Numbered from the stretch's first letter, positions 1 to 64,000 are shown. The stretch: 64,000 nucleotides of DNA from Candidatus Fermentibacteraceae bacterium (GCA_041750285.1 JBGSZS010000018.1:64048-128047), one strand, 5' to 3'. A program made the numbers and translations. Notes: generated from the sequence alone by a model not told the origin.

Positions 1-1480
1 CCTCGGGGTTGTACTGATCCTGAAGACCCGTCGAGAGAAGCACGTGGTCAACGACCTCACCCGCCGGGTCACCGCGGGAAACCATCCGGGCCGCCCCGGA
101 AAGGAAGGCTCCAAGTTCCCTGAGAGCGGTTCCACCCCTCGCCGTTATCCCGGGCCAGTCCGATGCCCGGGAAAGGGCTGTCAGGCAGTCGACACCCTCC
201 CTGTAGAAGTTCAGGAAGAAACTCTCCTCGCCCTTTTTCCCAACCCCCCTGGCGGGTTTGTTGATGATCCGGGAAAGGCTTTCCCCATCCCTGGGGTTGA
301 CCAGAATCCTCAGGTAACTCACAAGGTCCTTGATCTCCTCGCGTTCGAAGAAACGCTGGGCGCCAACCACCTCGTATGCCACCCCGCACCTCCTGCAGGC
401 GGCCTCGAACTCCCGGGACTGGGCGTTGGTCCTGTAAAGCACGGCCATGCGTGAAAGGGGTGTGCCCGAGGACTGGAAGGCAAGTGCCGTCCTCACGCTC
501 CACTCCGCCTCGTCCAGGGGGGAGGCGACGGGCTGCACCCTGACTGGCTCACCCATCTCCAGGACCGGAACGAGTGTCTTGCCGTGCCGGTTCGTGTTGT
601 TCGCAACGAGCGCATCGGCGGCCCTCAGTATGTTGCCGGTCGAACGGTAGTTGGTCTCCAGCCTGACTATCTTCGTCCCGGGAAAGTCCTCTGGAAAGTC
701 GAGGATGTTCGACACCCTGGCCCCCCGCCACCCGTAGATGGCCTGGTCATCGTCGCCGACAACCGTCACACAGGTCGAATCTCCCGCAAGGGTCTTCAGT
801 ATCAGGTGCTGAACGAGGTTGGTGTCCTGGTATTCGTCCACAAGGATTCTCAGGAACTTCGAACGGTAGTAGTCCCTGATGTCATTATTTTGACGAAGAC
901 CTTCGAGAGTGTATGTCAACAAATCGTCGAAATCGAAAGCCCTGTTTTCCGACAGTGTTTTCTGGTAGGCGGCGTAAACATTCGCCATCGCTTCCTGCCG
1001 ACCGGTAACCGCTTCCTCGAGAGACTGTTCTGGCGGGACAAGGTCGCTTTTCCTCTCCGATATCCATGACAGGGCCGCGGAGACCGTTATCCCTCCCGGA
1101 GGCGCGAGCCTCTTCAGAATCTTCCTGAGAAGGGCCTTCTGGTCTGATGCGTCGTAGACCGTGCAGTTGTCGGCGTATCCCAGGCGGCCGGCTTCCCTTC
1201 GCAGGAACCAGAGGCAGGTCGAGTGAAACGTGCCCATCCTGGGCAGGTCGCGCCCGCCGAGCATCTCCGACACCCTTCTGCCCATCTCCCGGGCGGCCTT
1301 GTTCGTGAAGGTCATGGCAAGGATGTTCCCCGGCTTCACCTTTCCCTCTCGAAGCAGGCGTGCGATCTTGGCAGTGAGCACCCTTGTCTTGCCGCTGCCC
1401 GCGCCGGCGAGGACGAGAAGGTGTCCCTCGTCGTACTCCACGGCTTCCTTCTGCCGGGGGTTCAGGTGAAGCTCAATCAT
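1..1480 (-). CDS. UvrD/PcrA/Rep-family ATP-dependent DNA helicase; N-terminal ~493 aa, C-terminus lies beyond the window edge
   Basis: Reverse translation from the ATG at 1478-1480 gives MIELHLNPRQKEAVEYDEGHLLVLAGAGSGKTRVLTAKIARLLREGKVKPGNILAMTFTNKAA, with a Walker A GAGSGKT motif. The frame stays open to position 1, so it is missing from the supplied ORF track. The listed ORFs in 1-1480 are out-of-frame overlaps. Confidence 0.85.
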   Translation of the reverse strand, partial: MIELHLNPRQKEAVEYDEGHLLVLAGAGSGKTRVLTAKIARLLREGKVKPGNILAMTFTNKAAREMGRRVSEMLGGRDLPRMGTFHSTCLWFLRREAGRLGYADNCTVYDASDQKALLRKILKRLAPPGGITVSAALSWISERKSDLVPPEQSLEEAVTGRQEAMANVYAAYQKTLSENRAFDFDDLLTYTLEGLRQNNDIRDYYRSKFLRILVDEYQDTNLVQHLILKTLAGDSTCVTVVGDDDQAIYGWRGARVSNILDFPEDFPGTKIVRLETNYRSTGNILRAADALVANNTNRHGKTLVPVLEMGEPVRVQPVASPLDEAEWSVRTALAFQSSGTPLSRMAVLYRTNAQSREFEAACRRCGVAYEVVGAQRFFEREEIKDLVSYLRILVNPRDGESLSRIINKPARGVGKKGEESFFLNFYREGVDCLTALSRASDWPGITARGGTALRELGAFLSGAARMVSRGDPAGEVVDHVLLSTGLQDQYNPE

Positions 1481-1804
1481 TTGGCATCCTTTTTGCTTTC
1501 ATTCTCAACGCGTTTGGTTGTGCACTGTATCTGGTTGTTTGTTTCAATGTTACCCTTGCAGAACCCACATTGGGAGGAACTGCAGAATGTACACCCCCGG
1601 GCTGAAAAGCTGGCTGGTCCTCGCCCTTTCGGGCGCGGTGGTTCCAGTGCTCGTTTCCCTGCTGTTCTCGGCCTGATCCCCTCCCAGGCCGGTTAACGGG
1701 GAACCTGGCAATTTTCGGTCCGGATCCGCGGGCGGCTGGTCAACCCCTCCAGCCGCCCGTACCCGTTTATACAAAAAAAAGTCGCCCATGGGAAAAATGC
1801 TTTT

Positions 1805-1820
1805 TGGCAACAATTTTGCT
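1805..1820 (+). promoter_or_regulatory. sigma54 (RpoN) -24/-12-like element, TGGCAA-N5-TTTGCT
   Basis: tTGGCAacaatTTTGCt, with GG at 1806-1807 and GC at 1818-1819 and the canonical 10-nt spacing between them. It sits in a low-GC intergenic stretch. No plus-strand CDS follows it. Confidence 0.3.
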
Positions 1821-1957
1821 TAGGTATTGGATGAACGATGAAATGGGTCCAGGCTCCGCCACCCTTAGCAGGGTGAACAAGCAGGTCTGAAAGAGAATGG
1901 AATGGATCCCCTCCCCATTCCGGACCGGTTGACAGGCTTGAGGAGTCGGGGCGGACA

Positions 1958-1992
1958 GGCGGCCGGTTACCCCTCCGGCCGCCTTAACTTTT
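1958..1992 (+). terminator. Rho-independent terminator-like hairpin (9-bp perfect GC stem, 8-nt loop) followed by TTAACTTTT
   Basis: ggcggccgg (1958-1966), loop ttacccct, ccggccgcc (1975-1983), then ttaactttt. The deoC stop codon at 1967-1969 lies in the loop, so the hairpin may act in both directions. Confidence 0.45.
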
Positions 1993-2629
1993 GCAAGATC
2001 ATCACGCCCGAGCTGGTGCCGATAATGGAGGCTCCCGCGGCCAGCATGGCGAGAACCGCCCCGGGTGTCCTGATGCCGCCCGATGCTTTCACATGAACTC
2101 CGGAGCCAACCGTTCTGCGAAGCAGCGCGACATCGGCCACGGTGGCGCCACCGGAACCGAAGCCGGTGGAGGTCTTCACGCAGAAGGCGCCGGCTTCCAC
2201 GGCCAGACCGCATGCAATGACCTTCTCTTCATCTGTGAGAAGGCAGGTTTCGAGTATGATCTTCACGGGCACCCCGGCCGACCCTGCGATCTGTCTCAGA
2301 AGCGAGGACACCTCCCGTACTGCTCCATCCTTCAGATGTCCCAGCGGGATCACGGCGTCGATCTCGCGTGCCCCGTGCGAAACCGCAAGTTCGACCTCAC
2401 GCGGGGTGGCCGGACCCGAACCGAGGGGGAACCCGGCGACCGAGCAGACCAGGGGGCCTTCCTTCCCGAGGATCGACGAAGCCAGAGCCACCCGGCACGG
2501 GTTAACGCAAACCGACCTGAACCCGTACTGAACTGCCTCGCGGCAATAACGCTCAACATCCCCGGATGTCGCATCGGGTCGAAGCAGCGTGTGGTCGATC
2601 CTGCCGGGAATGTCCCCCGGGTCGGTCAC
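1967..2629 (-). CDS. deoC: deoxyribose-phosphate aldolase
   Basis: IDHTLLRPDATSGDVERYCREAVQYGFRSVCVNP...VKASGGIR is a typical DeoC. The start is trimmed to the GTG at 2627-2629, which overlaps the upstream stop in a GTGA junction. The N-terminal extension of the long ORF is junk. Confidence 0.8.
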   Translation of the reverse strand: MTDPGDIPGRIDHTLLRPDATSGDVERYCREAVQYGFRSVCVNPCRVALASSILGKEGPLVCSVAGFPLGSGPATPREVELAVSHGAREIDAVIPLGHLKDGAVREVSSLLRQIAGSAGVPVKIILETCLLTDEEKVIACGLAVEAGAFCVKTSTGFGSGGATVADVALLRRTVGSGVHVKASGGIRTPGAVLAMLAAGASIIGTSSGVMILQKLRRPEG

Positions 2630-3930
2630 AGGCTCTGCCTGACGAAAACGAACACCGTTTCCCTCGCGGAGACACGAACAGGAGCATGGGAGGAAGCCCG
2701 TCCGTTGACCGTTATGCCAACGGGCCAGGTTCCTTCCGGAACCACGACCCTTGCAACATGGATCTGCGCCGGCATGGTAAGCCACGCCCTGAGGTCGGCC
2801 CTGTCGGTAACCGCACCCACGATGCTCAAAACAAGGCCCACTGCGTCACCAACCCTGGCGTCGCCGCTGGCCTCTTCGGCTATCCCCTCGCCAAGCTCGG
2901 AAACACCCGCCTTCACTGCGGTCCTTGCGGCCGCCCTTAGAACGTCGCGTCCCGCATGATCCTGAAGGTTCTGCCTGGCAAGCGCGTTCATGTCCTGCAC
3001 GAGGAAGAATGGTTCCCTGTTCCCGGCAACCTCGGCCGTGGCGGTCACTGAACGCCTTGGGCGTTCGGATATTGCCGGCAGTGAGATGTTGAACACGCGG
3101 TCGTCGGTGACCACGGAATAGCTTTCCTCGTGCCGTGTCGCGATGCTTCCCGCCTCGAGCACGAGAACGATCTCGCCCATGCCGGCGCCGGATGGCGTGT
3201 TCCCGGTGTCGAGGCCGGGCCACCGTTCAGTGTACTCGGAGAGCAGGCTTTCGTAGCCCGTGGCCCTGGCAAGGCGCAAAAGATCGACCTTGAGCCTGTC
3301 GGGCACGGGTACGCCGTAGTTCCGGGCGTAGTCGCCCTCGTAGATCTGAAGCGCCAGCCGGTAGCTCACCAGGGCATCGGAAAGCTCTCCGTCCGCTTCA
3401 TACAGCATCCCCATGAAGTAGCGGATGAAGGCATCGTCAATGTACCTGTTGGGGTTCTCGCCGTAGTCGGAGTTGAACACGCGAAGTTTCTGGTTGACCC
3501 TTCGAGCCTCGACCAGGGCGTTCTCGTAGTCTCCCGTGGAGGCGAAACTCGCTGCAAGGGCATAGTTGATGAACACCTTTTCGTAGTCGGCGCCCCTGAA
3601 CTCCCTGGCAAGGTCGCTGGTGAGCAGGGCTGCCGCCTCCTGATCGAAAGCTGTGCCCCTCTGGTTGTCGCTGATGCTCTCCGCCCTCAGAAGAGCAGCC
3701 CTGGCAACCTGTTGGGCTCCGGCGTATCGGGCCAGGTTGCCAAGCTCCATCAGATAGAGAAGCCTGTCCCGGCCCGTGGAGTCGGGGAAAACCTGTCTGA
3801 GGCGGACCATTGCCTGCTGGGGCTGGTACGAATCGAGCATTCCCACCACGGGACGGATCGTTCCGGTATACCCCGCAGCGCACGCCAGCCCCAGCAGAAC
3901 GGTGGAGAAAGCCAGAAGCCTTCTTACCAC
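2626..3930 (-). CDS. exported TPR-like protein of unknown function (434 aa), partner of the LpoB-like lipoprotein
   Basis: N-terminal signal peptide MVRRLLAFSTVLLGLACA-AG. The central region has TPR-like helical repeats (YENALVEARRVNQKL, LALQIYEGDYARNYG). It overlaps the upstream gene by 7 nt and deoC by 4 nt. Confidence 0.6.
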   Translation of the reverse strand: MVRRLLAFSTVLLGLACAAGYTGTIRPVVGMLDSYQPQQAMVRLRQVFPDSTGRDRLLYLMELGNLARYAGAQQVARAALLRAESISDNQRGTAFDQEAAALLTSDLAREFRGADYEKVFINYALAASFASTGDYENALVEARRVNQKLRVFNSDYGENPNRYIDDAFIRYFMGMLYEADGELSDALVSYRLALQIYEGDYARNYGVPVPDRLKVDLLRLARATGYESLLSEYTERWPGLDTGNTPSGAGMGEIVLVLEAGSIATRHEESYSVVTDDRVFNISLPAISERPRRSVTATAEVAGNREPFFLVQDMNALARQNLQDHAGRDVLRAAARTAVKAGVSELGEGIAEEASGDARVGDAVGLVLSIVGAVTDRADLRAWLTMPAQIHVARVVVPEGTWPVGITVNGRASSHAPVRVSARETVFVFVRQSL

Positions 3931-4538
3931 TCGATGATCTTCTTTATCTCGGTGGAACCCATCCAGACCTTGAGAGCGGTCTCGACGCTTACGAGTTCCA
4001 GGTTGACCTGATAGTAGACCGCACGGACATCGCCCTCCTGGTCTTCGACCGAATTCACGGTTCCAACCATGACAAAGTCGGCCCCGACTTCCCGGCCGAA
4101 CTGCGCAGCGGTTTCGGGGGAAGCGAAGATGGACTGGTCGCGGCGTTCCTGGCGGACCTCCTCACGTTCCCGGCCCCCGGCTGCGATCTGCACCCTGCCG
4201 CTGTTCAGAAGTGCCCTCTCGATGTCGCTCATGAAAACATCGGTGTTGATGTGCTCGAGGCTCTGATTGCGGACACCGCCGACAACGACAACCGGCTGGG
4301 CGGGCACTCCCCGCGCCTCCTCGCCCCTGTAGGTCACGTTGAGCCAGGTGCCGGCCATGCACTGGGCGACCATGGAGTCGGCGACGATGCGAGAGTCGGT
4401 GTCGTTCCAGCGGCCGCTGAGGTCTGTCTGGGTTCCGGGATCGGTGCGTGTCACGGTCCTGCCTCCGCACCCCGCCAAAAGAGCAACCAGAGCTGCCGCT
4501 ACAAGAAGCTTTTTCAAGGTTACACCCCTTTCATTCAT
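3924..4538 (-). CDS. LpoB/CsgG-like lipoprotein (COG3417-type)
   Basis: The internal start gives MNERGVTLKKLLVAAALVALLAGCGG with a perfect LAGC lipobox. PVVVVGGVRNQSLEHINTDVFMSDIERALLNSGRVQIA and ADFVMVGTVNSVEDQEGDVRAVYYQVNLELVSVETALKVWMGSTEIKKI match the LpoB/CsgG-family pattern. This is recalled from memory and was not searched. Confidence 0.55.
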   Translation of the reverse strand: MNERGVTLKKLLVAAALVALLAGCGGRTVTRTDPGTQTDLSGRWNDTDSRIVADSMVAQCMAGTWLNVTYRGEEARGVPAQPVVVVGGVRNQSLEHINTDVFMSDIERALLNSGRVQIAAGGREREEVRQERRDQSIFASPETAAQFGREVGADFVMVGTVNSVEDQEGDVRAVYYQVNLELVSVETALKVWMGSTEIKKIIEW

Positions 4539-5328
4539 GGCCCGGAAGGTCGATGGCCCCCCGGAAGATAACATTGAAGTAACCCGTGTCACGGCCTGTC
4601 CCCGTGACAATGGGAACAGGCAGTGGCTTGAAGATCATGATGCATGGATCACCGGCTTCGGGCATGGCGATGGAGGGGTCGCCACCAAGGGGCGTGTGGG
4701 TGAGCTCCCACATCACCCTTTCCTCTTCCGTGCTGTAGCCCGCGAACATCGCCTGCCTGCCGAGCGCTCCAAGTATGTCTCCAAGGCTTGTCTCGAGAAG
4801 GTTCGCGTAGAGCTGCATCTCGTTGAAGGCGTTGAAGGGCTGGATGAGGCCAAGTTGAGCGGCTGCATGTATCTCGGCAAGGGTGGGCAGTCGTGCGCCC
4901 CGGGATGAAAGGTACCACTGGGCGCCCGTCCAGGTGAAGGCGGCCGCGGGCCGGTCAAGGCAGACCGCCGGCACGGAGTACTCGGAAGTCGCAGTGGCCA
5001 CGAAGGGCGTAAACGCAAGGAAGTGGCCGCTGTCGCTGTACTGGCCCGTGATGACCGAGGCCAGCACCTGCCCGTCACGGCAGTTCTGCCCGAGCCAGGG
5101 AAGAACGTCGCGGTACGCCACCGGCAGCGAATCGATGAAGAAAGCGCCGACCTGCACGGTGTCACCCTGAACCACCACGCTCGATGCGGGCACGTATACC
5201 ATCCCGGGCGGCGGCAGGGGAAGTCCGCAAACGCTGCAGCTGTTTTCGGTCTGTTCGGCGCCGCATGCTGGACACGTCCAGGCGGCAGCGGAGAAGGCCA
5301 GAATCAGAAGGGCCCGGAGGGCGTTCAA
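4531..5328 (-). CDS. secreted FGE-sulfatase/DUF1566-like (C-type-lectin-fold) domain protein
   Basis: Signal peptide MNALRALLILAFSAAAW. The YLSSRGARLPTLAEIHAAAQLG motif resembles the RLPTxxE signature shared by the formylglycine-generating-enzyme and DUF1566 families. The C-terminus has an FRG motif. It overlaps yhhQ by 4 nt. Confidence 0.45.
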   Translation of the reverse strand: MNALRALLILAFSAAAWTCPACGAEQTENSCSVCGLPLPPPGMVYVPASSVVVQGDTVQVGAFFIDSLPVAYRDVLPWLGQNCRDGQVLASVITGQYSDSGHFLAFTPFVATATSEYSVPAVCLDRPAAAFTWTGAQWYLSSRGARLPTLAEIHAAAQLGLIQPFNAFNEMQLYANLLETSLGDILGALGRQAMFAGYSTEEERVMWELTHTPLGGDPSIAMPEAGDPCIMIFKPLPVPIVTGTGRDTGYFNVIFRGAIDLPGHE

Positions 5329-6020
5329 ACCTTTTCACCTCCCTTTGCGGCGATCCTTCTTCCCATGTAGATGAACGGAGTGTCGAAGGCTGCCACAATG
5401 AACTTGATCACGTAAGTGGAAACCAGAACGTCAATGAATACCCGTTTTTCAAGAACTCCCCAGAAGGCGATCCCGCAGAAGATCACCGTGTCGATGAGCT
5501 GGCTGACCATGGTGGACAGGTTGTTGCGAAGCCAGAGGTGCCTGCCCTTCGAAAGCCTCCTGATGTGGTTGTAGGCCCAGACATCGTGGAACTGGCTCAC
5601 AAGGTATGCGGCTATGCTCGCCAGGGCGAGACGAGGCATGAAACCGAAAAGAAGCTTCATTGCGCCGTTCACCTCCATGGCCCATGGGTCCTGCGCCGGC
5701 GAGAACAGAAGCGCCACCTGCATCACGACGGTCATCGCGATCATGCTCACAAAACCGGCGATGACGGCCCTGCGGGCCTCGGCGGGGCCGTAAACCTCGT
5801 TCAGTAGGTCAGTGGCGAAGAAGATGACCCCGTAGAGGATGTTGCCCAGGGTGACTGTGAAGCCGAACAGGGTCGTGAGTTTCATGACCTCGAGGTTGCA
5901 CAGGATGACGGCCGACGCCACCAGGGCGATAAGCCCGGTTTTCCCGCCGGACCGGAATACCAGCAGAGTGGCCGAAAGCATGGCGAAAAGGCTGATGAAC
6001 CAGAGTACTTCGTTGCCCAT
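5325..6020 (-). CDS. yhhQ: queuosine precursor transporter (YhhQ/DUF165 family)
   Basis: Polytopic membrane protein. LGNILYGVIFFATDLLNEVYG matches the conserved YhhQ motif. Confidence 0.75.
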   Translation of the reverse strand: MGNEVLWFISLFAMLSATLLVFRSGGKTGLIALVASAVILCNLEVMKLTTLFGFTVTLGNILYGVIFFATDLLNEVYGPAEARRAVIAGFVSMIAMTVVMQVALLFSPAQDPWAMEVNGAMKLLFGFMPRLALASIAAYLVSQFHDVWAYNHIRRLSKGRHLWLRNNLSTMVSQLIDTVIFCGIAFWGVLEKRVFIDVLVSTYVIKFIVAAFDTPFIYMGRRIAAKGGEKV

Positions 6021-8860
6021 CAGAACTCGGCACCGAGAGTCACATAGTGTTCGGGCTTCTCGCTCACACCGTTGAGGTCGGTTCTCCAGGCGCAGTCCCA
6101 GAGGAAGACGAACAGGCCGAGGTTGAACCTGAGGCCAAAACCGAACCCCATCTTCAGGTCGTTGAGCCTGAACCCGCCGTCGGTCCTCACTGCCCTGAAG
6201 GCGCCCACATCATCGGTGGCCCCGCCTATGTCCGTGAAGATAACCCCCCTGCCTCCGGTCACCGTCAGCGGTATCGGGGCGGCAAGGCTCAACTGGTCGA
6301 CAAAGGGGTATCGGAGCTCGAGGGAGCCCAAAGCGTACCTTGTTCCGTTGTACTCCACGTAGTCGAAGCCCCGCAGCAGGTCTGAGTAGCTCGTGTAGAA
6401 CCCGAAAAGGTCCTCCACACCCTGAACGTCGCCGACGCTCCTGCGGTGTGGGATGGCTCCGCCGAGGAAGAACCTTTGAGGGTCCTCGCCAAAGCTGGCA
6501 CCGGCCGCCAGCCTGGTGGCAATGGTGACCTGGCCCGAAACCCAGGTGTAGTTCCTGATGTCGCCCTGGATGGTTGTGTAACCGGCGTTTTCCCAGAAGC
6601 CGGGGGCCCAGTCCGCCGAGAGGGACATCCTGCTTCCAACCCTGGGTCCCGTTGCCCCCCAGAGAGCGTTGTCGAGAACAAGCCTTCCGCTGAAGGCGAG
6701 TATGTTCTCGCGGAGGTTGATGTCGGTGGACCAGAGCCCCTCCCTGTCCAGCCTTCGGTACCCCACCCCAAGCGAGGCCCTGAGGGAACGGGTGAAGGGG
6801 TAACGCAGTTCCAGCCCCGTTCCTATCTCGGTGTCCCTCACGTAGTCGTTCTCTTCGCTCTGGGTGTCGGTGAACCGGTACCGTGTGGCAAGACGGTACA
6901 GCGACACGCCGTACTGAACCCTGCCCTCCATGTTGGAGTAGAAGCACCCCGCGTCGACATCGCTGACTTCACCGTTGAGATCGGCAAGGATCGCAAGCTG
7001 GTGCCTTGCGAGAATGTCGCTGAAAATGAACTGCGAGTACCCCGCAAGCCCGGCGTAGCTGTCAAAACCGGCTGTGGCACTCACGTAGTCGAGGCTCAGG
7101 CCAGGATCGTAGGGTGAGATCCGCCACGTGCCCGGGGTTGCCAGCGTTGTCTCGACGATGCCGGAGTCGGGGGGCGCGGGAACGGGAGGTGATTCGGGTT
7201 CGCTTCCGGCCCTCTGTGAAAGGTTGCGGGTCAGGAATATCCCGCCTCCGCTCCAGTCCGATGAGTAGAACATTGAAAGCCCGGTGTCGGATGCCCTGGA
7301 AAGGGCGGAGGGGGTTCTGTAGAGGTTGCTTATCCGGGTTACCTCCCCGGTTTCAGCGGACAGGAGGTGGAAATTGGCTCCGCTGCCGGTGTTCATTATG
7401 AACACAACACCCTCGGGGTACGAGACCGGGTTCCGCAGGGAGAAAGGTGTCTCGTAGAGAAGACGGGGGGATTCGCCGGGGAACACTGCGTTCAGTGTGT
7501 AGATCCTGCCGTTCTCCCTTTCTCCCACATAAAGGATGCCCTGGTCGCCCCACCAGAGGTCGCGGGGACTGTCGCCGCCGTCCGTTATCCTTTCGACGGC
7601 TCCGGTTGCGGTGTTCCACAGGTAGATGTCCAGAACCCCTTCACTCATCGCGCTGAAGGCAACACGGCCCCCGTCCGGGGACCATGCCGGGTCGCGGACA
7701 AGCTGAAACTCTACGGGAAGGGCAAGCTCGCCGCCCCCTATGCCCCTTATCAGAAGGCCGTCGGCGTACTGGCCCTGAACCGCGACGGCCACTGAATCCG
7801 ACCCCGGGGAGAAGGCGCCTGTGCGGAACATGGGTGAAGGGCTGGTCTCGTTAAGACCTGCACCGCTGACGGGTCTGAGTATCTCCCTTCCGTCGGCCGT
7901 GCTTCTGACAACCGAAGAGAACCTTCCCCTGTGAAACTCCACGCCCGATGTCATGGCCCCGTCGGGGGAGATCACCGGCTCTGCGAGGACCACTCTCCTG
8001 CGGCCCCTGCTTCCGTCACGGATTATGGGGGTTCCGATGTCGGAGGGGCTCTCTCCTTCGGAAACGGGAGCCCAGTAGGTTTCGCGGGCCCATTCGATGA
8101 ACCGTTCGCTGAACTGCTCGACCGACATGTCGAAGGCGGCCCTGACGGCCCCCTGAAGGCCGTCGTTGTCCCTCAGGTGTCTTACGAAATCGATGTAACG
8201 GTCTTCGCCGTACCTGTCAACCATGAACTTGTAGATGGCCTGACCCTGCCGGTAGACAAGGTAGTCGCTTCGCACGGAGAGCTGCTGGATGGGGACGATC
8301 TGGTTCGCTATGACCATGTCGCGGAACTCGGACTCGCTGTCGATGTCCCACCCCTGAGACGTGTATTCCGCAAGCCCCTCGAGGGTCCAGAGAGGGGCCT
8401 TGCTCCGGACTATCCCATACAGGCTGCGGTCGTAAAGCATGTCGTACACGAAGGCGTGGTTGATCTCGTGTTCCAGCACATGGCGGTACTCGCTGTACAC
8501 ACCAGCGTAGGGAACGACGACCCTGCCCTTGAAGAACTCGGTGAAACCGCCGACCCCCTCGCCGATCTCGCCGCTGATGACCGAGGTCTGGCGGAACCTT
8601 CCCGGCGACCTGTAAACGATGACAGGGATGGGCTCGGAGGGCAGGTACTCGAAAGTCGATGAAAGGGCCTGCATTGACCTTTCGCCGATGACGACGGTGC
8701 TCTCCGCGACCTGCTCGGTTCCCTCTTCGTAGTAGACGGTGAACCTGCTTGAATGAAGCTCCCACCAGGGGTTGTCGTGTGTGAAGACCCTGTTCCTGCC
8801 GTAACCGGTCGCAAGGGCCGTGGAAGCCAGAAGCAAAGGAAGAACGCATCTTGCAGCCAT
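6020..8860 (-). CDS. large outer-membrane protein with an N-terminal HExxH (gluzincin-like) domain, TolB-like beta-propeller repeats and a C-terminal Omp85/BamA-family (Bac_surface_Ag) beta-barrel ending in Phe
   Basis: Signal peptide MAARCVLPLLLASTALA. Zinc-binding motif VLEHEINHAF, with EGLAEY downstream. TolB-like repeat PDGGRVAFSA...DIYLW. C-terminal Omp85 motifs QRFFLGG...LRGFDY, SLELRYPF, GRGVIFTDIGG and GFGFGLRF, and the protein ends in ...LGAEF. No POTRA domains are evident. Confidence 0.7.
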   Translation of the reverse strand: MAARCVLPLLLASTALATGYGRNRVFTHDNPWWELHSSRFTVYYEEGTEQVAESTVVIGERSMQALSSTFEYLPSEPIPVIVYRSPGRFRQTSVISGEIGEGVGGFTEFFKGRVVVPYAGVYSEYRHVLEHEINHAFVYDMLYDRSLYGIVRSKAPLWTLEGLAEYTSQGWDIDSESEFRDMVIANQIVPIQQLSVRSDYLVYRQGQAIYKFMVDRYGEDRYIDFVRHLRDNDGLQGAVRAAFDMSVEQFSERFIEWARETYWAPVSEGESPSDIGTPIIRDGSRGRRRVVLAEPVISPDGAMTSGVEFHRGRFSSVVRSTADGREILRPVSGAGLNETSPSPMFRTGAFSPGSDSVAVAVQGQYADGLLIRGIGGGELALPVEFQLVRDPAWSPDGGRVAFSAMSEGVLDIYLWNTATGAVERITDGGDSPRDLWWGDQGILYVGERENGRIYTLNAVFPGESPRLLYETPFSLRNPVSYPEGVVFIMNTGSGANFHLLSAETGEVTRISNLYRTPSALSRASDTGLSMFYSSDWSGGGIFLTRNLSQRAGSEPESPPVPAPPDSGIVETTLATPGTWRISPYDPGLSLDYVSATAGFDSYAGLAGYSQFIFSDILARHQLAILADLNGEVSDVDAGCFYSNMEGRVQYGVSLYRLATRYRFTDTQSEENDYVRDTEIGTGLELRYPFTRSLRASLGVGYRRLDREGLWSTDINLRENILAFSGRLVLDNALWGATGPRVGSRMSLSADWAPGFWENAGYTTIQGDIRNYTWVSGQVTIATRLAAGASFGEDPQRFFLGGAIPHRRSVGDVQGVEDLFGFYTSYSDLLRGFDYVEYNGTRYALGSLELRYPFVDQLSLAAPIPLTVTGGRGVIFTDIGGATDDVGAFRAVRTDGGFRLNDLKMGFGFGLRFNLGLFVFLWDCAWRTDLNGVSEKPEHYVTLGAEF

Positions 8861-8912
8861 TCGGCCCCCCTATATTGTGATTGCCGCAACAAACAACTAT
8901 AGTGCCAGTGGA

Positions 8913-9257
8913 ATGAAAGCCGCAACAATCACCGTCTGGACGACTCTCACCCTGCTTCTATCCGCTTCGGGATGCGGGGGTTCCCCCCGTTCGAACGCGG
9001 AGCTTTCCCGGACTGAACGGGTGCTTCTCGAGGAAACCGGAGGCATTCTTGCCAGGAACCTGGCGTTCCCGCCGGGAAGCGCCAACTGGCGGGAAGCCCC
9101 TTCGGAATCTGTCGCAACGGCAGTCACGGGAATCGCTGACCGGGTCCCCTCGGCCTGGACGGTTCTCTTCCGCTCGGCGTCCGACACCCTTGCAAGGCTC
9201 GAATCGCCCTATCAGGGCATTGGCTACGGTGACACCCCGGGGCAGGGTTCAAGGTGA
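8913..9257 (+). CDS. small hypothetical lipoprotein
   Basis: The internal ATG at 8913 gives MKAATITVWTTLTLLLSASGCGG, a signal peptide with an SASGC lipobox. It lies between two divergent minus-strand units. Confidence 0.35.
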   Translation: MKAATITVWTTLTLLLSASGCGGSPRSNAELSRTERVLLEETGGILARNLAFPPGSANWREAPSESVATAVTGIADRVPSAWTVLFRSASDTLARLESPYQGIGYGDTPGQGSR

Positions 9258-9302
9258 TGAACCACTCGTTTCACAGGGGATGAATCAGTAAGTATTGCCC
9301 GT

Positions 9303-10550
9303 TCAGACGCGGGTGACGACACGGGCGACGTCGCGCCAGATGACTGCGGCGAAAAGGAGAAGGAGCATGAAGAAGCCGATCTGCTGGGCGAGCTGGATGT
9401 GCTTCTTCGATGCCGGGCGGCGTCTGATGCCTTCGTAGAGAAGGATGAGGAACTGGCCGCCGTCGAGGATGGGTACGGGCAGAAGGTTGAACCCCATGAT
9501 GGCGAGCGAGAGGTAGGAAACAGTTTCAAGAAGGCGGGCAAGGCCGAATGAAGCCTGCTGACCCAGGGTTTCCGCAACGAAGACTGGTCCGCCCGACATC
9601 TCGACGAGCTGAACGGGTTTGAGGATCATGGCCGCGATCCCTGTGAAGAACGCTCCCGCTCCCTCGATGGAGGCGGCCACGCTGACAAGAAAGGCCCTGC
9701 CGATGGAAAGCCTCACGACGCGAGTTCTGGTGAGGGGGGTCACACCGATCAGCTTCCTTCCCTGGTAGTCCAGTGGTTCGACGAAGATCGTGTCGGTAAC
9801 GCCGTCGCGAACGAAGACCAGTTCGAGGAACCTCCCCTGAAAACCGGCCACGGCGCTCTGAAGGTCGCTGAAAGCAGCGAGTGGAATGCCGTCGGCCGTT
9901 ACAACGCTGTCTCCCGTGCGAAGGCCGGCCTCGTAGGCCGGAAGCCCTACCGAAGCCTCTCCGATGACGGTCGAAAGCAGGGGGGTGAAGCCGGGAGCCG
10001 AGTCGGGATCGAGTGAATAGGGAACCTCAAGGGCTCCGACGGCTGCCCTGCGGATCGTGAACACGCCCTCGGGTATCCGCTGGGTCTTCTGGAAGACCTG
10101 GTCCCAGCTCTGGACAGCCTCGCCGTTCACGGCCGTCACCAGATCGCCCCTGGAAAGCCCGGGCACACCGAACGGGTCGTCCACCACAGGTTCGGAATCG
10201 GGTACTCCCGTTCCAATGACGCCAAGGACCGCGAAGATCAGCAGGAAGGCAAGGCACAGGTTCATTGCCGGCCCGGCAAGGACCACGAGGGCGCGTTTCC
10301 ACCATGGCGGTCTGATGCCGTCGGTGTCGTTGCCGGAGGTTCCCAGGTCGACCTTGACGAAGCCGCCCAGGGGGATGGCCCCTATGCAGTATTCGGTCCC
10401 GCCCCGCCTGACCCGGACGAGCAGCGGGGGAAACCCCATTGAAAACCTTTCAACTGGAAGCCCGACCGCCTTCGCCATGAGAAAATGGCCAAGCTCGTGG
10501 AAGAAAACGATTATTCCCAGCCCGAACACGACGGCAAGAGCGCTGCTCAC
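9303..10550 (-). CDS. rseP: RIP metalloprotease RseP (site-2 protease) with PDZ domain
   Basis: FHELGHFLMAKAVG HExxH motif, a PDZ region and a C-terminal LDGG motif. Confidence 0.85.
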   Translation of the reverse strand: MSSALAVVFGLGIIVFFHELGHFLMAKAVGLPVERFSMGFPPLLVRVRRGGTEYCIGAIPLGGFVKVDLGTSGNDTDGIRPPWWKRALVVLAGPAMNLCLAFLLIFAVLGVIGTGVPDSEPVVDDPFGVPGLSRGDLVTAVNGEAVQSWDQVFQKTQRIPEGVFTIRRAAVGALEVPYSLDPDSAPGFTPLLSTVIGEASVGLPAYEAGLRTGDSVVTADGIPLAAFSDLQSAVAGFQGRFLELVFVRDGVTDTIFVEPLDYQGRKLIGVTPLTRTRVVRLSIGRAFLVSVAASIEGAGAFFTGIAAMILKPVQLVEMSGGPVFVAETLGQQASFGLARLLETVSYLSLAIMGFNLLPVPILDGGQFLILLYEGIRRRPASKKHIQLAQQIGFFMLLLLFAAVIWRDVARVVTRV

Positions 10551-11659
10551 ATCTCCTCCATGACATCCCGCGCCAGTTGCCTGGCATGGGAATCGGCCTT
10601 TTCCAGAACGTCAAATCCTGTGACAGGAACGGCGTCGAACCTTGAAAGGACCCCTGAGATCACTTCGGATACGGCACCGAAGGGGATCCGCCTCGAGAGG
10701 AAAGCCCTCACCGCCTCCTCGTCAGCGGCGTTGGCTGCCGCCGGGGCCGTTCCACCGGTATCATAAGCAGCCAGGACGGCGGCGTACGCAGGGTATCTCC
10801 CGGGGTCAACCGGACGGAAATGAAGGGCGCCCCACCCGAGGGGGTGGTCACCGCAACGGGTTTCGGGAATGTCGAGCGCAGGCCAGTGGAGGGCGTAGGA
10901 AATGGGAAGGCCCATGTCCGGAGTGCCCATCAGTGCCTTCCATGCGCCGTCGGCGGTCTCGACCAGGGAGTGGACGATGCTTTCGGGATGAACCACCACC
11001 TCGACGGGAATGCCCGGGAAAAGGCGCCTTGCTTCGATAACCTCGAAAGCCTTGTTCACCATTGACGCCGAGTCGACGGTTATCCTTGAGCCCATGCTCC
11101 AGTTCGGGTGGGAGAGGACACGCTCGACCGAAGCCGTGGCCAACTCGCACGCCGGCATGTCGCGAAGGGCGCCTCCGCTTGCAGTAAGAACGATGCGTGC
11201 GGGTGGTCTGTGCTCGCCGGCGAGACAGCGGAAGATCGTGCTGTGCTCGCTGTCGACCGGTATGACCAGCCCCTTCCCGAGGTGCTGAAGCAGAAGGTCC
11301 CCGCCCACAACCAGGCTCTCCTTGTTGGCCAGGGCCAGGGGGATTCCCGCTTCCTGCGCGAGAAGGCTTGCCTCGAGCCCCGCGCTGCCCACTATGGCGT
11401 TGAGAACCATGTCGGCACCCCCGATCAGCCCTGCAAGGTGTTCCCTGCCCACGAGAAGGCCTGTTCCATCAGCCCCTGCGGGGAGTGTGGCAATGCCCGC
11501 CAGGGCGGGATCGTACCGCTCCACCTGCTCCCTGAGGATGGAAAGCGATGAACCGCAGTAAACCGAGTGGAGAACCAGCGAGGGGCTTTTTTCGATCACT
11601 GCAAGGGCCTGCACTCCAATGGAGCCCGTGGAACCCAGCACCGCGACCCGCCTCTTCAC
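10547..11659 (-). CDS. dxr: 1-deoxy-D-xylulose 5-phosphate reductoisomerase
   Basis: RVAVLGSTGSIG NADPH-binding motif, plus LANKESLV and SHPNWSMG. The start is trimmed to about V31, next to the cdsA stop. Confidence 0.85.
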   Translation of the reverse strand: MKRRVAVLGSTGSIGVQALAVIEKSPSLVLHSVYCGSSLSILREQVERYDPALAGIATLPAGADGTGLLVGREHLAGLIGGADMVLNAIVGSAGLEASLLAQEAGIPLALANKESLVVGGDLLLQHLGKGLVIPVDSEHSTIFRCLAGEHRPPARIVLTASGGALRDMPACELATASVERVLSHPNWSMGSRITVDSASMVNKAFEVIEARRLFPGIPVEVVVHPESIVHSLVETADGAWKALMGTPDMGLPISYALHWPALDIPETRCGDHPLGWGALHFRPVDPGRYPAYAAVLAAYDTGGTAPAAANAADEEAVRAFLSRRIPFGAVSEVISGVLSRFDAVPVTGFDVLEKADSHARQLARDVMEEM

Positions 11660-11663
11660 TCTC

Positions 11664-12464
11664 TCACCCCATCCCCAGAAGCCCGTAGAGCACCAGGGCG
11701 ACCGGGGCAGCGGCAACGACGCTGTCGAACCTGTCGAGGATGCCGCCATGATCGGCCAGGAACCGGCCCGAATCCTTTATGCCCGCATCACGCTTCACCG
11801 CGCTCTCGAAGAAGTCGCCGATCACTCCGGCCACTCCGCACAACAGACCCACGAGAAGAAGATGTGCAAGGGGTGCGGTACCGCGGCCCAGAACTGCCAC
11901 CGATGCCATTGAACCCGCAATGCCCGCTGTGAAACCCTCCCAGGATTTCGCCGGGCTGACGAGTGGCAGCATCTTGTGCCTTCCCCAGCGGCACCCCGCG
12001 AAGTAGGCGAAGCTGTCGCCCACCCAGCAGGAAACCAGCGGGATCAGAACCGGCGCGCGGTCGGTCCACCCCAGAGACAGTCTGGCAAGGACTCCAAACC
12101 CCAGTGTGTAGTATGCCGTCAGGGCCATCACGCCAAGCATCCCCGCGCGGGCGCCCTCGGGAGTCCGCCGCGAGATCCACCACATGGCGTGAACGGCGCC
12201 CGGAAGCATGAGGGCCTGCATGGCGTACTGCGACCCGACGCCTGTCAGCAGTGTGGACAGGGCGGCGGCTGACCCCACCATGAACCGGAGGGGAATGGGT
12301 GTGGAAACCACGCAGAGAGTCACTGCCTCGTAAGCCGCAAGACCTGCGAGAAGGGCGAAAAGCGCAAGGGAGGCAGTGGGGCCGCCCCAGAGAATGACGG
12401 CCAGAAAGGCGGCGAGTCCTGGAACGGCCACGAGTATCCGCCCCCTGAGGCCGGGAAACGGCAT
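11664..12464 (-). CDS. cdsA: phosphatidate cytidylyltransferase
   Basis: Multi-TM protein with a C-terminal GGILDRFDS motif. Confidence 0.8.
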   Translation of the reverse strand: MPFPGLRGRILVAVPGLAAFLAVILWGGPTASLALFALLAGLAAYEAVTLCVVSTPIPLRFMVGSAAALSTLLTGVGSQYAMQALMLPGAVHAMWWISRRTPEGARAGMLGVMALTAYYTLGFGVLARLSLGWTDRAPVLIPLVSCWVGDSFAYFAGCRWGRHKMLPLVSPAKSWEGFTAGIAGSMASVAVLGRGTAPLAHLLLVGLLCGVAGVIGDFFESAVKRDAGIKDSGRFLADHGGILDRFDSVVAAAPVALVLYGLLGMG

Positions 12465-13171
12465 CAGTCGGTCAGGCCGCCGTACCGGCGGCCCCTTCCC
12501 GAATAGTCCTCGAGGGCGGCCCTGAAGTGCTCCCTGTCAAAGTCCGGCCACAGGACCGGAGTGAAGTAGAGTTCGCTGTAGGCGGACTGCCAGAGCAGGA
12601 AGTTCGAGAGCCTCTGTTCCCCCGAGGTGCGGATTATCAGGTCGGGGTCGGGAATGTCGGGGTTGTAAAGGAAAGCCCCTATCGTGTCCTCGGTGATGTC
12701 TTCAGGAGAGACTGCGCCGTCACGGACCTGCGCGGCGAGCTTCCTGACCGAGTCCAGTATCTCGGCCCTGCCGCCGTAGCTGAGGGCGAGGACCAGAACG
12801 AGCCCCGTGTTTTCGGCGGTCTTCTCCATGGCTTTGGTGAGATCGGCCCGCTGCTTTTTCGGAAGGTCGTCGAACCTGCCGGTGACACGGAGCCTGACCT
12901 GCTTGCGGTGAAGCTCTTCGATGTTGTTCTGTATGAACCGCGACAATAGCTTCATCAGAAAGGCGACCTCGAGCCTCGGGCGGCTCCAGTTCTCTGTGGA
13001 GAAGGCGTAAAGGGTGAGGAACCTTATCCCGGTTTCGCCGCAGAACTCGACGGCGGTGTGAATGGCCCTTTCCGCTGCGGAATGGCCGTCGGTGCGTGGA
13101 AGACCCCTCTTCTTTGCCCAACGGCCGTTACCGTCCATGATTATGGCAACATGGGACGGAACGGCAGCCAT
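12464..13171 (-). CDS. uppS: undecaprenyl diphosphate synthase
   Basis: HVAIIMDGNGRWAKKRGLPR plus ENWSRP. Confidence 0.9.
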   Translation of the reverse strand: MAAVPSHVAIIMDGNGRWAKKRGLPRTDGHSAAERAIHTAVEFCGETGIRFLTLYAFSTENWSRPRLEVAFLMKLLSRFIQNNIEELHRKQVRLRVTGRFDDLPKKQRADLTKAMEKTAENTGLVLVLALSYGGRAEILDSVRKLAAQVRDGAVSPEDITEDTIGAFLYNPDIPDPDLIIRTSGEQRLSNFLLWQSAYSELYFTPVLWPDFDREHFRAALEDYSGRGRRYGGLTD

Positions 13172-13731
13172 CAGACCTCCAGGATCTCTTTTTCCTTTGC
13201 CTTGAGCAGTTTGTCTATCTCGAGGCCGGCCTCGTCAACGGCTTTCTGGACAAGGTCCTGTGTTTTCTTCTCGGCGTCTTCGGTTATCTCGCCGGCCTTG
13301 CAGGCCTTCTTGAGCTGGTCGTTGGCGTCCCTGCGGACGTTGCGAAGGGAGGTGCGGCCCTCTTCCGCCAGTTTTTTCACGAGTTTTATCAGGTCCTTCC
13401 GGCGCTCTTCGGAAAGCTTTGGCACCGGAATGCGGATAACCGGGCCGTCGATGGTTGCCCTGAGCCCCAGGTCGCTTGCTTCGATGGCCCTTGCGATGGC
13501 GGGCGCCGTGGACTGGTCCCAGGGCTGGACCACGATCAGCCTGGGTTCGGGCGCACTGATTCCCGCGACCTGTTTGATTGGCATGGCATCGCCCCAGCAC
13601 TCGACCCTTATGTTGTCGAGGAGGGCCGGGCTGGCCTTTCCCGTCCGTATCACGGACATCTCACGGGATGTGTTCTGAACTGTCTTCGAAGACTTCTCAC
13701 GCACTTCGGAGAGTATGGTTTCCTGCATCAC
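13171..13731 (-). CDS. frr: ribosome recycling factor
   Basis: Typical Frr length and sequence (SRE...IRTGKASPALLDNIRVE). Confidence 0.9.
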   Translation of the reverse strand: MMQETILSEVREKSSKTVQNTSREMSVIRTGKASPALLDNIRVECWGDAMPIKQVAGISAPEPRLIVVQPWDQSTAPAIARAIEASDLGLRATIDGPVIRIPVPKLSEERRKDLIKLVKKLAEEGRTSLRNVRRDANDQLKKACKAGEITEDAEKKTQDLVQKAVDEAGLEIDKLLKAKEKEILEV

Positions 13732-14450
13732 GATTCCTCCACGACCGTTGCCGGAAGCTCGCCCCTCAGCACCCGGCTGAAGTTGCCGGTTCCGGTCAGG
13801 TCAAACACGGCGATCCTTATACCTGCGTCGCGGCAGACCGCCACTGCGGCGGCATCCATGAAACCAAGCCCCATGGAGAGGACCTGGTCGTAGCCCAGCC
13901 GTTCAAAACGCCTGGCACCGGGGTGAAGCTTCGGATCCCTGTCGTAGATCCCGTCGACCTTCGTGCCCTTGTAAAGGGTCGTGCACCCTGTCTGGGCGGC
14001 CCTGAGAGCGGCGGCGGTGTCGGTGCTCAGGTGCGGGTTCCCGGTTCCCCCGGCAAAGAAGATGATCTCGCCCCTTCCGAAAAGCTCTGCGGCCTTTCTG
14101 GGGGAGAAGGTCTCCACCCCCGCTTCGGGAAAGGGAAAGGCGCTGAAGACTGTTGAACGCCCGCCGGCCCTGATGACGGCATCGGACAGGGCAAGCGAAT
14201 TCATGACGGTGGCCAGCATGCCCATGTAATCGGCCGTTGTCCGGGTGATGCCGCCCGTGTCACGCCCCCTGAGGAAGTTGCCTCCCCCGGCGACGACACC
14301 GGGCTGATACCCCTGGGACGACAGTGCGATGAGTTCGGAGGCAAGCTCGGACACCCTGGACGGATCGATGCCGTGACCCAAGCCCCCCGCGAGCACTTCG
14401 CCGCTGAGCTTGAGCAGGAACCTCTCCCGCGGGCGGGGGCCTTCCTCCAT
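13728..14450 (-). CDS. pyrH: UMP kinase
   Basis: LLKLSGEVL, GGGNFLRG and the amino-acid-kinase fold. Confidence 0.9.
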   Translation of the reverse strand: MEEGPRPRERFLLKLSGEVLAGGLGHGIDPSRVSELASELIALSSQGYQPGVVAGGGNFLRGRDTGGITRTTADYMGMLATVMNSLALSDAVIRAGGRSTVFSAFPFPEAGVETFSPRKAAELFGRGEIIFFAGGTGNPHLSTDTAAALRAAQTGCTTLYKGTKVDGIYDRDPKLHPGARRFERLGYDQVLSMGLGFMDAAAVAVCRDAGIRIAVFDLTGTGNFSRVLRGELPATVVEES

Positions 14451-14451
14451 C

Positions 14452-15047
<596 letters not shown>

Positions 15048-15051
<4 letters not shown>

Positions 15052-15848
15052 TCCTTCTCTTCGATGACCGGTTCGACCGTCTCGACCGCCTCTTCGGCAG
15101 CCTGTTGCCTGTCTTCGCCCTCAACGGAGGTCATGGCCGGTTTCTCGTCAACTTCCCTCGGGTTCCTGCCCTCGGCGCCAAGCAGGGCCGAGTCTGCCAG
15201 CGTTCCGATGATCATGGATATGGACTTGATGGCGTCGTCGTTTCCGGGGATCGGGTAGTCGACCTCGCCGGGATCGCAGTTCGTGTCGACCACTCCGATG
15301 CACGGGATGCCAAGTCTTTTGGCTTCCTGTACGGCGATGGCCTCCTTCTTGATGTCCACCACTATCACAACTCCGGGAAGACCCTTCATGTGACGTATGC
15401 CCCTGAGATACTTCTCGATCCTCTCGCGCTCACGGGTCTTCTGAAGGATCTCGCGCTTCTTGAGACCCCTGGGAAAACCTTCATGCTCCTCCTTCTCGAG
15501 TTCGTTGAGACGAAGGATGCTGCGGTACACGGTCTTGAAGTTGGTGAGCGTGCCGCCCAGCCAGCGCTCGGTCATGAAGTACTGCCCGCAACGTTCGGCG
15601 TGACCCTCGACACACTCGCGGCCCTGCTTCTTGGTGGCCACGAAGAGAACGTCCTTCCCCTGGGCCACGGTTCTGGAAACCAGGTTCACCGCGTCTTCGA
15701 GAGCCTTCTGGGTCTTTTTGAGGTCGATGATATGTATGCCGTTACGGGACATGAAGATGTAGTTCTTCATGGCGGGGTTCCAGCGTTTGTCCTGGTGGCC
15801 GAAGTGAACCCCTGCTTCCAGCATCTGCTGAATCGATGGAATCTGCAT
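15048..15848 (-). CDS. rpsB: 30S ribosomal protein S2
   Basis: [24 protein letters not shown], with an acidic C-terminal tail. Confidence 0.9.
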
Positions 15849-15967
15849 TTTGAGTCTGTCCTTTCGGTTTCACCACCGGTGGAAGCGGGCGCCAATCCTT
15901 CGAGGGACACCGGGCGCCCGCAAAAACCCACCGTGAGTAATCAAGGCTCCGTGCGGAGCGGTAAACA

Positions 15968-16360
15968 CTACCTCTTGGAGAACTGGAAACGCTTGCGCGC
16001 CTTCGGTCTTCCGTACTTTTTGCGCTCGACGATCCTGGGGTCGCGCCTGAGCATTCCCTGAGTTTTAAGGGTCTGCCTGTACTCGGGGTTGGCATCGACC
16101 AGAGCCCTGGCGATGCCCATCCTGATGGCGCCGGCCTGTCCGGTTATGCCACCGCCCCTGACATTCACGACCACGTCGAAAATGCCCATGACCCTTACGG
16201 CATGAAGGGGCTCGAGGGCGTGGTCCTTCTGGGAAAGGTCGCCGAAATACTCGAGCGGTGTCCTGTCATTGATGACGACCCGGCCCGAGCCCGGCCTGAG
16301 GTAGCACCTTGCGGTGCTGGTCTTTCTTCTTCCAACGCCTATATGCTGGTCCATTCTCAC
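15968..16360 (-). CDS. rpsI: 30S ribosomal protein S9
   Basis: [17 protein letters not shown] ... [16 protein letters not shown]. Confidence 0.9.
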
Positions 16361-16369
16361 CTTTCCCGG

Positions 16370-16798
16370 CTAGAACTCGAGCACCTGGGGCTGCTGAGCC
16401 TCGTGGGGGTGTTCGACGCCCGAATAGATTTTGAGTTTCTTGATCTGGGCCCTGCCAAGCCTGTTCTTGGGCATCATGCCCGCAACGGCGTGACGAAGGA
16501 CCCTGTCGGGATGATTCGCCAGGAGATCCCGCATGAGAACCGACTTCTGGCCGCCCGGATAGCCGGTGTGCCTGTAGTAGTGTTTCTGTTCGAGCTTGTT
16601 GCCCGATACGTGAAGCTTGTCCGCGTTCACGACCACGACAAAGTCGCCGGTGTCGATGTGCGGTGTGTAGACCGGCTTGTTCTTGCCCTGGAGAAGCATG
16701 GCAAGCTTGGTGGAAAGCCGGCCGAGGGTGAGGCCGTCGGCGTTCACCAGCCACCAGTTGCGCTGTATCTCCCCGGCCCTGGCCGAATAGGTCTTCAA
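16370..16798 (-). CDS. rplM: 50S ribosomal protein L13
   Basis: KTYSARAGEIQRNWWLVNADG with a TTG start at 16796-16798 and a GGAGG RBS 7 nt upstream. The long-ORF extension is spurious. Confidence 0.85.
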   Translation of the reverse strand: MKTYSARAGEIQRNWWLVNADGLTLGRLSTKLAMLLQGKNKPVYTPHIDTGDFVVVVNADKLHVSGNKLEQKHYYRHTGYPGGQKSVLMRDLLANHPDRVLRHAVAGMMPKNRLGRAQIKKLKIYSGVEHPHEAQQPQVLEF

Positions 16799-16907
16799 GG
16801 TTCTACCTCCGAAAAGGGCTGTTTCTCTATGGTAACAACTAATGCAAAACAACAACATGCCCTCACCCGTAGTGGGCTTGCACAGTTCAGGTGAAGGGAC
16901 GGCTAAT

Positions 16908-17339
16908 CTATTCCGACCCGCCGGGAAAGTCAAGTTCACAAAGGGCTTGGGGAAGCGTTTCGGGGGTGCACGCCGTTCCCCCGCCCAGAACGATGAGCTC
17001 CCACGGCACCGGTTCGACCCTTGCGCAAACCACCAGAAGCCTTGCGCCCAGGACCGCCGCGGCCACCCCCTTGCCTGCCAGGGCCAATCCCCGCAGCCGG
17101 TGGGGCACCCGTGTTGAAAAACCCTGGGGCATCACGAACACGCCTGCCCTTGCGAAGGGAACGAACAGCTGAACACCTGGCCATGGTTCGAGACGGCAGG
17201 GTCTGCTGAAGCCAAGTGGCCTGAGCACTTCCCAGGTCGCGCCATAGATGCGCCTGCGCCTGTTGCCGGCCAGTTCGGCTCCGGGATGGCTTTTACCGGG
17301 TGTGATCACGGGAAGGGGCACGTTCAGGGCATCGTGCAT
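16908..17339 (-). CDS. hypothetical protein of uncertain authenticity, downstream of recX
   Basis: Only ORF in the 530-bp gap between recX and rplM. I recognised no family, and the start is a guess. Confidence 0.2.
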   Translation of the reverse strand: MHDALNVPLPVITPGKSHPGAELAGNRRRRIYGATWEVLRPLGFSRPCRLEPWPGVQLFVPFARAGVFVMPQGFSTRVPHRLRGLALAGKGVAAAVLGARLLVVCARVEPVPWELIVLGGGTACTPETLPQALCELDFPGGSE

Positions 17340-17431
17340 GCACCTGGGAACCCCGGGGGGCGGGGGCGGAATTGGCGCTTCAGTAAGCCTGCACCCCATG
17401 GCGGTGTAGAACCATCGTGTGTGCGGGTTTT

Positions 17432-18031
17432 TCACAGCGCCTTCTCCAGAACGGCGGCGATGACCGCCGCCGGAAAACCCCTTCGCATGAGCCATCCAGC
17501 GGCGCGCCTTCTTGCCGTTTCACGGTCGGATATTCCGCCGTACTTCCTTTTCACGAGCGCTGCAAGGGAAACCGTGGAATCGCCGTCAGGCGTTTCGGAG
17601 AGAACAGCGGTTATGGCGCTTTCCCCGACGCCCTTTCCGCGAAGACGTGCCTTCAGCCCCGCCCTTCCCAGCGTGTGGCTGGCGGCGAATGCCCTGGCGA
17701 AGCGGAGGTCGTCTATCAGGCCGTACTCGTGCGCCCACGCTATGCAGTCCGCGACAACCGCGGAGAGGTAGCCCCTGTCACGAAGTTTGGCGGCGAGTTG
17801 GCCGCTGCTGCGTTCGGACAGTGCCAGGTACCGGTTCGTGTACCTTTTCGCATCGGAAAGCTGTGCCCCCCCGGCCTCGCTGCGCAGGGCTTCAGGGTCG
17901 ATGAACGCGCCGGGAACGACCCCGTTCGCATCGGCGGTTTCGCTGGGAATGAGAAGGGACTCTTCCTCGAGCCTCGCCACCACCCAGCCACGGCGGGCAG
18001 GGGTCACGGAAAGGACCTCGGACAGGTTCAT
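17432..18031 (-). CDS. recX: recombination regulator RecX
   Basis: 4-nt overlap with the recA stop. Three helical repeats ([22 protein letters not shown]...). Confidence 0.75.
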
Positions 18032-19083
18032 TCCACCGGGGCTGGCGGGGGAGTGACGGAGGCCGTTATCGCCGACGGGGGAAGCCCCAGAAGTGTGCGG
18101 AGTTCGATGTCGAGCTTTCGGGTTATCTCGGGGTTTTCCTTCAGGTAGACCCTTGAATTGTCGCGGCCCTGGCCAAGTTGAAGGTCGCCCATGGAGTACC
18201 AGGTTCCACGGCGTGTAATGACCTTCTTCTCGAGGCCGAGGTCGAGAAGTTCACCCTCGCGGGATATGCCCTCCCCATGGAGAATGTCGAACTCGCACTC
18301 CTTGAAGGGCGGGGCCATCTTGTTCTTGACGACCTTCACCCTTGTGCGGCTGCCCACAACGTCCTCACCGTTCTTGATGGACGCCACCCTGCGCACGTCG
18401 AGCCTCACGCTGGCGTAGAACTTCAGGGCACGACCCCCGCTTGTGGTTTCGGGGTTGCCGAACATGACGCCGATCTTCATGCGGATCTGGTTGATGAAGA
18501 TGACGACGGTGCGCGACTTGCTCACCGCGCCCGTGAGCTTGCGGAGGGCCTGGGACATCAGCCTTGCCTGAAGCCCCACATGGCTGTCACCCATCTCGCC
18601 CTCGATCTCGGCCTTGGGAACCAGCGCGGCAACGGAATCTATGACAATGGCGTCCATGGCGTTGGAGCGAACGAGGGTTTCGGTTATCTCGAGGGCCTGC
18701 TCACCGGTCTCGGGTTGGGCCACGAGCAGGTTGTCGATGTTGAGCCCCAGCTTCTGGGCGTAGTCGGGATCGAGGGCATGCTCGGCGTCGATGAATGCCA
18801 CTTCGCCGCCGGCAGCCTGGGCCTGGGCCAGCATGTGAAGGGCCAGGGTGGTCTTGCCGCTGCTTTCCGCACCGAAGACTTCGATCGCCCGCCCGCGGGG
18901 AATGCCGCCGATGCCCAGCGCCGCATCGAGCAGAATGCTGCCCGTGGGTATCACGTCGACCTTCATGGCGGTGTTGTCTCCAAGGCGCATGATGGCGCCC
19001 TGCCCGAATTTTTTCTGAATCTGCTGGAAGGCCGCGTCGAGAGCCCTTGCCCTCTCCTGTGATGAATCCTCCTGTTTGCTCAT
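18028..19083 (-). CDS. recA: recombinase RecA
   Basis: GAESSGKTT Walker A motif, [37 protein letters not shown] and the full RecA core. Confidence 0.95.
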
Positions 19084-19149
19084 GGCAACACCTTTCGTTC
19101 GTTAAGGTGACCCTGTAAAGGGGACGTTCTCAAGCCACAGCCCGAAAAT

Positions 19150-19166
19150 AGTAAACATGTGTTCTC
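19150..19166. promoter_or_regulatory. possible SOS-box-like imperfect palindrome (GAAC-N4-GTTT) upstream of recA
   Basis: gagaacacatgtttact (read on the minus strand) resembles the GAAC-N4-GTTC LexA box with one mismatch. It is 67-83 nt upstream of the recA ATG. Confidence 0.2.
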
Positions 19167-19701
19167 ATGGCAAGCCCTCCGCAACCCATTCTGAAACCAC
19201 GCTGTAAACAGGCCCGCGGGGTGTGAGGGTGCTTTCGAAAAGGGTCATCCCGTCAAACATGCCAGCGATGCCGGGGGGAAGCGGGGGCAGGATGGGCGGA
19301 TGGCCACCGGAAAGCCTTGCAACGGTTATGTGGGGCAAGAAAGACCGGTTGCCGGCGGCTTTGGCCAGCCCGCAGACACCGGGACTGAAACTGCCCCCCA
19401 CCCAGACAGCCCTGCCGTTGAAGCAGCCCGTGCCCGTCAGCGTGAATTCGAGGGGAAGGCCGCTGCACGAAGCCCATGCGTCTTCAAGGATACTGCGCGC
19501 ATCTTCCTGCCGGAACTCACCGAAGAACCTGATCGTGAGATGTATGTTCTCCCGGCGTACACGGCGTGTCCCGGGACGATCGGCGAGAACCTTCGGATAC
19601 CATGCCTCTATCGCATCGAGGGCTTTTTGGGGCAGCAGCAGCGCGGAAAACAACCTCACCGGTCTTCCCTGACGAGTTGAAGCAGCACGCCCAGGGCACA
19701 T
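19165..19701 (-). CDS. thpR: RNA 2',3'-cyclic phosphodiesterase / 2'-5' RNA ligase (2H phosphoesterase)
   Basis: Two H-x-T motifs (HLTIRF, HITVAR). The start is trimmed to an internal Met, and the long ORF overlaps cinA. Confidence 0.7.
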   Translation of the reverse strand: MCPGRAASTRQGRPVRLFSALLLPQKALDAIEAWYPKVLADRPGTRRVRRENIHLTIRFFGEFRQEDARSILEDAWASCSGLPLEFTLTGTGCFNGRAVWVGGSFSPGVCGLAKAAGNRSFLPHITVARLSGGHPPILPPLPPGIAGMFDGMTLFESTLTPRGPVYSVVSEWVAEGLP

Positions 19702-20873
19702 GATGCCGCCGCAAGCCTCACAGTATCGCGTGTGCCGCCGAACCGCCAGGACACTGACGTCGTACGGGGTCCGCAGCAGACCGCTATCCACACTGTGCCC
19801 ACCGGCTTGTCGGGCGTGCCCCCCGACGGGCCGGCTATCCCCGTGACCGACACTCCGCAGCTGGAACCGAAGGCATCGCGGACACCAAGGGCCATTGCCA
19901 GTGCGACCTCGCTGCTGACCGCTCCCCGGGAGCTGATGAGCTGCTCCGGAACACCTGTAAGGCGTGTCTTTGATTCGTTGGAGTAAACAGAGACCCCCCC
20001 GGCGAACCACTCGGAGGCTCCCGGAATCCGTGTCAGCGCGGCGGAGACAAGACCTCCGGTGCAGGACTCGGCCGTTGCCGCCACAAGCCCCCTGGACTTG
20101 AGCTCGGTCCCCAGAACCTCTTCGAGTGACCGGTCACGCTCAAGCGAATAGACCCTGGGTCCGAGAAGCGAGACAACCGCATCCCTGAAACCGGGGGCTC
20201 CCGGACCGTCGAAGCCGAGGTCGACCCTGCCCGGGGAGGGAAGGTATGCCGGTGAAAGGCCGAATCTGTCCTGAACCGGTCTCAAGGTGTTGAAAAGGTC
20301 GCCCTCCCTGATTCCCCAGGTTCGCACGTGGAAACCCGAGCCGCGTGTTTCCACGATCCCGGCAACGGACAGGCAGGCCTGAAACAACTCCCGGACTTCG
20401 TGGGGAACTCCCGGAAGCGAGACGACAATTCCGCCGAGTGCGGGAAGCACAACCCCGGGGGCAACACCTGCAGGGTTCCTGACGGGGATCGAGCCCTCGG
20501 GCAGCACGGCCTGTTTCAGGGCTCCTTCGGGAACCTTCTCACCGGCGTTGCGGTAACGGGCGTCGATCATCGCAGCGGCTGCCGGGCAATCGCGAAGTGG
20601 AACGCCGAGAGCACGCGCGACTCCCTCGAGCGTTATGTCGTCGGAGGTGGGACCCAGACCGCCCGTGGTGACAAGCAGGGTTCCGGGAAGGAGCATTTCA
20701 CGAACCGCTGCGGCTATCTCATCGGGATCGTCACGGACGACCCTGGCTTCGTTCAGGGGAAGGCCCCGCCCATTCAGCACTCCCCCAAGGAAGTGGAGGT
20801 TCACGTCACGCGTGCGGCCCGAAAGGAGTTCGTTCCCAACCGCGAGAAGCACCGCCCGAAGAGGCCTCACCAT
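19656..20873 (-). CDS. cinA: competence/damage-inducible protein CinA (NMN deamidase)
   Basis: Has both the MoCF-biosynthesis-like N-terminal domain and the CinA C-terminal domain (LVSAALTRIPGASEWFAGGVSVYSNESK). Confidence 0.85.
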   Translation of the reverse strand: MVRPLRAVLLAVGNELLSGRTRDVNLHFLGGVLNGRGLPLNEARVVRDDPDEIAAAVREMLLPGTLLVTTGGLGPTSDDITLEGVARALGVPLRDCPAAAAMIDARYRNAGEKVPEGALKQAVLPEGSIPVRNPAGVAPGVVLPALGGIVVSLPGVPHEVRELFQACLSVAGIVETRGSGFHVRTWGIREGDLFNTLRPVQDRFGLSPAYLPSPGRVDLGFDGPGAPGFRDAVVSLLGPRVYSLERDRSLEEVLGTELKSRGLVAATAESCTGGLVSAALTRIPGASEWFAGGVSVYSNESKTRLTGVPEQLISSRGAVSSEVALAMALGVRDAFGSSCGVSVTGIAGPSGGTPDKPVGTVWIAVCCGPRTTSVSWRFGGTRDTVRLAAASCALGVLLQLVREDR

Positions 20874-21322
20874 GGAAGGAGGGTTCCCGCCCCGAAAAGG
20901 ACCGCCGCAGCGATCAGACCGGCTGCGATGTCATCGGCCAGGATGCCGAAGGGTGAGTCCATCCTGTCCAGAAGTGAAACCGGCCATGGCTTTGCGATGT
21001 CCATCACCCTGAAGAGCACCAGGGCGGCCGCGATACCGTAAAGGCCCCATCCCGCGGGTGAAGCCAGGCATGCAACCCAGCACCCCGCGAACTCGTCGAT
21101 GTTCACCCTGGAGGGGTCTTTCCCCCAAAGACGCCTGCCGCTGTGGCAGCCTGTCCAGGCCAGCGCGATTATCGGGAGAACGAGCAGGGTACGGGCGGGA
21201 CCGGCCAGCGCGAAGACCAGGGCGGATAGAATGCTTCCCACGGTGCCGGGGGCCACGGGGGAAAAACCCGAGCCAAGGCATGTGGCCAGGGCTGCCCCGG
21301 CGAAGTCCCTGAAGCCTTTCAC
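20867..21322 (-). CDS. pgpA: phosphatidylglycerophosphatase A
   Basis: GLGSGFSPVAPGTVGS is the PgpA motif. The GTG start overlaps the pgsA stop in a GTGA junction. Confidence 0.75.
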   Translation of the reverse strand: MKGFRDFAGAALATCLGSGFSPVAPGTVGSILSALVFALAGPARTLLVLPIIALAWTGCHSGRRLWGKDPSRVNIDEFAGCWVACLASPAGWGLYGIAAALVLFRVMDIAKPWPVSLLDRMDSPFGILADDIAAGLIAAAVLFGAGTLLPW

Positions 21323-21888
21323 AGCCCCAGTCTTCCCACTATGCGCCGGTTGAGCCAGAGGTAGTGGAGCCCTGAAGCAAGGGTGATGACCACGGACAGG
21401 ACGAGCACCCAGTAGGCGGCATTCATCGTGCTTCGGGAGAAGGCCGTGCCCCTGGTCTCCATCACCACGGCAAGAAGGTAGAACAGAACGACCCCCATCT
21501 GAAGCACGGCCTTGAGCTTCCCGATGCGGGACGGCAGTATCAGCACGCCGGCGTACGCCGCGATGGACCTGAGGCCCGTGACCAGAAGCTCTCTCCCCAC
21601 GACGGCGTACACGGCCCAAACCGGAACAAGGGCAAGCTGAGCCAGCCCGATGAAGGCAAGGCTCACAAGAAGCTTGTCGGCCAGAGGATCGAGAAATTTG
21701 CCGAGGTTGGAGACCCAGCCGTGCCTGCGTGCAAGATGGCCGTCGACGAAGTCGGTAAGGCTCGCCGCAAGGAACACCACGAAGGCCGCATACCGGCAGC
21801 CCGGGCTGCCGGAAAGAAGAAGCCCCATGAAAACGGGGGCCATGATCATTCGTGCGACTGTGAGCCTGTTGGGCCAGTTCATGCCCAT
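21319..21888 (-). CDS. pgsA: CDP-diacylglycerol--glycerol-3-phosphate 3-phosphatidyltransferase
   Basis: CDP-alcohol phosphatidyltransferase motif DFVDGHLAR...G...D...AD. Confidence 0.85.
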   Translation of the reverse strand: MGMNWPNRLTVARMIMAPVFMGLLLSGSPGCRYAAFVVFLAASLTDFVDGHLARRHGWVSNLGKFLDPLADKLLVSLAFIGLAQLALVPVWAVYAVVGRELLVTGLRSIAAYAGVLILPSRIGKLKAVLQMGVVLFYLLAVVMETRGTAFSRSTMNAAYWVLVLSVVITLASGLHYLWLNRRIVGRLGL

Positions 21889-22475
21889 CAGACCCGGCTT
21901 CTCCCCTTCAGCGCCTGGGTGAGGGTGAGGGCGTCGGCGTACTCGACAAGGGCTCCGGGGGGAAGCCCCCGTGCAAGGCGTGTCACCGGAACCGAAAGTC
22001 CTTCGAGGGCGCGCGCGATGTAGGCGCAGGTGGCTTCACCCTCGGTCGTGGAGTCGAGCGCCAGGATCACCTCCTGGGCTCCGGTCGAACCGACCCTTTC
22101 AAGAAGCGCGGGGATGCCCAGTTCCCGTGGTCCGATGCCGTCGAGTGGAGCGAGGCTTCCATGAAGGACGAAATAGGTTCCCCTGAAAAGACCCGTGTCC
22201 TCGATGGAACGCTGGTCGGCCGGGGTGTGGACCACACAGATCGAACTGGCCCTGGCGGTGTTCCGGCAGATCTCACAGGCCTCTTCAAGTGTCAGGTTTC
22301 TGCAGAAAGGGCATTCGTGGACATTCCGGGCAGTATCGGATAGCACAGATGCGAGCTCTTCGGAAAGCTCCCTGTTGTCAACCAGGGAAAAGGCCAGTCT
22401 GAGGGCCGTTTTCCTGCCTATCCCGGGGAGCTTCGAAAGGGCGTCGGACAGGCGGTCGACGGGGGAAGCGCTCAA
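21888..22475 (-). CDS. recR: recombination protein RecR
   Basis: LPGIGRKTALRLAF helix-hairpin-helix, a C4 zinc finger CPFC...CEIC and a Toprim domain. Confidence 0.9.
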   Translation of the reverse strand: MSASPVDRLSDALSKLPGIGRKTALRLAFSLVDNRELSEELASVLSDTARNVHECPFCRNLTLEEACEICRNTARASSICVVHTPADQRSIEDTGLFRGTYFVLHGSLAPLDGIGPRELGIPALLERVGSTGAQEVILALDSTTEGEATCAYIARALEGLSVPVTRLARGLPPGALVEYADALTLTQALKGRSRV

Positions 22476-22804
22476 AAAAGGTCCCCCAGACCCGGGGGGA
22501 TGCCCAGCCCCTGCATCTTCTCGCGGGCCAGCTCCCGGCTCCTCCCGACGGCGTCCTGCACCGCGGAAAGCACAAGGTCTTCCAGCATCTCCACATCGGA
22601 GGGGTCCACGGCATCAGGCGAGATGCGAATGCCCTTCAGCTCGCCCTGCCCGTTAACGACCGCCGTGACCATGCCGCCGCCGGATGTGCCCTCAACCGTT
22701 GCGGCCGCCAACTCCTCCTGTGCCTTCATCATTCCTGACTGCATCTTCTGGGCCTGGGCCATCATGTCCCGCATCTTACGGTTCACCGCGAACTCCTTCT
22801 CCAC
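22472..22804 (-). CDS. ybaB: nucleoid-associated protein YbaB/EbfC
   Basis: 110 aa, MMKQAQKMQ-type N-terminus and the usual dnaX-ybaB-recR synteny. Confidence 0.85.
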   Translation of the reverse strand: MEKEFAVNRKMRDMMAQAQKMQSGMMKAQEELAAATVEGTSGGGMVTAVVNGQGELKGIRISPDAVDPSDVEMLEDLVLSAVQDAVGRSRELAREKMQGLGIPPGLGDLF

Positions 22805-24134
22805 CCGGCTCGGGAATGAGGTCGAACAACCCTGCTATCTCCTTTATCTCTTCGTTTTCCCTGACCCGCGCGGTTTCTTCGGAGCCTCCTGCAGGGAGCG
22901 CGGGGTCTGCCTTGACCGGTTCGGGATCGGGAGGACCGTCGGACGGTGCAACCGCCGTTCCGACCTCGAGAGGCGCTGCCTCACCGCATGGAACGGCGGC
23001 CGTCGAGGGTCCTGCCGTCACCTTGGGGAGGTGGCTGAGATCGAACACGCTGGAAAGCCTTGAGGCGGTAAGCAGGGCGCCTTCGATCGTTATGCGTGGA
23101 TCGGCACCCTCCCTGATCTGCGCCGATGCGGCAGCCATGATCCTCATCACGTTGAGAACGGCGATGTCCGGCACACCGGCAACGGATGACCTCACAAGCT
23201 CCATCTCGCCCTCGGACAGGTCGACGATCCCCTTTTCCGCCCCTGTGGCAGCGAGCATCATGTTCCTCAGGAAGAGGGAAAAGGCCTCGTTGAACTCCTC
23301 GATGCTGTAGCCCCTGAGTGAAGCCTCTTCCAGAAGATCGAGGGCGGTCGAGGGGCTGGAGGTGAGAACCGCCCTGGCGACCCCCGCGAGAAGGTCGGAC
23401 TCGACCAGACCGAGCAGCCTGGAAACGGTGTCCGAGGTGATGTCGTTTCCCGCGAAGCTCACGAGCTGGTCCATGAGTGAAAGGGCGTCCCTCATGCTTC
23501 CGCCCGATGCCCTGCAGACAAGGCCAAGTGCGTCCCTGCTTACCGATATGCCCTCGCGCGCCGCTTCGGTTGCAATGTAGTCGGCCATCACGCGGAAGGG
23601 GATACGTCGGAAATCGAACCTCTGGCAACGGCTCAGGATGGTGGCCGGAACCTTCCGGGGTTCGGTGGTGGCGAATATGAAAACGACCTTTTCCGGCGGT
23701 TCTTCAAGGGTCTTCAGAAGGGCGTTGAAGGCTTCCTTCGTGAGCATGTGGACTTCGTCTATGATGTAGACCTTGTAGCCCCCCCCGGCTGCTGCGTACC
23801 TGGCTTTTTCACGAAGGTCCCGGATCTCGTCGATGCCTCGGTTGCTTGCTCCGTCGATCTCCAGCACGTCAAGGTGGGAGCCGGCGGTTATCTGGAGGCA
23901 TGCCGGGCAGACAAGGCAGGGATCGGGCGTGGGACCCTTTTCGCAGTTGAGGCCCTTGGCAAGGATTCGTGCGGTCGTTGTCTTGCCCACGCCCCGGGGG
24001 CCAGAGAAAAGGTATGCGTGACCTGCCCTGCCGGAGGCGATGGCATTCTGGAGGGTCACCGTTATGTGCTCCTGGGCGGCCACTTCGGTAAATGTCTGGG
24101 GGCGCCACTTCCTGGCGAAGACAAGGTAGCTCAT
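22776..24134 (-). CDS. dnaX: DNA polymerase III subunit gamma/tau
   Basis: MSYLVFARKWRPQTF...GPRGVGKTTTARILAKGLNC. The start is trimmed to the ATG at 24132-24134, because the upstream extension overlaps the SRP RNA. Confidence 0.85.
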   Translation of the reverse strand: MSYLVFARKWRPQTFTEVAAQEHITVTLQNAIASGRAGHAYLFSGPRGVGKTTTARILAKGLNCEKGPTPDPCLVCPACLQITAGSHLDVLEIDGASNRGIDEIRDLREKARYAAAGGGYKVYIIDEVHMLTKEAFNALLKTLEEPPEKVVFIFATTEPRKVPATILSRCQRFDFRRIPFRVMADYIATEAAREGISVSRDALGLVCRASGGSMRDALSLMDQLVSFAGNDITSDTVSRLLGLVESDLLAGVARAVLTSSPSTALDLLEEASLRGYSIEEFNEAFSLFLRNMMLAATGAEKGIVDLSEGEMELVRSSVAGVPDIAVLNVMRIMAAASAQIREGADPRITIEGALLTASRLSSVFDLSHLPKVTAGPSTAAVPCGEAAPLEVGTAVAPSDGPPDPEPVKADPALPAGGSEETARVRENEEIKEIAGLFDLIPEPGGEGVRGEP

Positions 24135-24184
24135 GCGGCTCTCCCTTCGGGGGAAGGTGAAGAGGGACTCACGCGGGAACATGG

Positions 24185-24292
24185 AACACCCGGGCGGAAA
24201 CGGGGTGGCCGCGTCACCCGAAGGACACCGCTTACGGCTGCTGCCTTCCGGCCCTGACCGGGTTCGCGGGCTTCCGCCGCGCGGGCCCCGCT
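24185..24292 (-). ncRNA. ffs: signal recognition particle RNA (small 4.5S type)
   Basis: The minus-strand sequence ACCCGGUCAGGGCCGGAAGGCAGCAGCCGUAAGCGG matches the conserved SRP RNA domain IV (E. coli CCAGGUCAGGUCCGGAAGGAAGCAGCCAAGGCAG). A closing helix forms between GGCGGAAGC and GUUUCCGCC. It sits in the canonical position upstream of dnaX. Confidence 0.65.
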
Positions 24293-24369
24293 TCCGTATG
24301 CCCGGGTGCCGCCGCCGACTCGTTGGAACCGGCAGCACCGGAGAATATATGGAAAAAGGGCAAAACCGG

Positions 24370-25809
24370 TCAGGGAATCACAAGGAGCCGGTAACAGGAG
24401 CTGTTCCTCACGGATGGGATCCCGGGGATGGAATCACCCAAAAAGCCCCCTGGCAATGCCTGGTTTTCCCTGTTCCCGTTTATGAACACGGGGAAGTTGC
24501 GGATCCACTGAGCCCCGCCCGCGACGCTGCTCGTGGTTTCCACGACCACGCCAATGCCCGAGGCCTGAGCCGCCGGAAGGCTCCTCAGCCAGGCAGCCGC
24601 ATCGGCAACCCCGGCCTCTCTGACCGTTACGATCGTGGAGAGGGGGATGACCGAAAGCCCGGGGTTCCTGGCCCTCAGGACCTCGGCCAGAAACACAGCG
24701 GCGGTGTCGCCCGCGAGGGGATAGATGCCGGGTGCGAAATTCTCCCACTGCAGGTCGGGGGAGCGGTTGACCGCCAGGGCGAAAGTGTCTGGGGAAAATG
24801 CCGTCGAGTCACCGCCGGCCAGAACGGCGCCAAGGGGAAGGTCTGCTGAGATGTCGGGCGCAGTGTTCGTGGAGTCGGCAACCATGTCCCTGATGCGGGC
24901 GTAACTCCAGAAGCGTGAAGAGGATGAATCCTGCTGCAACGGCATCACGACCTCGGACGGGGGATCGGGGGTTGAGAACAGGTTGTCCTCCCCTCCTTCC
25001 GGAGCCTTGCGCGAATCGAACACCCCCGCGGCGAGCAGGACCCCAAGTACAACCATTATGGAAACCGCCACGAAGGGAAGGACAGGAATGCGCGCTCCGC
25101 CACCGGAATGGCAGCTCGCTGCTGCCACCGCTCCGCCCTGCCTTCTGTAGGCAACCCGGCTCTCCCTGATGAGAGTGGCCAGCCAGCCCTCCATGTTCTT
25201 CCCGGTGCCCCTCTTGAGCGCGCCTTCCCGAAGGTGCATCCATACGCCGGGTGTCGCGGCCAGCACCACTGCACCCGGATTGATACGGGTGTGACCCGTG
25301 ACGATGTGGTTCCCCTCACCGCCCAGCCAGTGTGAAAGGTCACGTATGCGGCGGGAGTATTCGGGGTGGTCCCTCCCCAAGCCGGACGATTCGGCTTCGG
25401 AGCAATCTGTGGCCAGGATGGAGACGGTGTCTTCATCGAATTTGAGTATCCGGCAGGCGCCGGTCGAGGCGAACCATGCGTGGGTGCCGCAGAACGCAAC
25501 TGCGGCCACGCTGCAGCCTCCGTGACCGTTCCTGCGGATGATGTCGGCCGCTTCCCGGAGAGCATCTCCCAGGGCTTCCTCGATGCCGTAGGCAACTCCC
25601 TCGGCGAAGACGTCGCGAACCGTGTTTACTGCGATCTCGGCGGAGGGGTCGTCATCGGGGTTGAGCCCCTCGGCGACAACGACAACGCCCGCGTAGGGGA
25701 ATTCGCCCAGATAGCCGTCGGAACACACCCTGCGCTGAAGCCTGCTGCGTCCCGGTTGAGACTTCCATGCTCCCACGCAACCTGGTTGTGCTGACTTGCC
25801 TCCGCTCAT
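24370..25809 (-). CDS. PP2C-like (PPM-fold) domain protein with a single TM helix and a large C-terminal extracytoplasmic domain; possibly a pseudo-phosphatase
   Basis: N-terminal region colinear with PP2C motifs (VVVVAEGLNPDDD, AAVAFCGTHAWFASTGACRI, VVLAATPGVW). TM segment IPVLPFVAVSIMVVLGVLLAAGVF. A roughly 230-aa Ser/Ala-rich C-terminal domain. Confidence 0.55.
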   Translation of the reverse strand: MSGGKSAQPGCVGAWKSQPGRSRLQRRVCSDGYLGEFPYAGVVVVAEGLNPDDDPSAEIAVNTVRDVFAEGVAYGIEEALGDALREAADIIRRNGHGGCSVAAVAFCGTHAWFASTGACRILKFDEDTVSILATDCSEAESSGLGRDHPEYSRRIRDLSHWLGGEGNHIVTGHTRINPGAVVLAATPGVWMHLREGALKRGTGKNMEGWLATLIRESRVAYRRQGGAVAAASCHSGGGARIPVLPFVAVSIMVVLGVLLAAGVFDSRKAPEGGEDNLFSTPDPPSEVVMPLQQDSSSSRFWSYARIRDMVADSTNTAPDISADLPLGAVLAGGDSTAFSPDTFALAVNRSPDLQWENFAPGIYPLAGDTAAVFLAEVLRARNPGLSVIPLSTIVTVREAGVADAAAWLRSLPAAQASGIGVVVETTSSVAGGAQWIRNFPVFINGNRENQALPGGFLGDSIPGIPSVRNSSCYRLLVIP

Positions 25810-25839
25810 GCAAACCCCGGTTCACTTGAGGATCAGAAC

Positions 25840-25915
25840 TGGTGGAGATGAGCGGGATCGAACCGCCGGCCTCTGCCTTGCGAAGGCAGCGCTCTACCAA
25901 CTGAGCTACATCCCC
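25840..25915 (-). tRNA. tRNA-Ala (anticodon CGC), CCA encoded
   Basis: GGGGAUGUAGCUCAGUUGGUAGAGCGCUGCCUUCGCAAGGCAGAGGCCGGCGGUUCGAUCCCGCUCAUCUCCACCA. G3:U70 identity pair. Anticodon loop UUCGCAA. Confidence 0.85.
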
Positions 25916-25964
25916 ACACCAGTACAACACCCGCGGCCAGCCGCGGAAATTCCTGGCCCGCCGG

Positions 25965-28052
25965 TCAGCCCGTGAAAAGGACCCTTCCACCGCCGGACAG
26001 CACGAGCCAGCCTTCGGAGCCCTCTTCCACGCGCACGCCCCCGTCGGATGCCACCAGAGCCTCAGCCCTGACCGTCATCCCGCGGTTCAACCGCATCATT
26101 CGCGTCCGGCCGGCGGCAAAGAACAGGAGTTCGCCCTCGGCGGTTCCGGAAAGCCTGCTGAGCGAAGGCGCCTGTTCGAGACCGAGGGATTCATGTGAAA
26201 GTCCCGATGGTCTGACCGCAAGCATGTCGAACCTTGCCGTCATGCCTTCGGTGTAAGGCATGCGGACCGCCGACTCATACCCCTGGCCCAGAAGAATGGT
26301 TCCGGTGCCCGTGAGGGTTGTTGCGCCATGCTCATCGGATGAGAAGCATACTTCCGAGTCCATCGCCACCACAAAGGCGGGCCGGACCGCAACCGACCCC
26401 TGATGCAGGTGAAGGATTGTGATCTCGGCGTTCTCGACGGGATGAACCGTGTACAGGCCGGATGGAGCCGGCACTTCAACGGCGGGGACAGGCTCTGCTT
26501 CGGTGGCCTCCGTCTTCCCATCTTCAGTGTCTGCCGTTTCTTCCGCGGGTGGTTCCTCCGAAGCGGGCGCCTCTTCGCGAACGGCTTCGGGTTCAGCCAC
26601 AGGTTCGGGTTCGGGTTCGGCTTCCGGACCCCCGAAGATGGAGGTGAGGACCTCTTCCTCATTCACAGGCTCCACGGCGGGAGGCTCCTCCGCAACGGGC
26701 GCCTCCTCGGGAACCGCTTCGGGCTCGGCCACTTGCTCGGGTTCGGCTTCCGGTTCGGTTTCGGCTTCAGGGCCTCCGAAGATGGCCGAGAGATCGGCCT
26801 CTTCCTGCTTCACAGGCTCCTCGGCGGGTGGCTCCACGGCGGGAGGCTCCTCCGCAACGGGCGCTTCCTCGGGAACCGCTTCGGGCTCGGCCACTTGCTC
26901 GGGTTCGGCTTCCGGTTCGGTTTCGGCTTCAGGGCCTCCGAAGATGGAGGTGAGCACCTCTTCCTCATTCACAGGCTCTTCGGCGGGAGGCTCCTCCGCA
27001 GCGGGTGCCTCTTCGGGAACCGCTTCGGGCTCGGGTTCGGGCTCGGGTTCGGGTTCCGGGCCTCCGAAGATGGAGGTGAGCACCTCTTCCTCATTCACAG
27101 GCTCTTCGACGGGTGGCTCTTCCGCAACGGGCGCCTCTTCCTGCACGGTTTCGGAGGGAGCACCCTCTGAAGGCCTTCCGGTGTCGAAGACCGATGCAAG
27201 ATCAAGGGTTTTCTCTTGTGGAGCTGTTGCAGGCCCGGAATCACCGGGCTCGGACTCCCGGGTCCGGCCCGAGCCGCTGAAAATCGAGGAGAAGTCTATC
27301 GGACTTTCGAGATCGGCAGCCGCGGCCCCGGCATCGGCTGGCTCGGCCAGGTCGGCTGCCTTTTTGAAAATACCGGCAAGGTCATCCTTGGAGGATGCAG
27401 GCTTCGCTTCGAAGGATGAGCCGCCGAATATCGAGTCGAGGTCGAGCGCGGGACGGCTCTCCGCGGGTTTCTCCTCCTCGCCGGAGGGTATGCCCATGTT
27501 GGAGAGAAGCTCGGCAACGCCCTCGTCTTCCTGCCTGCCGTTGAGCCCCATGTCAGTGAGAAGGCGGTCGACGCCGGAGTCGGCTGCCGCGAACTCCTCT
27601 TCGGTGCCGGGAACGTCGGGGAAGACCTGCGAACCGTTCGTCACGGTTTCAGGGGTCTCCGGGGCCTGTTCGGGTGAACCTTGCTTGTCGATCCTGGTTA
27701 TGGCCACCTTGGCGCCGTGGTGGCCCGGGTTGATCTCGGCCACAACACGGTAGTTGTCGAGGGCAAGTTCGAAGTCGCCGAGTTCCTCGAGAACCTGCCC
27801 GAGCCTGAAATGAGTGTATATGTTGTTTATCTCGAGGGTCGAGAGCGCTTCGAGCTGTTCGCGGGCCTCTTCCCACAGGCCGAGGCACATGCAGGCATCG
27901 GCCAGAAGGCTTCTTGCCCTGGGTCTTGTGCCGATGAGATCCGTGGCCTTGAGAAGAAGCTCTCGTGCCTGTTCGGCCAGACCCCTTGCGAGATAACCCT
28001 CGGCATCCCTGCACAGGGCTTCGTAGGTATCGCTGGTGAAAGAATCTGCCAT
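25965..28052 (-). CDS. TPR-repeat protein with a long acidic Pro/Glu-rich tandem-repeat linker and a C-terminal globular domain
   Basis: N-terminal TPR repeats (EALCRDAEGYLARGLAEQARELL, NYRVVAEINPGHHGAKV). About four 48-54-aa repeats containing VLTSIFGGPEAEPEPE. A C-terminal roughly 170-aa domain. The antisense ORFs 26403..27170 and 26449..27753 are artefacts of the repeats. Confidence 0.7.
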   Translation of the reverse strand: MADSFTSDTYEALCRDAEGYLARGLAEQARELLLKATDLIGTRPRARSLLADACMCLGLWEEAREQLEALSTLEINNIYTHFRLGQVLEELGDFELALDNYRVVAEINPGHHGAKVAITRIDKQGSPEQAPETPETVTNGSQVFPDVPGTEEEFAAADSGVDRLLTDMGLNGRQEDEGVAELLSNMGIPSGEEEKPAESRPALDLDSIFGGSSFEAKPASSKDDLAGIFKKAADLAEPADAGAAAADLESPIDFSSIFSGSGRTRESEPGDSGPATAPQEKTLDLASVFDTGRPSEGAPSETVQEEAPVAEEPPVEEPVNEEEVLTSIFGGPEPEPEPEPEPEAVPEEAPAAEEPPAEEPVNEEEVLTSIFGGPEAETEPEAEPEQVAEPEAVPEEAPVAEEPPAVEPPAEEPVKQEEADLSAIFGGPEAETEPEAEPEQVAEPEAVPEEAPVAEEPPAVEPVNEEEVLTSIFGGPEAEPEPEPVAEPEAVREEAPASEEPPAEETADTEDGKTEATEAEPVPAVEVPAPSGLYTVHPVENAEITILHLHQGSVAVRPAFVVAMDSEVCFSSDEHGATTLTGTGTILLGQGYESAVRMPYTEGMTARFDMLAVRPSGLSHESLGLEQAPSLSRLSGTAEGELLFFAAGRTRMMRLNRGMTVRAEALVASDGGVRVEEGSEGWLVLSGGGRVLFTG
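26590..27150. repeat. intragenic tandem repeat array (period about 141-162 bp, about 4 copies); copies at 26668..26784 and 26830..26946 are identical except for 1 nt
   Basis: Direct comparison shows ggctccacggcgggaggctcctccgcaacgggcgc[c/t]tcctcgggaaccgcttcgggctcggccacttgctcgggttcggcttccggttcggtttcggcttcagggcctccgaagatgg repeated with a 162-bp offset. Confidence 0.75.
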
Positions 28053-28170
28053 GAGGATCCCCTTACGGTTGATATTCTATCGTACAAAAAATCTTGTTCT
28101 TGTCACGCAGCGGAAAACCGAAGGGCGATCGTCATGAAACGTGTGGGCGATTCCGACCACCGCCCCTGGT

Positions 28171-28263
28171 ACTGGCGGAGAGGGAGGGATTCGAACCCTC
28201 GAGAACGCAAGCGCCCTACACGGTTTCCAACCGTGCTCCTTCGACCGACTCGGACACCTCTCC
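28171..28263 (-). tRNA. tRNA-Ser (anticodon GGA), long variable arm, CCA encoded
   Basis: GGAGAGGUGUCCGAGUCGGUCGAAGGAGCACGGUUGGAAACCGUGUAGGGCGCUUGCGUUCUCGAGGGUUCGAAUCCCUCCCUCUCCGCCA. Confidence 0.85.
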
Positions 28264-28474
28264 CCAGCAAACCGGGCCTAATTCATAGGGAAGGCAGCCG
28301 TCTTTGTCAACGACAGGGTCGAGACGACTGCAAGGCCTTCCCCCGGCACGATCCGGAGAACATATTCCACCATCGTCAGGCATGTGAGACGGGCATCGGT
28401 GGCAGCCACGAAACCCTTCCGCACTGTCCTTCCGTCAACCGTTTTCACGTGGATTCTGAGGGGGTTGTTTTTTC

Positions 28475-28503
28475 TTGAAACTTTCCTATACATTCCATAT
28501 GGT
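28475..28503 (+). promoter_or_regulatory. sigma70-like promoter (TTGAAA -35, 17-nt spacer, TATGGT -10) upstream of the candidate selenoprotein gene
   Basis: tTTGAAActttcctatacattccaTATGGTaagg in an AT-rich stretch, 35 nt upstream of the ATG at 28538. A strong RBS GAAGGAGGTG lies 5 nt before the ATG. Confidence 0.35.
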
Positions 28504-28537
28504 AAGGGTTGGTTTTTTACATTGAAGGAGGTGGTTG

Positions 28538-29539
28538 ATGAAAAGATTCGTTATCCCCGCTCTTCTCGTGCTCGCGGCATTCTCGCTCGCGGCGGAGAGA
28601 ACAGTTCTCTGGGAGTACTTCACCCAGACTGGTTGAGGCACCTGCTACAGCAGCTGGTCAGCTGTTAAGTCCACGATTCAGCCCTTTGTCACCAGTGGAG
28701 ACGTCGCTCCCCTCTACATCTTCTACAACGGCCCCTACGCCAACGCATTCTGCTCAGGCAGGTTCAGCTTCTACGGTGTCACCGCCACACCCACGGTCAA
28801 GATCGACGGCCTTGCCGCCAGCTACACTCCAAGCGCATATCCCGCCGCGATAAACAGCCGTCTCGCCGTACCGAGCTATGTCAGCATCGACGCAAACATG
28901 GTCGGAGGCGCGTCGGGTGGCACCGGTTACTACAGCATAACCGCCGAGCAGGACCTGGGCGTCAGCGGCCAGATCAAGGTCTGGTCCGTTGTGATCCAGG
29001 ACAACTTCATCGCCGCCGGCAGCTGGGGCGGATACACCGGCATGGAGATGATGTGGATGCCGGTCGCCTTCCCTCTCGGCGCCGCCGGACAGGTCATCAG
29101 CTTCACCGGCCCCTACCCCCAGACCGTGCAAGTACAGGGCACCTACACGCTCAACCCCACGATCCACATCTTCAACAACCTCAAGGTCGTCACCTACGTC
29201 CAGCTCGGCAGCGGCACGCGTGAAGTTCTCAACGCCAACTACATTGACCTTCCCGACACCTCAACCGGCGTGTACGGCGAAGAGGCCGCACAGGTCGGCG
29301 AGTCCGCACAGCTGTTCGTCGGCCCCAACCCCTGCAGGGGTCAGTTCACCGTCTCGTCCGTTCTGCCCCAGGGCCAGACCGGAACCGTTTCGGTGTACGA
29401 CATCAGCGGAAGGGTCGTCCAGAGCTTCCCCGCGGGCGGAACCAGCAGCGCCGTCATCGAAGAGACGGGGCTTTACTTCGTACGCATGACCACCAGCACG
29501 GGTCTGGTCGAGAACCGTCAGATCGCAGTCGTAAGGTAG
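28538..29539 (+). CDS. candidate selenoprotein: secreted thioredoxin-fold protein with a U-G-T-C redox motif (in-frame TGA at 28634-28636 read as Sec) and a C-terminal T9SS/FlgD-like sorting domain (333 aa)
   Basis: The ATG at 28538 with a strong RBS encodes the signal peptide MKRFVIPALLVLAAFSLAAERTVLWEYFTQTG, followed by TGA, then GTCYSSWSAVKSTIQPFVTSGDVAPLYIFYNGPYANAFCSGRFSFYGVTATPTVKIDG.... This is colinear with thioredoxin (a beta1 strand, a [C/U]xxC motif, then a cis-Pro PT motif). No further stop occurs for 300 codons, and the frame runs into the listed ORF 28898..29539. The C-terminal QFTVSSVLPQGQTGTVSVYDISGRVVQSFPAGG...GLYFVRMTTSTGLVENRQIAVVR is a T9SS-type C-terminal domain. Confidence 0.55.
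28647..28668 (+). promoter_or_regulatory. bacterial SECIS-like hairpin 11-13 nt downstream of the in-frame UGA
   Basis: mRNA UGA-GGCACCUGCU-ACAGCAGCUGGUCAGCUGUU. A 7-bp stem (A16-U33 to U22-A27, numbered from the U of UGA) carries an apical loop GGUC with G24/U25. In the E. coli fdhF SECIS the apical loop is GGUC with G23/U24, 1 nt closer to the UGA than here. Confidence 0.45.
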
Positions 29540-29557
29540 GTCTGGATTTCTGTGCCA

Positions 29558-29586
29558 GGGGGCGTCATCCGGCGCCCCCTTTCCCT
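29558..29586 (+). terminator. Rho-independent terminator-like hairpin between the convergent genes
   Basis: gggggcg-tcatccgg-cgccccc followed by tttccct. It lies between the end of the plus-strand gene (29539) and the end of the minus-strand maf (29585). Confidence 0.45.
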
Positions 29587-30163
29587 ATGTGCGCATTTCC
29601 CTGAGGTGGGTGACGACATCTGTGAGGGGCAGCCCCACAACGTTGAACCAGCAGCCCCGTATCTCGCTTACGAAAAGGCCGCCCAGCCCCTGGGCGCCGT
29701 AGGCGCCGGCCTTGTCCAGGGGTTCGCCGGTCTCGATGTAGGCGCTGATCTCACGGGCTGAGAGGTCCCTGAACAGCACGCGGGTCTCACGGTGGAACAG
29801 TCTTCTCTCGTTTCCAATGACGATGCAGACCCCCCCGAACACCGAGTGCCATCTGCCCGACATCGAGCGGAGCATCTCCCCCGCTTCGGCCTTGTCACAG
29901 GGTTTCCCCAGGGGTTCACCGTCGAGGAAGACCATGGTGTCTGCTCCAAGCACCGGATTACGGGGGTACCCGGGCGCCACGGCCAAAGCCTTGCGGGATG
30001 CCCATCCCATGACAACCTGCTCGGGAGGTCCCGCGAAGCCGGTTTCGGAAACCCCCGAGGGGTGCACGATGAGTGGTATGCCGATGCCTTCCAGAAGAGC
30101 CTTCCTGCGGGGGGAGATGCTTGCCAGGACAAGCGGCGCGTCGTGGGTGTACCAGGGGTTCAA
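29585..30163 (-). CDS. maf: Maf-like nucleoside triphosphate pyrophosphatase (septum formation protein)
   Basis: LVLASISPRRKALLEGIGIP is a Maf N-terminus. The TTG start overlaps the dtd stop in a TTGA junction. The long-ORF extension is junk. Confidence 0.75.
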   Translation of the reverse strand: MNPWYTHDAPLVLASISPRRKALLEGIGIPLIVHPSGVSETGFAGPPEQVVMGWASRKALAVAPGYPRNPVLGADTMVFLDGEPLGKPCDKAEAGEMLRSMSGRWHSVFGGVCIVIGNERRLFHRETRVLFRDLSAREISAYIETGEPLDKAGAYGAQGLGGLFVSEIRGCWFNVVGLPLTDVVTHLREMRT

Positions 30164-30612
30164 GCGCGCTCCGATGGGGAATCGACCATGATCGTCACGG
30201 GGCCGTCGTTCACCAGGCTCACTTCCATGTGGGCGCCGAACACGCCTTCGCATACCCCGACGCCGGCTTCCCTGAGCTTCTGAATGAAGACCCGGTAGAG
30301 CATCTCCGCGGTTTCGGGGGGGGCGGCCCGAATGAAGCTGGGTCTTTTACCCTTCCTGGTGTCGGCGTGGAGGGTGAACTGGCTGACCACGAGCATCCCG
30401 CCGCCGGTTTCGGTCAGTGAACGGTTCATCAGCCCCGCGTCGTCGGGGAAGACGCGAAGTCCGGTCAGCTTTTCCCGCATCCAGTCGAGGTCTGCGGGAG
30501 TGTCATCCGGGCTGAAGCTCACAAGGGCCAGAAGCCCCCCTGCAATCGACGACACCGCGGTGCCGGACACCGACACGGCGGCGGAACTGACGCGCTGAAC
30601 AAGGGCCTTCAT
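30160..30612 (-). CDS. dtd: D-aminoacyl-tRNA deacylase
   Basis: MKALVQRVSSAAVSV...GGLLALVSFSPDDT...SQFTL is a classic Dtd. The start is trimmed to the internal ATG at 30610-30612. Confidence 0.85.
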   Translation of the reverse strand: MKALVQRVSSAAVSVSGTAVSSIAGGLLALVSFSPDDTPADLDWMREKLTGLRVFPDDAGLMNRSLTETGGGMLVVSQFTLHADTRKGKRPSFIRAAPPETAEMLYRVFIQKLREAGVGVCEGVFGAHMEVSLVNDGPVTIMVDSPSERA

Positions 30613-31064
30613 TCCGGAAGGTCCTCCTTCAATGCGAAGACGAGGCCTGGGAAGGCTGCGACGACGATTCCCGCAAGGGTTCCAAGCCCGAGCGGGATGC
30701 CGAAGAGCTGCAGGACCCTGCCCGCACGGAAAACACCGGTGCGCCTTCCGTGAAGAACGCGCATGACGCTTCCCGCGGCGAGGAGTGCGACCCCCGCCCA
30801 CCTCAGCGGAAGCAGGCCGCCGAAGACCGTCATCCTGAGAAGGAATGAATCGATGGTGCTGACGAGGAGCACGGCGTACATGGCGGTGCGGTCGGCTCCG
30901 TCCTCGCGTGAACCCGAGGCCGACCAGAAAAGGTACACGAGCACCACAGCAAGGCTTGCCTGGAAATCACCGCTTCGCCAGGGCAGGACCGAAAGGTCCA
31001 CCAGTCCCGTTGCGGCCAGCACGGCCAGCACGGCCAGAGGCACGAGGTATCGAACAGGCTTCAT
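30609..31064 (-). CDS. small multi-pass membrane protein, hypothetical
   Basis: Four hydrophobic segments. The start is trimmed to MKPVRYLVPLAVLAVLA. It overlaps the dtd start by 4 nt. Confidence 0.4.
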   Translation of the reverse strand: MKPVRYLVPLAVLAVLAATGLVDLSVLPWRSGDFQASLAVVLVYLFWSASGSREDGADRTAMYAVLLVSTIDSFLLRMTVFGGLLPLRWAGVALLAAGSVMRVLHGRRTGVFRAGRVLQLFGIPLGLGTLAGIVVAAFPGLVFALKEDLPE

Positions 31065-31105
31065 TGAAACCCCTTCTTCCGTGTGATCCCCCTGCACGGG
31101 GGCCG

Positions 31106-32968
31106 TCAGCGGACGATGGCCAGGCCGAGCCTGTGCGCAGAGCCGCCCACGGTGAGCACCACCATGTAAACACCTGAAGCCACGGGCTGCCCGGACATGT
31201 CACGGCAGTCCCAGAAGAACGATTCGCCATCGATGGGAGCCCTGTAGGTTCCCGCGGACAGACCGCTTCTGTTCTGGGTGTGAACGGGAACGCCGTCGAG
31301 AGTAAACACGGCCAGGGAAACGTCGGACGGCCCCTTTTCAACGTCGAAGCCGACGTGGACGAACCCCGAGGCCGGATTGGGAAAGACCGAGGGCGCAAGG
31401 CCCGAGGGTCCGGCAGGGTCCACGAAAAGGCAGACCTCGGTGCCGCTTTGACCCAGAACGCCCTGAACCGTCATGGGATGCCCCCACTGACCCGGCGCGC
31501 CCGTCACCGTGAATTCGCCGAAAAAGCCGGGTTCGGAAGCGAACCAGCCCATGCCGTTGGTCACCGCTTCCGTCATGGTCTGGCCGTTTTCGATCTCGAC
31601 GGTGTAGCCGGTCAGTGCTTCGCCAGTATCGGACCTTCTGACCCTGCCCGTGACCGACCGGTGCATCATCGCTGCGGTGGCGTCGATCACACCCCACCCG
31701 TAACCGTTGTCGGGTGAGGTGCTCTGTGTGGACGTGGCCTTCAGGGCTTCGGAAATCCGCATCATGGACCATTCGGGGTGGGCCTGGCTTATCGCCGCGA
31801 ACGCCGATGACACGATCGGGGTTGCGAAGGAAGTGCCATTGCCCGAGGAGTACCCGCCGGAAAGGTTTGCGAAAACGGTCATCTCACCCCTGGCGCAGGC
31901 ATCGGGTTTCATGCGGCCGTCTGCAGTGGGGCCGCGGCTGGAGTACGCCGAAAGTGTGCCGAGGCTGTTCACCGAACCCACCGCAAACACCGAGTCTCCG
32001 TCGGAGGGGGCGACGAGGGTGGTGTCTTCCGGGCCGTTGTTGCCCACTGCGTTCACCACGATCAGCCCCCGCGATGCCGCGATGTCGGCCGCCACGGTTG
32101 TCACAGCGGTGTTGCCGTCAAGCTGCCAGGGCTCGTACCAGTCGATGTAGCCCAGGCTGCTGCTTACGATTTCAGCGCCGTTCTGTTCGCACCACTCAAG
32201 CCCGAAGACCCAGAAGTCCTCCTCCTGCTGGTACTCGTCGCCGGTGTCTTCCGTGCGCGCCAGAAGGAAGGAGGCGTCGGGCGCCCCGCCCACGTAAAGC
32301 CCAGGGCTGTCGCCGGCGATGATCGAGAATACAGCGGTTCCATGGATGCCCGTGGTCTCGGAGTCGCCCTCTTCGTAGCCGACATACCCGTCGCCGCCGA
32401 CGAAATCCCACGTTCCGAGGACCTGGGCGCCGGCGAAGCAGTCGTGGCCGAGTTCGAAACCCGAGTCCAGAACACCCATCACAGTCCCGCCCCCCGTGAA
32501 CCCCCTCTCGTGAAGCCCCGTGATGCCGGCCTGCTGAAGCTGCCCGAGTGACAGGCCATGGGGGTCGGGCTCGCCGGAGAACTGGGACGGGGTGTACACG
32601 GAACGCGCCACGGGCCGCACCGAGGCGACGAAGGGAAGGGCACGCACGGCCGCGAGCGCCCGGTCGTCGAGAACCACGCTGCACGCGTTGAGGTAGCGGG
32701 AAACACCCGCTACCGGGGCAAGGGCCTCGGCTGCAACCGTTTCGGTGTATACGTGAAAGGGTTCGAGATCGTAGACATCGGCCTGCAGGGCACCCACGGA
32801 AGCCCTTCTTGATGCCGAGGGGCCCTGTGCGATGAGGTCTGACGCGGCTTCCAGCCGGTGCCCGACCATGGGGCCGCGGTCGGAGAAGAAGACCCAGTAG
32901 CGCACCGGGGTGCTTCCCGGCGATGCGACCGGGAGAAGGAGCACAAGAGCCGTTGCCAGGAGCTTCAC
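31106..32968 (-). CDS. secreted subtilisin-family (S8) serine peptidase with a T9SS/FlgD-like C-terminal sorting domain
   Basis: Catalytic triad contexts VLDSGF (Asp), HGTAVFSIIAG (His) and GTSFATPIVSS (Ser). The C-terminus GVYMVVLTVGGSAHRLGLAIVR is a T9SS-type C-terminal domain. The GTG start at 32966-32968 gives the signal peptide VKLLATALVLLLPVASP. Confidence 0.8.
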   Translation of the reverse strand: MKLLATALVLLLPVASPGSTPVRYWVFFSDRGPMVGHRLEAASDLIAQGPSASRRASVGALQADVYDLEPFHVYTETVAAEALAPVAGVSRYLNACSVVLDDRALAAVRALPFVASVRPVARSVYTPSQFSGEPDPHGLSLGQLQQAGITGLHERGFTGGGTVMGVLDSGFELGHDCFAGAQVLGTWDFVGGDGYVGYEEGDSETTGIHGTAVFSIIAGDSPGLYVGGAPDASFLLARTEDTGDEYQQEEDFWVFGLEWCEQNGAEIVSSSLGYIDWYEPWQLDGNTAVTTVAADIAASRGLIVVNAVGNNGPEDTTLVAPSDGDSVFAVGSVNSLGTLSAYSSRGPTADGRMKPDACARGEMTVFANLSGGYSSGNGTSFATPIVSSAFAAISQAHPEWSMMRISEALKATSTQSTSPDNGYGWGVIDATAAMMHRSVTGRVRRSDTGEALTGYTVEIENGQTMTEAVTNGMGWFASEPGFFGEFTVTGAPGQWGHPMTVQGVLGQSGTEVCLFVDPAGPSGLAPSVFPNPASGFVHVGFDVEKGPSDVSLAVFTLDGVPVHTQNRSGLSAGTYRAPIDGESFFWDCRDMSGQPVASGVYMVVLTVGGSAHRLGLAIVR

Positions 32969-32987
32969 GGGGTGCGGGGCTGCCCCG

Positions 32988-33551
32988 TCAGATCTCGGAC
33001 TCGTCGAACCACTGCCAGATGTACCATTCGCCGTCTTCATCGGGCCTGCAGATGAACTGGGCGCTTCCCGAAGCCCTGTATCCCGTCACGCCGCCGGAAC
33101 CGCCGATGCTGGTGTAGACCTTGAGGTCGAACGTTCGGGGAAGACAGTAGCTTATGCCGGAAGGGTCACCCATCCAGGGGTACTCCTGGGTGCCCGTGAA
33201 GGTGAGCTCTATGAGCTCGACACCGTTGAACATGGCCTGGTGGAACTCGTCTTCCTTGTCGAGCCCCCAGTAAGTGTCGATTATGCCGTCGCCGTTGTAG
33301 TCATCCCAGTCCTGCTCGAGGAGGTGGAACTCGAAGTCGTCGCGGAAGCACTGCATGTAATGGTCGTGGTCGCGGTTGACGTAGGCCATCTGAAGGTTTG
33401 CGAGAACCTTCCAGGCGCTGTCGGCCGGGCTGTAGAAAAGGGGCGGTTCGGTTGGGTCGGGGTCGGCATCGGGGCTGAAAAGACAGCCCGTGAGCGCGAG
33501 AAAAGCTGATATCGTTATCAGCAGGGGTTTTACCGATGCTCCTGTCTTCAC
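32988..33551 (-). CDS. hypothetical lipoprotein
   Basis: MKTGASVKPLLITISAFLALTGC lipobox. The body is acidic and Trp/Tyr-rich. Confidence 0.5.
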   Translation of the reverse strand: MKTGASVKPLLITISAFLALTGCLFSPDADPDPTEPPLFYSPADSAWKVLANLQMAYVNRDHDHYMQCFRDDFEFHLLEQDWDDYNGDGIIDTYWGLDKEDEFHQAMFNGVELIELTFTGTQEYPWMGDPSGISYCLPRTFDLKVYTSIGGSGGVTGYRASGSAQFICRPDEDGEWYIWQWFDESEI

Positions 33552-33716
33552 GTTGGCATCCTTTCATAAAACGGCACGATCCATCGGAAAGATTGCGAGA
33601 AACCGGTCTGCCGTCAACCCGTATGGTCCGTGGAATGAGCTTCGCGGCGGCGGTGTACAACGGTTGAGGCCGTTGACTTGCACGGGCCTTCATTGCAGTT
33701 TACCGCGTGAAGGGAA

Positions 33717-34988
33717 TTGCTGTCAGGAGGGATTTTGCTTCAGTTCCTCGCCCTGCTTCTACTGTCCAGCCCCGCGGGTTCATCCGTGGACGATGCCATT
33801 TCACTGTACGAAATGGGGGACATACCGGGCGCCATCCTTCAGCTGGAAGACCTCCTGAAAAACGGCACGCTCTCCACCGACGAGGAACTCAGGGCGTGGA
33901 ACCGCCTGGGCAGCGCCTACTACGCCATGGGCAACATCGACAACGCCCGCTACGCCTACTCGCGGCTGCTCGTGCTCGATGTCTACTACGACCTCGGCCC
34001 CAGGGCCAATCCCAGACTGAGGGAACTCCTTGCACAGGTCCGTGACAGCACCATCGCAACGGCAATGGTCCGCAGCGAACCCGGAGGCGCCCTGGTTACG
34101 CTCAACGACGACCTGATGGGGGTGACACCCCTTCTGATCGAGGGCCTGGTCGGCGGCAGGAGCTACAACATAAGCGTGTACCAGGTCGGCTTCGAAACGG
34201 AGAGTTACGTCCTCACCGCCCAGCCCGGTTTCAGCCACATGCTGGATTTCGCGCTCGAAGCCCCCTCGACCACGATGATGGCCTCGGCATCCGACACCGT
34301 CGGTTCGCAGGAAGGCGGCACGGTGCTCGTCGCGGGCGGGAGCACCCAGACGAACCCCCAGGTTTCCGGCCAGGGTACGGTGTCAAGCGAAGCAACCCAA
34401 ACCGCAGCCTCCGCCGGAGGTTCGGCCACGGCGCCCAGATCGACAGAAGAGCTGATCGCCGCCCTTACGCAGAGCGGCCACGGGATAGACATGACCACCA
34501 TCGCGGGCTCCGGTTCGCTTCAAAGCGAGAATTCCCAGCAGGAAACCGTTTATGCCGGTTCTTCCGGCTCTTCCTCCCTGATCGGGCTTGCAGAAAGCGG
34601 CCTGCCCGTACGCGCCGAACAGACGGTCGGTCATGTGATGGTCTTCTCCGACGTCGGACAGCAGACCGTCGAATCGGCCACCCAGGGAGGCGGGTACTCG
34701 TCCAGGTCCGGCGACGAAATCATGGAGGTCCTTGCCACGAAGCAGGACCAGATCCGCTACATCTTCAACAAGCACCTTCGCACGGATCCGCTGCTTTCGG
34801 GCACCGTCGAGGTGGAAATGCTCATCCAGCCCAGCGGCAGGGTCACCGATGTCGCCATCCTCAACTCTACCATGTACAACCAGGCCTTCGAACTCGAACT
34901 GACGCGGGCCATAGGCACCTGGCGCTTCGGCAGCGTCGACGAGAACGAGGGTCCCCTTGTTCTGCAGTTCCCCTTCAATTTTCAGTAG
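33717..34988 (+). CDS. exported TPR/PEGA-domain protein with a Ser/Thr/Gly-rich linker and a TonB-like C-terminal domain
   Basis: Signal peptide. TPR-like YAMGNIDNARYAYSRLL. PEGA-like VTLNDDLMGVTPL. The C-terminal IRYIFNKHL...GTVEVEMLIQPSGRVTDVAILNS...TWRF resembles TonB_C. Confidence 0.55.
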   Translation: MLSGGILLQFLALLLLSSPAGSSVDDAISLYEMGDIPGAILQLEDLLKNGTLSTDEELRAWNRLGSAYYAMGNIDNARYAYSRLLVLDVYYDLGPRANPRLRELLAQVRDSTIATAMVRSEPGGALVTLNDDLMGVTPLLIEGLVGGRSYNISVYQVGFETESYVLTAQPGFSHMLDFALEAPSTTMMASASDTVGSQEGGTVLVAGGSTQTNPQVSGQGTVSSEATQTAASAGGSATAPRSTEELIAALTQSGHGIDMTTIAGSGSLQSENSQQETVYAGSSGSSSLIGLAESGLPVRAEQTVGHVMVFSDVGQQTVESATQGGGYSSRSGDEIMEVLATKQDQIRYIFNKHLRTDPLLSGTVEVEMLIQPSGRVTDVAILNSTMYNQAFELELTRAIGTWRFGSVDENEGPLVLQFPFNFQ

Positions 34989-35038
34989 TCAGGGCTCAGT
35001 CCCTTTGCACGGTTCGGCACTCCGGGGAGGAGATTTGA

Positions 35039-35641
35039 ATGAGTGAGACGGTTCAGGATATCCTGCGAACGTGCGATGCCCTTCTCGAAGGGCATTTTCG
35101 GTATACATCGGGCAGGCACGGCAGGGTCTACTTCGAGAAGATAAGGATCGCGGCGCGGCCCGACCTGGTCATGGAACTTGGAAAGATGACGGCGGAGCTG
35201 TGGCGCGGCGACAGATTCGACCTTGTCTGCGCCCCGGCCTTCGGAGCCATAGTGTTCGGTTTTGCAACGGCCCACTGCGCGGGAAGGTCGTTCGCGTTCC
35301 TTCAGCGTGACCCGGCGGGCGGCATGACCGTGAGGCCCGGTTTCCAGTCGCTCGTGGAAGGCTCGAGGGTCCTTCTTGTCGAGGACGTGGTGACCACCGG
35401 GGGCAGCGTCATGGAATCCATCGAGGCACTCGAAAATGCGGGAGCCACCGTCATGGGGGTTTCCCTGCTCGTCGACCGCACCGGCGGCGCCTTCAACCCG
35501 GGCGTTCCGTGCAGGTCGCTCCTTTCGGTCAGCGCGGAGAGCTGGCCTCCCGAGGAGTGTCCGATGTGCGCGGCGGGGATCCCGGTGGCGGTTCCGGGGT
35601 CGTCGGGAAAGCCCCAGGGCTCTCCGCGGGGTTCTGATTGA
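35039..35641 (+). CDS. pyrE: orotate phosphoribosyltransferase
   Basis: PRTase motif VLLVEDVVTTGGS and a C-terminal ECPMCAAGIPVAVPGS. Confidence 0.8.
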   Translation: MSETVQDILRTCDALLEGHFRYTSGRHGRVYFEKIRIAARPDLVMELGKMTAELWRGDRFDLVCAPAFGAIVFGFATAHCAGRSFAFLQRDPAGGMTVRPGFQSLVEGSRVLLVEDVVTTGGSVMESIEALENAGATVMGVSLLVDRTGGAFNPGVPCRSLLSVSAESWPPEECPMCAAGIPVAVPGSSGKPQGSPRGSD

Positions 35642-36488
35642 AGAAACGGCTTAACTGAGTGTAGAGCTCGGGCGCTCTTTCCCTCATCTGAAGCGGCTTC
35701 TCGAAGAAGTACTCGACCGCGCAGGCAAAGAACTCGGCGGGATTGGTTCCGGCGTAGTTCCTCAGGAAAGACCTTCCGCGGTGAACCTTCTCGAACTCCC
35801 TCTGCATGACGGTCACCCAGGGCCTGTACGAGCCGAGGTCGAGCTCTCCTGGCACACCGTCGGGTCTTGCGCCGTCCAGAACGTGGGCGAACTCGTGATA
35901 ACCCACGTTGAAACCGTCGTTGTCGGCTTCGAAACCCCTCAAGAGGTGGGGAAGCGACAGGATGACGCCGCCCTGAGAGTGCATCATGCCCGCCGCCTGC
36001 GCATCGGCGGCATTCACCGAATAGTTGCCGTCAGCGGTGAAGGCTCCGGGGTAGACCAGTATCTCCCCGAAATCGTGAAACTCCCAGGCGGGGCGGCGGA
36101 AAACAAGCCTGATCGCCGTGGCCGCCACCAGCACCCTGATCGCCGGCGTCACGGTGACACCGGCAACCCCGGTGATCCTGTGTTCGCGCAGGAAGACGGC
36201 GGTCTGGGTCTCGTAGTCGGCCTTGTCGGCTGGAGAAAGGGCCTTGTAGAAGGAAACCTTCTCCGAAAGGACCTTCCTGAGTTCAGGATCGAGCCCCGCG
36301 GCCATGATGGCCCGGCGGATCCCGTACTTCCGTAGGAAGAGGAGGAACCAGACCGCACCGGCCCCCCAGATGACCGGAATCAGCCAGAGCACCGCACCCC
36401 TGGAAAGGGGCGGAAGCGAAAGGAGAAGGCAGAGCCCGGCCGTTGCCAGAGCCCTGCCTTGAATACGTTTCCGGGGAAAGACCTGCAC
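35529..36488 (-). CDS. membrane-anchored MtfA/peptidase-M90-like zinc protein (DUF980)
   Basis: GYHEFAHVLD HExxH, YRPWVTVMQREF and NPAEFFACAVEYFF. Two N-terminal TM helices. Its 3' end overlaps the pyrE 3' end by 112 bp. Confidence 0.55.
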   Translation of the reverse strand: MQVFPRKRIQGRALATAGLCLLLSLPPLSRGAVLWLIPVIWGAGAVWFLLFLRKYGIRRAIMAAGLDPELRKVLSEKVSFYKALSPADKADYETQTAVFLREHRITGVAGVTVTPAIRVLVAATAIRLVFRRPAWEFHDFGEILVYPGAFTADGNYSVNAADAQAAGMMHSQGGVILSLPHLLRGFEADNDGFNVGYHEFAHVLDGARPDGVPGELDLGSYRPWVTVMQREFEKVHRGRSFLRNYAGTNPAEFFACAVEYFFEKPLQMRERAPELYTQLSRFFNQNPAESPGAFPTTPEPPPGSPPRTSDTPREASSPR

Positions 36489-36491
36489 GGG

Positions 36492-37055
36492 TTAACCGTT
36501 CACGAAGGTCCGTTCCACCATTATCCGCTTGATCTCGGCCTTGAAGATTTCACGATCGACGAGCTCGCTTTTAAGCTCGCCCTTGGCCTCCCTGAGCTGG
36601 CGTCTCTCGAGTTTGAAGGTCCTGAACGCCTTGCGGTAAGAGTCACGGGCGGCGTTGATCTGCTCGGGGTCGGCCTTCTCGTCCCTGGTGAGGTTGTCCA
36701 GGGCTTCACGGGCCTTCTGAAAGGCCTCGCGGGCGGCTTCGGCTTCGCGGGTCTCGTCCTGAACCTCGGCCTTGAACTGGGCGATCTCGGTTTCGCTGAA
36801 CTTCATCTCGGACTGGATGCGGGTTTCAAGATCGTTGAGGATCGGGGCGATGTACTCCCTGAGGTCGTTGACGTATTCGGCGTAACGGGCCACCGTTTCG
36901 GTGAGCTTCCGGCTGCGGCGGGTGTTCCTGAGGTCGTGAAGCCTTTCCTGCCACAGATGAAGCTGTGTGAGGCTTCTGCTGAGTTCACCCCTCAGGGCGT
37001 TCTTCATGTGAATATCCGTCTTGAGACGGCGCTCCTCGGCGGTGCGGTTGTTCAT
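36492..37055 (-). CDS. coiled-coil hypothetical protein
   Basis: Start trimmed to MNNRTAEERRLK, with an AGGA RBS upstream. The whole protein is predicted helical and charged. I recognised no family. Confidence 0.4.
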   Translation of the reverse strand: MNNRTAEERRLKTDIHMKNALRGELSRSLTQLHLWQERLHDLRNTRRSRKLTETVARYAEYVNDLREYIAPILNDLETRIQSEMKFSETEIAQFKAEVQDETREAEAAREAFQKAREALDNLTRDEKADPEQINAARDSYRKAFRTFKLERRQLREAKGELKSELVDREIFKAEIKRIMVERTFVNG

Positions 37056-37135
37056 TCCATCCTCTTTCCGGCACTTTTTCGCTGTAGTTTTCGCGGGAAC
37101 AGACCGGCGGTTTATGTGAAGCCCGAAGCCATCTG

Positions 37136-37651
37136 TCAAGGCTCCAAGCGTTTCTGAAGACCGGGGTAGCCCTCGGTGATGCCCTCTTCCGGCGCGAAAC
37201 CAAGCCTTGCCGCGGCGGTCATGACCTCTTCGGGGCTTCCGCCCTCGAGTTCCAGGAAGAGGCCGAAGGACAGTGTGTCCAGACACGCTGTTACCCCGCA
37301 GGGAAGGCGCCATGTCTCCCGGTGCTTGAGGTACTCCCCGGCACGAACGTAGCCAAGTGCCCCGAGCAGGGCCTCGGCTTCGGGGAGCCCCGTGCCGAGA
37401 ACCGTCTCGTGTTCCCTGCGTCCCTTCACCCCGCTGACGGTGATGTGCTTCTTCACTGTCAGGATGACGTCATCACCCCATTGACGGAGCCTCAGCAGAA
37501 CCCCCCCCTTCCTGAGGGATCCATCGGGCGTATCGAAAAGCAGGTTCCTCTCGTCGCCCGATTCGAGGAAACTTGCTCCCGCGTCACCGAAGACCTGCAG
37601 CAGGTCTTCAAAGCCGGTCACACTGAACTTCAGCTCGTACTCGTCCCTCAT
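37136..37651 (-). CDS. CYTH-domain (triphosphate tunnel metalloenzyme) protein
   Basis: EYELKF N-terminal signature, LLRLRQ and alternating charged beta-strand motifs. Confidence 0.6.
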   Translation of the reverse strand: MRDEYELKFSVTGFEDLLQVFGDAGASFLESGDERNLLFDTPDGSLRKGGVLLRLRQWGDDVILTVKKHITVSGVKGRREHETVLGTGLPEAEALLGALGYVRAGEYLKHRETWRLPCGVTACLDTLSFGLFLELEGGSPEEVMTAAARLGFAPEEGITEGYPGLQKRLEP

Positions 37652-37706
37652 CCGGGCCTCCCCTGCTTTGACCTTTCGCCGGCCATAGGGTAGATTTCCA
37701 TCGCGC

Positions 37707-37791
37707 GGAGGACTAGTCTAATCGGTAAGGCAGCGGACTTGAAATCCGCCGGGCTATGCCCATCGGGGTTCGAGTCCCCGGTCCTCCGCCA
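37707..37791 (+). tRNA. tRNA-Ser (anticodon UGA), long variable arm, CCA encoded
   Basis: GGAGGACUAGUCUAAUCGGUAAGGCAGCGGACUUGAAAUCCGCCGGGCUAUGCCCAUCGGGGUUCGAGUCCCCGGUCCUCCGCCA. Confidence 0.85.
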
Positions 37792-37819
37792 GCACAAACA
37801 AAGGGAATATGCGGTTTCC

Positions 37820-38209
37820 ATGTACCTTGGTGACAAACAGCTCATCGTAACGGGAGACAGGGTCCTCGTAAGCCCTCCCACGGCGGGAATGCGTACCGAT
37901 TCGGGGCTCTACCTGCCCGATTCCGCGCAGGACAGCCGCAAGGTTTCGGGCGGCTGGGTCGAGGCGGTGGGTCCGGGCTATCCCCTGGCCCCTGGTTCGG
38001 ACCCGTCCGAGAACGAACCCTGGCGGCCGGTCAAGGCGTCCGAGGTCAGGTTCATGCCGCTTCAGGTGGAAAAGGGTGATTTCGTCCTGTACGTGCTGAA
38101 CTCGGCGTTCGAGATCCATCTGGAAGGCGCGAAGTACTTCGTGGTCCCCAACAGCTCGATTCTCGCCATCCTGAGGAACACACTCGACATCGAGGGTGCC
38201 GAAGGCTGA
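37820..38209 (+). CDS. GroES(Cpn10)-like fold protein with an insertion; standalone, with no groEL nearby
   Basis: Internal ATG with an AAGGGA RBS. LIVTGDRVLVSPPTAGMRTDSGLYLPDSA...VEKGDFVLY...YFVVPNSSILAIL is colinear with GroES. Confidence 0.5.
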   Translation: MYLGDKQLIVTGDRVLVSPPTAGMRTDSGLYLPDSAQDSRKVSGGWVEAVGPGYPLAPGSDPSENEPWRPVKASEVRFMPLQVEKGDFVLYVLNSAFEIHLEGAKYFVVPNSSILAILRNTLDIEGAEG

Positions 38210-38219
38210 ACCCCGCCCG

Positions 38220-38702
38220 TCAGAACAGCATGTAGAGAAGGCTCGAGTCGGCTATCCGCCAGTCACTGTCCTCCCATACCATCCTGAATGAAACCGCTGC
38301 CCCTTCCTGAAACTCCAGCACGACAGTTGCGCTTCGACCCTCGAGGACGGCGTTTTCCATGACTATCCGGCCGGTGTCGGGAAAGACCCGTCCTTCGAGA
38401 AGCCTGCCAACGATCGACTCGAGCGGGAGTTCGGCGATGTCGGAAGGTGAGAGCCTGTCACCGAACCTGGAAAGGGCCGCTTCCAGCATGCCCGGGTTTT
38501 CCGCTCCCAGTACTGCGAGCTGCCCGAACACGTCCTGAAGCCTCTGGCGAAGGTCCCGGGAGAGAAGGGCGGTAACGGCCTGGCCGTCGGCCCTTTCAAG
38601 TGCCAGTAGAAAGTCGAGGGATGTGTCGATGGGGTCGGCCGTAACGACGAGCAACTGACCGCAGACCAGAAGGGCCAGGAAGAACGGTCTTGGGGAGATC
38701 AC
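38220..38702 (-). CDS. secreted hypothetical protein
   Basis: Signal peptide MISPRPFFLALLVCGQLLVVTA. I recognised no family. It lies downstream of the PHP gene. Confidence 0.4.
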   Translation of the reverse strand: MISPRPFFLALLVCGQLLVVTADPIDTSLDFLLALERADGQAVTALLSRDLRQRLQDVFGQLAVLGAENPGMLEAALSRFGDRLSPSDIAELPLESIVGRLLEGRVFPDTGRIVMENAVLEGRSATVVLEFQEGAAVSFRMVWEDSDWRIADSSLLYMLF

Positions 38703-38716
38703 CGGCTGCAGTCCTT

Positions 38717-39679
38717 TCAGGCGAGGGAGCAGGAGATCCAGGTTCTTCCGCTCCTGTAGACCTCGATGTGAACCGGCCCCGGGGAAACCCTGAATTCGTG
38801 GCTTCCCGCCCCGAGAAGCCCTGTGTGCACCGGGGGTCCGAACCCGTCAAGAAGTGCTATCCACCCCTCCCCCGGAAGTTCCAGCCTCAGAAGCCCCGGC
38901 TGACGGCTCGCCCGGAAACCGCGGGCATCGCCGGCCAGGGCATTGCTTACAAAGCATCTGCCCCCGGCAAGGGCTTCGGCAAGCTGGGACGGGTCGTCGA
39001 GGGGACGGTCGAGCAGCAGATGCGTTCGCACCCTTCCGAAGAGGAAACCGTAGGGGAAGACCCTTCGGAAAAGTATCGTGTGCCCGTGTGCGTCCGCCCC
39101 GCCAACAGCGCAACCCCCGAGCCGGAACCAGAAATTCACGGCTTCACGGTTCGGGTGTTTCACGAAGGCATCGGGGTCGGCAATGCGTTTCCCTATGGTC
39201 AGAGGTGAAACTCCCCCCTTCCATGAGCTCATCCAGTTCCAGACCTCGACGCCGTCGAGCAGCGGGTTCTCGCCGAGGCTCCACGGGTAGCCCTCGAAAA
39301 ACGGAATAAGGGGGCTTCTTTCCCTGGGATGTGCCACGACCGCCACTGCGCCCTGCGCCTTCACGTCTTCGAGCTGGTCGAGAATGTGTCTGCCGGGGTT
39401 GAGGTGTCCGGCTCCGAACACGAGAAGGTGGCTCTTCCGGTTCGTGTGCTGAAGCTCGGCGCCAACTATCGACAGCACGCTGCCGTGCCTTGTGCCGTGC
39501 CAGCCCTCGTGAGCAAGGGCGAGCGTGTTGTGGTCGTTGAAGCAAAGGTAATCGAGACCCGCGGCGTCGGCCTGGTCAAGGATCGGTCCGGGTTCCATGC
39601 GGCCGTCGGAGCGGGTCGTGTGCACATGGATCACTCCGACCGCCTCGAAGACCGGAGCGGCCGGCACGGGAAGACTCAC
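38717..39679 (-). CDS. PHP (polymerase/histidinol-phosphatase) domain metal-dependent phosphoesterase
   Basis: IHVHTTRSDG N-terminal PHP motif, plus FNDHNT and VAHP. Confidence 0.7.
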   Translation of the reverse strand: MSLPVPAAPVFEAVGVIHVHTTRSDGRMEPGPILDQADAAGLDYLCFNDHNTLALAHEGWHGTRHGSVLSIVGAELQHTNRKSHLLVFGAGHLNPGRHILDQLEDVKAQGAVAVVAHPRERSPLIPFFEGYPWSLGENPLLDGVEVWNWMSSWKGGVSPLTIGKRIADPDAFVKHPNREAVNFWFRLGGCAVGGADAHGHTILFRRVFPYGFLFGRVRTHLLLDRPLDDPSQLAEALAGGRCFVSNALAGDARGFRASRQPGLLRLELPGEGWIALLDGFGPPVHTGLLGAGSHEFRVSPGPVHIEVYRSGRTWISCSLA

Positions 39680-39683
39680 TGTG

Positions 39684-40877
39684 TCAGCTCCTGCGCCGCT
39701 TGATCTCGCTGATCAGGGCGGGGATGACCTCGAAAAGGTCACCGACGAACCCGTGGGTGGCGAAGGTGAATATCGGGGCGTCGGGGTCGCGGTTCACTGC
39801 GAATATCTCGTCGGATGACTGCATTCCCACGCGATGCTGTACGGCGCCGCTGATGCCCACGGCGATGTACCTTTTGGGCTGCACCGTCTTGCCGGTCTGG
39901 CCGACCTGCCTGGGATAGGGAATCCAGCCCGAATCCACCGCCGCGCGGCTTGCGCCCACGCTCCCCCCCAGAAGCCCGGCCAGCTCGTGAAGCATGTCGT
40001 AGTTCTCGGGACCCTTCATGCCACGGCCTCCCGAAACGATCACCCCGGCTTCGGTCAGGTCCACTTCGGTGCCGCCCGATGGAACGAACTCCTCCAGAAC
40101 GGTCCTGCTTGCTGTCATGGAGTCGCAAACCTCGAGATGCTCGACAGGTCCGGTGCGGGAGGCGTCGGGTTCGAGCTTCTTCATGACGCCGGGCCTCACC
40201 GTGGACATCTGGGGGCGGGTACGGTCACATACTATGGTGGCCATAATGTTGCCACCGAAGGCTGGCCTGGTCTGCATCAAAAGGCCGGTTGAGGGATCTA
40301 TCGCCAGTTCGGTGCAGTCAGCCGTGAGACCCGTGTCGAGAAGCTTCGCCACCCTGGGCATGAGGTCGCGGCCCTGTGTGGTTGCCGCAGCCAGAACGAT
40401 CTCGGGTCTGTCGGTGCGGACCGCATGCAGCAGAACTGCAGCGTAAGGCTCGGTCAGGTAGTGCGCAAGCGCGGGATGGGAGGCGGAGAGGACCCTGTCG
40501 GCCCCGTACTGGATGAGCGTGCCGGGAATGTCGGATGGTTCGGCGCAGACAAGAAGGGCCGTGACCCTTCTGTCTTCTCCCGCAAGCCTGCGGGCCTCGC
40601 CCAGAAGCTCGAGGGTGCTGCGGTCCGGCCGGCCGTCCCTCAGTTCGACGACCACCATTATTCCCGTAAAGCCCTCGAGACCGCTTGCACCGCCGATCAC
40701 GTGATGAAGAACGATGGCGTCGAACGGACACGAGTTGACGCACAAGCCGCAGAGACTGCACGCCGGGGATGCCACCGCCTTCCCGCCATCGAGTGAAAGC
40801 GCGCCCAGGGGGCAGCTGGAAAGGCAGGCGCCGCACCCCACGCATTTGTCGGAAAGGATTTCGAGCCTTGATGTCAT
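39684..40877 (-). CDS. etfA: electron transfer flavoprotein alpha subunit with an N-terminal 2x[4Fe-4S] ferredoxin domain (FixB-like)
   Basis: CVGCGACLSSCP and CSLCGLCVNSCP cluster motifs are followed by the EtfA core (PQMSTVRPGV, YIAVGISGAVQH). The start is trimmed to the ATG at 40875-40877, which overlaps the etfB stop in an ATGA junction. Confidence 0.8.
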   Translation of the reverse strand: MTSRLEILSDKCVGCGACLSSCPLGALSLDGGKAVASPACSLCGLCVNSCPFDAIVLHHVIGGASGLEGFTGIMVVVELRDGRPDRSTLELLGEARRLAGEDRRVTALLVCAEPSDIPGTLIQYGADRVLSASHPALAHYLTEPYAAVLLHAVRTDRPEIVLAAATTQGRDLMPRVAKLLDTGLTADCTELAIDPSTGLLMQTRPAFGGNIMATIVCDRTRPQMSTVRPGVMKKLEPDASRTGPVEHLEVCDSMTASRTVLEEFVPSGGTEVDLTEAGVIVSGGRGMKGPENYDMLHELAGLLGGSVGASRAAVDSGWIPYPRQVGQTGKTVQPKRYIAVGISGAVQHRVGMQSSDEIFAVNRDPDAPIFTFATHGFVGDLFEVIPALISEIKRRRS

Positions 40878-41662
40878 CGTGCGTCCTCCCTTCCCAGGAG
40901 AAGGTCGGCCATGATCGATGCAAGCTCTTCCGGTGTTCCCGTATGAATGCTTCCGCCCGTTCTGGCTTCCGGTGTCGCCGTGGTGACCACCTTGGTGGGA
41001 GAGCCTTCCAGCCCGGTTTCGTAAGGGGTGAGGCCGAGATCTTCGGCGCCCCATGCCACGGGCTTGAACGTCCGTGCCCTCATCTTGCCGCGAAGTGACG
41101 GAATACGAGGTACGTTCGCGTCCTTGAGGACGGTGATGACAGCCGGAAGCGCAACCCTGAGAACCTGAACGCCCGTCTCCACGTATCTTTCGCAAACCAT
41201 GCTGCGGTCCGTCATTTCCCTGACCCTGCCCACGAACGTCACCTGGGGCCAGTCGAGGGATGCGGCGATGCCGGGGCCCGTCTGGGCCGTGTCGCCGTCG
41301 ATGGCCTGCTTTCCGCAGAACACGGCGTCGACGCCGGTCATCTTTCGAACGGCCTCGGCAATGGTGTGGCTGGTGGCCCAGGTGTCGCTTCCCGCAAAAG
41401 CCCTGTCGGTGAGGAGGATGCCCTCGTCGGCCCCCATGGAGACAGCCTCGGTCAGAATGGCCTCTGCCTGGGGCGGACCCATGGTGACGACGGTAACCGT
41501 TCCGCCCAGCTTGTCACGCCACTTGAGGGCTTCTTCGAGGGCGTAGGTGTCGAAGGGGTTCAGGATGCTCGGCACTCCGTCACGGATGAGGGTGCCCCGC
41601 TCATGGTCGATCCGCACTTCAGCGGTGTCGGGAACCTGCTTGACCGCAACGACGAACTTCAA
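40874..41662 (-). CDS. etfB: electron transfer flavoprotein beta subunit
   Basis: MKFVVAVKQVPDT...NPFD is an EtfB N-terminus. Confidence 0.85.
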   Translation of the reverse strand: MKFVVAVKQVPDTAEVRIDHERGTLIRDGVPSILNPFDTYALEEALKWRDKLGGTVTVVTMGPPQAEAILTEAVSMGADEGILLTDRAFAGSDTWATSHTIAEAVRKMTGVDAVFCGKQAIDGDTAQTGPGIAASLDWPQVTFVGRVREMTDRSMVCERYVETGVQVLRVALPAVITVLKDANVPRIPSLRGKMRARTFKPVAWGAEDLGLTPYETGLEGSPTKVVTTATPEARTGGSIHTGTPEELASIMADLLLGREDAR

Positions 41663-41665
41663 TGG

Positions 41666-42826
41666 CTACCTCGCTCCCGCTGCGGTTTCCCGAATGAGGG
41701 CGCTTGCTATGACCGAGCGCTGGATCTGGTTGGTGCCCTCGTAGATCTGTGTGATCTTGGCATCACGCATCATCTTTTCGACCGGGTACTCCTTCATGTA
41801 GCCGTATCCGCCGAGGATCTGGACCGCGTCGGTGGTTACCTTCATTGCCACATCGCTCGCGAACACCTTTGCCATGGCTGATTCCTTCTCGAACCGTCCC
41901 TTGCCCGAGTCGATCATCCTGGCCACGGAGTAGGTAAGGGCGCGGGCGGCCTCGATCGAAGTCGCCATGTCGGCCAGCATGAACTGGATGCCCTGGAAAC
42001 TGTCTATGCGCTGCCCGAACTGGCGCCGCCCCGAAGCGTAGACCAGTGCCTCGTCCAGCGCGCCCTGGGCGATCCCGATGGCCTGGGCCGCGACCCCGGG
42101 TCTGCTGTTGTCGAGGGTTTTCATGGCAACCATGAAACCCATGCCTTCACGGGAGATGAGGTTTTCGGCGGGAATGCGGCAGTCCTCGAAGACCAGTTCC
42201 CTTGTGGAACTGGCACGGATGCCCATCTTGTCTTCCTTTTTCCCGTAGCTGAACCCCGGGGTGCCCTCTTCGACAATGAAGGCGGTTGCGCCGCGTGCGC
42301 CGCGGGTCGGGTCGGTCATGGCGATGACCGTGTAGATCTGGGCTTCCCCGCCGTTCGTTATCCACTGTTTGGTTCCGTTGAGAACGTAGTGGTCGCCGTC
42401 GCGCACGGCCCTTGTCTTGATCCCCGCCGCGTCGCTTCCGGCTTCCGATTCGGTCAGGGCGAATGCGCAGAGCTTCTCGCCCGAGGCCAGGGGGGGGAGG
42501 AACTTCAGTTTCTGCTCTTCGGTGCCGAAAAGAAGAATGGGCATGGCACCCAGGGCATTCGCCGCGTAGGAGACTGCGATACCGCCGCAGGCCCTGCTGA
42601 GCTCCTCGGTCGCCACACAGAGGGCAAGGCTTCCCATCCCGGTGCCACCGTACGCCTCGGGTATGTAGATCGTGAAAAGGTCGCTCTGGGCCAGAACTCC
42701 CATGATCTCGCGCGGAAAACGGTTTTCCTCGTCGAGCTGTGCCCTGACGGGTCGAATGTGTTTGGCGGCGATCTCGGCGCAGATATCCCGAATTGCCATC
42801 AGGTCTTCGCTGAGCATGTAGTCCAT
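41666..42826 (-). CDS. acyl-CoA dehydrogenase (short/medium-chain type)
   Basis: [49 protein letters not shown]. The start is trimmed to MDYMLSEDL. Confidence 0.85.
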
Positions 42827-42892
42827 GTCCTTATCCTCCGATTTCGGCGTTCGCACCGGCACGGGCCGACCAGGCCGGCGCGTGACGGGCCG

Positions 42893-44146
42893 TCAGTTGC
42901 CTGTATACTTCCGGAAGGCGAGGGTTACGTTGTGCCCGCCGAATCCCAGTGAGTTGCTCAGGGCAACATGAATGTCTGCCTCCCGGGCGGAGCCCGGAAC
43001 GTAATCGAGTACGCAGCCTTCCCCGGGGTTCTCGTGGTTGATCGTGGGGGGAACAACGCCGTGCTTCAGGGCAAGGCAGGTGATGGAGGCCTCCATGGAG
43101 CCTGCTGCGCCCAGCATGTGCCCGTGAACCGATTTCGTCGATGAAACCATTATCCGATGGGCGTTTTCCTGGCCCAGGGCGCTTATTATGGCCATGGTCT
43201 CGTTCACGTCGTTGAGCTGGGTGGATGTGCCGTGGGCGTTGATGTAGTCGACCGAGCCGGGGTCGATTCCGCCGTCTCGCATGGCGTTGATCATGGCCCT
43301 GCGGCTGCCTTCCCCGCCCTCGGCGGGGGCCGTTATGTGGAAGGCGTCGCATGTCATCCCCGCGCCCACGAGTTCGGCAACGATCTCAGCTCCCCTTGCC
43401 TTCGCGTGGGAAAGCTCCTCGAGGATCAGAACGGCGCCGCCCTCGGACATGACAAAGCCGTCTCGGTCGCGGTCGAAGGGTCTGCATGCCCGGGTTGGCC
43501 TGTCGTTCCAGCCCGTGGAAAGAGCCTTCAGGGCACAGAATCCCCCCAGAGCCATGAAGGTGATGGGGGCTTCGCTTCCGCCTGCAAGGATGACATCGGC
43601 CCTGCCGAGGCGGATCGAGTCGAGTGCGGCAGCCAGAGCATGGCCGCTGCTGGCGCACGCCGTGACCGTACAGTAGTTGAGCGCCCTGGCGTTCAGATCG
43701 ATCGCGACCTGTCCGCACGCCATATTGGAGATCATCATGGGAACGAAGAAGGGGCTTATCCTTCGGGGTCCCCTCTCCATGGCGGTCCGCATCTGTTCCT
43801 CGAACGTGCCGATGCCTCCCACCCCGCTGCCCAGGATAACTCCGACCCGCTCGGGGTCGGGAGGGTCGTCGGCGAATCCGGCAGCGTTCCACGCGTTGAG
43901 GGAAGCCACCCTGGCAAACTGCGTGAACCTGTCGCTCTTCCGGGCCTCGGCAGCTCCAAAATGGGCCACCGGATCGAATCCATTGACCTGCCCTGCGACC
44001 TGGCTGGTGAAGTCGGATGGGTCGATCAGGGTTATACGGCCGATTCCGCTCTTCCCTTCAAGGGCATTGTTCCAGGCTTCCGACGGAGTCACTCCGATCG
44101 GGCTCACAACGCCAAGACCCGTTACAACAACTCGTCTGTGGGACAA
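42893..44146 (-). CDS. fabF: beta-ketoacyl-ACP synthase II
   Basis: RRVVVTGLGVVSPIG and the active-site context TACASSGHA. Confidence 0.9.
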   Translation of the reverse strand: MSHRRVVVTGLGVVSPIGVTPSEAWNNALEGKSGIGRITLIDPSDFTSQVAGQVNGFDPVAHFGAAEARKSDRFTQFARVASLNAWNAAGFADDPPDPERVGVILGSGVGGIGTFEEQMRTAMERGPRRISPFFVPMMISNMACGQVAIDLNARALNYCTVTACASSGHALAAALDSIRLGRADVILAGGSEAPITFMALGGFCALKALSTGWNDRPTRACRPFDRDRDGFVMSEGGAVLILEELSHAKARGAEIVAELVGAGMTCDAFHITAPAEGGEGSRRAMINAMRDGGIDPGSVDYINAHGTSTQLNDVNETMAIISALGQENAHRIMVSSTKSVHGHMLGAAGSMEASITCLALKHGVVPPTINHENPGEGCVLDYVPGSAREADIHVALSNSLGFGGHNVTLAFRKYTGN

Positions 44147-44227
44147 GATTGGTCTCCTCCGCTGTATTCAGCCCGGCGCCGCACACTTGCGCGGCGCCGG
44201 GGCTGTCTGCCGGCAAAGGCTCCGATC

Positions 44228-44467
44228 TTAAACGGAAATGCCCTTGGCCTTAAGGAAATCGATTACGGCTCCCACGGTCTGAAGCTTGCCGGCCTCCTCG
44301 TCGGAAATCTTGAGGTCGAAGGCGTCTTCGAAGTCCATCATCAGTTCGACCTGATCGAGGGAGTCGGCGCCGAGGTCGGTCACGAAATGGGCTTCGGGTG
44401 TAACCTCTTCGGCCTTTACACCAAGCTTGTTCACGATTATCTCGGTAACACGGTTTTCAAGTGACAT
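44228..44467 (-). CDS. acpP: acyl carrier protein
   Basis: 79 aa with the LGADSLDQVELMM phosphopantetheine-attachment motif. Confidence 0.9.
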   Translation of the reverse strand: MSLENRVTEIIVNKLGVKAEEVTPEAHFVTDLGADSLDQVELMMDFEDAFDLKISDEEAGKLQTVGAVIDFLKAKGISV

Positions 44468-44479
44468 TTTATGTCCTTT

Positions 44480-45238
44480 CTATGTTGTAAGGCCGCCATC
44501 AACGGGAAGTACCACACCTGTAATATACCTTGAAGCAGGGCCCGCGAGAAAGGCGACTGCATCCGCGACATCCTCCGGAAGGCCAAGCCTTCCCATCGGG
44601 ATCCTGCGGAGGTAATCGCTGCGGACCTCTTCAGGCAGAATCGCAGTCATTTCGGTCTCGATGAACCCCGGGGCAATGGCGTTCACCCTGACGCCCTTTG
44701 CCGAGATCTCCCTGCTCAGCGCCTTGGTGAAACCGATGAGCCCCGCCTTGCTGGCGGCGTAGTTGGTCTGGCCCGGTGCGCCGATCAATCCCACCACCGA
44801 CGTTATGTTGATGATGGAGGGTTGGCTGGCCCTTAGAAGGGTTCTGAGGAGAGCCCTGGTCACGTTCATGGCGCCGGTGAGGTTTACGGCCAGAACGGAG
44901 TCCCACGCCGACTGGTCCATCCGGAGCAGAAGGCTGTCGCGGGTGATGCCCGCGTTGTTCACCAGACAGCTTATGCCCTGAAGCCCGGTGTTCATCTCCG
45001 CCACGGATGCGGCTACGCTGCCAGGGTCGGCCACGTTCATCACGAAGGGATGGAAGGCCTGCCCGAGATCGTTGGCGGCCGCTGCGAGAGCATCACCGGA
45101 AATGTCGCAGCCTGCGACCTGCCAGCCCTGCGAGATGAGTTTTCCGGCTATGCAAAGCCCTATGCCCCGGGCCGCCCCCGTGACGACCGCGGTGCGGTTC
45201 CCAGCCGTTACTTCCACCGAAGCACCATCCCTCCCCAC
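44480..45238 (-). CDS. fabG: 3-oxoacyl-ACP reductase
   Basis: [12 protein letters not shown] Rossmann motif and the NAG / YxxxK SDR motifs. Confidence 0.85.
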
Positions 45239-46197
45239 GTGAGTCCGGCGCCGAAAGCGGCCAGGACGAGGTTCATCCCCGGTTTGACCGCGCCGCTTCT
45301 GACCACCTCGTCGAGCGCTATGGGTATCGATGCGCTGGATGTGTTGCCGAACTTGTGGATGTTCACGAAGACCTTTTCCGGCGGGAGGCCGAGCGCCCTT
45401 GCAGTGGCGTCGATTATTCTCACATTGGCCTGGTGGGAGATCAGGAGGTCGACATCGCTCCGTGTGATGCCCTCCTTCTCAAGGGCGAGAAGGGCCGAAT
45501 CGCGCATTGCACGCACGGCGTTCTTGAATATCTCGCCGCCCTCCATGTAGATCGTGTTCTTGCCCTCATCAAGCCCCTCGTGCGTAAGGGGTTCCCGTGA
45601 ACCGCCCGCGGGCTGGGTGAGAAGGGTGCCCAGGGAACCGTCGGCGCCCCAGTGCCAGCCGCCCAGCATGCCGCCGGGGCCCTGGCTGCTCACGGCCACC
45701 GCCCCCGCGCCGTCTCCGAAGAGGACGCAGGTGGACCTGTCCTTCCAGTTCGTGATCCTCGTGAGCGTCTCTCCGCCTATGACGAGTATCCTGTCCAGGG
45801 TTTCGGACACGATGAGGGCCCTGGCCTGGATCAGCCCGTAGATGAACCCGGTGCAGCCAGCCTCGAAGTCGTAGCAGGGAACGTTGGAGAGGCCCAGCCT
45901 GTCGGAGATGATGGCTGCGGTGCAGGGAAACACGTAGTCGGGGGTGACTGTCCCCACGATCACGGCCTGAACGTCTCCGGGTTTCCATCCCGCGGCGTCC
46001 ATTGCCCTGCGCGCCGCCTCGATGGAGAGGTCGGAGGTGGCCTGTGAGGGCTCGGAGATGTGCCTTTCCTTGATCCCGGAGCGAGTGGTAATCCATTCGT
46101 CGCTGGTGTCAACCATACGCTCAAGGTCGGCATTCGTGAGTATTCGGGATGGAACGAAATGCCCCGTCCCCACGATGTAAGCTTGCCTATTGTTCAC
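45208..46197 (-). CDS. fabH: beta-ketoacyl-ACP synthase III
   Basis: [20 protein letters not shown] and AGCTGF. Confidence 0.85.
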
Positions 46198-47248
46198 TTG
46201 CCTTTTCCTTTGCGATGAGTTCAGCCATGCTGCTTCTTATCTTTTCCACTGCGCCGGCCCTGCGAAAATCGACCCCCACTTTCAGCGCGTTCCTTATCGC
46301 GTGGGAGCTCGAGCTGCCGTGGGCGACTATGGAGACTCCGTTGAGGCCCAGAAGGGGGGCCCCGCCGTACTCTGCGGTGTCGAGCTTTGTCCAGAGATGG
46401 TTGAAGGAGGGTTTCATGAAGAGGTATCCGAACCTTGAGGCCCAGTGGCGTTTCATCTCAAGGTACAGGGCCCCCCCCACGAGCGATGTCACCGATTCCG
46501 TGAACTTCAGCAGGACATTCCCCACGAAGCCGTCGCAAACGACAACGTCAGCCTCGCCCTTCAGTATTCCGTCGCCCTCGAGGTTGCCCACGAAGTTGAG
46601 CGGCGATTCGGAGAGTTTGCGGTAGACTTCCTGCACGGTGGGGGTTCCCTTCGTGGCTTCCATGCCAACGTTCAGAAGGGCCACCCTGGGGTTCTCGACA
46701 CCAAAGACATCCCTGCTGTAGACACTTCCCATGTAGGCGAAACGGAAGAGCTGTTCGGGCTTGCAGTCGACATTCGCACCGAGGTCGAGGAGGATCGAGG
46801 GGTTGTTCACCGTTGGCAGCGAGCCGGCAATGGCGGGACGCTGGATCCCGGGGATCGTACCCAGCGCGAAGACGCTCGCGGCCATCATGGCGCCCGTATT
46901 GCCGGGGCTTACCATGCTGTGGGCGACACCGCTCTTCTGAAGCCCGGCCATGACGGAGAGGCTGCTGTCAGGCTTGTTGCGAAGTGCATGCGAAGGGTGT
47001 TCGTCCATTCCCACGACCTGGGAGGCGTGCTGAATGGAGATGGGAAGCTTCTGGCCGCCGGCCCTGCTCAGAAGCCTGGCAAGGGTGTCACGCTCTCCAG
47101 TCAGGATGACCGAAACACCCTTCTGCACGGCCTTGGGTAACTCGTCGAAAAAGCGGACCGCTCCTTCGACCACCACACCGGGGCCGTTATCGCCGCCCAT
47201 CGCATCGAGGGCGATGACCACGCTTTCAGTCAGGGGAGCATCCGGCAA
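46187..47248 (-). CDS. plsX: phosphate acyltransferase PlsX
   Basis: IALDAMGGDNGP N-terminal motif. Confidence 0.85.
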   Translation of the reverse strand: MPDAPLTESVVIALDAMGGDNGPGVVVEGAVRFFDELPKAVQKGVSVILTGERDTLARLLSRAGGQKLPISIQHASQVVGMDEHPSHALRNKPDSSLSVMAGLQKSGVAHSMVSPGNTGAMMAASVFALGTIPGIQRPAIAGSLPTVNNPSILLDLGANVDCKPEQLFRFAYMGSVYSRDVFGVENPRVALLNVGMEATKGTPTVQEVYRKLSESPLNFVGNLEGDGILKGEADVVVCDGFVGNVLLKFTESVTSLVGGALYLEMKRHWASRFGYLFMKPSFNHLWTKLDTAEYGGAPLLGLNGVSIVAHGSSSSHAIRNALKVGVDFRRAGAVEKIRSSMAELIAKEKASEQ

Positions 47249-47260
47249 CTGATGAACCCG

Positions 47261-47446
47261 CTACTCTTCCGCGGGTCTGGTCACCATGCGACCATCGTAG
47301 AATCCGCAATGCCTGCAGACACGATGGGGGATCCGGGGTTCACCGCACTGGGGGCAGCTGCTTACGGAACCTGCCACCAGCTTCCAGTTGGCCCTGCGCT
47401 TGTCCCTCCTGGTTGCGGAGGTTCTTCTCTTTGGTACGGGCATCAT
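47261..47446 (-). CDS. rpmF: 50S ribosomal protein L32
   Basis: PVPKRRTSATRRDKRRANWKL. Confidence 0.8.
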   Translation of the reverse strand: MMPVPKRRTSATRRDKRRANWKLVAGSVSSCPQCGEPRIPHRVCRHCGFYDGRMVTRPAEE

Positions 47447-47474
47447 CCACTCCTTGTTTGCATTACCGGGGCAA

Positions 47475-47969
47475 TCACTCCCCGCCGGGGTGGCAGCAGC
47501 CTCCCCGATCCTTGACCTTGTTCAAATTGGCTCCGCACACGCTGCACAAACCCCTGCACCCCTTTTCGCAAAGGGGCACCATGGGCATTGCCAGGATGAC
47601 GGACTCTCGTACTGCGTCGAATATACTAATCCAACCGTCATGATGGGAGACGGGTTCCACATCGGGTTCGTCCTCGAGGGCGGGGTCGCTGCTGTACATT
47701 CGCCGCACCTCTCCGGAGATATCGATCAGGGCTGGTTCGAGGCACCTGGCGCAGGGAGCGGCGAACACCGCGTTGAAGGTCCCCTCCACAAGAATCGAGT
47801 CACCGGATCTGGTGACTTCGAGGCTGAGCTCTCCCGGGGCATCCGTGGGCCAGGTCTCGGGGATGTTCCAGTCCAGATCGCCGAGGGGGATCGAATACAC
47901 CCCGCTGCATCGCTTCCCCGAATCCAGTGAGTTCACCGCAAGTGACATTTTCCCGATGTCGAGTATCAC
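47475..47969 (-). CDS. yceD: YceD/DUF177 large-ribosomal-subunit accumulation protein
   Basis: Conserved position upstream of rpmF-plsX, and a C-terminal Cys cluster CEKGCRGLCSVCGANLN. Confidence 0.7.
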   Translation of the reverse strand: MILDIGKMSLAVNSLDSGKRCSGVYSIPLGDLDWNIPETWPTDAPGELSLEVTRSGDSILVEGTFNAVFAAPCARCLEPALIDISGEVRRMYSSDPALEDEPDVEPVSHHDGWISIFDAVRESVILAMPMVPLCEKGCRGLCSVCGANLNKVKDRGGCCHPGGE

Positions 47970-49357
47970 GGGTTTCCCCCGAATTCCCGCCCGATGCTCT
48001 CCGCGAGTTCATCGCAAAGCGAGGTGGAGGATGACTGGATGTAAACCCTGGCGAGGGGCTCGGTGCCGGACAGCCTGACCAGAACCCAGGTGTCGGGACC
48101 AAGCAGAAGCTTCACGCCGTCGGTACGGTCGACTCCCAGCACCGGTCTTCCGGCGGCTTTTCTGGGGTCGCTGTCCAGCCAGTCCCGCTGGATGCGGTCT
48201 CTCGTTTCGGGAGAGAGGGGAAGGTCCACCCTGGTGTTGAAAAGCCTTCCGTGGGTGTTCCACAGTCTTTCGAGCTGGGCGGCGAGACCCTCTCTTCTGG
48301 CGCAGACCATCTCCGCCGCCAGCAGGCATGCGAGGATGCCGTCCTTCTCGGGAACGTGCCCCCCGACGGACAACCCCCCCGACTCCTCTCCGGCCAGCAT
48401 GACGTTGCCGGAAAGCATGGCGCTTCCCAGGTGCTTGAAACCCACTGGTGTGACTTTGACAGGGATGCCCCTGGCGGCGGCGACACGGTCAATGAGGCTT
48501 CCGGTCGTCACCGAACGAACCGCCGCGCCGCTGCGTCCCGATTCGGCAAGGTAATCCAGAAGGAGGGCGAGGAGATCGTGCGGCGTGACGAACACGCCGT
48601 TTTCGTCGACGATGCCGAAACGGTCGGCGTCTCCGTCGGTGGCCACGCCCAGTGACGCCCCGCTTTTGACAACTTCGGCACAAAGATCGAGGAGTCCTTG
48701 CGCATTGGGTTCAGGATGTTCCCTCCCCGCGAAAAGCGGGTCGCGGGTTCCGTTGATGATCCGGATGGACGCACCGAGTTCACCCAGTTTCCTGTCGAGA
48801 ACACCGCTGCCTGCCCCGCTGAAAGCGTCGTAGACAACCCTGAGCGAATCGTGCGACCTGAAGACGCCCGCGTTTATGAAGCCGTTCAGGTCACCCAGGT
48901 ACGGTGTGACGAAATCAACCGTGGAAACCGACCCTGTGGACCGGACGGGTTGTTCGCCCAGCCGGATCAGCTCTTCGATCCTTCCCGTTGCCGGGGAGTC
49001 GGCGGGACCGCCATGACCCGGTGAGAACTTGATGCCGTTGTAAAGCGGCGGGTTGTGGCTGGCCGTGAAGTTGATCACGCCCCCGAGTCCCCGGCTGCGG
49101 CAGGCATGGGAGAGCACCGGAGTCGGTACGGGACCCCTGGAAAGGAACACGTCGAAGCCGTAACCGGAAAGCCTTTCAGCAGCGGCATGGGAAAGCTCGG
49201 GGGAAAGGAAGCGGCAATCCCCGCCCACCGCCACCGACCTGAAGCCCGTTTCGGAGAGGAAGACGCCAATCGCGTCCACCACGGACATCGCCCTGTCCCA
49301 CGTGAAATCACGGGAGATGATGCCGCGCCATCCCGAGGTTCCGAAGGTGATGCTCAT
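47966..49357 (-). CDS. phosphoglucomutase/phosphomannomutase family protein
   Basis: TASHNP phosphoserine-loop motif and the GGDCRF-type motif; the GxxGD Mg-binding motif appears as VATDGDADRF. Confidence 0.85.
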   Translation of the reverse strand: MSITFGTSGWRGIISRDFTWDRAMSVVDAIGVFLSETGFRSVAVGGDCRFLSPELSHAAAERLSGYGFDVFLSRGPVPTPVLSHACRSRGLGGVINFTASHNPPLYNGIKFSPGHGGPADSPATGRIEELIRLGEQPVRSTGSVSTVDFVTPYLGDLNGFINAGVFRSHDSLRVVYDAFSGAGSGVLDRKLGELGASIRIINGTRDPLFAGREHPEPNAQGLLDLCAEVVKSGASLGVATDGDADRFGIVDENGVFVTPHDLLALLLDYLAESGRSGAAVRSVTTGSLIDRVAAARGIPVKVTPVGFKHLGSAMLSGNVMLAGEESGGLSVGGHVPEKDGILACLLAAEMVCARREGLAAQLERLWNTHGRLFNTRVDLPLSPETRDRIQRDWLDSDPRKAAGRPVLGVDRTDGVKLLLGPDTWVLVRLSGTEPLARVYIQSSSTSLCDELAESIGREFGGNP

Positions 49358-50835
49358 CTCTGACCTTCACCCCCGCGCAGGTGTTCGAGGGCGGCAAGGA
49401 TGCAGGGGTCGCGGGGGGAGACGACCTCGTAGTAATGGTCCATGGGCCACTCTCTGAGACCGATCTCCCGAAGGAGTGCGCGTTCGATGTAATCCCTGCT
49501 CTCCTGGAACTCCGAAGGGGTGAATTCGACCTCCTCCCGGGCCAGATAGAGGGAAAAGGCTTCAATGACCTGGTCGTCGGGCCAGAACTCGTATGGAACG
49601 CTGTTCTCGAGAACGTACTCCCCGGCGAAACCGAAGAAGTAGCCCTCGTACTCCAGCAGGTAGACCAGACGGTCGTCGAAATAGGCGGTTTCCACGGGAA
49701 TGTCGGGAAGGATCCCCCAGTCCTCCTCGGCGCCCTGTTCCATGAAGTCGTCGCGGAGGGTCCTGTCAATGCTTCTTCCCGAAGGGGTGTAGTACCTGGC
49801 CGTGGTGAGCTTGACGCCGTAATGCCCGAGCCCCGGGTACTCGCCCAGGTCGGTGAGGGACTGGACCGAACCCTTGCCGAAGGTCCTGCTGCCGACGATC
49901 GTGGCAACACCGTTGTCCTGCAGGGCGCTGGCGAATATCTCCGAACTGCTGGCGCTTCCGCCGTCAACGAGAACCGCGGTAGCGCCGCTGAAGAACACGC
50001 CGTTACGGGCCCTGTATATCTGCTCTCCAACGGCCTGCCCGCGCGTGGTCACGATCGGCGTGCCTGCGGGAAGGAAAAGATCGGCCAGTTCTATCGCCGG
50101 ATTCAGAAGCCCCCCGGAGTTCGAGCGCACGTCGAAGATCAGCCTGGTTGCGCCCCGATCCATCAGTTCCTGCATCGCATCACGAACCTCGGCCAGCGAC
50201 TCTTCCGAGAATCGGGCCAGACGAACGTAACCGATGCCGGGTTCGAGCATGAAATGAGCGGAGAGTGAGGGGACATCGATCTTGGCACGTTCGATGGGGA
50301 AGCTGAGCGTGTCTTCGATGCCTGCCCTGAGTACCTGGAGGGTCACAACGGTCCCCCCGGGACCCCTGATGAAGCCCACTGCCTCGTCGGTGGTCATTCC
50401 TTCGGTCGTGGCTCCGTCTATCGTCACTATGGTGTCGCCGGCCCTCATCCCGGCCCTGTGAGCAGGTGTGCCCTCGATCGGGGAGATCACAGTGAGCCGT
50501 TCATCCCGCTGCCCGAGTGTGATCCCCACCCCCTCGAACGATCCTTCGAGCTGTATCCTGAGGTTGTCGTAGTCTCTGGGGGTGAGAAGCATGCTGTTGG
50601 GGTCGAGCGACTGAAGCATCCCCTGAAGAGCCTCTTCCATGAGCACCCTGCTCTCCACGGTGTCCACATAGGCGCTTCTTGTAAGACCGTAAACATCGAG
50701 GAACAGCTCGAGCGAGCTGGCCCTTGCCGCCGGCGTATCGTAGGCATCGGCCGGAGAAACGGCGAGAAACCCCGTGAAAGCCAGCAGAAGGGTGCCCAGC
50801 AGCCCCGAAGCCCAGGAGGGTATGGGATTCTTCAT
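49354..50835 (-). CDS. carboxyl-terminal processing protease (S41) with PDZ domain
   Basis: Signal peptide, PDZ region GDTIVTIDG, and an S41 core (GGSASSSEIFASALQDNG, FGKGSVQ). Confidence 0.8.
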   Translation of the reverse strand: MKNPIPSWASGLLGTLLLAFTGFLAVSPADAYDTPAARASSLELFLDVYGLTRSAYVDTVESRVLMEEALQGMLQSLDPNSMLLTPRDYDNLRIQLEGSFEGVGITLGQRDERLTVISPIEGTPAHRAGMRAGDTIVTIDGATTEGMTTDEAVGFIRGPGGTVVTLQVLRAGIEDTLSFPIERAKIDVPSLSAHFMLEPGIGYVRLARFSEESLAEVRDAMQELMDRGATRLIFDVRSNSGGLLNPAIELADLFLPAGTPIVTTRGQAVGEQIYRARNGVFFSGATAVLVDGGSASSSEIFASALQDNGVATIVGSRTFGKGSVQSLTDLGEYPGLGHYGVKLTTARYYTPSGRSIDRTLRDDFMEQGAEEDWGILPDIPVETAYFDDRLVYLLEYEGYFFGFAGEYVLENSVPYEFWPDDQVIEAFSLYLAREEVEFTPSEFQESRDYIERALLREIGLREWPMDHYYEVVSPRDPCILAALEHLRGGEGQR

Positions 50836-51476
50836 TGAACAAGGCCCCCGTTCTTTTCCCGAAGAACCTTCAGGGTCCTTCGCAGTATCAGGTCGTCAAG
50901 CCTCTCAGGAGGCAGTGTTCCGTCAAGAACCATGAACCTGGAAGGATTCTCGCGTGACAACTGAAGGTACCCTTCCCGGACCCTTCTGTGAAAGGGCGCA
51001 CCCGCCTCCTCGATCCTGTCACGCGTTCTGCCAGCGCTGGCATGCCTCTCGAGGCCCAGTTCGGGGTCGAGGTCGAGAAGCACTGTCAGGTCGGGCACGA
51101 TTCCGGCCGCCGCGAAAATGCAGGCGGTTTCCACTTCACCCCTGGGCAGCCCCCTCCCGAACGACTGGTAGGCCAGTGTGGCGTCGGTGAACCTGTCACC
51201 GATGACAATGGCGCCCTTCGCAAGCCATGGCGCAACCAGCTGTTCGACATTCGAGGCCCTGGCGGCGAGAAAGAGCATCAGCTCGCACACGGGTGGGGTG
51301 AGGAGGCCCGTGTCGAGAAGGATCTCGCGGATCCTCTCCGATACTGGCGTCCCGCCCGGTTCCCGGGTGGGCATCACGGTATGGCCCAGGCCGGAAAGTG
51401 ACTTGCAGAGAGCCCTGCTCCTGCTTGTCTTCCCCGCGCCCTCCACCCCTTCGAAGGTTACGAAAGCGCCCTTCAT
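50832..51476 (-). CDS. tmk: thymidylate kinase
   Basis: FVTFEGVEGAGKTS P-loop. Confidence 0.85.
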   Translation of the reverse strand: MKGAFVTFEGVEGAGKTSRSRALCKSLSGLGHTVMPTREPGGTPVSERIREILLDTGLLTPPVCELMLFLAARASNVEQLVAPWLAKGAIVIGDRFTDATLAYQSFGRGLPRGEVETACIFAAAGIVPDLTVLLDLDPELGLERHASAGRTRDRIEEAGAPFHRRVREGYLQLSRENPSRFMVLDGTLPPERLDDLILRRTLKVLREKNGGLVQ

Positions 51477-51501
51477 GGGAGGGGGGTCAGCCCCCTTCCC
51501 C

Positions 51502-52593
51502 CTACTCCTTGCCCTTGGGGCGGTGCTTCTCGATGAAGTCTTCCGTCATCTTGCGGCACTGGTCATCGTAGTACTGCACGGGGGGCGACTTGAAGAAATA
51601 CGATGACGGAGCCTCGATGGCGCCGGTCAGCCCGTTCTCGAGCGCGAGCTTTGCGCAGCGGACTGCGTCGATGATCACTCCCGCGGAGTTGGGGCTGTCC
51701 CAGACCTCGAGCTTGCTTTCGAAATTGAGCGGAACATCACCGAAAGTGGTGCCTTCCATGCGGATGTAACACCATTTCCTGTCGTCGAGCCACTCGATGT
51801 AATCGGAGGGGCCGATGTGGACGTTCCTGGGTTTCATGCCGCCGGGAATCTGGCTTGTGACGGCATTGGTCTTGGATATCTTCTTGCTCTCGAGCCTCTC
51901 CCTTTCCAGCATGTTCAGGAAATCCGTGTTTCCCCCGACATTGAGCTGGTAGGTCCTGTCAAGCCGAACGCCGCGGTCTTCGAAGAGCCTGGTGAGGACC
52001 CTGTGAAGGATGGTCGCGCCAACCTGGCTCTTTATGTCGTCGCCCATGCAGGGAAGGCCCTTCTCGCGGAACCTGTTCTGCCAGTAGGGTTCACGGGCGA
52101 TGAACACGGGAATTGCGTTGACGAAGGCGCAACCCGCGTCGAGTATCTGCTCGACGTACCACTTGGTGGCTTCCTCGCTGCCCACGGGAAGGTAGTTGAC
52201 CACCACGTCGGTCTTGGTTTCGCGGAGGATCCCGGCGATGTCGGCGGTCGAGCCTGGGGCCTTCTGGATGACGGGTTTGAGGTACTTGCCAAGACCGTCG
52301 TGGGTCATGCCCCTGTGAACCGTCACACCCATGTGCGGAACGTCACAGAACTTGATGGTGCAGTTGGGCTCGGCGAAGATGGCCTCGCTGAGGTCCCTGC
52401 CGACCTTTGTGATGTTGATGTCGAAGGCGGCGGAGAACTCGACGTCACTCACGTGCAGGCCGCCGAGGTTCACATGCATGAGCCCCGGGACCTTCTCGTC
52501 GTCCTTGGCGTTCTTGTAGTACTCGACGCCCTGAACAAGGCTGTTGGCGCAGTTCCCCACGCCGATTATGGCAACTCTCACTTTTCTGGACAT
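51502..52593 (-). CDS. myo-inositol-1-phosphate synthase
   Basis: [21 protein letters not shown]-binding N-terminus. [10 protein letters not shown] and SYFFKSPP match the MIPS family. The start is trimmed to [10 protein letters not shown]. Confidence 0.8.
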
Positions 52594-52642
52594 TACGCCC
52601 TCCAGTAGTATTCCAACACACACAAGGATCGGTGCCCGCCCC

Positions 52643-53254
52643 TCACAGGGGTTGCCCCAGACCCGCCCTGTAAACGGTGATCAGCCTCTGAACCGCCGTG
52701 ATCCAGGCACCCAGGGCGACCACCACACTTCCAACCAGTAAGGCCACGCTTCCCGCCACACCCGCTGCGAGCAGGGCGGCAATCATGACGACAAGCCGTT
52801 CGGTCCGGGTGAAGAAACCCACGTCGCAGCGTATTCCCAGACCCTCCGATCTGGCCCTGACATAACTCACCATGAGTGAGCCCGCCATGGCCAGCGGAGC
52901 CGCATACAGCAGGGTAACATGTTCACTGCCGGCCCTTCCCGCAAGAATGGCAATGAAAAGAGCCGATTCGGCCACCCTGTCGAGGCTGGAGTCAAGCGCG
53001 GCACCCGCCTTCGACACCTTTCCCGTGATCCTTGCGATTCCGCCGTCGAGGGCATCGAAAAGGCTTCCCGCCATCATTGTCACTCCGGCCTGCCAGTAAA
53101 GGCCTTTCCAGGCAAGCCAGGCGGCCCCCAGACAGACAAGAAGCCCGCTGACAGTGACCGCCGAGGGTGACACGCCCAGGGAGGCCAGCAGCCTGATCAA
53201 CGGGGCGAGGAACGCTCTGCCCCTTTTGTGGAAACCGTCGAGGTTGAGGTTCAT
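52643..53254 (-). CDS. CDP-alcohol phosphatidyltransferase, candidate phosphatidylinositol-phosphate synthase
   Basis: DALDGGIAR...G...D CDP-OH-P-transferase motif. 203 aa, multi-TM. It is adjacent to MIPS. Confidence 0.65.
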
Positions 53255-53919
53255 GGCCCGGCTCCCGCGACAAGAAGGGTTACCTCCCCCTTCGGCGGAT
53301 GCTCGGCGTACTTCCCGGCGAGAGCTCCCAGGGTTCCCCGGACGTACTCCTCATGAACCTTCGTTAGTTCCCGTGCAACGCAGCACCTTCTGTCGCCAAG
53401 CAGTTCATGCAGTTCGGCAAGCAGTTTCCCCGTGTGGTGAGGACCGGCGAAATAGACCAGCGTGCCGGTGTAGGAAGCCATCGAGAGTATCCTGGTGCGC
53501 CTTGGACCAGGCTTCCTTGGCAGAAAGCCCTCGAAGGCGAACCTGTCGGTGGGCAGCCCCGATGCCACGATGGCCGTCGTTACAGCTGAAGGCCCGGGCA
53601 CTACCGAAACCGTTGCGCTGGCGCCTATGGCAGCCTGCACCGCCCGGTAAGCGGGGTCGGAAACGCCTGGCGTTCCGGCATCGCTCACCATCGCAACGGT
53701 GCCACCGGCCTCGAGGGTTTCAAGGATGAGCGGCAGCCTTCCCCTTGCATTCACGTCGTTGTAGCTCACAAGCCTTTTCCCGGGGGGCACAAGCTTCATT
53801 GTCCGCCGGGTGTCCTCGGCCATCACGAGTTCCGCTTCGGCAAGAACCCTCGCGGCCCTGGGAGACATGTCCTCGAGGTTGCCGATGGGAGTCGCCACGA
53901 GGACAAGGCTGCCCTTCAT
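53251..53919 (-). CDS. rsmI: 16S rRNA (cytidine1402-2'-O)-methyltransferase
   Basis: LVLVATPIGNLEDMSPRA and the tetrapyrrole-methylase fold. The start is trimmed to MKGSLVLV. Confidence 0.8.
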   Translation of the reverse strand: MKGSLVLVATPIGNLEDMSPRAARVLAEAELVMAEDTRRTMKLVPPGKRLVSYNDVNARGRLPLILETLEAGGTVAMVSDAGTPGVSDPAYRAVQAAIGASATVSVVPGPSAVTTAIVASGLPTDRFAFEGFLPRKPGPRRTRILSMASYTGTLVYFAGPHHTGKLLAELHELLGDRRCCVARELTKVHEEYVRGTLGALAGKYAEHPPKGEVTLLVAGAGP

Positions 53920-54155
53920 CTCCCTCCGAGCCCTTCCCTGAGGCTCCTGATCCTTTCGATCCTGGCGGAAGTGCCTTCGGGATCGGTGACGAGGGTCACG
54001 CTGAGGGTCATGCCCTCCTTCGCACCGGGCGGAAGGTGCTGGGCGGGAAGGTGCCACTGAAAACCTGAGGGAGCCAGAAGGACCGCTATCCCCTCCTCTA
54101 TCCGGTCAAGGTCTACCGTGAACTCACTCCTCGGGGTTCGGGCCATGCCAGACAC
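53916..54155 (-). CDS. DUF3006-like small protein
   Basis: FTVDLDRIEEGIAVLLAPSG...LPPGAKEGMTL pattern, recalled from memory. It overlaps rsmI by 4 nt. Confidence 0.4.
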   Translation of the reverse strand: MSGMARTPRSEFTVDLDRIEEGIAVLLAPSGFQWHLPAQHLPPGAKEGMTLSVTLVTDPEGTSARIERIRSLREGLGGR

Positions 54156-56169
54156 CCCCTCCGATCATTGACTGGGCTATGTTGGTGAAGTGGTCGCCCG
54201 CCCTTTCGCAGTACTCGATGTAGTCAAGTATGGCCAGACCCGTCATGTTGGCCATCCGTGAAGCCAGAGCTTCGCCGTACTTCTCGCGGGCCTCCTCGCT
54301 TATCTTGTTCATGCGTCCCTCGAGGACGAGAACCTTCTGGGATGCCTCGATGTCATTGTTCTTGATCGCCTTCACCGATTCGCGCGTCATCTCCATCAAA
54401 GTCCTGGATGCCGTTACGGCAAGCGCCGGAAGGGGGCCGACCTCCTTCATCACATCATCGCCGGCGATCCTGGCCCTGGCCTCCATCATGTTCACGGCGT
54501 GGTCGGATATGCGCTCGAGGTCGTTGATCGAGTGGATGATGACGGGAAGGCTGAGCGACTGTTCACGGGTCAGTTCCCCCTGGAAGAGCTTCGAGGCGTA
54601 GTTGGTCATGTCGCGCTGCATGATGTCCACCCTGTCCTCCATGCGAACTATCTCCGAGGCTTCGTGCCTGCCCGTCAGGAAGTGTTCGGACGCCATCAGC
54701 AGGCATTCGCCGGAATACTCGGCCATCTTGCCCATCTCGCGGTTGAGCGTGTCGATGGCGAGAACGGGACTGTCCAGCAGGTTGAAGTCGAGCACCATCT
54801 CGGGTTCTCCGGCTTCCTGCTTCCTGTCGTCGGGGATGACCACCCTGCAGAGTCTTGCGAGAAGCGGAACGAGGGGTATGAAAACGATGCAGTTCACGAT
54901 GTTGAAGATGGAGTGGGCGTTCGCCACCTGGCGCAGGGGGTCTGAGGATGTGAACCTGACGAGTTCGAGGAAAGGCCCGTCGTTCTTCATGGCCAGGAGC
55001 ATGAAATAGGCTGCGCCTATCAGGTTGAAAAACGTGTGGGCCATGGCCGTCTGGCGGGCCGCCCTGTTGCTTCCAAGAGCCGCGAGCTGTGCCGTGATGG
55101 TCGTTCCGATGTTGTCACCCAGAACGAGGAACACGGCGCCCTGCAGGTTCACCAGACCGATCCCGGCCAGTGTCATTGTGAGACCCACGGTGGCGCTCGA
55201 ACTTTGAACGATGACCGTTATAAGCGTTCCTGCGAAAATGGCCAGAAGCGGATTCGCGCTGAAATCAGCGAAGAAATCCCTGACGGGGGCACTTGCCCTG
55301 AGGGGCTTCATGACGTCGCTCATCACGCTCATGCCCATTATGAGAAGGCCAAGCCCCATCAGGGCCCTGCCCCATAGCTTGTGCATGCGGTTCCGGCCAA
55401 GGAAAGACATCGCAAAACCCACGGCGATCATCGGGAACGCGTAGTCGGTGATCTTGAAGGCTATGAGCTGACCCGTGATGGTGGTTCCGATGTTGGCGCC
55501 CAGAACCACGCCCACAGCCTGCTGAAGGGTCATCAGCGAGCTGTTGACGAAACCAACCGTGATGACCGTGGTGGCGCTGGAACTCTGGATCGCGGCAGTG
55601 ACAAGGGCGCCGGTGGCGATCCCCGCTATCCTGTTCGACGTAATCTTCTGGAGGATCGTCTTCAGACGGTTGCCTGCCACCTGCTGAAGGTTGGTGGACA
55701 TCATCTGCATGCCGAGAAGGAAGATGGCAAGCCCGCCGAGAACCTGGAAGACGATGAAGAACAGGTTGATCGAGACCAGGGTGATGGATGCCCTTGAAAG
55801 CTCGCCTCCCGTGTCCCCGGCAACCGCGGTGACGAGGATCTCACCCATGTCATCGCCGAACTTCAGGTTCATCATGGCAATGCCCGAAGAATCGGTGTAC
55901 ACCACGTAACCCGAAAGACCCTCCTGCATCACGGTCATGTAGCCGGGATGGGGGTCGAGCTCGGCGTCGCCGCTCTGGACCGTGAAGTTTACGGGAACCC
56001 CCATGGCGGGAGTTCCGTCACAGGCGTTCCGAACCAGGACCGAAACAGGCTCGGTGAGCATCGTTCCGGTGTTGCCGTAGGTCTTGCCAAGACAGGATTG
56101 AACCTGAAGCTCACCGGCGGAAACCAGGGAGGAGGCGCAAAGGATCAGAACCGCAAGGACTGGTTTCAT
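54124..56169 (-). CDS. Na+/phosphate cotransporter (NptA family) with C-terminal PhoU-like domains and an N-terminal extracytoplasmic domain
   Basis: Duplicated QSSSATT motifs, GANIGTT, and C-terminal PhoU-like helical repeats. A signal peptide and a roughly 130-aa extra N-terminal domain. Confidence 0.75.
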   Translation of the reverse strand: MKPVLAVLILCASSLVSAGELQVQSCLGKTYGNTGTMLTEPVSVLVRNACDGTPAMGVPVNFTVQSGDAELDPHPGYMTVMQEGLSGYVVYTDSSGIAMMNLKFGDDMGEILVTAVAGDTGGELSRASITLVSINLFFIVFQVLGGLAIFLLGMQMMSTNLQQVAGNRLKTILQKITSNRIAGIATGALVTAAIQSSSATTVITVGFVNSSLMTLQQAVGVVLGANIGTTITGQLIAFKITDYAFPMIAVGFAMSFLGRNRMHKLWGRALMGLGLLIMGMSVMSDVMKPLRASAPVRDFFADFSANPLLAIFAGTLITVIVQSSSATVGLTMTLAGIGLVNLQGAVFLVLGDNIGTTITAQLAALGSNRAARQTAMAHTFFNLIGAAYFMLLAMKNDGPFLELVRFTSSDPLRQVANAHSIFNIVNCIVFIPLVPLLARLCRVVIPDDRKQEAGEPEMVLDFNLLDSPVLAIDTLNREMGKMAEYSGECLLMASEHFLTGRHEASEIVRMEDRVDIMQRDMTNYASKLFQGELTREQSLSLPVIIHSINDLERISDHAVNMMEARARIAGDDVMKEVGPLPALAVTASRTLMEMTRESVKAIKNNDIEASQKVLVLEGRMNKISEEAREKYGEALASRMANMTGLAILDYIEYCERAGDHFTNIAQSMIGGGVWHGPNPEE

Positions 56170-56293
56170 GACAACTCCTGAAATGAGCCCCTAAAAGGTC
56201 TAATGTTCAGAACACCCCGAAAAGGAAAGAGACTGGAATATGCTCATTCCCGCCGGGGTTGAAAACCGCGGCATCGAAACCTATCATACTCCC

Positions 56294-57190
56294 ATGAAGG
56301 AAGCGGCGGCACTGCTCGAAAGCATGAGGCCCAAATCATGGACCAAGAACCTCTTCGTGTTCGCGGCCATGATCTTCGGCAGGGTCTGGACATCCGGGGC
56401 CCTCATCGCCTCGTTGGAGGCGTTTCTCGGGTTCTGCCTTCTTTCCAGCGCTGTCTACCTCATGAACGACACTGCCGACGCCAACCGGGACAGGCTTCAC
56501 CCCGCGAAGAAACTCAGACCCATCCCGTCGGGGAGGCTCAGGGGCAGCACCGCCGTGGCCGCAGCCTCGGTGCTGGCTGTTCTTGTGCTCTCTTCCTCGT
56601 GGCTTTACGCCCCCAGGCTGGCGCTTGCCTACTCGGTCTACCTCGTGATGCAGGTCGCCTACTCACTCCGTCTGAAGTCGGAGGTGATACTCGACTGCCT
56701 CATCATATCCATGGGATTCGTGCTCAGGGCACTGGCGGGTGTGGCTGTCCTGGATGACACCGGGATGGAGATGATCCTTTCACCCTGGCTTATACTCTGC
56801 ACCTTCTTCCTTGCGTCCTTCCTGGCCTTCGCGAAGCGCCGCAACGAAATATCACTTTTGGGAGAGGGGGCCACCGGCCACAGGAAGAACCTCAGGGAGT
56901 ACACCCCCGCCCTGCTCGACCAGATGATGGGAATCAGCGCCGGGGCCAGCATAATGGGCTACGCCCTCTACACCGTAAGCACGCGCACTCTGGAACAGGT
57001 CAGTCCCATGCTGTGGGTTACGATCCCCTTCGTCGTCTACGGCGTTTTCCGGTACGAATACCTCGTGCTGTGCCAGGGCCTCGGAGGCAGCCCCGACAAA
57101 CTGCTGCTCTCCGACAGGCCCATGATCCTGACCCTTCTTCTCTGGGGCGCTGTGGTATTCGCCGTACTGAGCTTCTACCCTGCGGGTTGA
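56294..57190 (+). CDS. UbiA-superfamily prenyltransferase resembling decaprenyl-phosphate phosphoribosyltransferase (DPPR synthase)
   Basis: LMNDTADANRDRLHPAKKLRPIPSG matches the NDxxDxxxDRxHPxKxxRPI motif of the Rv3806c-type family, recalled from memory. It has 7-8 TM segments. The start is trimmed to MKEAAALL. Confidence 0.6.
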   Translation: MKEAAALLESMRPKSWTKNLFVFAAMIFGRVWTSGALIASLEAFLGFCLLSSAVYLMNDTADANRDRLHPAKKLRPIPSGRLRGSTAVAAASVLAVLVLSSSWLYAPRLALAYSVYLVMQVAYSLRLKSEVILDCLIISMGFVLRALAGVAVLDDTGMEMILSPWLILCTFFLASFLAFAKRRNEISLLGEGATGHRKNLREYTPALLDQMMGISAGASIMGYALYTVSTRTLEQVSPMLWVTIPFVVYGVFRYEYLVLCQGLGGSPDKLLLSDRPMILTLLLWGAVVFAVLSFYPAG

Positions 57191-58152
57191 TGGTCACGAT
57201 CAAGGCGCCCGCAAAGATAAACCTCGGGCTGAGGATCCTTGCTCCCAGACCCGACGGCTACCACGGCATACGAAGCGTTTTCTGTCCCGTAACACTGGCC
57301 GACACACTGAGGCTGACCCCGACCGCGCGGAAGGGTGTGATAACCCTCGAATGCGGTGGAATTCCATCTCCGGAGGGACAGGACAACATCGTGTTCCGCG
57401 CCGCCGCGCTCTTTCTCGAGGCCACCCGGGCCGATATGGGCGTTGATGTCAGCCTTCACAAGGTCATACCATCTCCGGGAGGGCTGGGCGGGGGAAGCAG
57501 CGATGCGGCTGCCGTCCTTCTCGCCATGGCGTTCCTTTCGGGCGAATGGGCCGGCCTTGAAGAAATTGCCCTTGAGCTGGGAAGCGATGTGCCGTTCTTC
57601 CTCGGTGACGGTCCCGCCCTGGTGGAGGGCCGGGGTGAAAAACTGACACCCGCAGCGGTTCCCGGTTTCTTCGCCGTCCTCGTGGACTCGGGGGAAGCCG
57701 TGGCAACGCCCTGGGCCTACCGGCTTTTCGACCTTGAGCCGCGCCCGCCCGCCTTGACAAATGCAGGGGTTTCGTGCGATGATTGCGGCCTGATAACTGC
57801 GAAGTGGCATGAGGGTAAGCCTTATCCCGCAGACCTTCGGAACGATTTCCTTCCTCTGCTCTCCAGGCGCCTGCCAGGCATTGAAAAGGTGGCAAGATCC
57901 CTTTCGGGCCTGACCGAAGACTGGGGTCTCAGCGGGTCGGGACCGGTGCTTTACGCCCTGTTCCGAACCGCCGGGGAATCGGAAGTGGCTGCGAAGGTCC
58001 TGCGGGAGAGCTTCACCCGGGTGTATACCGCGGAATCTTTGTCAACGCTGGGGCGTCGTCAAATGGTTAAGACACAGGGTTTTGGTCCCTGCATTTGGGG
58101 GTTCGAGTCCTCCCGCCCCAGCCAGCCTTCCGTACACCGGGAAAGGATATAG
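57190..58152 (+). CDS. ispE: 4-diphosphocytidyl-2-C-methyl-D-erythritol kinase
   Basis: IKAPAKINLGLRIL and the GHMP-kinase motif PSPGGLGGGSSDAAA. Its ATG shares the A of the upstream TGA. The open frame runs through the tRNA-Gln gene before reaching a stop. Confidence 0.75.
   Translation: MVTIKAPAKINLGLRILAPRPDGYHGIRSVFCPVTLADTLRLTPTARKGVITLECGGIPSPEGQDNIVFRAAALFLEATRADMGVDVSLHKVIPSPGGLGGGSSDAAAVLLAMAFLSGEWAGLEEIALELGSDVPFFLGDGPALVEGRGEKLTPAAVPGFFAVLVDSGEAVATPWAYRLFDLEPRPPALTNAGVSCDDCGLITAKWHEGKPYPADLRNDFLPLLSRRLPGIEKVARSLSGLTEDWGLSGSGPVLYALFRTAGESEVAAKVLRESFTRVYTAESLSTLGRRQMVKTQGFGPCIWGFESSRPSQPSVHRERI
58049..58124 (+). tRNA. tRNA-Gln (anticodon UUG), CCA encoded
   Basis: UGGGGCGUCGUCAAAUGGUUAAGACACAGGGUUUUGGUCCCUGCAUUUGGGGGUUCGAGUCCUCCCGCCCCAGCCA. 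Confidence 0.85.
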
Positions 58153-58154
58153 TA

Positions 58155-58769
58155 ATGCCGTTGGAACTCAACATCGAAACCAGGACCCGAAAAGGTTCGA
58201 GGGAAGCAAGACGGATCCGCCGGGAAGGCCTAGTGCCCGGCATCCTCTACGGACGGGGCGGAGAGATGCCCGTCTCCGTCGACGCGCACCACTTCATGAC
58301 AGTGGTGGGCTACAACACCTCGCTTGGGATCATCAGGCTCAACATCAAGGGCGGGAAACCGGAGAACTGCATCGTGAAGGAGGTTCAGTGGAACCCCATC
58401 AACGACAAACCGATGCACATCGATTTTCTCAGGGTGCTCCCAACTCAGATGATCACGGTGCCCGTGCCCCTGCACCTCGAGGGAACCCCAAAGGGGCTCC
58501 TGCAGGGCGGCATTCTCGATCACATGCTCCACGAGGTCAATGTGACCGTGAAGGCCTCAGACATCCCCCACAGCATTGCCGTGGATGTGAGCGGGCTTGA
58601 GATGGGCGATGCCCTTCACGTTTCCGACATCGTTCTCCCCAAGGGCATGACCATTGACATGTCCGGGGAGCAGGTGGTGGCCTCCGTCATCGCCCCCAGG
58701 GTAATGAAGACCGCTTCCGAGACCGAAGCCACGGAGGGTGAAACCCCAGAGGCCGGCGAAGGGGAGTAG
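58155..58769 (+). CDS. rplY: 50S ribosomal protein L25 / general stress protein Ctc
   Basis: LNIETRTRKGSREARRIRREGLVPGILYG. Internal ATG with a GAAAGGA RBS. Confidence 0.85.
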   Translation: MPLELNIETRTRKGSREARRIRREGLVPGILYGRGGEMPVSVDAHHFMTVVGYNTSLGIIRLNIKGGKPENCIVKEVQWNPINDKPMHIDFLRVLPTQMITVPVPLHLEGTPKGLLQGGILDHMLHEVNVTVKASDIPHSIAVDVSGLEMGDALHVSDIVLPKGMTIDMSGEQVVASVIAPRVMKTASETEATEGETPEAGEGE

Positions 58770-59357
58770 GTGCCCCCGGGCGGAATAGGCCTGGTTCTCT
58801 GCCTTGGCAACCCGGGCCCCAAGTACACACTGACCTGGCACAACGCCGGTTTCTGGACCGGCGATGTCATTGCACGCGAGGCCGGCGTTTCTTTCAGGAA
58901 CGCCGGCCTTTTCCACGCGGCGGTCCTTCCCGGCGGAATACACCTTGCCAAACCCGTCACGTACATGAACGAGAGCGGACGGGCCGCAGGCGCGCTTCTG
59001 AACTCGCGGGGGCTCGAACCATCGGAGATGCTGGTGGTCTGCGACGACGCCAACCTGCCCCTGGGAACGCTCAGACTGAGACCTGAAGGTTCGGCAGGCG
59101 GACAGAAGGGACTTGCCAGCATTATCGAAGTTCTGGGCACCGAGAGCTTTCCGCGCCTGAGGCTCGGTATCGGGCCAGTTCCCGAGGGAGTGCCACTGAG
59201 CAGCTTCGTGCTTTCAAGGGTTCCCAAAAGCCTTGAGGAAGAGGCTTCAGTGATGGCGCACAGGGCTGCGGACTGTGTTACGCTTGCACTGCGCAGCGGT
59301 ATCATGGAAGCCCAGTCCGCCTACAACACCAGGACGGGGCAGCGGGAGGCGCCCTGA
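58770..59357 (+). CDS. pth: peptidyl-tRNA hydrolase
   Basis: LVLCLGNPGPKYTLTWHNAGF. The GTG start immediately follows the rplY stop. Confidence 0.85.
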   Translation: MPPGGIGLVLCLGNPGPKYTLTWHNAGFWTGDVIAREAGVSFRNAGLFHAAVLPGGIHLAKPVTYMNESGRAAGALLNSRGLEPSEMLVVCDDANLPLGTLRLRPEGSAGGQKGLASIIEVLGTESFPRLRLGIGPVPEGVPLSSFVLSRVPKSLEEEASVMAHRAADCVTLALRSGIMEAQSAYNTRTGQREAP

Positions 59358-59380
59358 GAGGCGCCCCCCTGAAAACTTGG

Positions 59381-60970
59381 TTACTGCTGTGCAGCCATCG
59401 CGAGTGAACCGATGAAGTTCACCAGTTCAGGTCCGGAAACCTCGGTATGTGATCTCATCACACCGTCGGCCGCGGTGACTCCGCCGGTCACCCAGAGCGT
59501 GGGCAGGATTTCGGGCAGGTCGATATCTTCGGGGCTGAACTGCCTGATCATTCCCAGATATCCGCCGATCTCCATGGCGTAGTCGAACATTCCATCTCCT
59601 GAAAGACCCTGAATGCCGGAAGCGGGGGCAAAGTCTCCCGATACTGTCTGAAGGATCGCCGTGGGGGCTTCGCCGGTCTCGACCATGAAAAGGCCGTCGA
59701 GGGAAGCGAACCAGTAGTTGATCGTGAGTGTGTCGAACGGAGCTTCTTCCCCGGTCATGATGACCGTGAAACGGGAATTCATCATCTCAACGCCATCAAC
59801 CGTGATGTTCTCGCACGGAGAGAAGCTGACCAGGCCCGCCATCTCCTGGGGAAGCATGGACTGGGACCTTGCGGCCATGTCCATGATCATCGCCGTCATG
59901 CCGGCAAGGTCCTGGCCCTGGGGCATTGAGTACACGGCCATGAACCGCATGAAGCCGTCGCTGAAGAAAGACATGGCTGCGCAGCTGCTCATCTCGGTCC
60001 AGATGTCGGCAACGGCGGGGTCGATTTCGAAACCAATGGCCTGGTAAATGCTGTTCATAACGATCCCGGTAAGTTCGGGAGGCATTTTAACCTGGGCGGA
60101 CATTACCTGCCCGGCGGGAATCCTGTCGAGGAGGGAAGGGCTGTCGGGCGTTACCACAAGCCTGGCAAGGTCGCTGCCCTCCTTGAAGAGCACGGTTTGA
60201 TCCGCCGTGATGGTTTCGGGCCCGAAGGTGAGGATCACTTCGGCGCGATCGGTCTGGTTGAGGACCACCACCGCGGCGTCGAAGTAAAGGGTCATCAGGT
60301 TGCCGGCGAATGCCGGCATCTCGGCATCGGTGGCGGCTGCCTGGGCTATCATGGGGATCTGCGAGGCAGCCATGGGGCCGATCATCGCGATGTTCACCGA
60401 CGAATAGACCGATGCCGGCGGAACTTCGAGCGCCGCTTCGGGATCAAGGGCCTGGGCCATCTCCGAAAGCTTGTTGCGGGTCATGGCCATAAGAGCCACT
60501 CCGCGGGATTCGGCCACGAAGATCGTGCCGTTCTCGGAGGGGGCCTGGAAGACTTCCATCTTGTCGAGGGGTTCGCCGGGCTCGAACTCGAGGCCGAGCC
60601 TTTCGAGAAGGGAGATGAAGGCAGTCATATCGGTTATGGACACGGCCATGGCCATGGACTGGGGCATCATGCTCTCCATCCAGAAGACCACTGAACCCTG
60701 GGGATCAACACCGAGGGTTGCGAGGTCATCGAGAGCATCGATCCCGAGATAGCTGACCGCTGCGTTCTCAACCACGCCCTCGCCAAGGAACGGGGCGCCG
60801 GACGCAATGTAGGCATCCATGTTTCGCACGGCGGTAACCGGTTGCGTGAGAACGACTGATACCATTGCGTCTTCCGGCAGAAGGGACAGAGGGCTCGCCG
60901 GCTCCTGGCTGCCGCACCCGGCAAGCACCAGTGCGAACAGGCAGGCAGAGACCGCTAACCTTCGAAGCAT
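59381..60970 (-). CDS. Met-rich hypothetical lipoprotein
   Basis: MLRRLAVSACLFALVLAGCG lipobox. Unusually Met-rich, with clusters such as MTAMIMDMAARSQSM and WMESMMPQSMAMA. Confidence 0.5.
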   Translation of the reverse strand: MLRRLAVSACLFALVLAGCGSQEPASPLSLLPEDAMVSVVLTQPVTAVRNMDAYIASGAPFLGEGVVENAAVSYLGIDALDDLATLGVDPQGSVVFWMESMMPQSMAMAVSITDMTAFISLLERLGLEFEPGEPLDKMEVFQAPSENGTIFVAESRGVALMAMTRNKLSEMAQALDPEAALEVPPASVYSSVNIAMIGPMAASQIPMIAQAAATDAEMPAFAGNLMTLYFDAAVVVLNQTDRAEVILTFGPETITADQTVLFKEGSDLARLVVTPDSPSLLDRIPAGQVMSAQVKMPPELTGIVMNSIYQAIGFEIDPAVADIWTEMSSCAAMSFFSDGFMRFMAVYSMPQGQDLAGMTAMIMDMAARSQSMLPQEMAGLVSFSPCENITVDGVEMMNSRFTVIMTGEEAPFDTLTINYWFASLDGLFMVETGEAPTAILQTVSGDFAPASGIQGLSGDGMFDYAMEIGGYLGMIRQFSPEDIDLPEILPTLWVTGGVTAADGVMRSHTEVSGPELVNFIGSLAMAAQQ

Positions 60971-61089
60971 TTTGCACCTCCGTAACATCGAAAGAAAGAG
61001 AGACTTGATGCAAAGCTAACAAAAATGGTACCCCGGTGTCAAAAAACGCCCTTCTTTTCAAATGGGGGCCGCCGGGTTAGAATTGACCC

Positions 61090-61893
61090 ATGGCATCAGA
61101 CTACGACCTTTTTTCGAGTTTTCAGGACGCCCCGGGTTCGGTGCTTTTCGTCGACACCGAGACAACGGGGGCCGACACCTCGCAGGACCACATCGTCGAG
61201 GTCGCTTTCCTGCTCGCGGAATACAGGGGAACAACCCCGCTGGAATCAACCGGCGAGTTCTCCTCCCTCGTCAAACCTCCGGTTCCGGTCCCTCCCGAGG
61301 CCTCCGCGGTGCATCACATAACGAACGCAATGCTTGAGGACGCCCCTTCCGCCGCCGACCTTCACGAAACCGTACGTGAGCTTTCGGAACGGGCCTCGTT
61401 CATCTGCGCCCACAACCTCCCCTTCGACCTGGCCATGCTGCAAAGGGGGTTTCCCGGGGTTTTCTCGGGCTTCACCGAAGACCGCCGCATCGACACTTTG
61501 CGCCTTTCCAGGCACTGCTTCAGCGACATACCCAGTCACGGGCTCCAGGCGCTGCGCTACAGACATGGGCTCGATGGCGCCATCCCCCCCGGCGACGCCC
61601 ACCGTGCCCTTTTCGACACCAGGCTCGTAAAGGCCCTTCTCGATTCGATACTCGGGAAGAACCTGACCGGAGCCACAGGGCTTCCCGAACTCGTCCGGTT
61701 CATTGCAAGGCCCCTCGAGATCAAGGTCTTTAATTTCGGAAAGCACAAGGGCTGTCTGGTGGAAGATACCGCCGCGACAGACCCCGACTACATCCGCTGG
61801 CTTCTCAAGCAGGAGTGGCTGCCCGTGGAATACCCCGACCTCCACCACACCCTCCTGAAAAAGTCCTCCCAGAACGGCAGCCATGCAACCTGA
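61090..61893 (+). CDS. DnaQ-like DEDDh 3'-5' exonuclease with a C-terminal extension
   Basis: LFVDTETTG Exo I motif, FICAHNLPFD Exo II motif and H-x4-D Exo III motif (DAHRALFD). Confidence 0.7.
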   Translation: MASDYDLFSSFQDAPGSVLFVDTETTGADTSQDHIVEVAFLLAEYRGTTPLESTGEFSSLVKPPVPVPPEASAVHHITNAMLEDAPSAADLHETVRELSERASFICAHNLPFDLAMLQRGFPGVFSGFTEDRRIDTLRLSRHCFSDIPSHGLQALRYRHGLDGAIPPGDAHRALFDTRLVKALLDSILGKNLTGATGLPELVRFIARPLEIKVFNFGKHKGCLVEDTAATDPDYIRWLLKQEWLPVEYPDLHHTLLKKSSQNGSHAT

Positions 61894-63181
61894 CACCTGG
61901 GTCGTCGAGGGAGGGTGCCGCCTTCAGGGCGTCCTGAGGCCTGCGGGAAGCAAGAACGCTGCTCTGCCCGAGCTGGCTGCCTGCCTTCTTGCCGATTCCG
62001 GTTGCGTCCTTCGAAACATGCCCGCCATACGCGATGCCGGGGCAATGACAGGGATCCTCGAGGGCATGGGTTGCCGGGTCGAGTCAGGGGAAAACACGGT
62101 TTCGATCGATTCAGGCAACGCCTCGCCGGACAGGCTCGATCAGGACCTCTGCCGAAGCATCAGGGCCTCCATACTTCTCGCGGCTCCCGTGGCGGCCAGG
62201 TTCGGCACCGTCTCCCTTCCCCCGCCCGGCGGTGATGTCATAGGCAAGCGCCGGCTCGACACCCATTTCCTGGTGCTCGAAAAACTGGGGGCAAAGGTCG
62301 AGTACAGGCGCAGCAGCATTCTGATAACGGCCCATGGGGGACTGAAGGGAACCAGGATTCACCTCGACGAACCCTCGGTAACAGCTACCGAGAACGCTCT
62401 GATGGCCGCCTGCGTTGCCACCGGCGAAACCGAGATATACAACGCGGCATGCGAGCCCAATGTGCAGGACCTTGCAGCCATGCTCACAAGGATGGGTGCG
62501 CTGATCCAGGGCGCGGGAACCAACCTGATAAGGGTCGAGGGCAGGGGCGGCTTGCTCCGGGGCGCCGACCATACGGTCTGCCCCGACCACATCGAGATCG
62601 GAAGCTTCATAGGGCTTGCAGCGTGCTGCCGGGGCAGGGTCGAGATCCCCGGCGTGCCAGAGTCCATAATTCAGCCCATAATGACGGGCCTGGGCAAACT
62701 GGGTGTCGAGATCATCCACGACCGGGGCGTTGTAACGGTTCCCCAGGACCAGCCGCTCGAGGTCAGGCCCGACATCGGGGGCGACATTCCCACGATCTAC
62801 GACGGCCCATGGCCGGGTTTCTCCCCCGACCTCACAAGCACGGCAGTGGTCACGGCAACGCAGTCCAGCGGGACCAGCCTCATCTTCGAGAAGATGTTCG
62901 AGAGCAGGCTTTTCTTCACCGACAAACTTGCTGCCATGGGCGCCCGGCTCATCCTCTGCGACCCTCACAGGGTGGTCATCTCGGGGCCCTGCAGGCTTCA
63001 TGGAACCGAGGTCTCGAGCCCGGATATAAGGGCGGGAATGGCTCTTCTCACGGCGGCTCTGTGCGCCGAGGGCAGCACGGTGATACGCAACGTGCGGCAG
63101 ATAGAGAGGGGCTACGAGAACATAGTTGACAGGCTTACGGCGCTTGGAGCGCACATAGGGGTCATGGGGGAGGAGCAGTAA
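61883..63181 (+). CDS. murA: UDP-N-acetylglucosamine 1-carboxyvinyltransferase; Asp at the fosfomycin-target position
   Basis: Full-length EPSP-synthase-fold MurA. The active-site loop reads PPPGGDVIGKRRLD, whereas E. coli has PGGCAIGARPVD. Asp118 is encoded by gat at 62234-62236. Confidence 0.9.
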   Translation: MQPDTWVVEGGCRLQGVLRPAGSKNAALPELAACLLADSGCVLRNMPAIRDAGAMTGILEGMGCRVESGENTVSIDSGNASPDRLDQDLCRSIRASILLAAPVAARFGTVSLPPPGGDVIGKRRLDTHFLVLEKLGAKVEYRRSSILITAHGGLKGTRIHLDEPSVTATENALMAACVATGETEIYNAACEPNVQDLAAMLTRMGALIQGAGTNLIRVEGRGGLLRGADHTVCPDHIEIGSFIGLAACCRGRVEIPGVPESIIQPIMTGLGKLGVEIIHDRGVVTVPQDQPLEVRPDIGGDIPTIYDGPWPGFSPDLTSTAVVTATQSSGTSLIFEKMFESRLFFTDKLAAMGARLILCDPHRVVISGPCRLHGTEVSSPDIRAGMALLTAALCAEGSTVIRNVRQIERGYENIVDRLTALGAHIGVMGEEQ

Positions 63182-63183
63182 CG

Positions 63184-64000
63184 ATGAGAAGGGCAGCCCT
63201 GGCATTGTCTGCAGCCGTTCTGGCAGGATGCGGGAACAACCCGCAGGAAGCTGCTCCATGGCCCGACGGCGCCCAGCTGTGGGTCAGCTCGAGCTTCGCC
63301 GACACCGCCCTGGCGTGGTCCCCTTTCGGCAACGTCCTGCTGTTCAGCCAGAACTCCTGGATCTGGGGGTTTGACGGATCAGGCGAGCCGGCGCTCTGCA
63401 CGTTCACCGACATGCTCGAATCCACCGGGCCGAACGGCTGCTGGAACGCCGAGAACTTTCTCATCGTCTACTCGGCGGTCGACGACTCGACGGGCATCGG
63501 GCAGATCCGGACCATCCCCGGGAACGGAACAGCGGTAACCGTGGTCCTCGACCCCGGACTCCCCGTTACATTTCCCTCATGGAACCCGTCGGGCGACAGC
63601 CTGGTTTTCTCGATGCGGCCGCTCGGCTCCTGGAGCCGCAGGCTTTTCACGATGCCACACCAGGCCGATACGCTCATGCCCGTCGAGATCCCCCTGCTTC
63701 CCGGCGACTGCGTAAGGGCAAGCTACAGCCCCGAAGGCTCGCACATCCTCTTCCAGTACCGCGAGACGCAGGACTCCCCCTGGAGCATCTGGGTGGTTCA
63801 CCCCGACGGCACCGGCGCCAGGCCTGTCGCCCAGGGCGGGCACTGCGTGCACCCCTGCTGGGGTCCGTACGACGGCTGGTTCGTCTTCTCCACCGACCGA
63901 TGGGGCAACTACGAACTTGCTGCGGCCCACATCGACGCAGACACGGTGATCAGGATCACCGACGACCCATCGACAGATCTTTACCCTGCCTGGAACACCG
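63184..64000 (+). CDS. lipoprotein with TolB-like (PD40) beta-propeller repeats; partial, continues past the window end
   Basis: The ATG at 63184 gives MRRAALALSAAVLAGCGNN (LAGC lipobox). It contains repeated W/Y-rich propeller-blade motifs. There is no stop before position 64000, so it is absent from the ORF track. Confidence 0.6.
   Translation, partial: MRRAALALSAAVLAGCGNNPQEAAPWPDGAQLWVSSSFADTALAWSPFGNVLLFSQNSWIWGFDGSGEPALCTFTDMLESTGPNGCWNAENFLIVYSAVDDSTGIGQIRTIPGNGTAVTVVLDPGLPVTFPSWNPSGDSLVFSMRPLGSWSRRLFTMPHQADTLMPVEIPLLPGDCVRASYSPEGSHILFQYRETQDSPWSIWVVHPDGTGARPVAQGGHCVHPCWGPYDGWFVFSTDRWGNYELAAAHIDADTVIRITDDPSTDLYPAWNT

Follow-up and report, generated by a model that had tools for sequence, protein, structure and literature searches.

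A predicted SECIS hairpin and selenocysteine codon in a family of thioredoxin-like proteins with a T9SS sorting domain from Fermentibacteria

Organization of the locus and architecture of its product

The window, i.e. the whole stretch of DNA analysed here, comprises 64,000 nucleotides from a Candidatus Fermentibacteraceae bacterium (GCA_041750285.1, JBGSZS010000018.1:64048-128047), and all positions are counted from its first letter. The features of a predicted selenoprotein gene found in it are listed in Table 1. The local peptide reads WEYFTQTG-U-GTC-YSSWSAVK, so that the UxxC motif comes directly after a typical signal peptide. The position of the Shine-Dalgarno sequence AAGGAGGT indicates that the true start of the gene lies upstream of the UGA codon. 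A T9SS cargo protein requires a signal peptide, and this part is missing from the shortened database annotations of the homologues.

Table 1. Features of the predicted selenoprotein gene and its surroundings in the window
Feature	Position	Strand	Description and basis
Promoter-like site	28475..28503	+	TTGAAA, 17 nt, TATGGT; consensus scan, 9/12 matches; weak pattern match only
Shine-Dalgarno sequence	28525..28532	+	AAGGAGGT, 5 nt before ATG 28538; read from sequence
Complete selenoprotein gene (predicted)	28538..29539	+	333 codons including Sec33; ATG 28538, TAG 29537-29539; translation
N-terminal signal peptide	28538..28594	+	MKRFVIPALLVLAAFSLAA; read from translation, kept in homologues; cleavage site placed by eye
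Thioredoxin-fold domain (predicted)	28595..28882	+	about residues 20-115; AlphaFold2 model of P0101, profile match; UxxC at helix 1 N-terminus, cis-Pro P85
In-frame UGA (predicted Sec33)	28634..28636	+	codon 33; opens the redox motif U-G-T-C
Partner Cys36 of UxxC	28643-28645	+	translation
SECIS hairpin (predicted)	28649..28666	+	5' arm 28649-28655, loop GGUC 28656-28659, 3' arm 28660-28666; folds, covariation, synonymous constraint, fit to bSECIS
Omp28-like beta-sandwich (predicted)	28883..29257	+	about residues 116-240; weak Pfam match, profile match to 2R2C/5Y1A
T9SS type A C-terminal sorting domain	29324..29509	+	residues 263-324; Pfam PF18962 E = 2.3e-7, TIGR04183 E = 1.2e-8

Twenty of the window's large ORFs were compared with known families and all proved to be housekeeping genes (RecA, DnaX, MurA, Dxr, RseP, FabF/FabH, PlsX and others), and neither these ORFs nor the tRNA and Rfam scans of the 64 kb revealed selA, selB, selC or selD. 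The Rfam scan at gathering thresholds returned only an SRP RNA and four tRNAs, with nothing at the hairpin site. No other credible selenoprotein gene was found in the window when it was scanned for an in-frame TGA with open flanks, a redox motif and a hairpin.

In Pfam and NCBIfam searches the T9SS sorting domain was the sole domain recognised in the window protein, apart from a sub-threshold match to Omp28 (PF11551, E = 0.09), a model that passes its cut-off in distant homologues; none of the NCBIfam selenoprotein models matched. The structure was modelled on P0101, a natural Cys homologue (AlphaFold2, pLDDT 86). The model begins with a thioredoxin fold that has a conserved cis-Pro loop and carries CxxC at the N-terminal end of helix 1; a beta-sandwich and the C-terminal domain (CTD) follow. 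The best PDB match found by Foldseek was HBP35 of Porphyromonas gingivalis (5Y1A, E = 1.4e-13, TM 0.57-0.60), and the family profile matched HBP35 (5Y1A, 9.5e-9), Omp28 (2R2C, 1.2e-5), thioredoxins (positions 17-65) and T9SS CTDs.

The T9SS cargo HBP35 contains a thioredoxin motif; its thioredoxin activity has been measured, and it also binds hemin (PMC2907840, PMC3120885). Both it and the window protein combine a thioredoxin-like domain bearing a redox motif with a beta-sandwich and a T9SS C-terminal domain, but HBP35 has Cys in place of Sec and the sequence identity is only about 16 %. T9SS cargo proteins of the Omp28 family (PF11551) are distant full-length homologues, 19-37 % identical, that have their domains in the same order and show C33, C36 and P85 without exception; all those examined carry CxxC, whereas the Fermentibacteria clade has UxxC together with the hairpin. 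Relatives numbered 356 in an exhaustive HMMER search. Eight full-length relatives were scanned and all eight contained CxxC and the T9SS tail, while seven matched Omp28, three of them above the Pfam cut-off. No variation was seen at the Sec position, Cys36 or Pro85 in an alignment of 28 such diverse Omp28-like proteins, whose identities go down to about 19 %; Sec33 corresponds to the first Cys of CxxC, which is invariant in 27 distant homologues. The same arrangement, in which helix 1 begins with a CxxC whose first Cys is exchanged for Sec, is seen in the known UxxC selenoproteins (Trx, Grx, DsbA-like and Prx-like), and UxxC proteins of thioredoxin fold make up the most frequent class of selenoproteins in bacteria (PMC13188914).

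The hairpin downstream of the UGA codon

The hairpin starts 12 nt after the UGA, inside the 333-codon ORF. The initial annotation had proposed a 7-bp stem which, counted from the U of UGA, consists of A16-U33, G17.U32, C18-G31, A19-U30, G20-C29, C21-G28 and U22-A27, closed by a GGUC loop (G23 G24 U25 C26). The sequence reads exactly so, and only the 20-nt string quoted alongside was misplaced, as it starts at nt 14 and not at nt 16. The hairpin was present in both the MFE and the centroid folds of 42-, 47- and 60-nt segments, with the GGUC loop at nt 23-26 in the MFE fold (-9.7 kcal/mol for 42 nt and -9.9 kcal/mol for 47 nt). The core of the structure is formed by the inner 6 bp, the outermost pair A16-U33 being often unpaired across the homologues.

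According to the consensus model, a bacterial SECIS has an apical loop of 3-9 nt with a G as its first or second nucleotide (pattern G[G|U]NN) on a stem of 4-16 bp; 16-37 nt separate this loop from the UGA, and the MFE is at most -7.5 kcal/mol (PMC13188914). The window element, with its 4-nt loop starting with GG, 7-bp stem, spacing of 19 nt and -9.7 to -9.9 kcal/mol, falls within all these limits; the hairpin alone amounts to -7.0 kcal/mol, just short of the threshold for a whole element, so that its passing depends on flanking pairs. The match to the consensus claimed for this site therefore holds, except that the U of the G/U pair on which the claim was partly based is not conserved in the family, only GG. 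In comparison with the bSECISearch consensus model the element varies unusually little across the whole phylum, both in its sequence and in where it lies, its spacing being 17-20 nt at 53 of 55 sites where the model permits 16-37 nt.

Taken as a single sequence, the hairpin is not above chance. The MFE of the segment gave z = +0.6 against dinucleotide shuffles, and a hairpin fitting the SECIS model equally well follows 8.8 % of the 1922 UGA triplets in the 64-kb window; the tight geometry typical of the family follows only 0.47 % of them (9/1922). The experimentally established fdhF SECIS of E. coli reached only z = -0.91 in the same shuffle test, which is thus of low power for such elements, and the question is settled by comparison with homologues.

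The fdhF SECIS used as a reference was checked in the fdhF gene of 5419 of 5426 E. coli genomes. Both hairpins lie in coding sequence directly after the Sec UGA, and both have GGUC tetraloops, as had been pointed out initially, at nt 22-25 in fdhF and one nucleotide further downstream, at nt 23-26, in the window; the upper stem-loop starts 11 and 12 nt after the UGA, respectively. E. coli SelB needs and contacts the bulged U17 of the fdhF SECIS (PMC8659212). The window element differs in having no bulged U but a perfect helix of 6-7 bp, unbulged in nearly all homologues. The family also has no conserved lower stem, and its loop U varies while GG remains constant. Since the bulged U is absent and the loop U variable, the putative element in the window is a bacterial SECIS by the general definition, and not of the fdhF type in the strict sense.

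Conservation of the UGA codon and of the hairpin among homologues

A protein search returned 152 relatives, those with a named source all coming from Fermentibacteria MAGs. Nearly all of the 152 span 64-87 % of the query, i.e. represent N-terminally truncated annotations. The relative P0101 is full-length and has TCGPC where the window has G-U-GTC. When the N-terminal domain alone served as query in a word-indexed search for homologues, only two fragments were returned. A scan of one genome per GTDB species gave 48 loci in 40 assemblies; the named loci all belong to Fermentibacteria/Hyd24-12 (Aegiribacteria, Sabulitectum, Fermentibacter). The relative nearest to the window, with 87 % identity, comes from the assembly DIXM01 (UBA6080). 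Six-frame analysis of these loci yielded 58 copies of the motif, the window's own included.

The codon at the site is TGA in 55 of the 58 copies and TGC or TGT, both encoding Cys, in the other three; TAA and TAG never occur. The 55 TGA sites are distributed over the window and 37 other assemblies, and upstream and downstream of the TGA alike the frame and the peptide are kept, with free synonymous variation. The Cys homologues (P0101, L038, L039 and L040) are full-length and read straight through the site. Several genomes contain two or three tandem paralogues; the chromosome OY970370.1 has three copies of the family gene, a Sec form and a Cys form occur together in the assembly CAZRXU01, and an example of Sec and Cys paralogues in a single assembly is given by L036 and L038. 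Two kinds of comparative evidence used to recognise selenoproteins were found, namely Sec/Cys pairing at the UGA position and TGA-containing orthologues in several organisms with both flanks conserved as coding sequence.

A hairpin with GG in a 3-4-nt loop, 17-20 nt after the UGA, was found at 53 of the 55 TGA sites, with stems of 4-9 bp. The conservation in orthologues that the initial annotation had named as a check was thus observed, in paralogues as well, even where the encoded peptide is different. Covariation was counted in an ungapped alignment of the 53 sites over the seven proposed pairs. The stem cells were paired in 92.5 % of cases, versus 17-64 % when the 3' arm was slid by 1-3 columns, and changes on both sides of a pair occurred in 23 cells versus 4.1 expected in shuffles, none of 500 shuffles reaching 23.

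Compensatory changes were found at four of the seven stem pairs. In one of them C-G is replaced by U-A, the synonymous change of AGC to AGU being balanced by GCU to ACU, which replaces Ala by Thr (L002, L004, L013, L026). In another A-U is replaced by G-C, where AGC to GGC (Ser-to-Gly) is matched by the synonymous change of GCU to GCC (L015, L018, L021, L025). The SSAGAV clade has G-C for U-A and the loop CGGG. Different stems, shifted by one nucleotide and closed by AGGC or AGGU loops, were found in L033, L034 and L044, and the most distant copies, those of L048 (24 % identity), keep the distance but build their 8-bp stem from unrelated sequence and close it with GGA. The loops of the family comprise GGUC, GGCC, GGAC, GGGC, CGGG, CGGC, AGGC, AGGU and GGA, with GG alone universal. 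An A.C mismatch is present in the stem of L016 and L047. RNAalifold recovered only five pairs, which belong to the upper stem, and did not find a lower stem to be conserved.

Codon usage in the stem is also restricted. The codon entropy is 0.59 bit at S38, 0.63 at S39, 0.20 at S41 and 0.59 at A42, against a mean of 1.75 +/- 0.34 in the comparison columns (n = 129), which places all four within the lowest 4 %. AGC accounts for 34/38 and 35/40 of the Ser codons, TCA for 31/32 and GCT for 39/44. Such low synonymous entropy at the stem codons points to selection acting on the RNA. No hairpin of the consensus type occurs at the corresponding place in the three Cys forms, and when all the loci were scanned for hairpins, none resembling this element turned up in other genes. 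Conservation of the hairpin across the homologues is far beyond chance.

Interpretation and significance

The stem-loop at 28649-28666 is very probably a bacterial SECIS, and the UGA at 28634-28636 would be read as Sec in a secreted thioredoxin-like protein. The capacity to decode this codon is indicated by a related genome encoding a protein 57 % identical to that of the window (L014), in which a tRNA-Sec gene lies 2.9 kb upstream of the family gene (anticodon TCA according to ARAGORN; Rfam RF01852, 75.7 bits versus a gathering score of 47). No sel genes were found in this locus extended by 10 kb on either side.

Recoding of the UGA to something other than Sec, be it by a reassigned code (Trp or Gly), by near-cognate read-through or by insertion of Cys through a tRNA-Sec-like tRNA and a SelB paralogue, is improbable. 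A database entry, P0121, does show Trp at the site, but this is most simply explained by the gene caller having applied code 4 to a contig of 729 bp. Many genes of the family terminate with TGA, so the codon is still a stop and has not been reassigned, and the other large ORFs of the window fit their housekeeping families without any reassignment. Moreover, the site aligns with an invariant Cys and not with Trp or Gly, and the tRNA-Sec of the related genome is canonical, with the anticodon UCA. A reassigned code is excluded by the terminal TGA codons and the alignment with Cys; Cys insertion by a Sec-like system keeps a slight probability.

Even less probable is that the hairpin is a passive by-product of the peptide Y-S-S-W-S-A-V encoded by palindromic codons (CAGCTG GT CAGCTG), with no function as RNA. 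It does lie wholly within the coding sequence for a fairly conserved helix, and in the single sequence it is no better than chance. Such an origin would not account for the strong synonymous constraint at the stem codons or for compensatory changes that couple a synonymous change with an amino-acid replacement. The clades with SSAGAV, STAGAV and PAVESQV have different peptides and still form the hairpin at the same distance, whereas the Cys forms lack it.

There is only a very slight chance that the TGA is a real stop, in a pseudogene, through a sequencing error, or between an upstream ORF of 32 codons and a second gene that begins at an internal start. Public gene calls do split the locus in this way, with proteins covering 64-87 % of the query and separate ORFs of 32 and 252 aa. 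On the other hand, the same TGA is present in 55 genes, with 37 other assemblies involved, and both flanks are under protein-level constraint in one frame; the called downstream starts vary between homologues, the signal peptide and the Shine-Dalgarno sequence lie upstream of the TGA, and the Cys homologues are continuous. Every bacterial SECIS ties expression to selenium. That the hairpin serves mainly as a pause or regulatory element, for instance in selenium-coupled expression, is just as hard to credit, although it is compatible with SECIS function and could draw on this selenium dependence and on the Sec and Cys paralogues of several genomes (L036/L038) as selenium-dependent alternatives, since the geometry and the conserved GG of the loop are those of a SelB-binding site.

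With the hairpin taken as a SECIS, the mechanism would be the standard bacterial one. By analogy with E. coli and Moorella, the C-terminal domain of SelB would bind the GG tetraloop 12 nt downstream of a ribosome positioned at the UGA and, competing with release factor 2, bring Sec-tRNA(Sec) to the A site. Sec would be incorporated at residue 33 and would join Cys36 in a UxxC redox centre located where helix 1 of the thioredoxin fold begins. The product is expected to be exported via the signal peptide and secreted, or anchored at the surface through the T9SS C-terminal domain like HBP35 of P. gingivalis, where it may act as a surface thiol/disulfide oxidoreductase.

The family itself appears new. 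The literature search found no paper tying selenocysteine to Fermentibacteria, T9SS cargo or Omp28, and the families in the prokaryotic selenoprotein inventory of 2026 include no Omp28, T9SS sorting domain or DUF1223 identifiers (PMC13188914). On balance, this is probably an undescribed selenoprotein family, the first surface thioredoxin-fold selenoprotein exported by T9SS, HBP35/Omp28-like and Fermentibacteria-wide, often present as two or three tandem paralogues, with a minimal, bulge-less and near-fixed SECIS that shapes the first helix, and mis-annotated in essentially every public record. In these records the proteins are truncated, split into ORFs of 32 and 252 aa, or given Trp at the UGA (P0121). 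Truncation or splitting at the UGA leaves T9SS cargo annotated without its signal peptide or active site.

Fermentibacteria are common in anaerobic digesters and sediments and, according to this finding, decode selenocysteine. To our knowledge, few bacterial selenoproteins are thought to act at the surface or outside the cell, and the protein described here would place a selenol redox centre there. The 55 sites with their covariation constitute a natural data set for recognition by non-enterobacterial SelB, and suggest a recognition pattern consisting of a GG tetraloop, a perfect 6-7-bp stem and a fixed distance, with no bulged U. The family also illustrates the constraint that a SECIS imposes on the protein sequence it overlaps.

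Codon context of the Sec UGA and hairpins in the Cys forms

Comparison of homologous sites suggests a constraint on the nucleotides around the Sec UGA. Among the 55 TGA sites of the window and its related loci, T lies directly 5' of the UGA in every case, GGT is the codon before it in 50 sites, and the entropy of the Gly32 codon in the family codon alignment is zero. The base 3' of the UGA is G in 31 sites, A in 17 and C in 7, T being absent, and Ser at residue 34 is always encoded by AGC (15/15, with 0 UCN codons). Such a pattern might result from selection, either to make RF2 termination less efficient or to favour a P-site context.

The Cys forms also have strong hairpins of their own: those of L038 and L040 nearly coincide in position with the SECIS, and that of L039 lies further downstream. 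The L038 hairpin comprises 9 bp, occupies nt 17-38 counted after the Cys codon and is capped by a CUCA loop devoid of G; the fold of the 42-nt segment was estimated at -14.5 kcal/mol (z = -1.32). Such a hairpin may be a relic, or it may be coincidental.

Copy number and public gene calls

The selenoprotein gene is single-copy in the window; in many genomes two or three paralogues stand in tandem. Three copies are present in each of loci L007 and L017, and tandem arrays occur in L001 as well as in L019, L024, L025, L031, L043 and L048. The CAZRXU01 assembly combines L036, which is a Sec form, with L038, a Cys form. Three copies, two in L043 and one in L045, are open across the TGA and end early, with the remainder in another frame; these interrupted copies are either in decay or the product of frameshift errors in the assembly.

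Genes of this family are systematically miscalled in public annotations. False starts placed at differing positions have produced truncated proteins among the database entries P0001-P0120, the gene in locus L049 is split into two ORFs, and in one fragment, P0121, the UGA is rendered as Trp, the apparent cause being the use of genetic code 4 on a short contig.

Coordinates of the features discussed
Feature	Location	Strand	Details
Sec UGA context	window 28631-28639; equivalent positions in L001-L048
Cys-form hairpin	L038:3089-3110; equivalent place in L040		folding
Tandem selenoprotein copies	L001:1893-2882, 3001-4005
Prematurely ending copies	L043:2947-3528, 4001-4225; L045:3001-3441
Split selenoprotein call	L049:9761-9859 and 10001-10759		32-aa ORF + 252-aa ORF
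tRNA-Sec	L014:80-172	-	anticodon TCA; Rfam RF01852, 75.7 bits
dnaX ORF	window 22776-24338		called coordinates
Small SRP RNA (bacterial)	window 24195-24293	-	73 bits
695-aa ORF	window 25965-28052	-	neighbour of selenoprotein gene
tRNA-Ser(GGA)	window 28173-28263	-
644-aa ORF	window 31106-33040	-	inspection by eye

Genes in the neighbourhood

The tRNA-Sec gene of related locus L014 lies 2.9 kb upstream of a selenoprotein family gene and is flanked by genes for a sugar kinase and a TonB-dependent receptor; no selA, selB or selD was found within 10 kb of it. In the window, the SRP RNA gene lies directly upstream of the dnaX ORF and overlaps its called start. The true dnaX start is probably further downstream, since the family match starts at residue 69.

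A short distance upstream of the selenoprotein gene, the window and four related loci (L001, L002, L004 and L044) all have a tRNA-Ser(GGA) gene, and the synteny is therefore conserved. Several acidic repeats rich in Pro and Glu (...EPEAVPEEAPVAEEPPAEEPVNEEEVLTSIFGGPE...), nearly identical to each other, occur in the 695-aa ORF, and long spurious ORFs run on the strand opposite to it. On inspection by eye, the 644-aa ORF resembles a peptidase of the subtilisin type, with a GTSFATP motif, and seems to end in a T9SS-like tail at the C-terminus; if this reading is true, it would be a second probable T9SS cargo near the selenoprotein gene.
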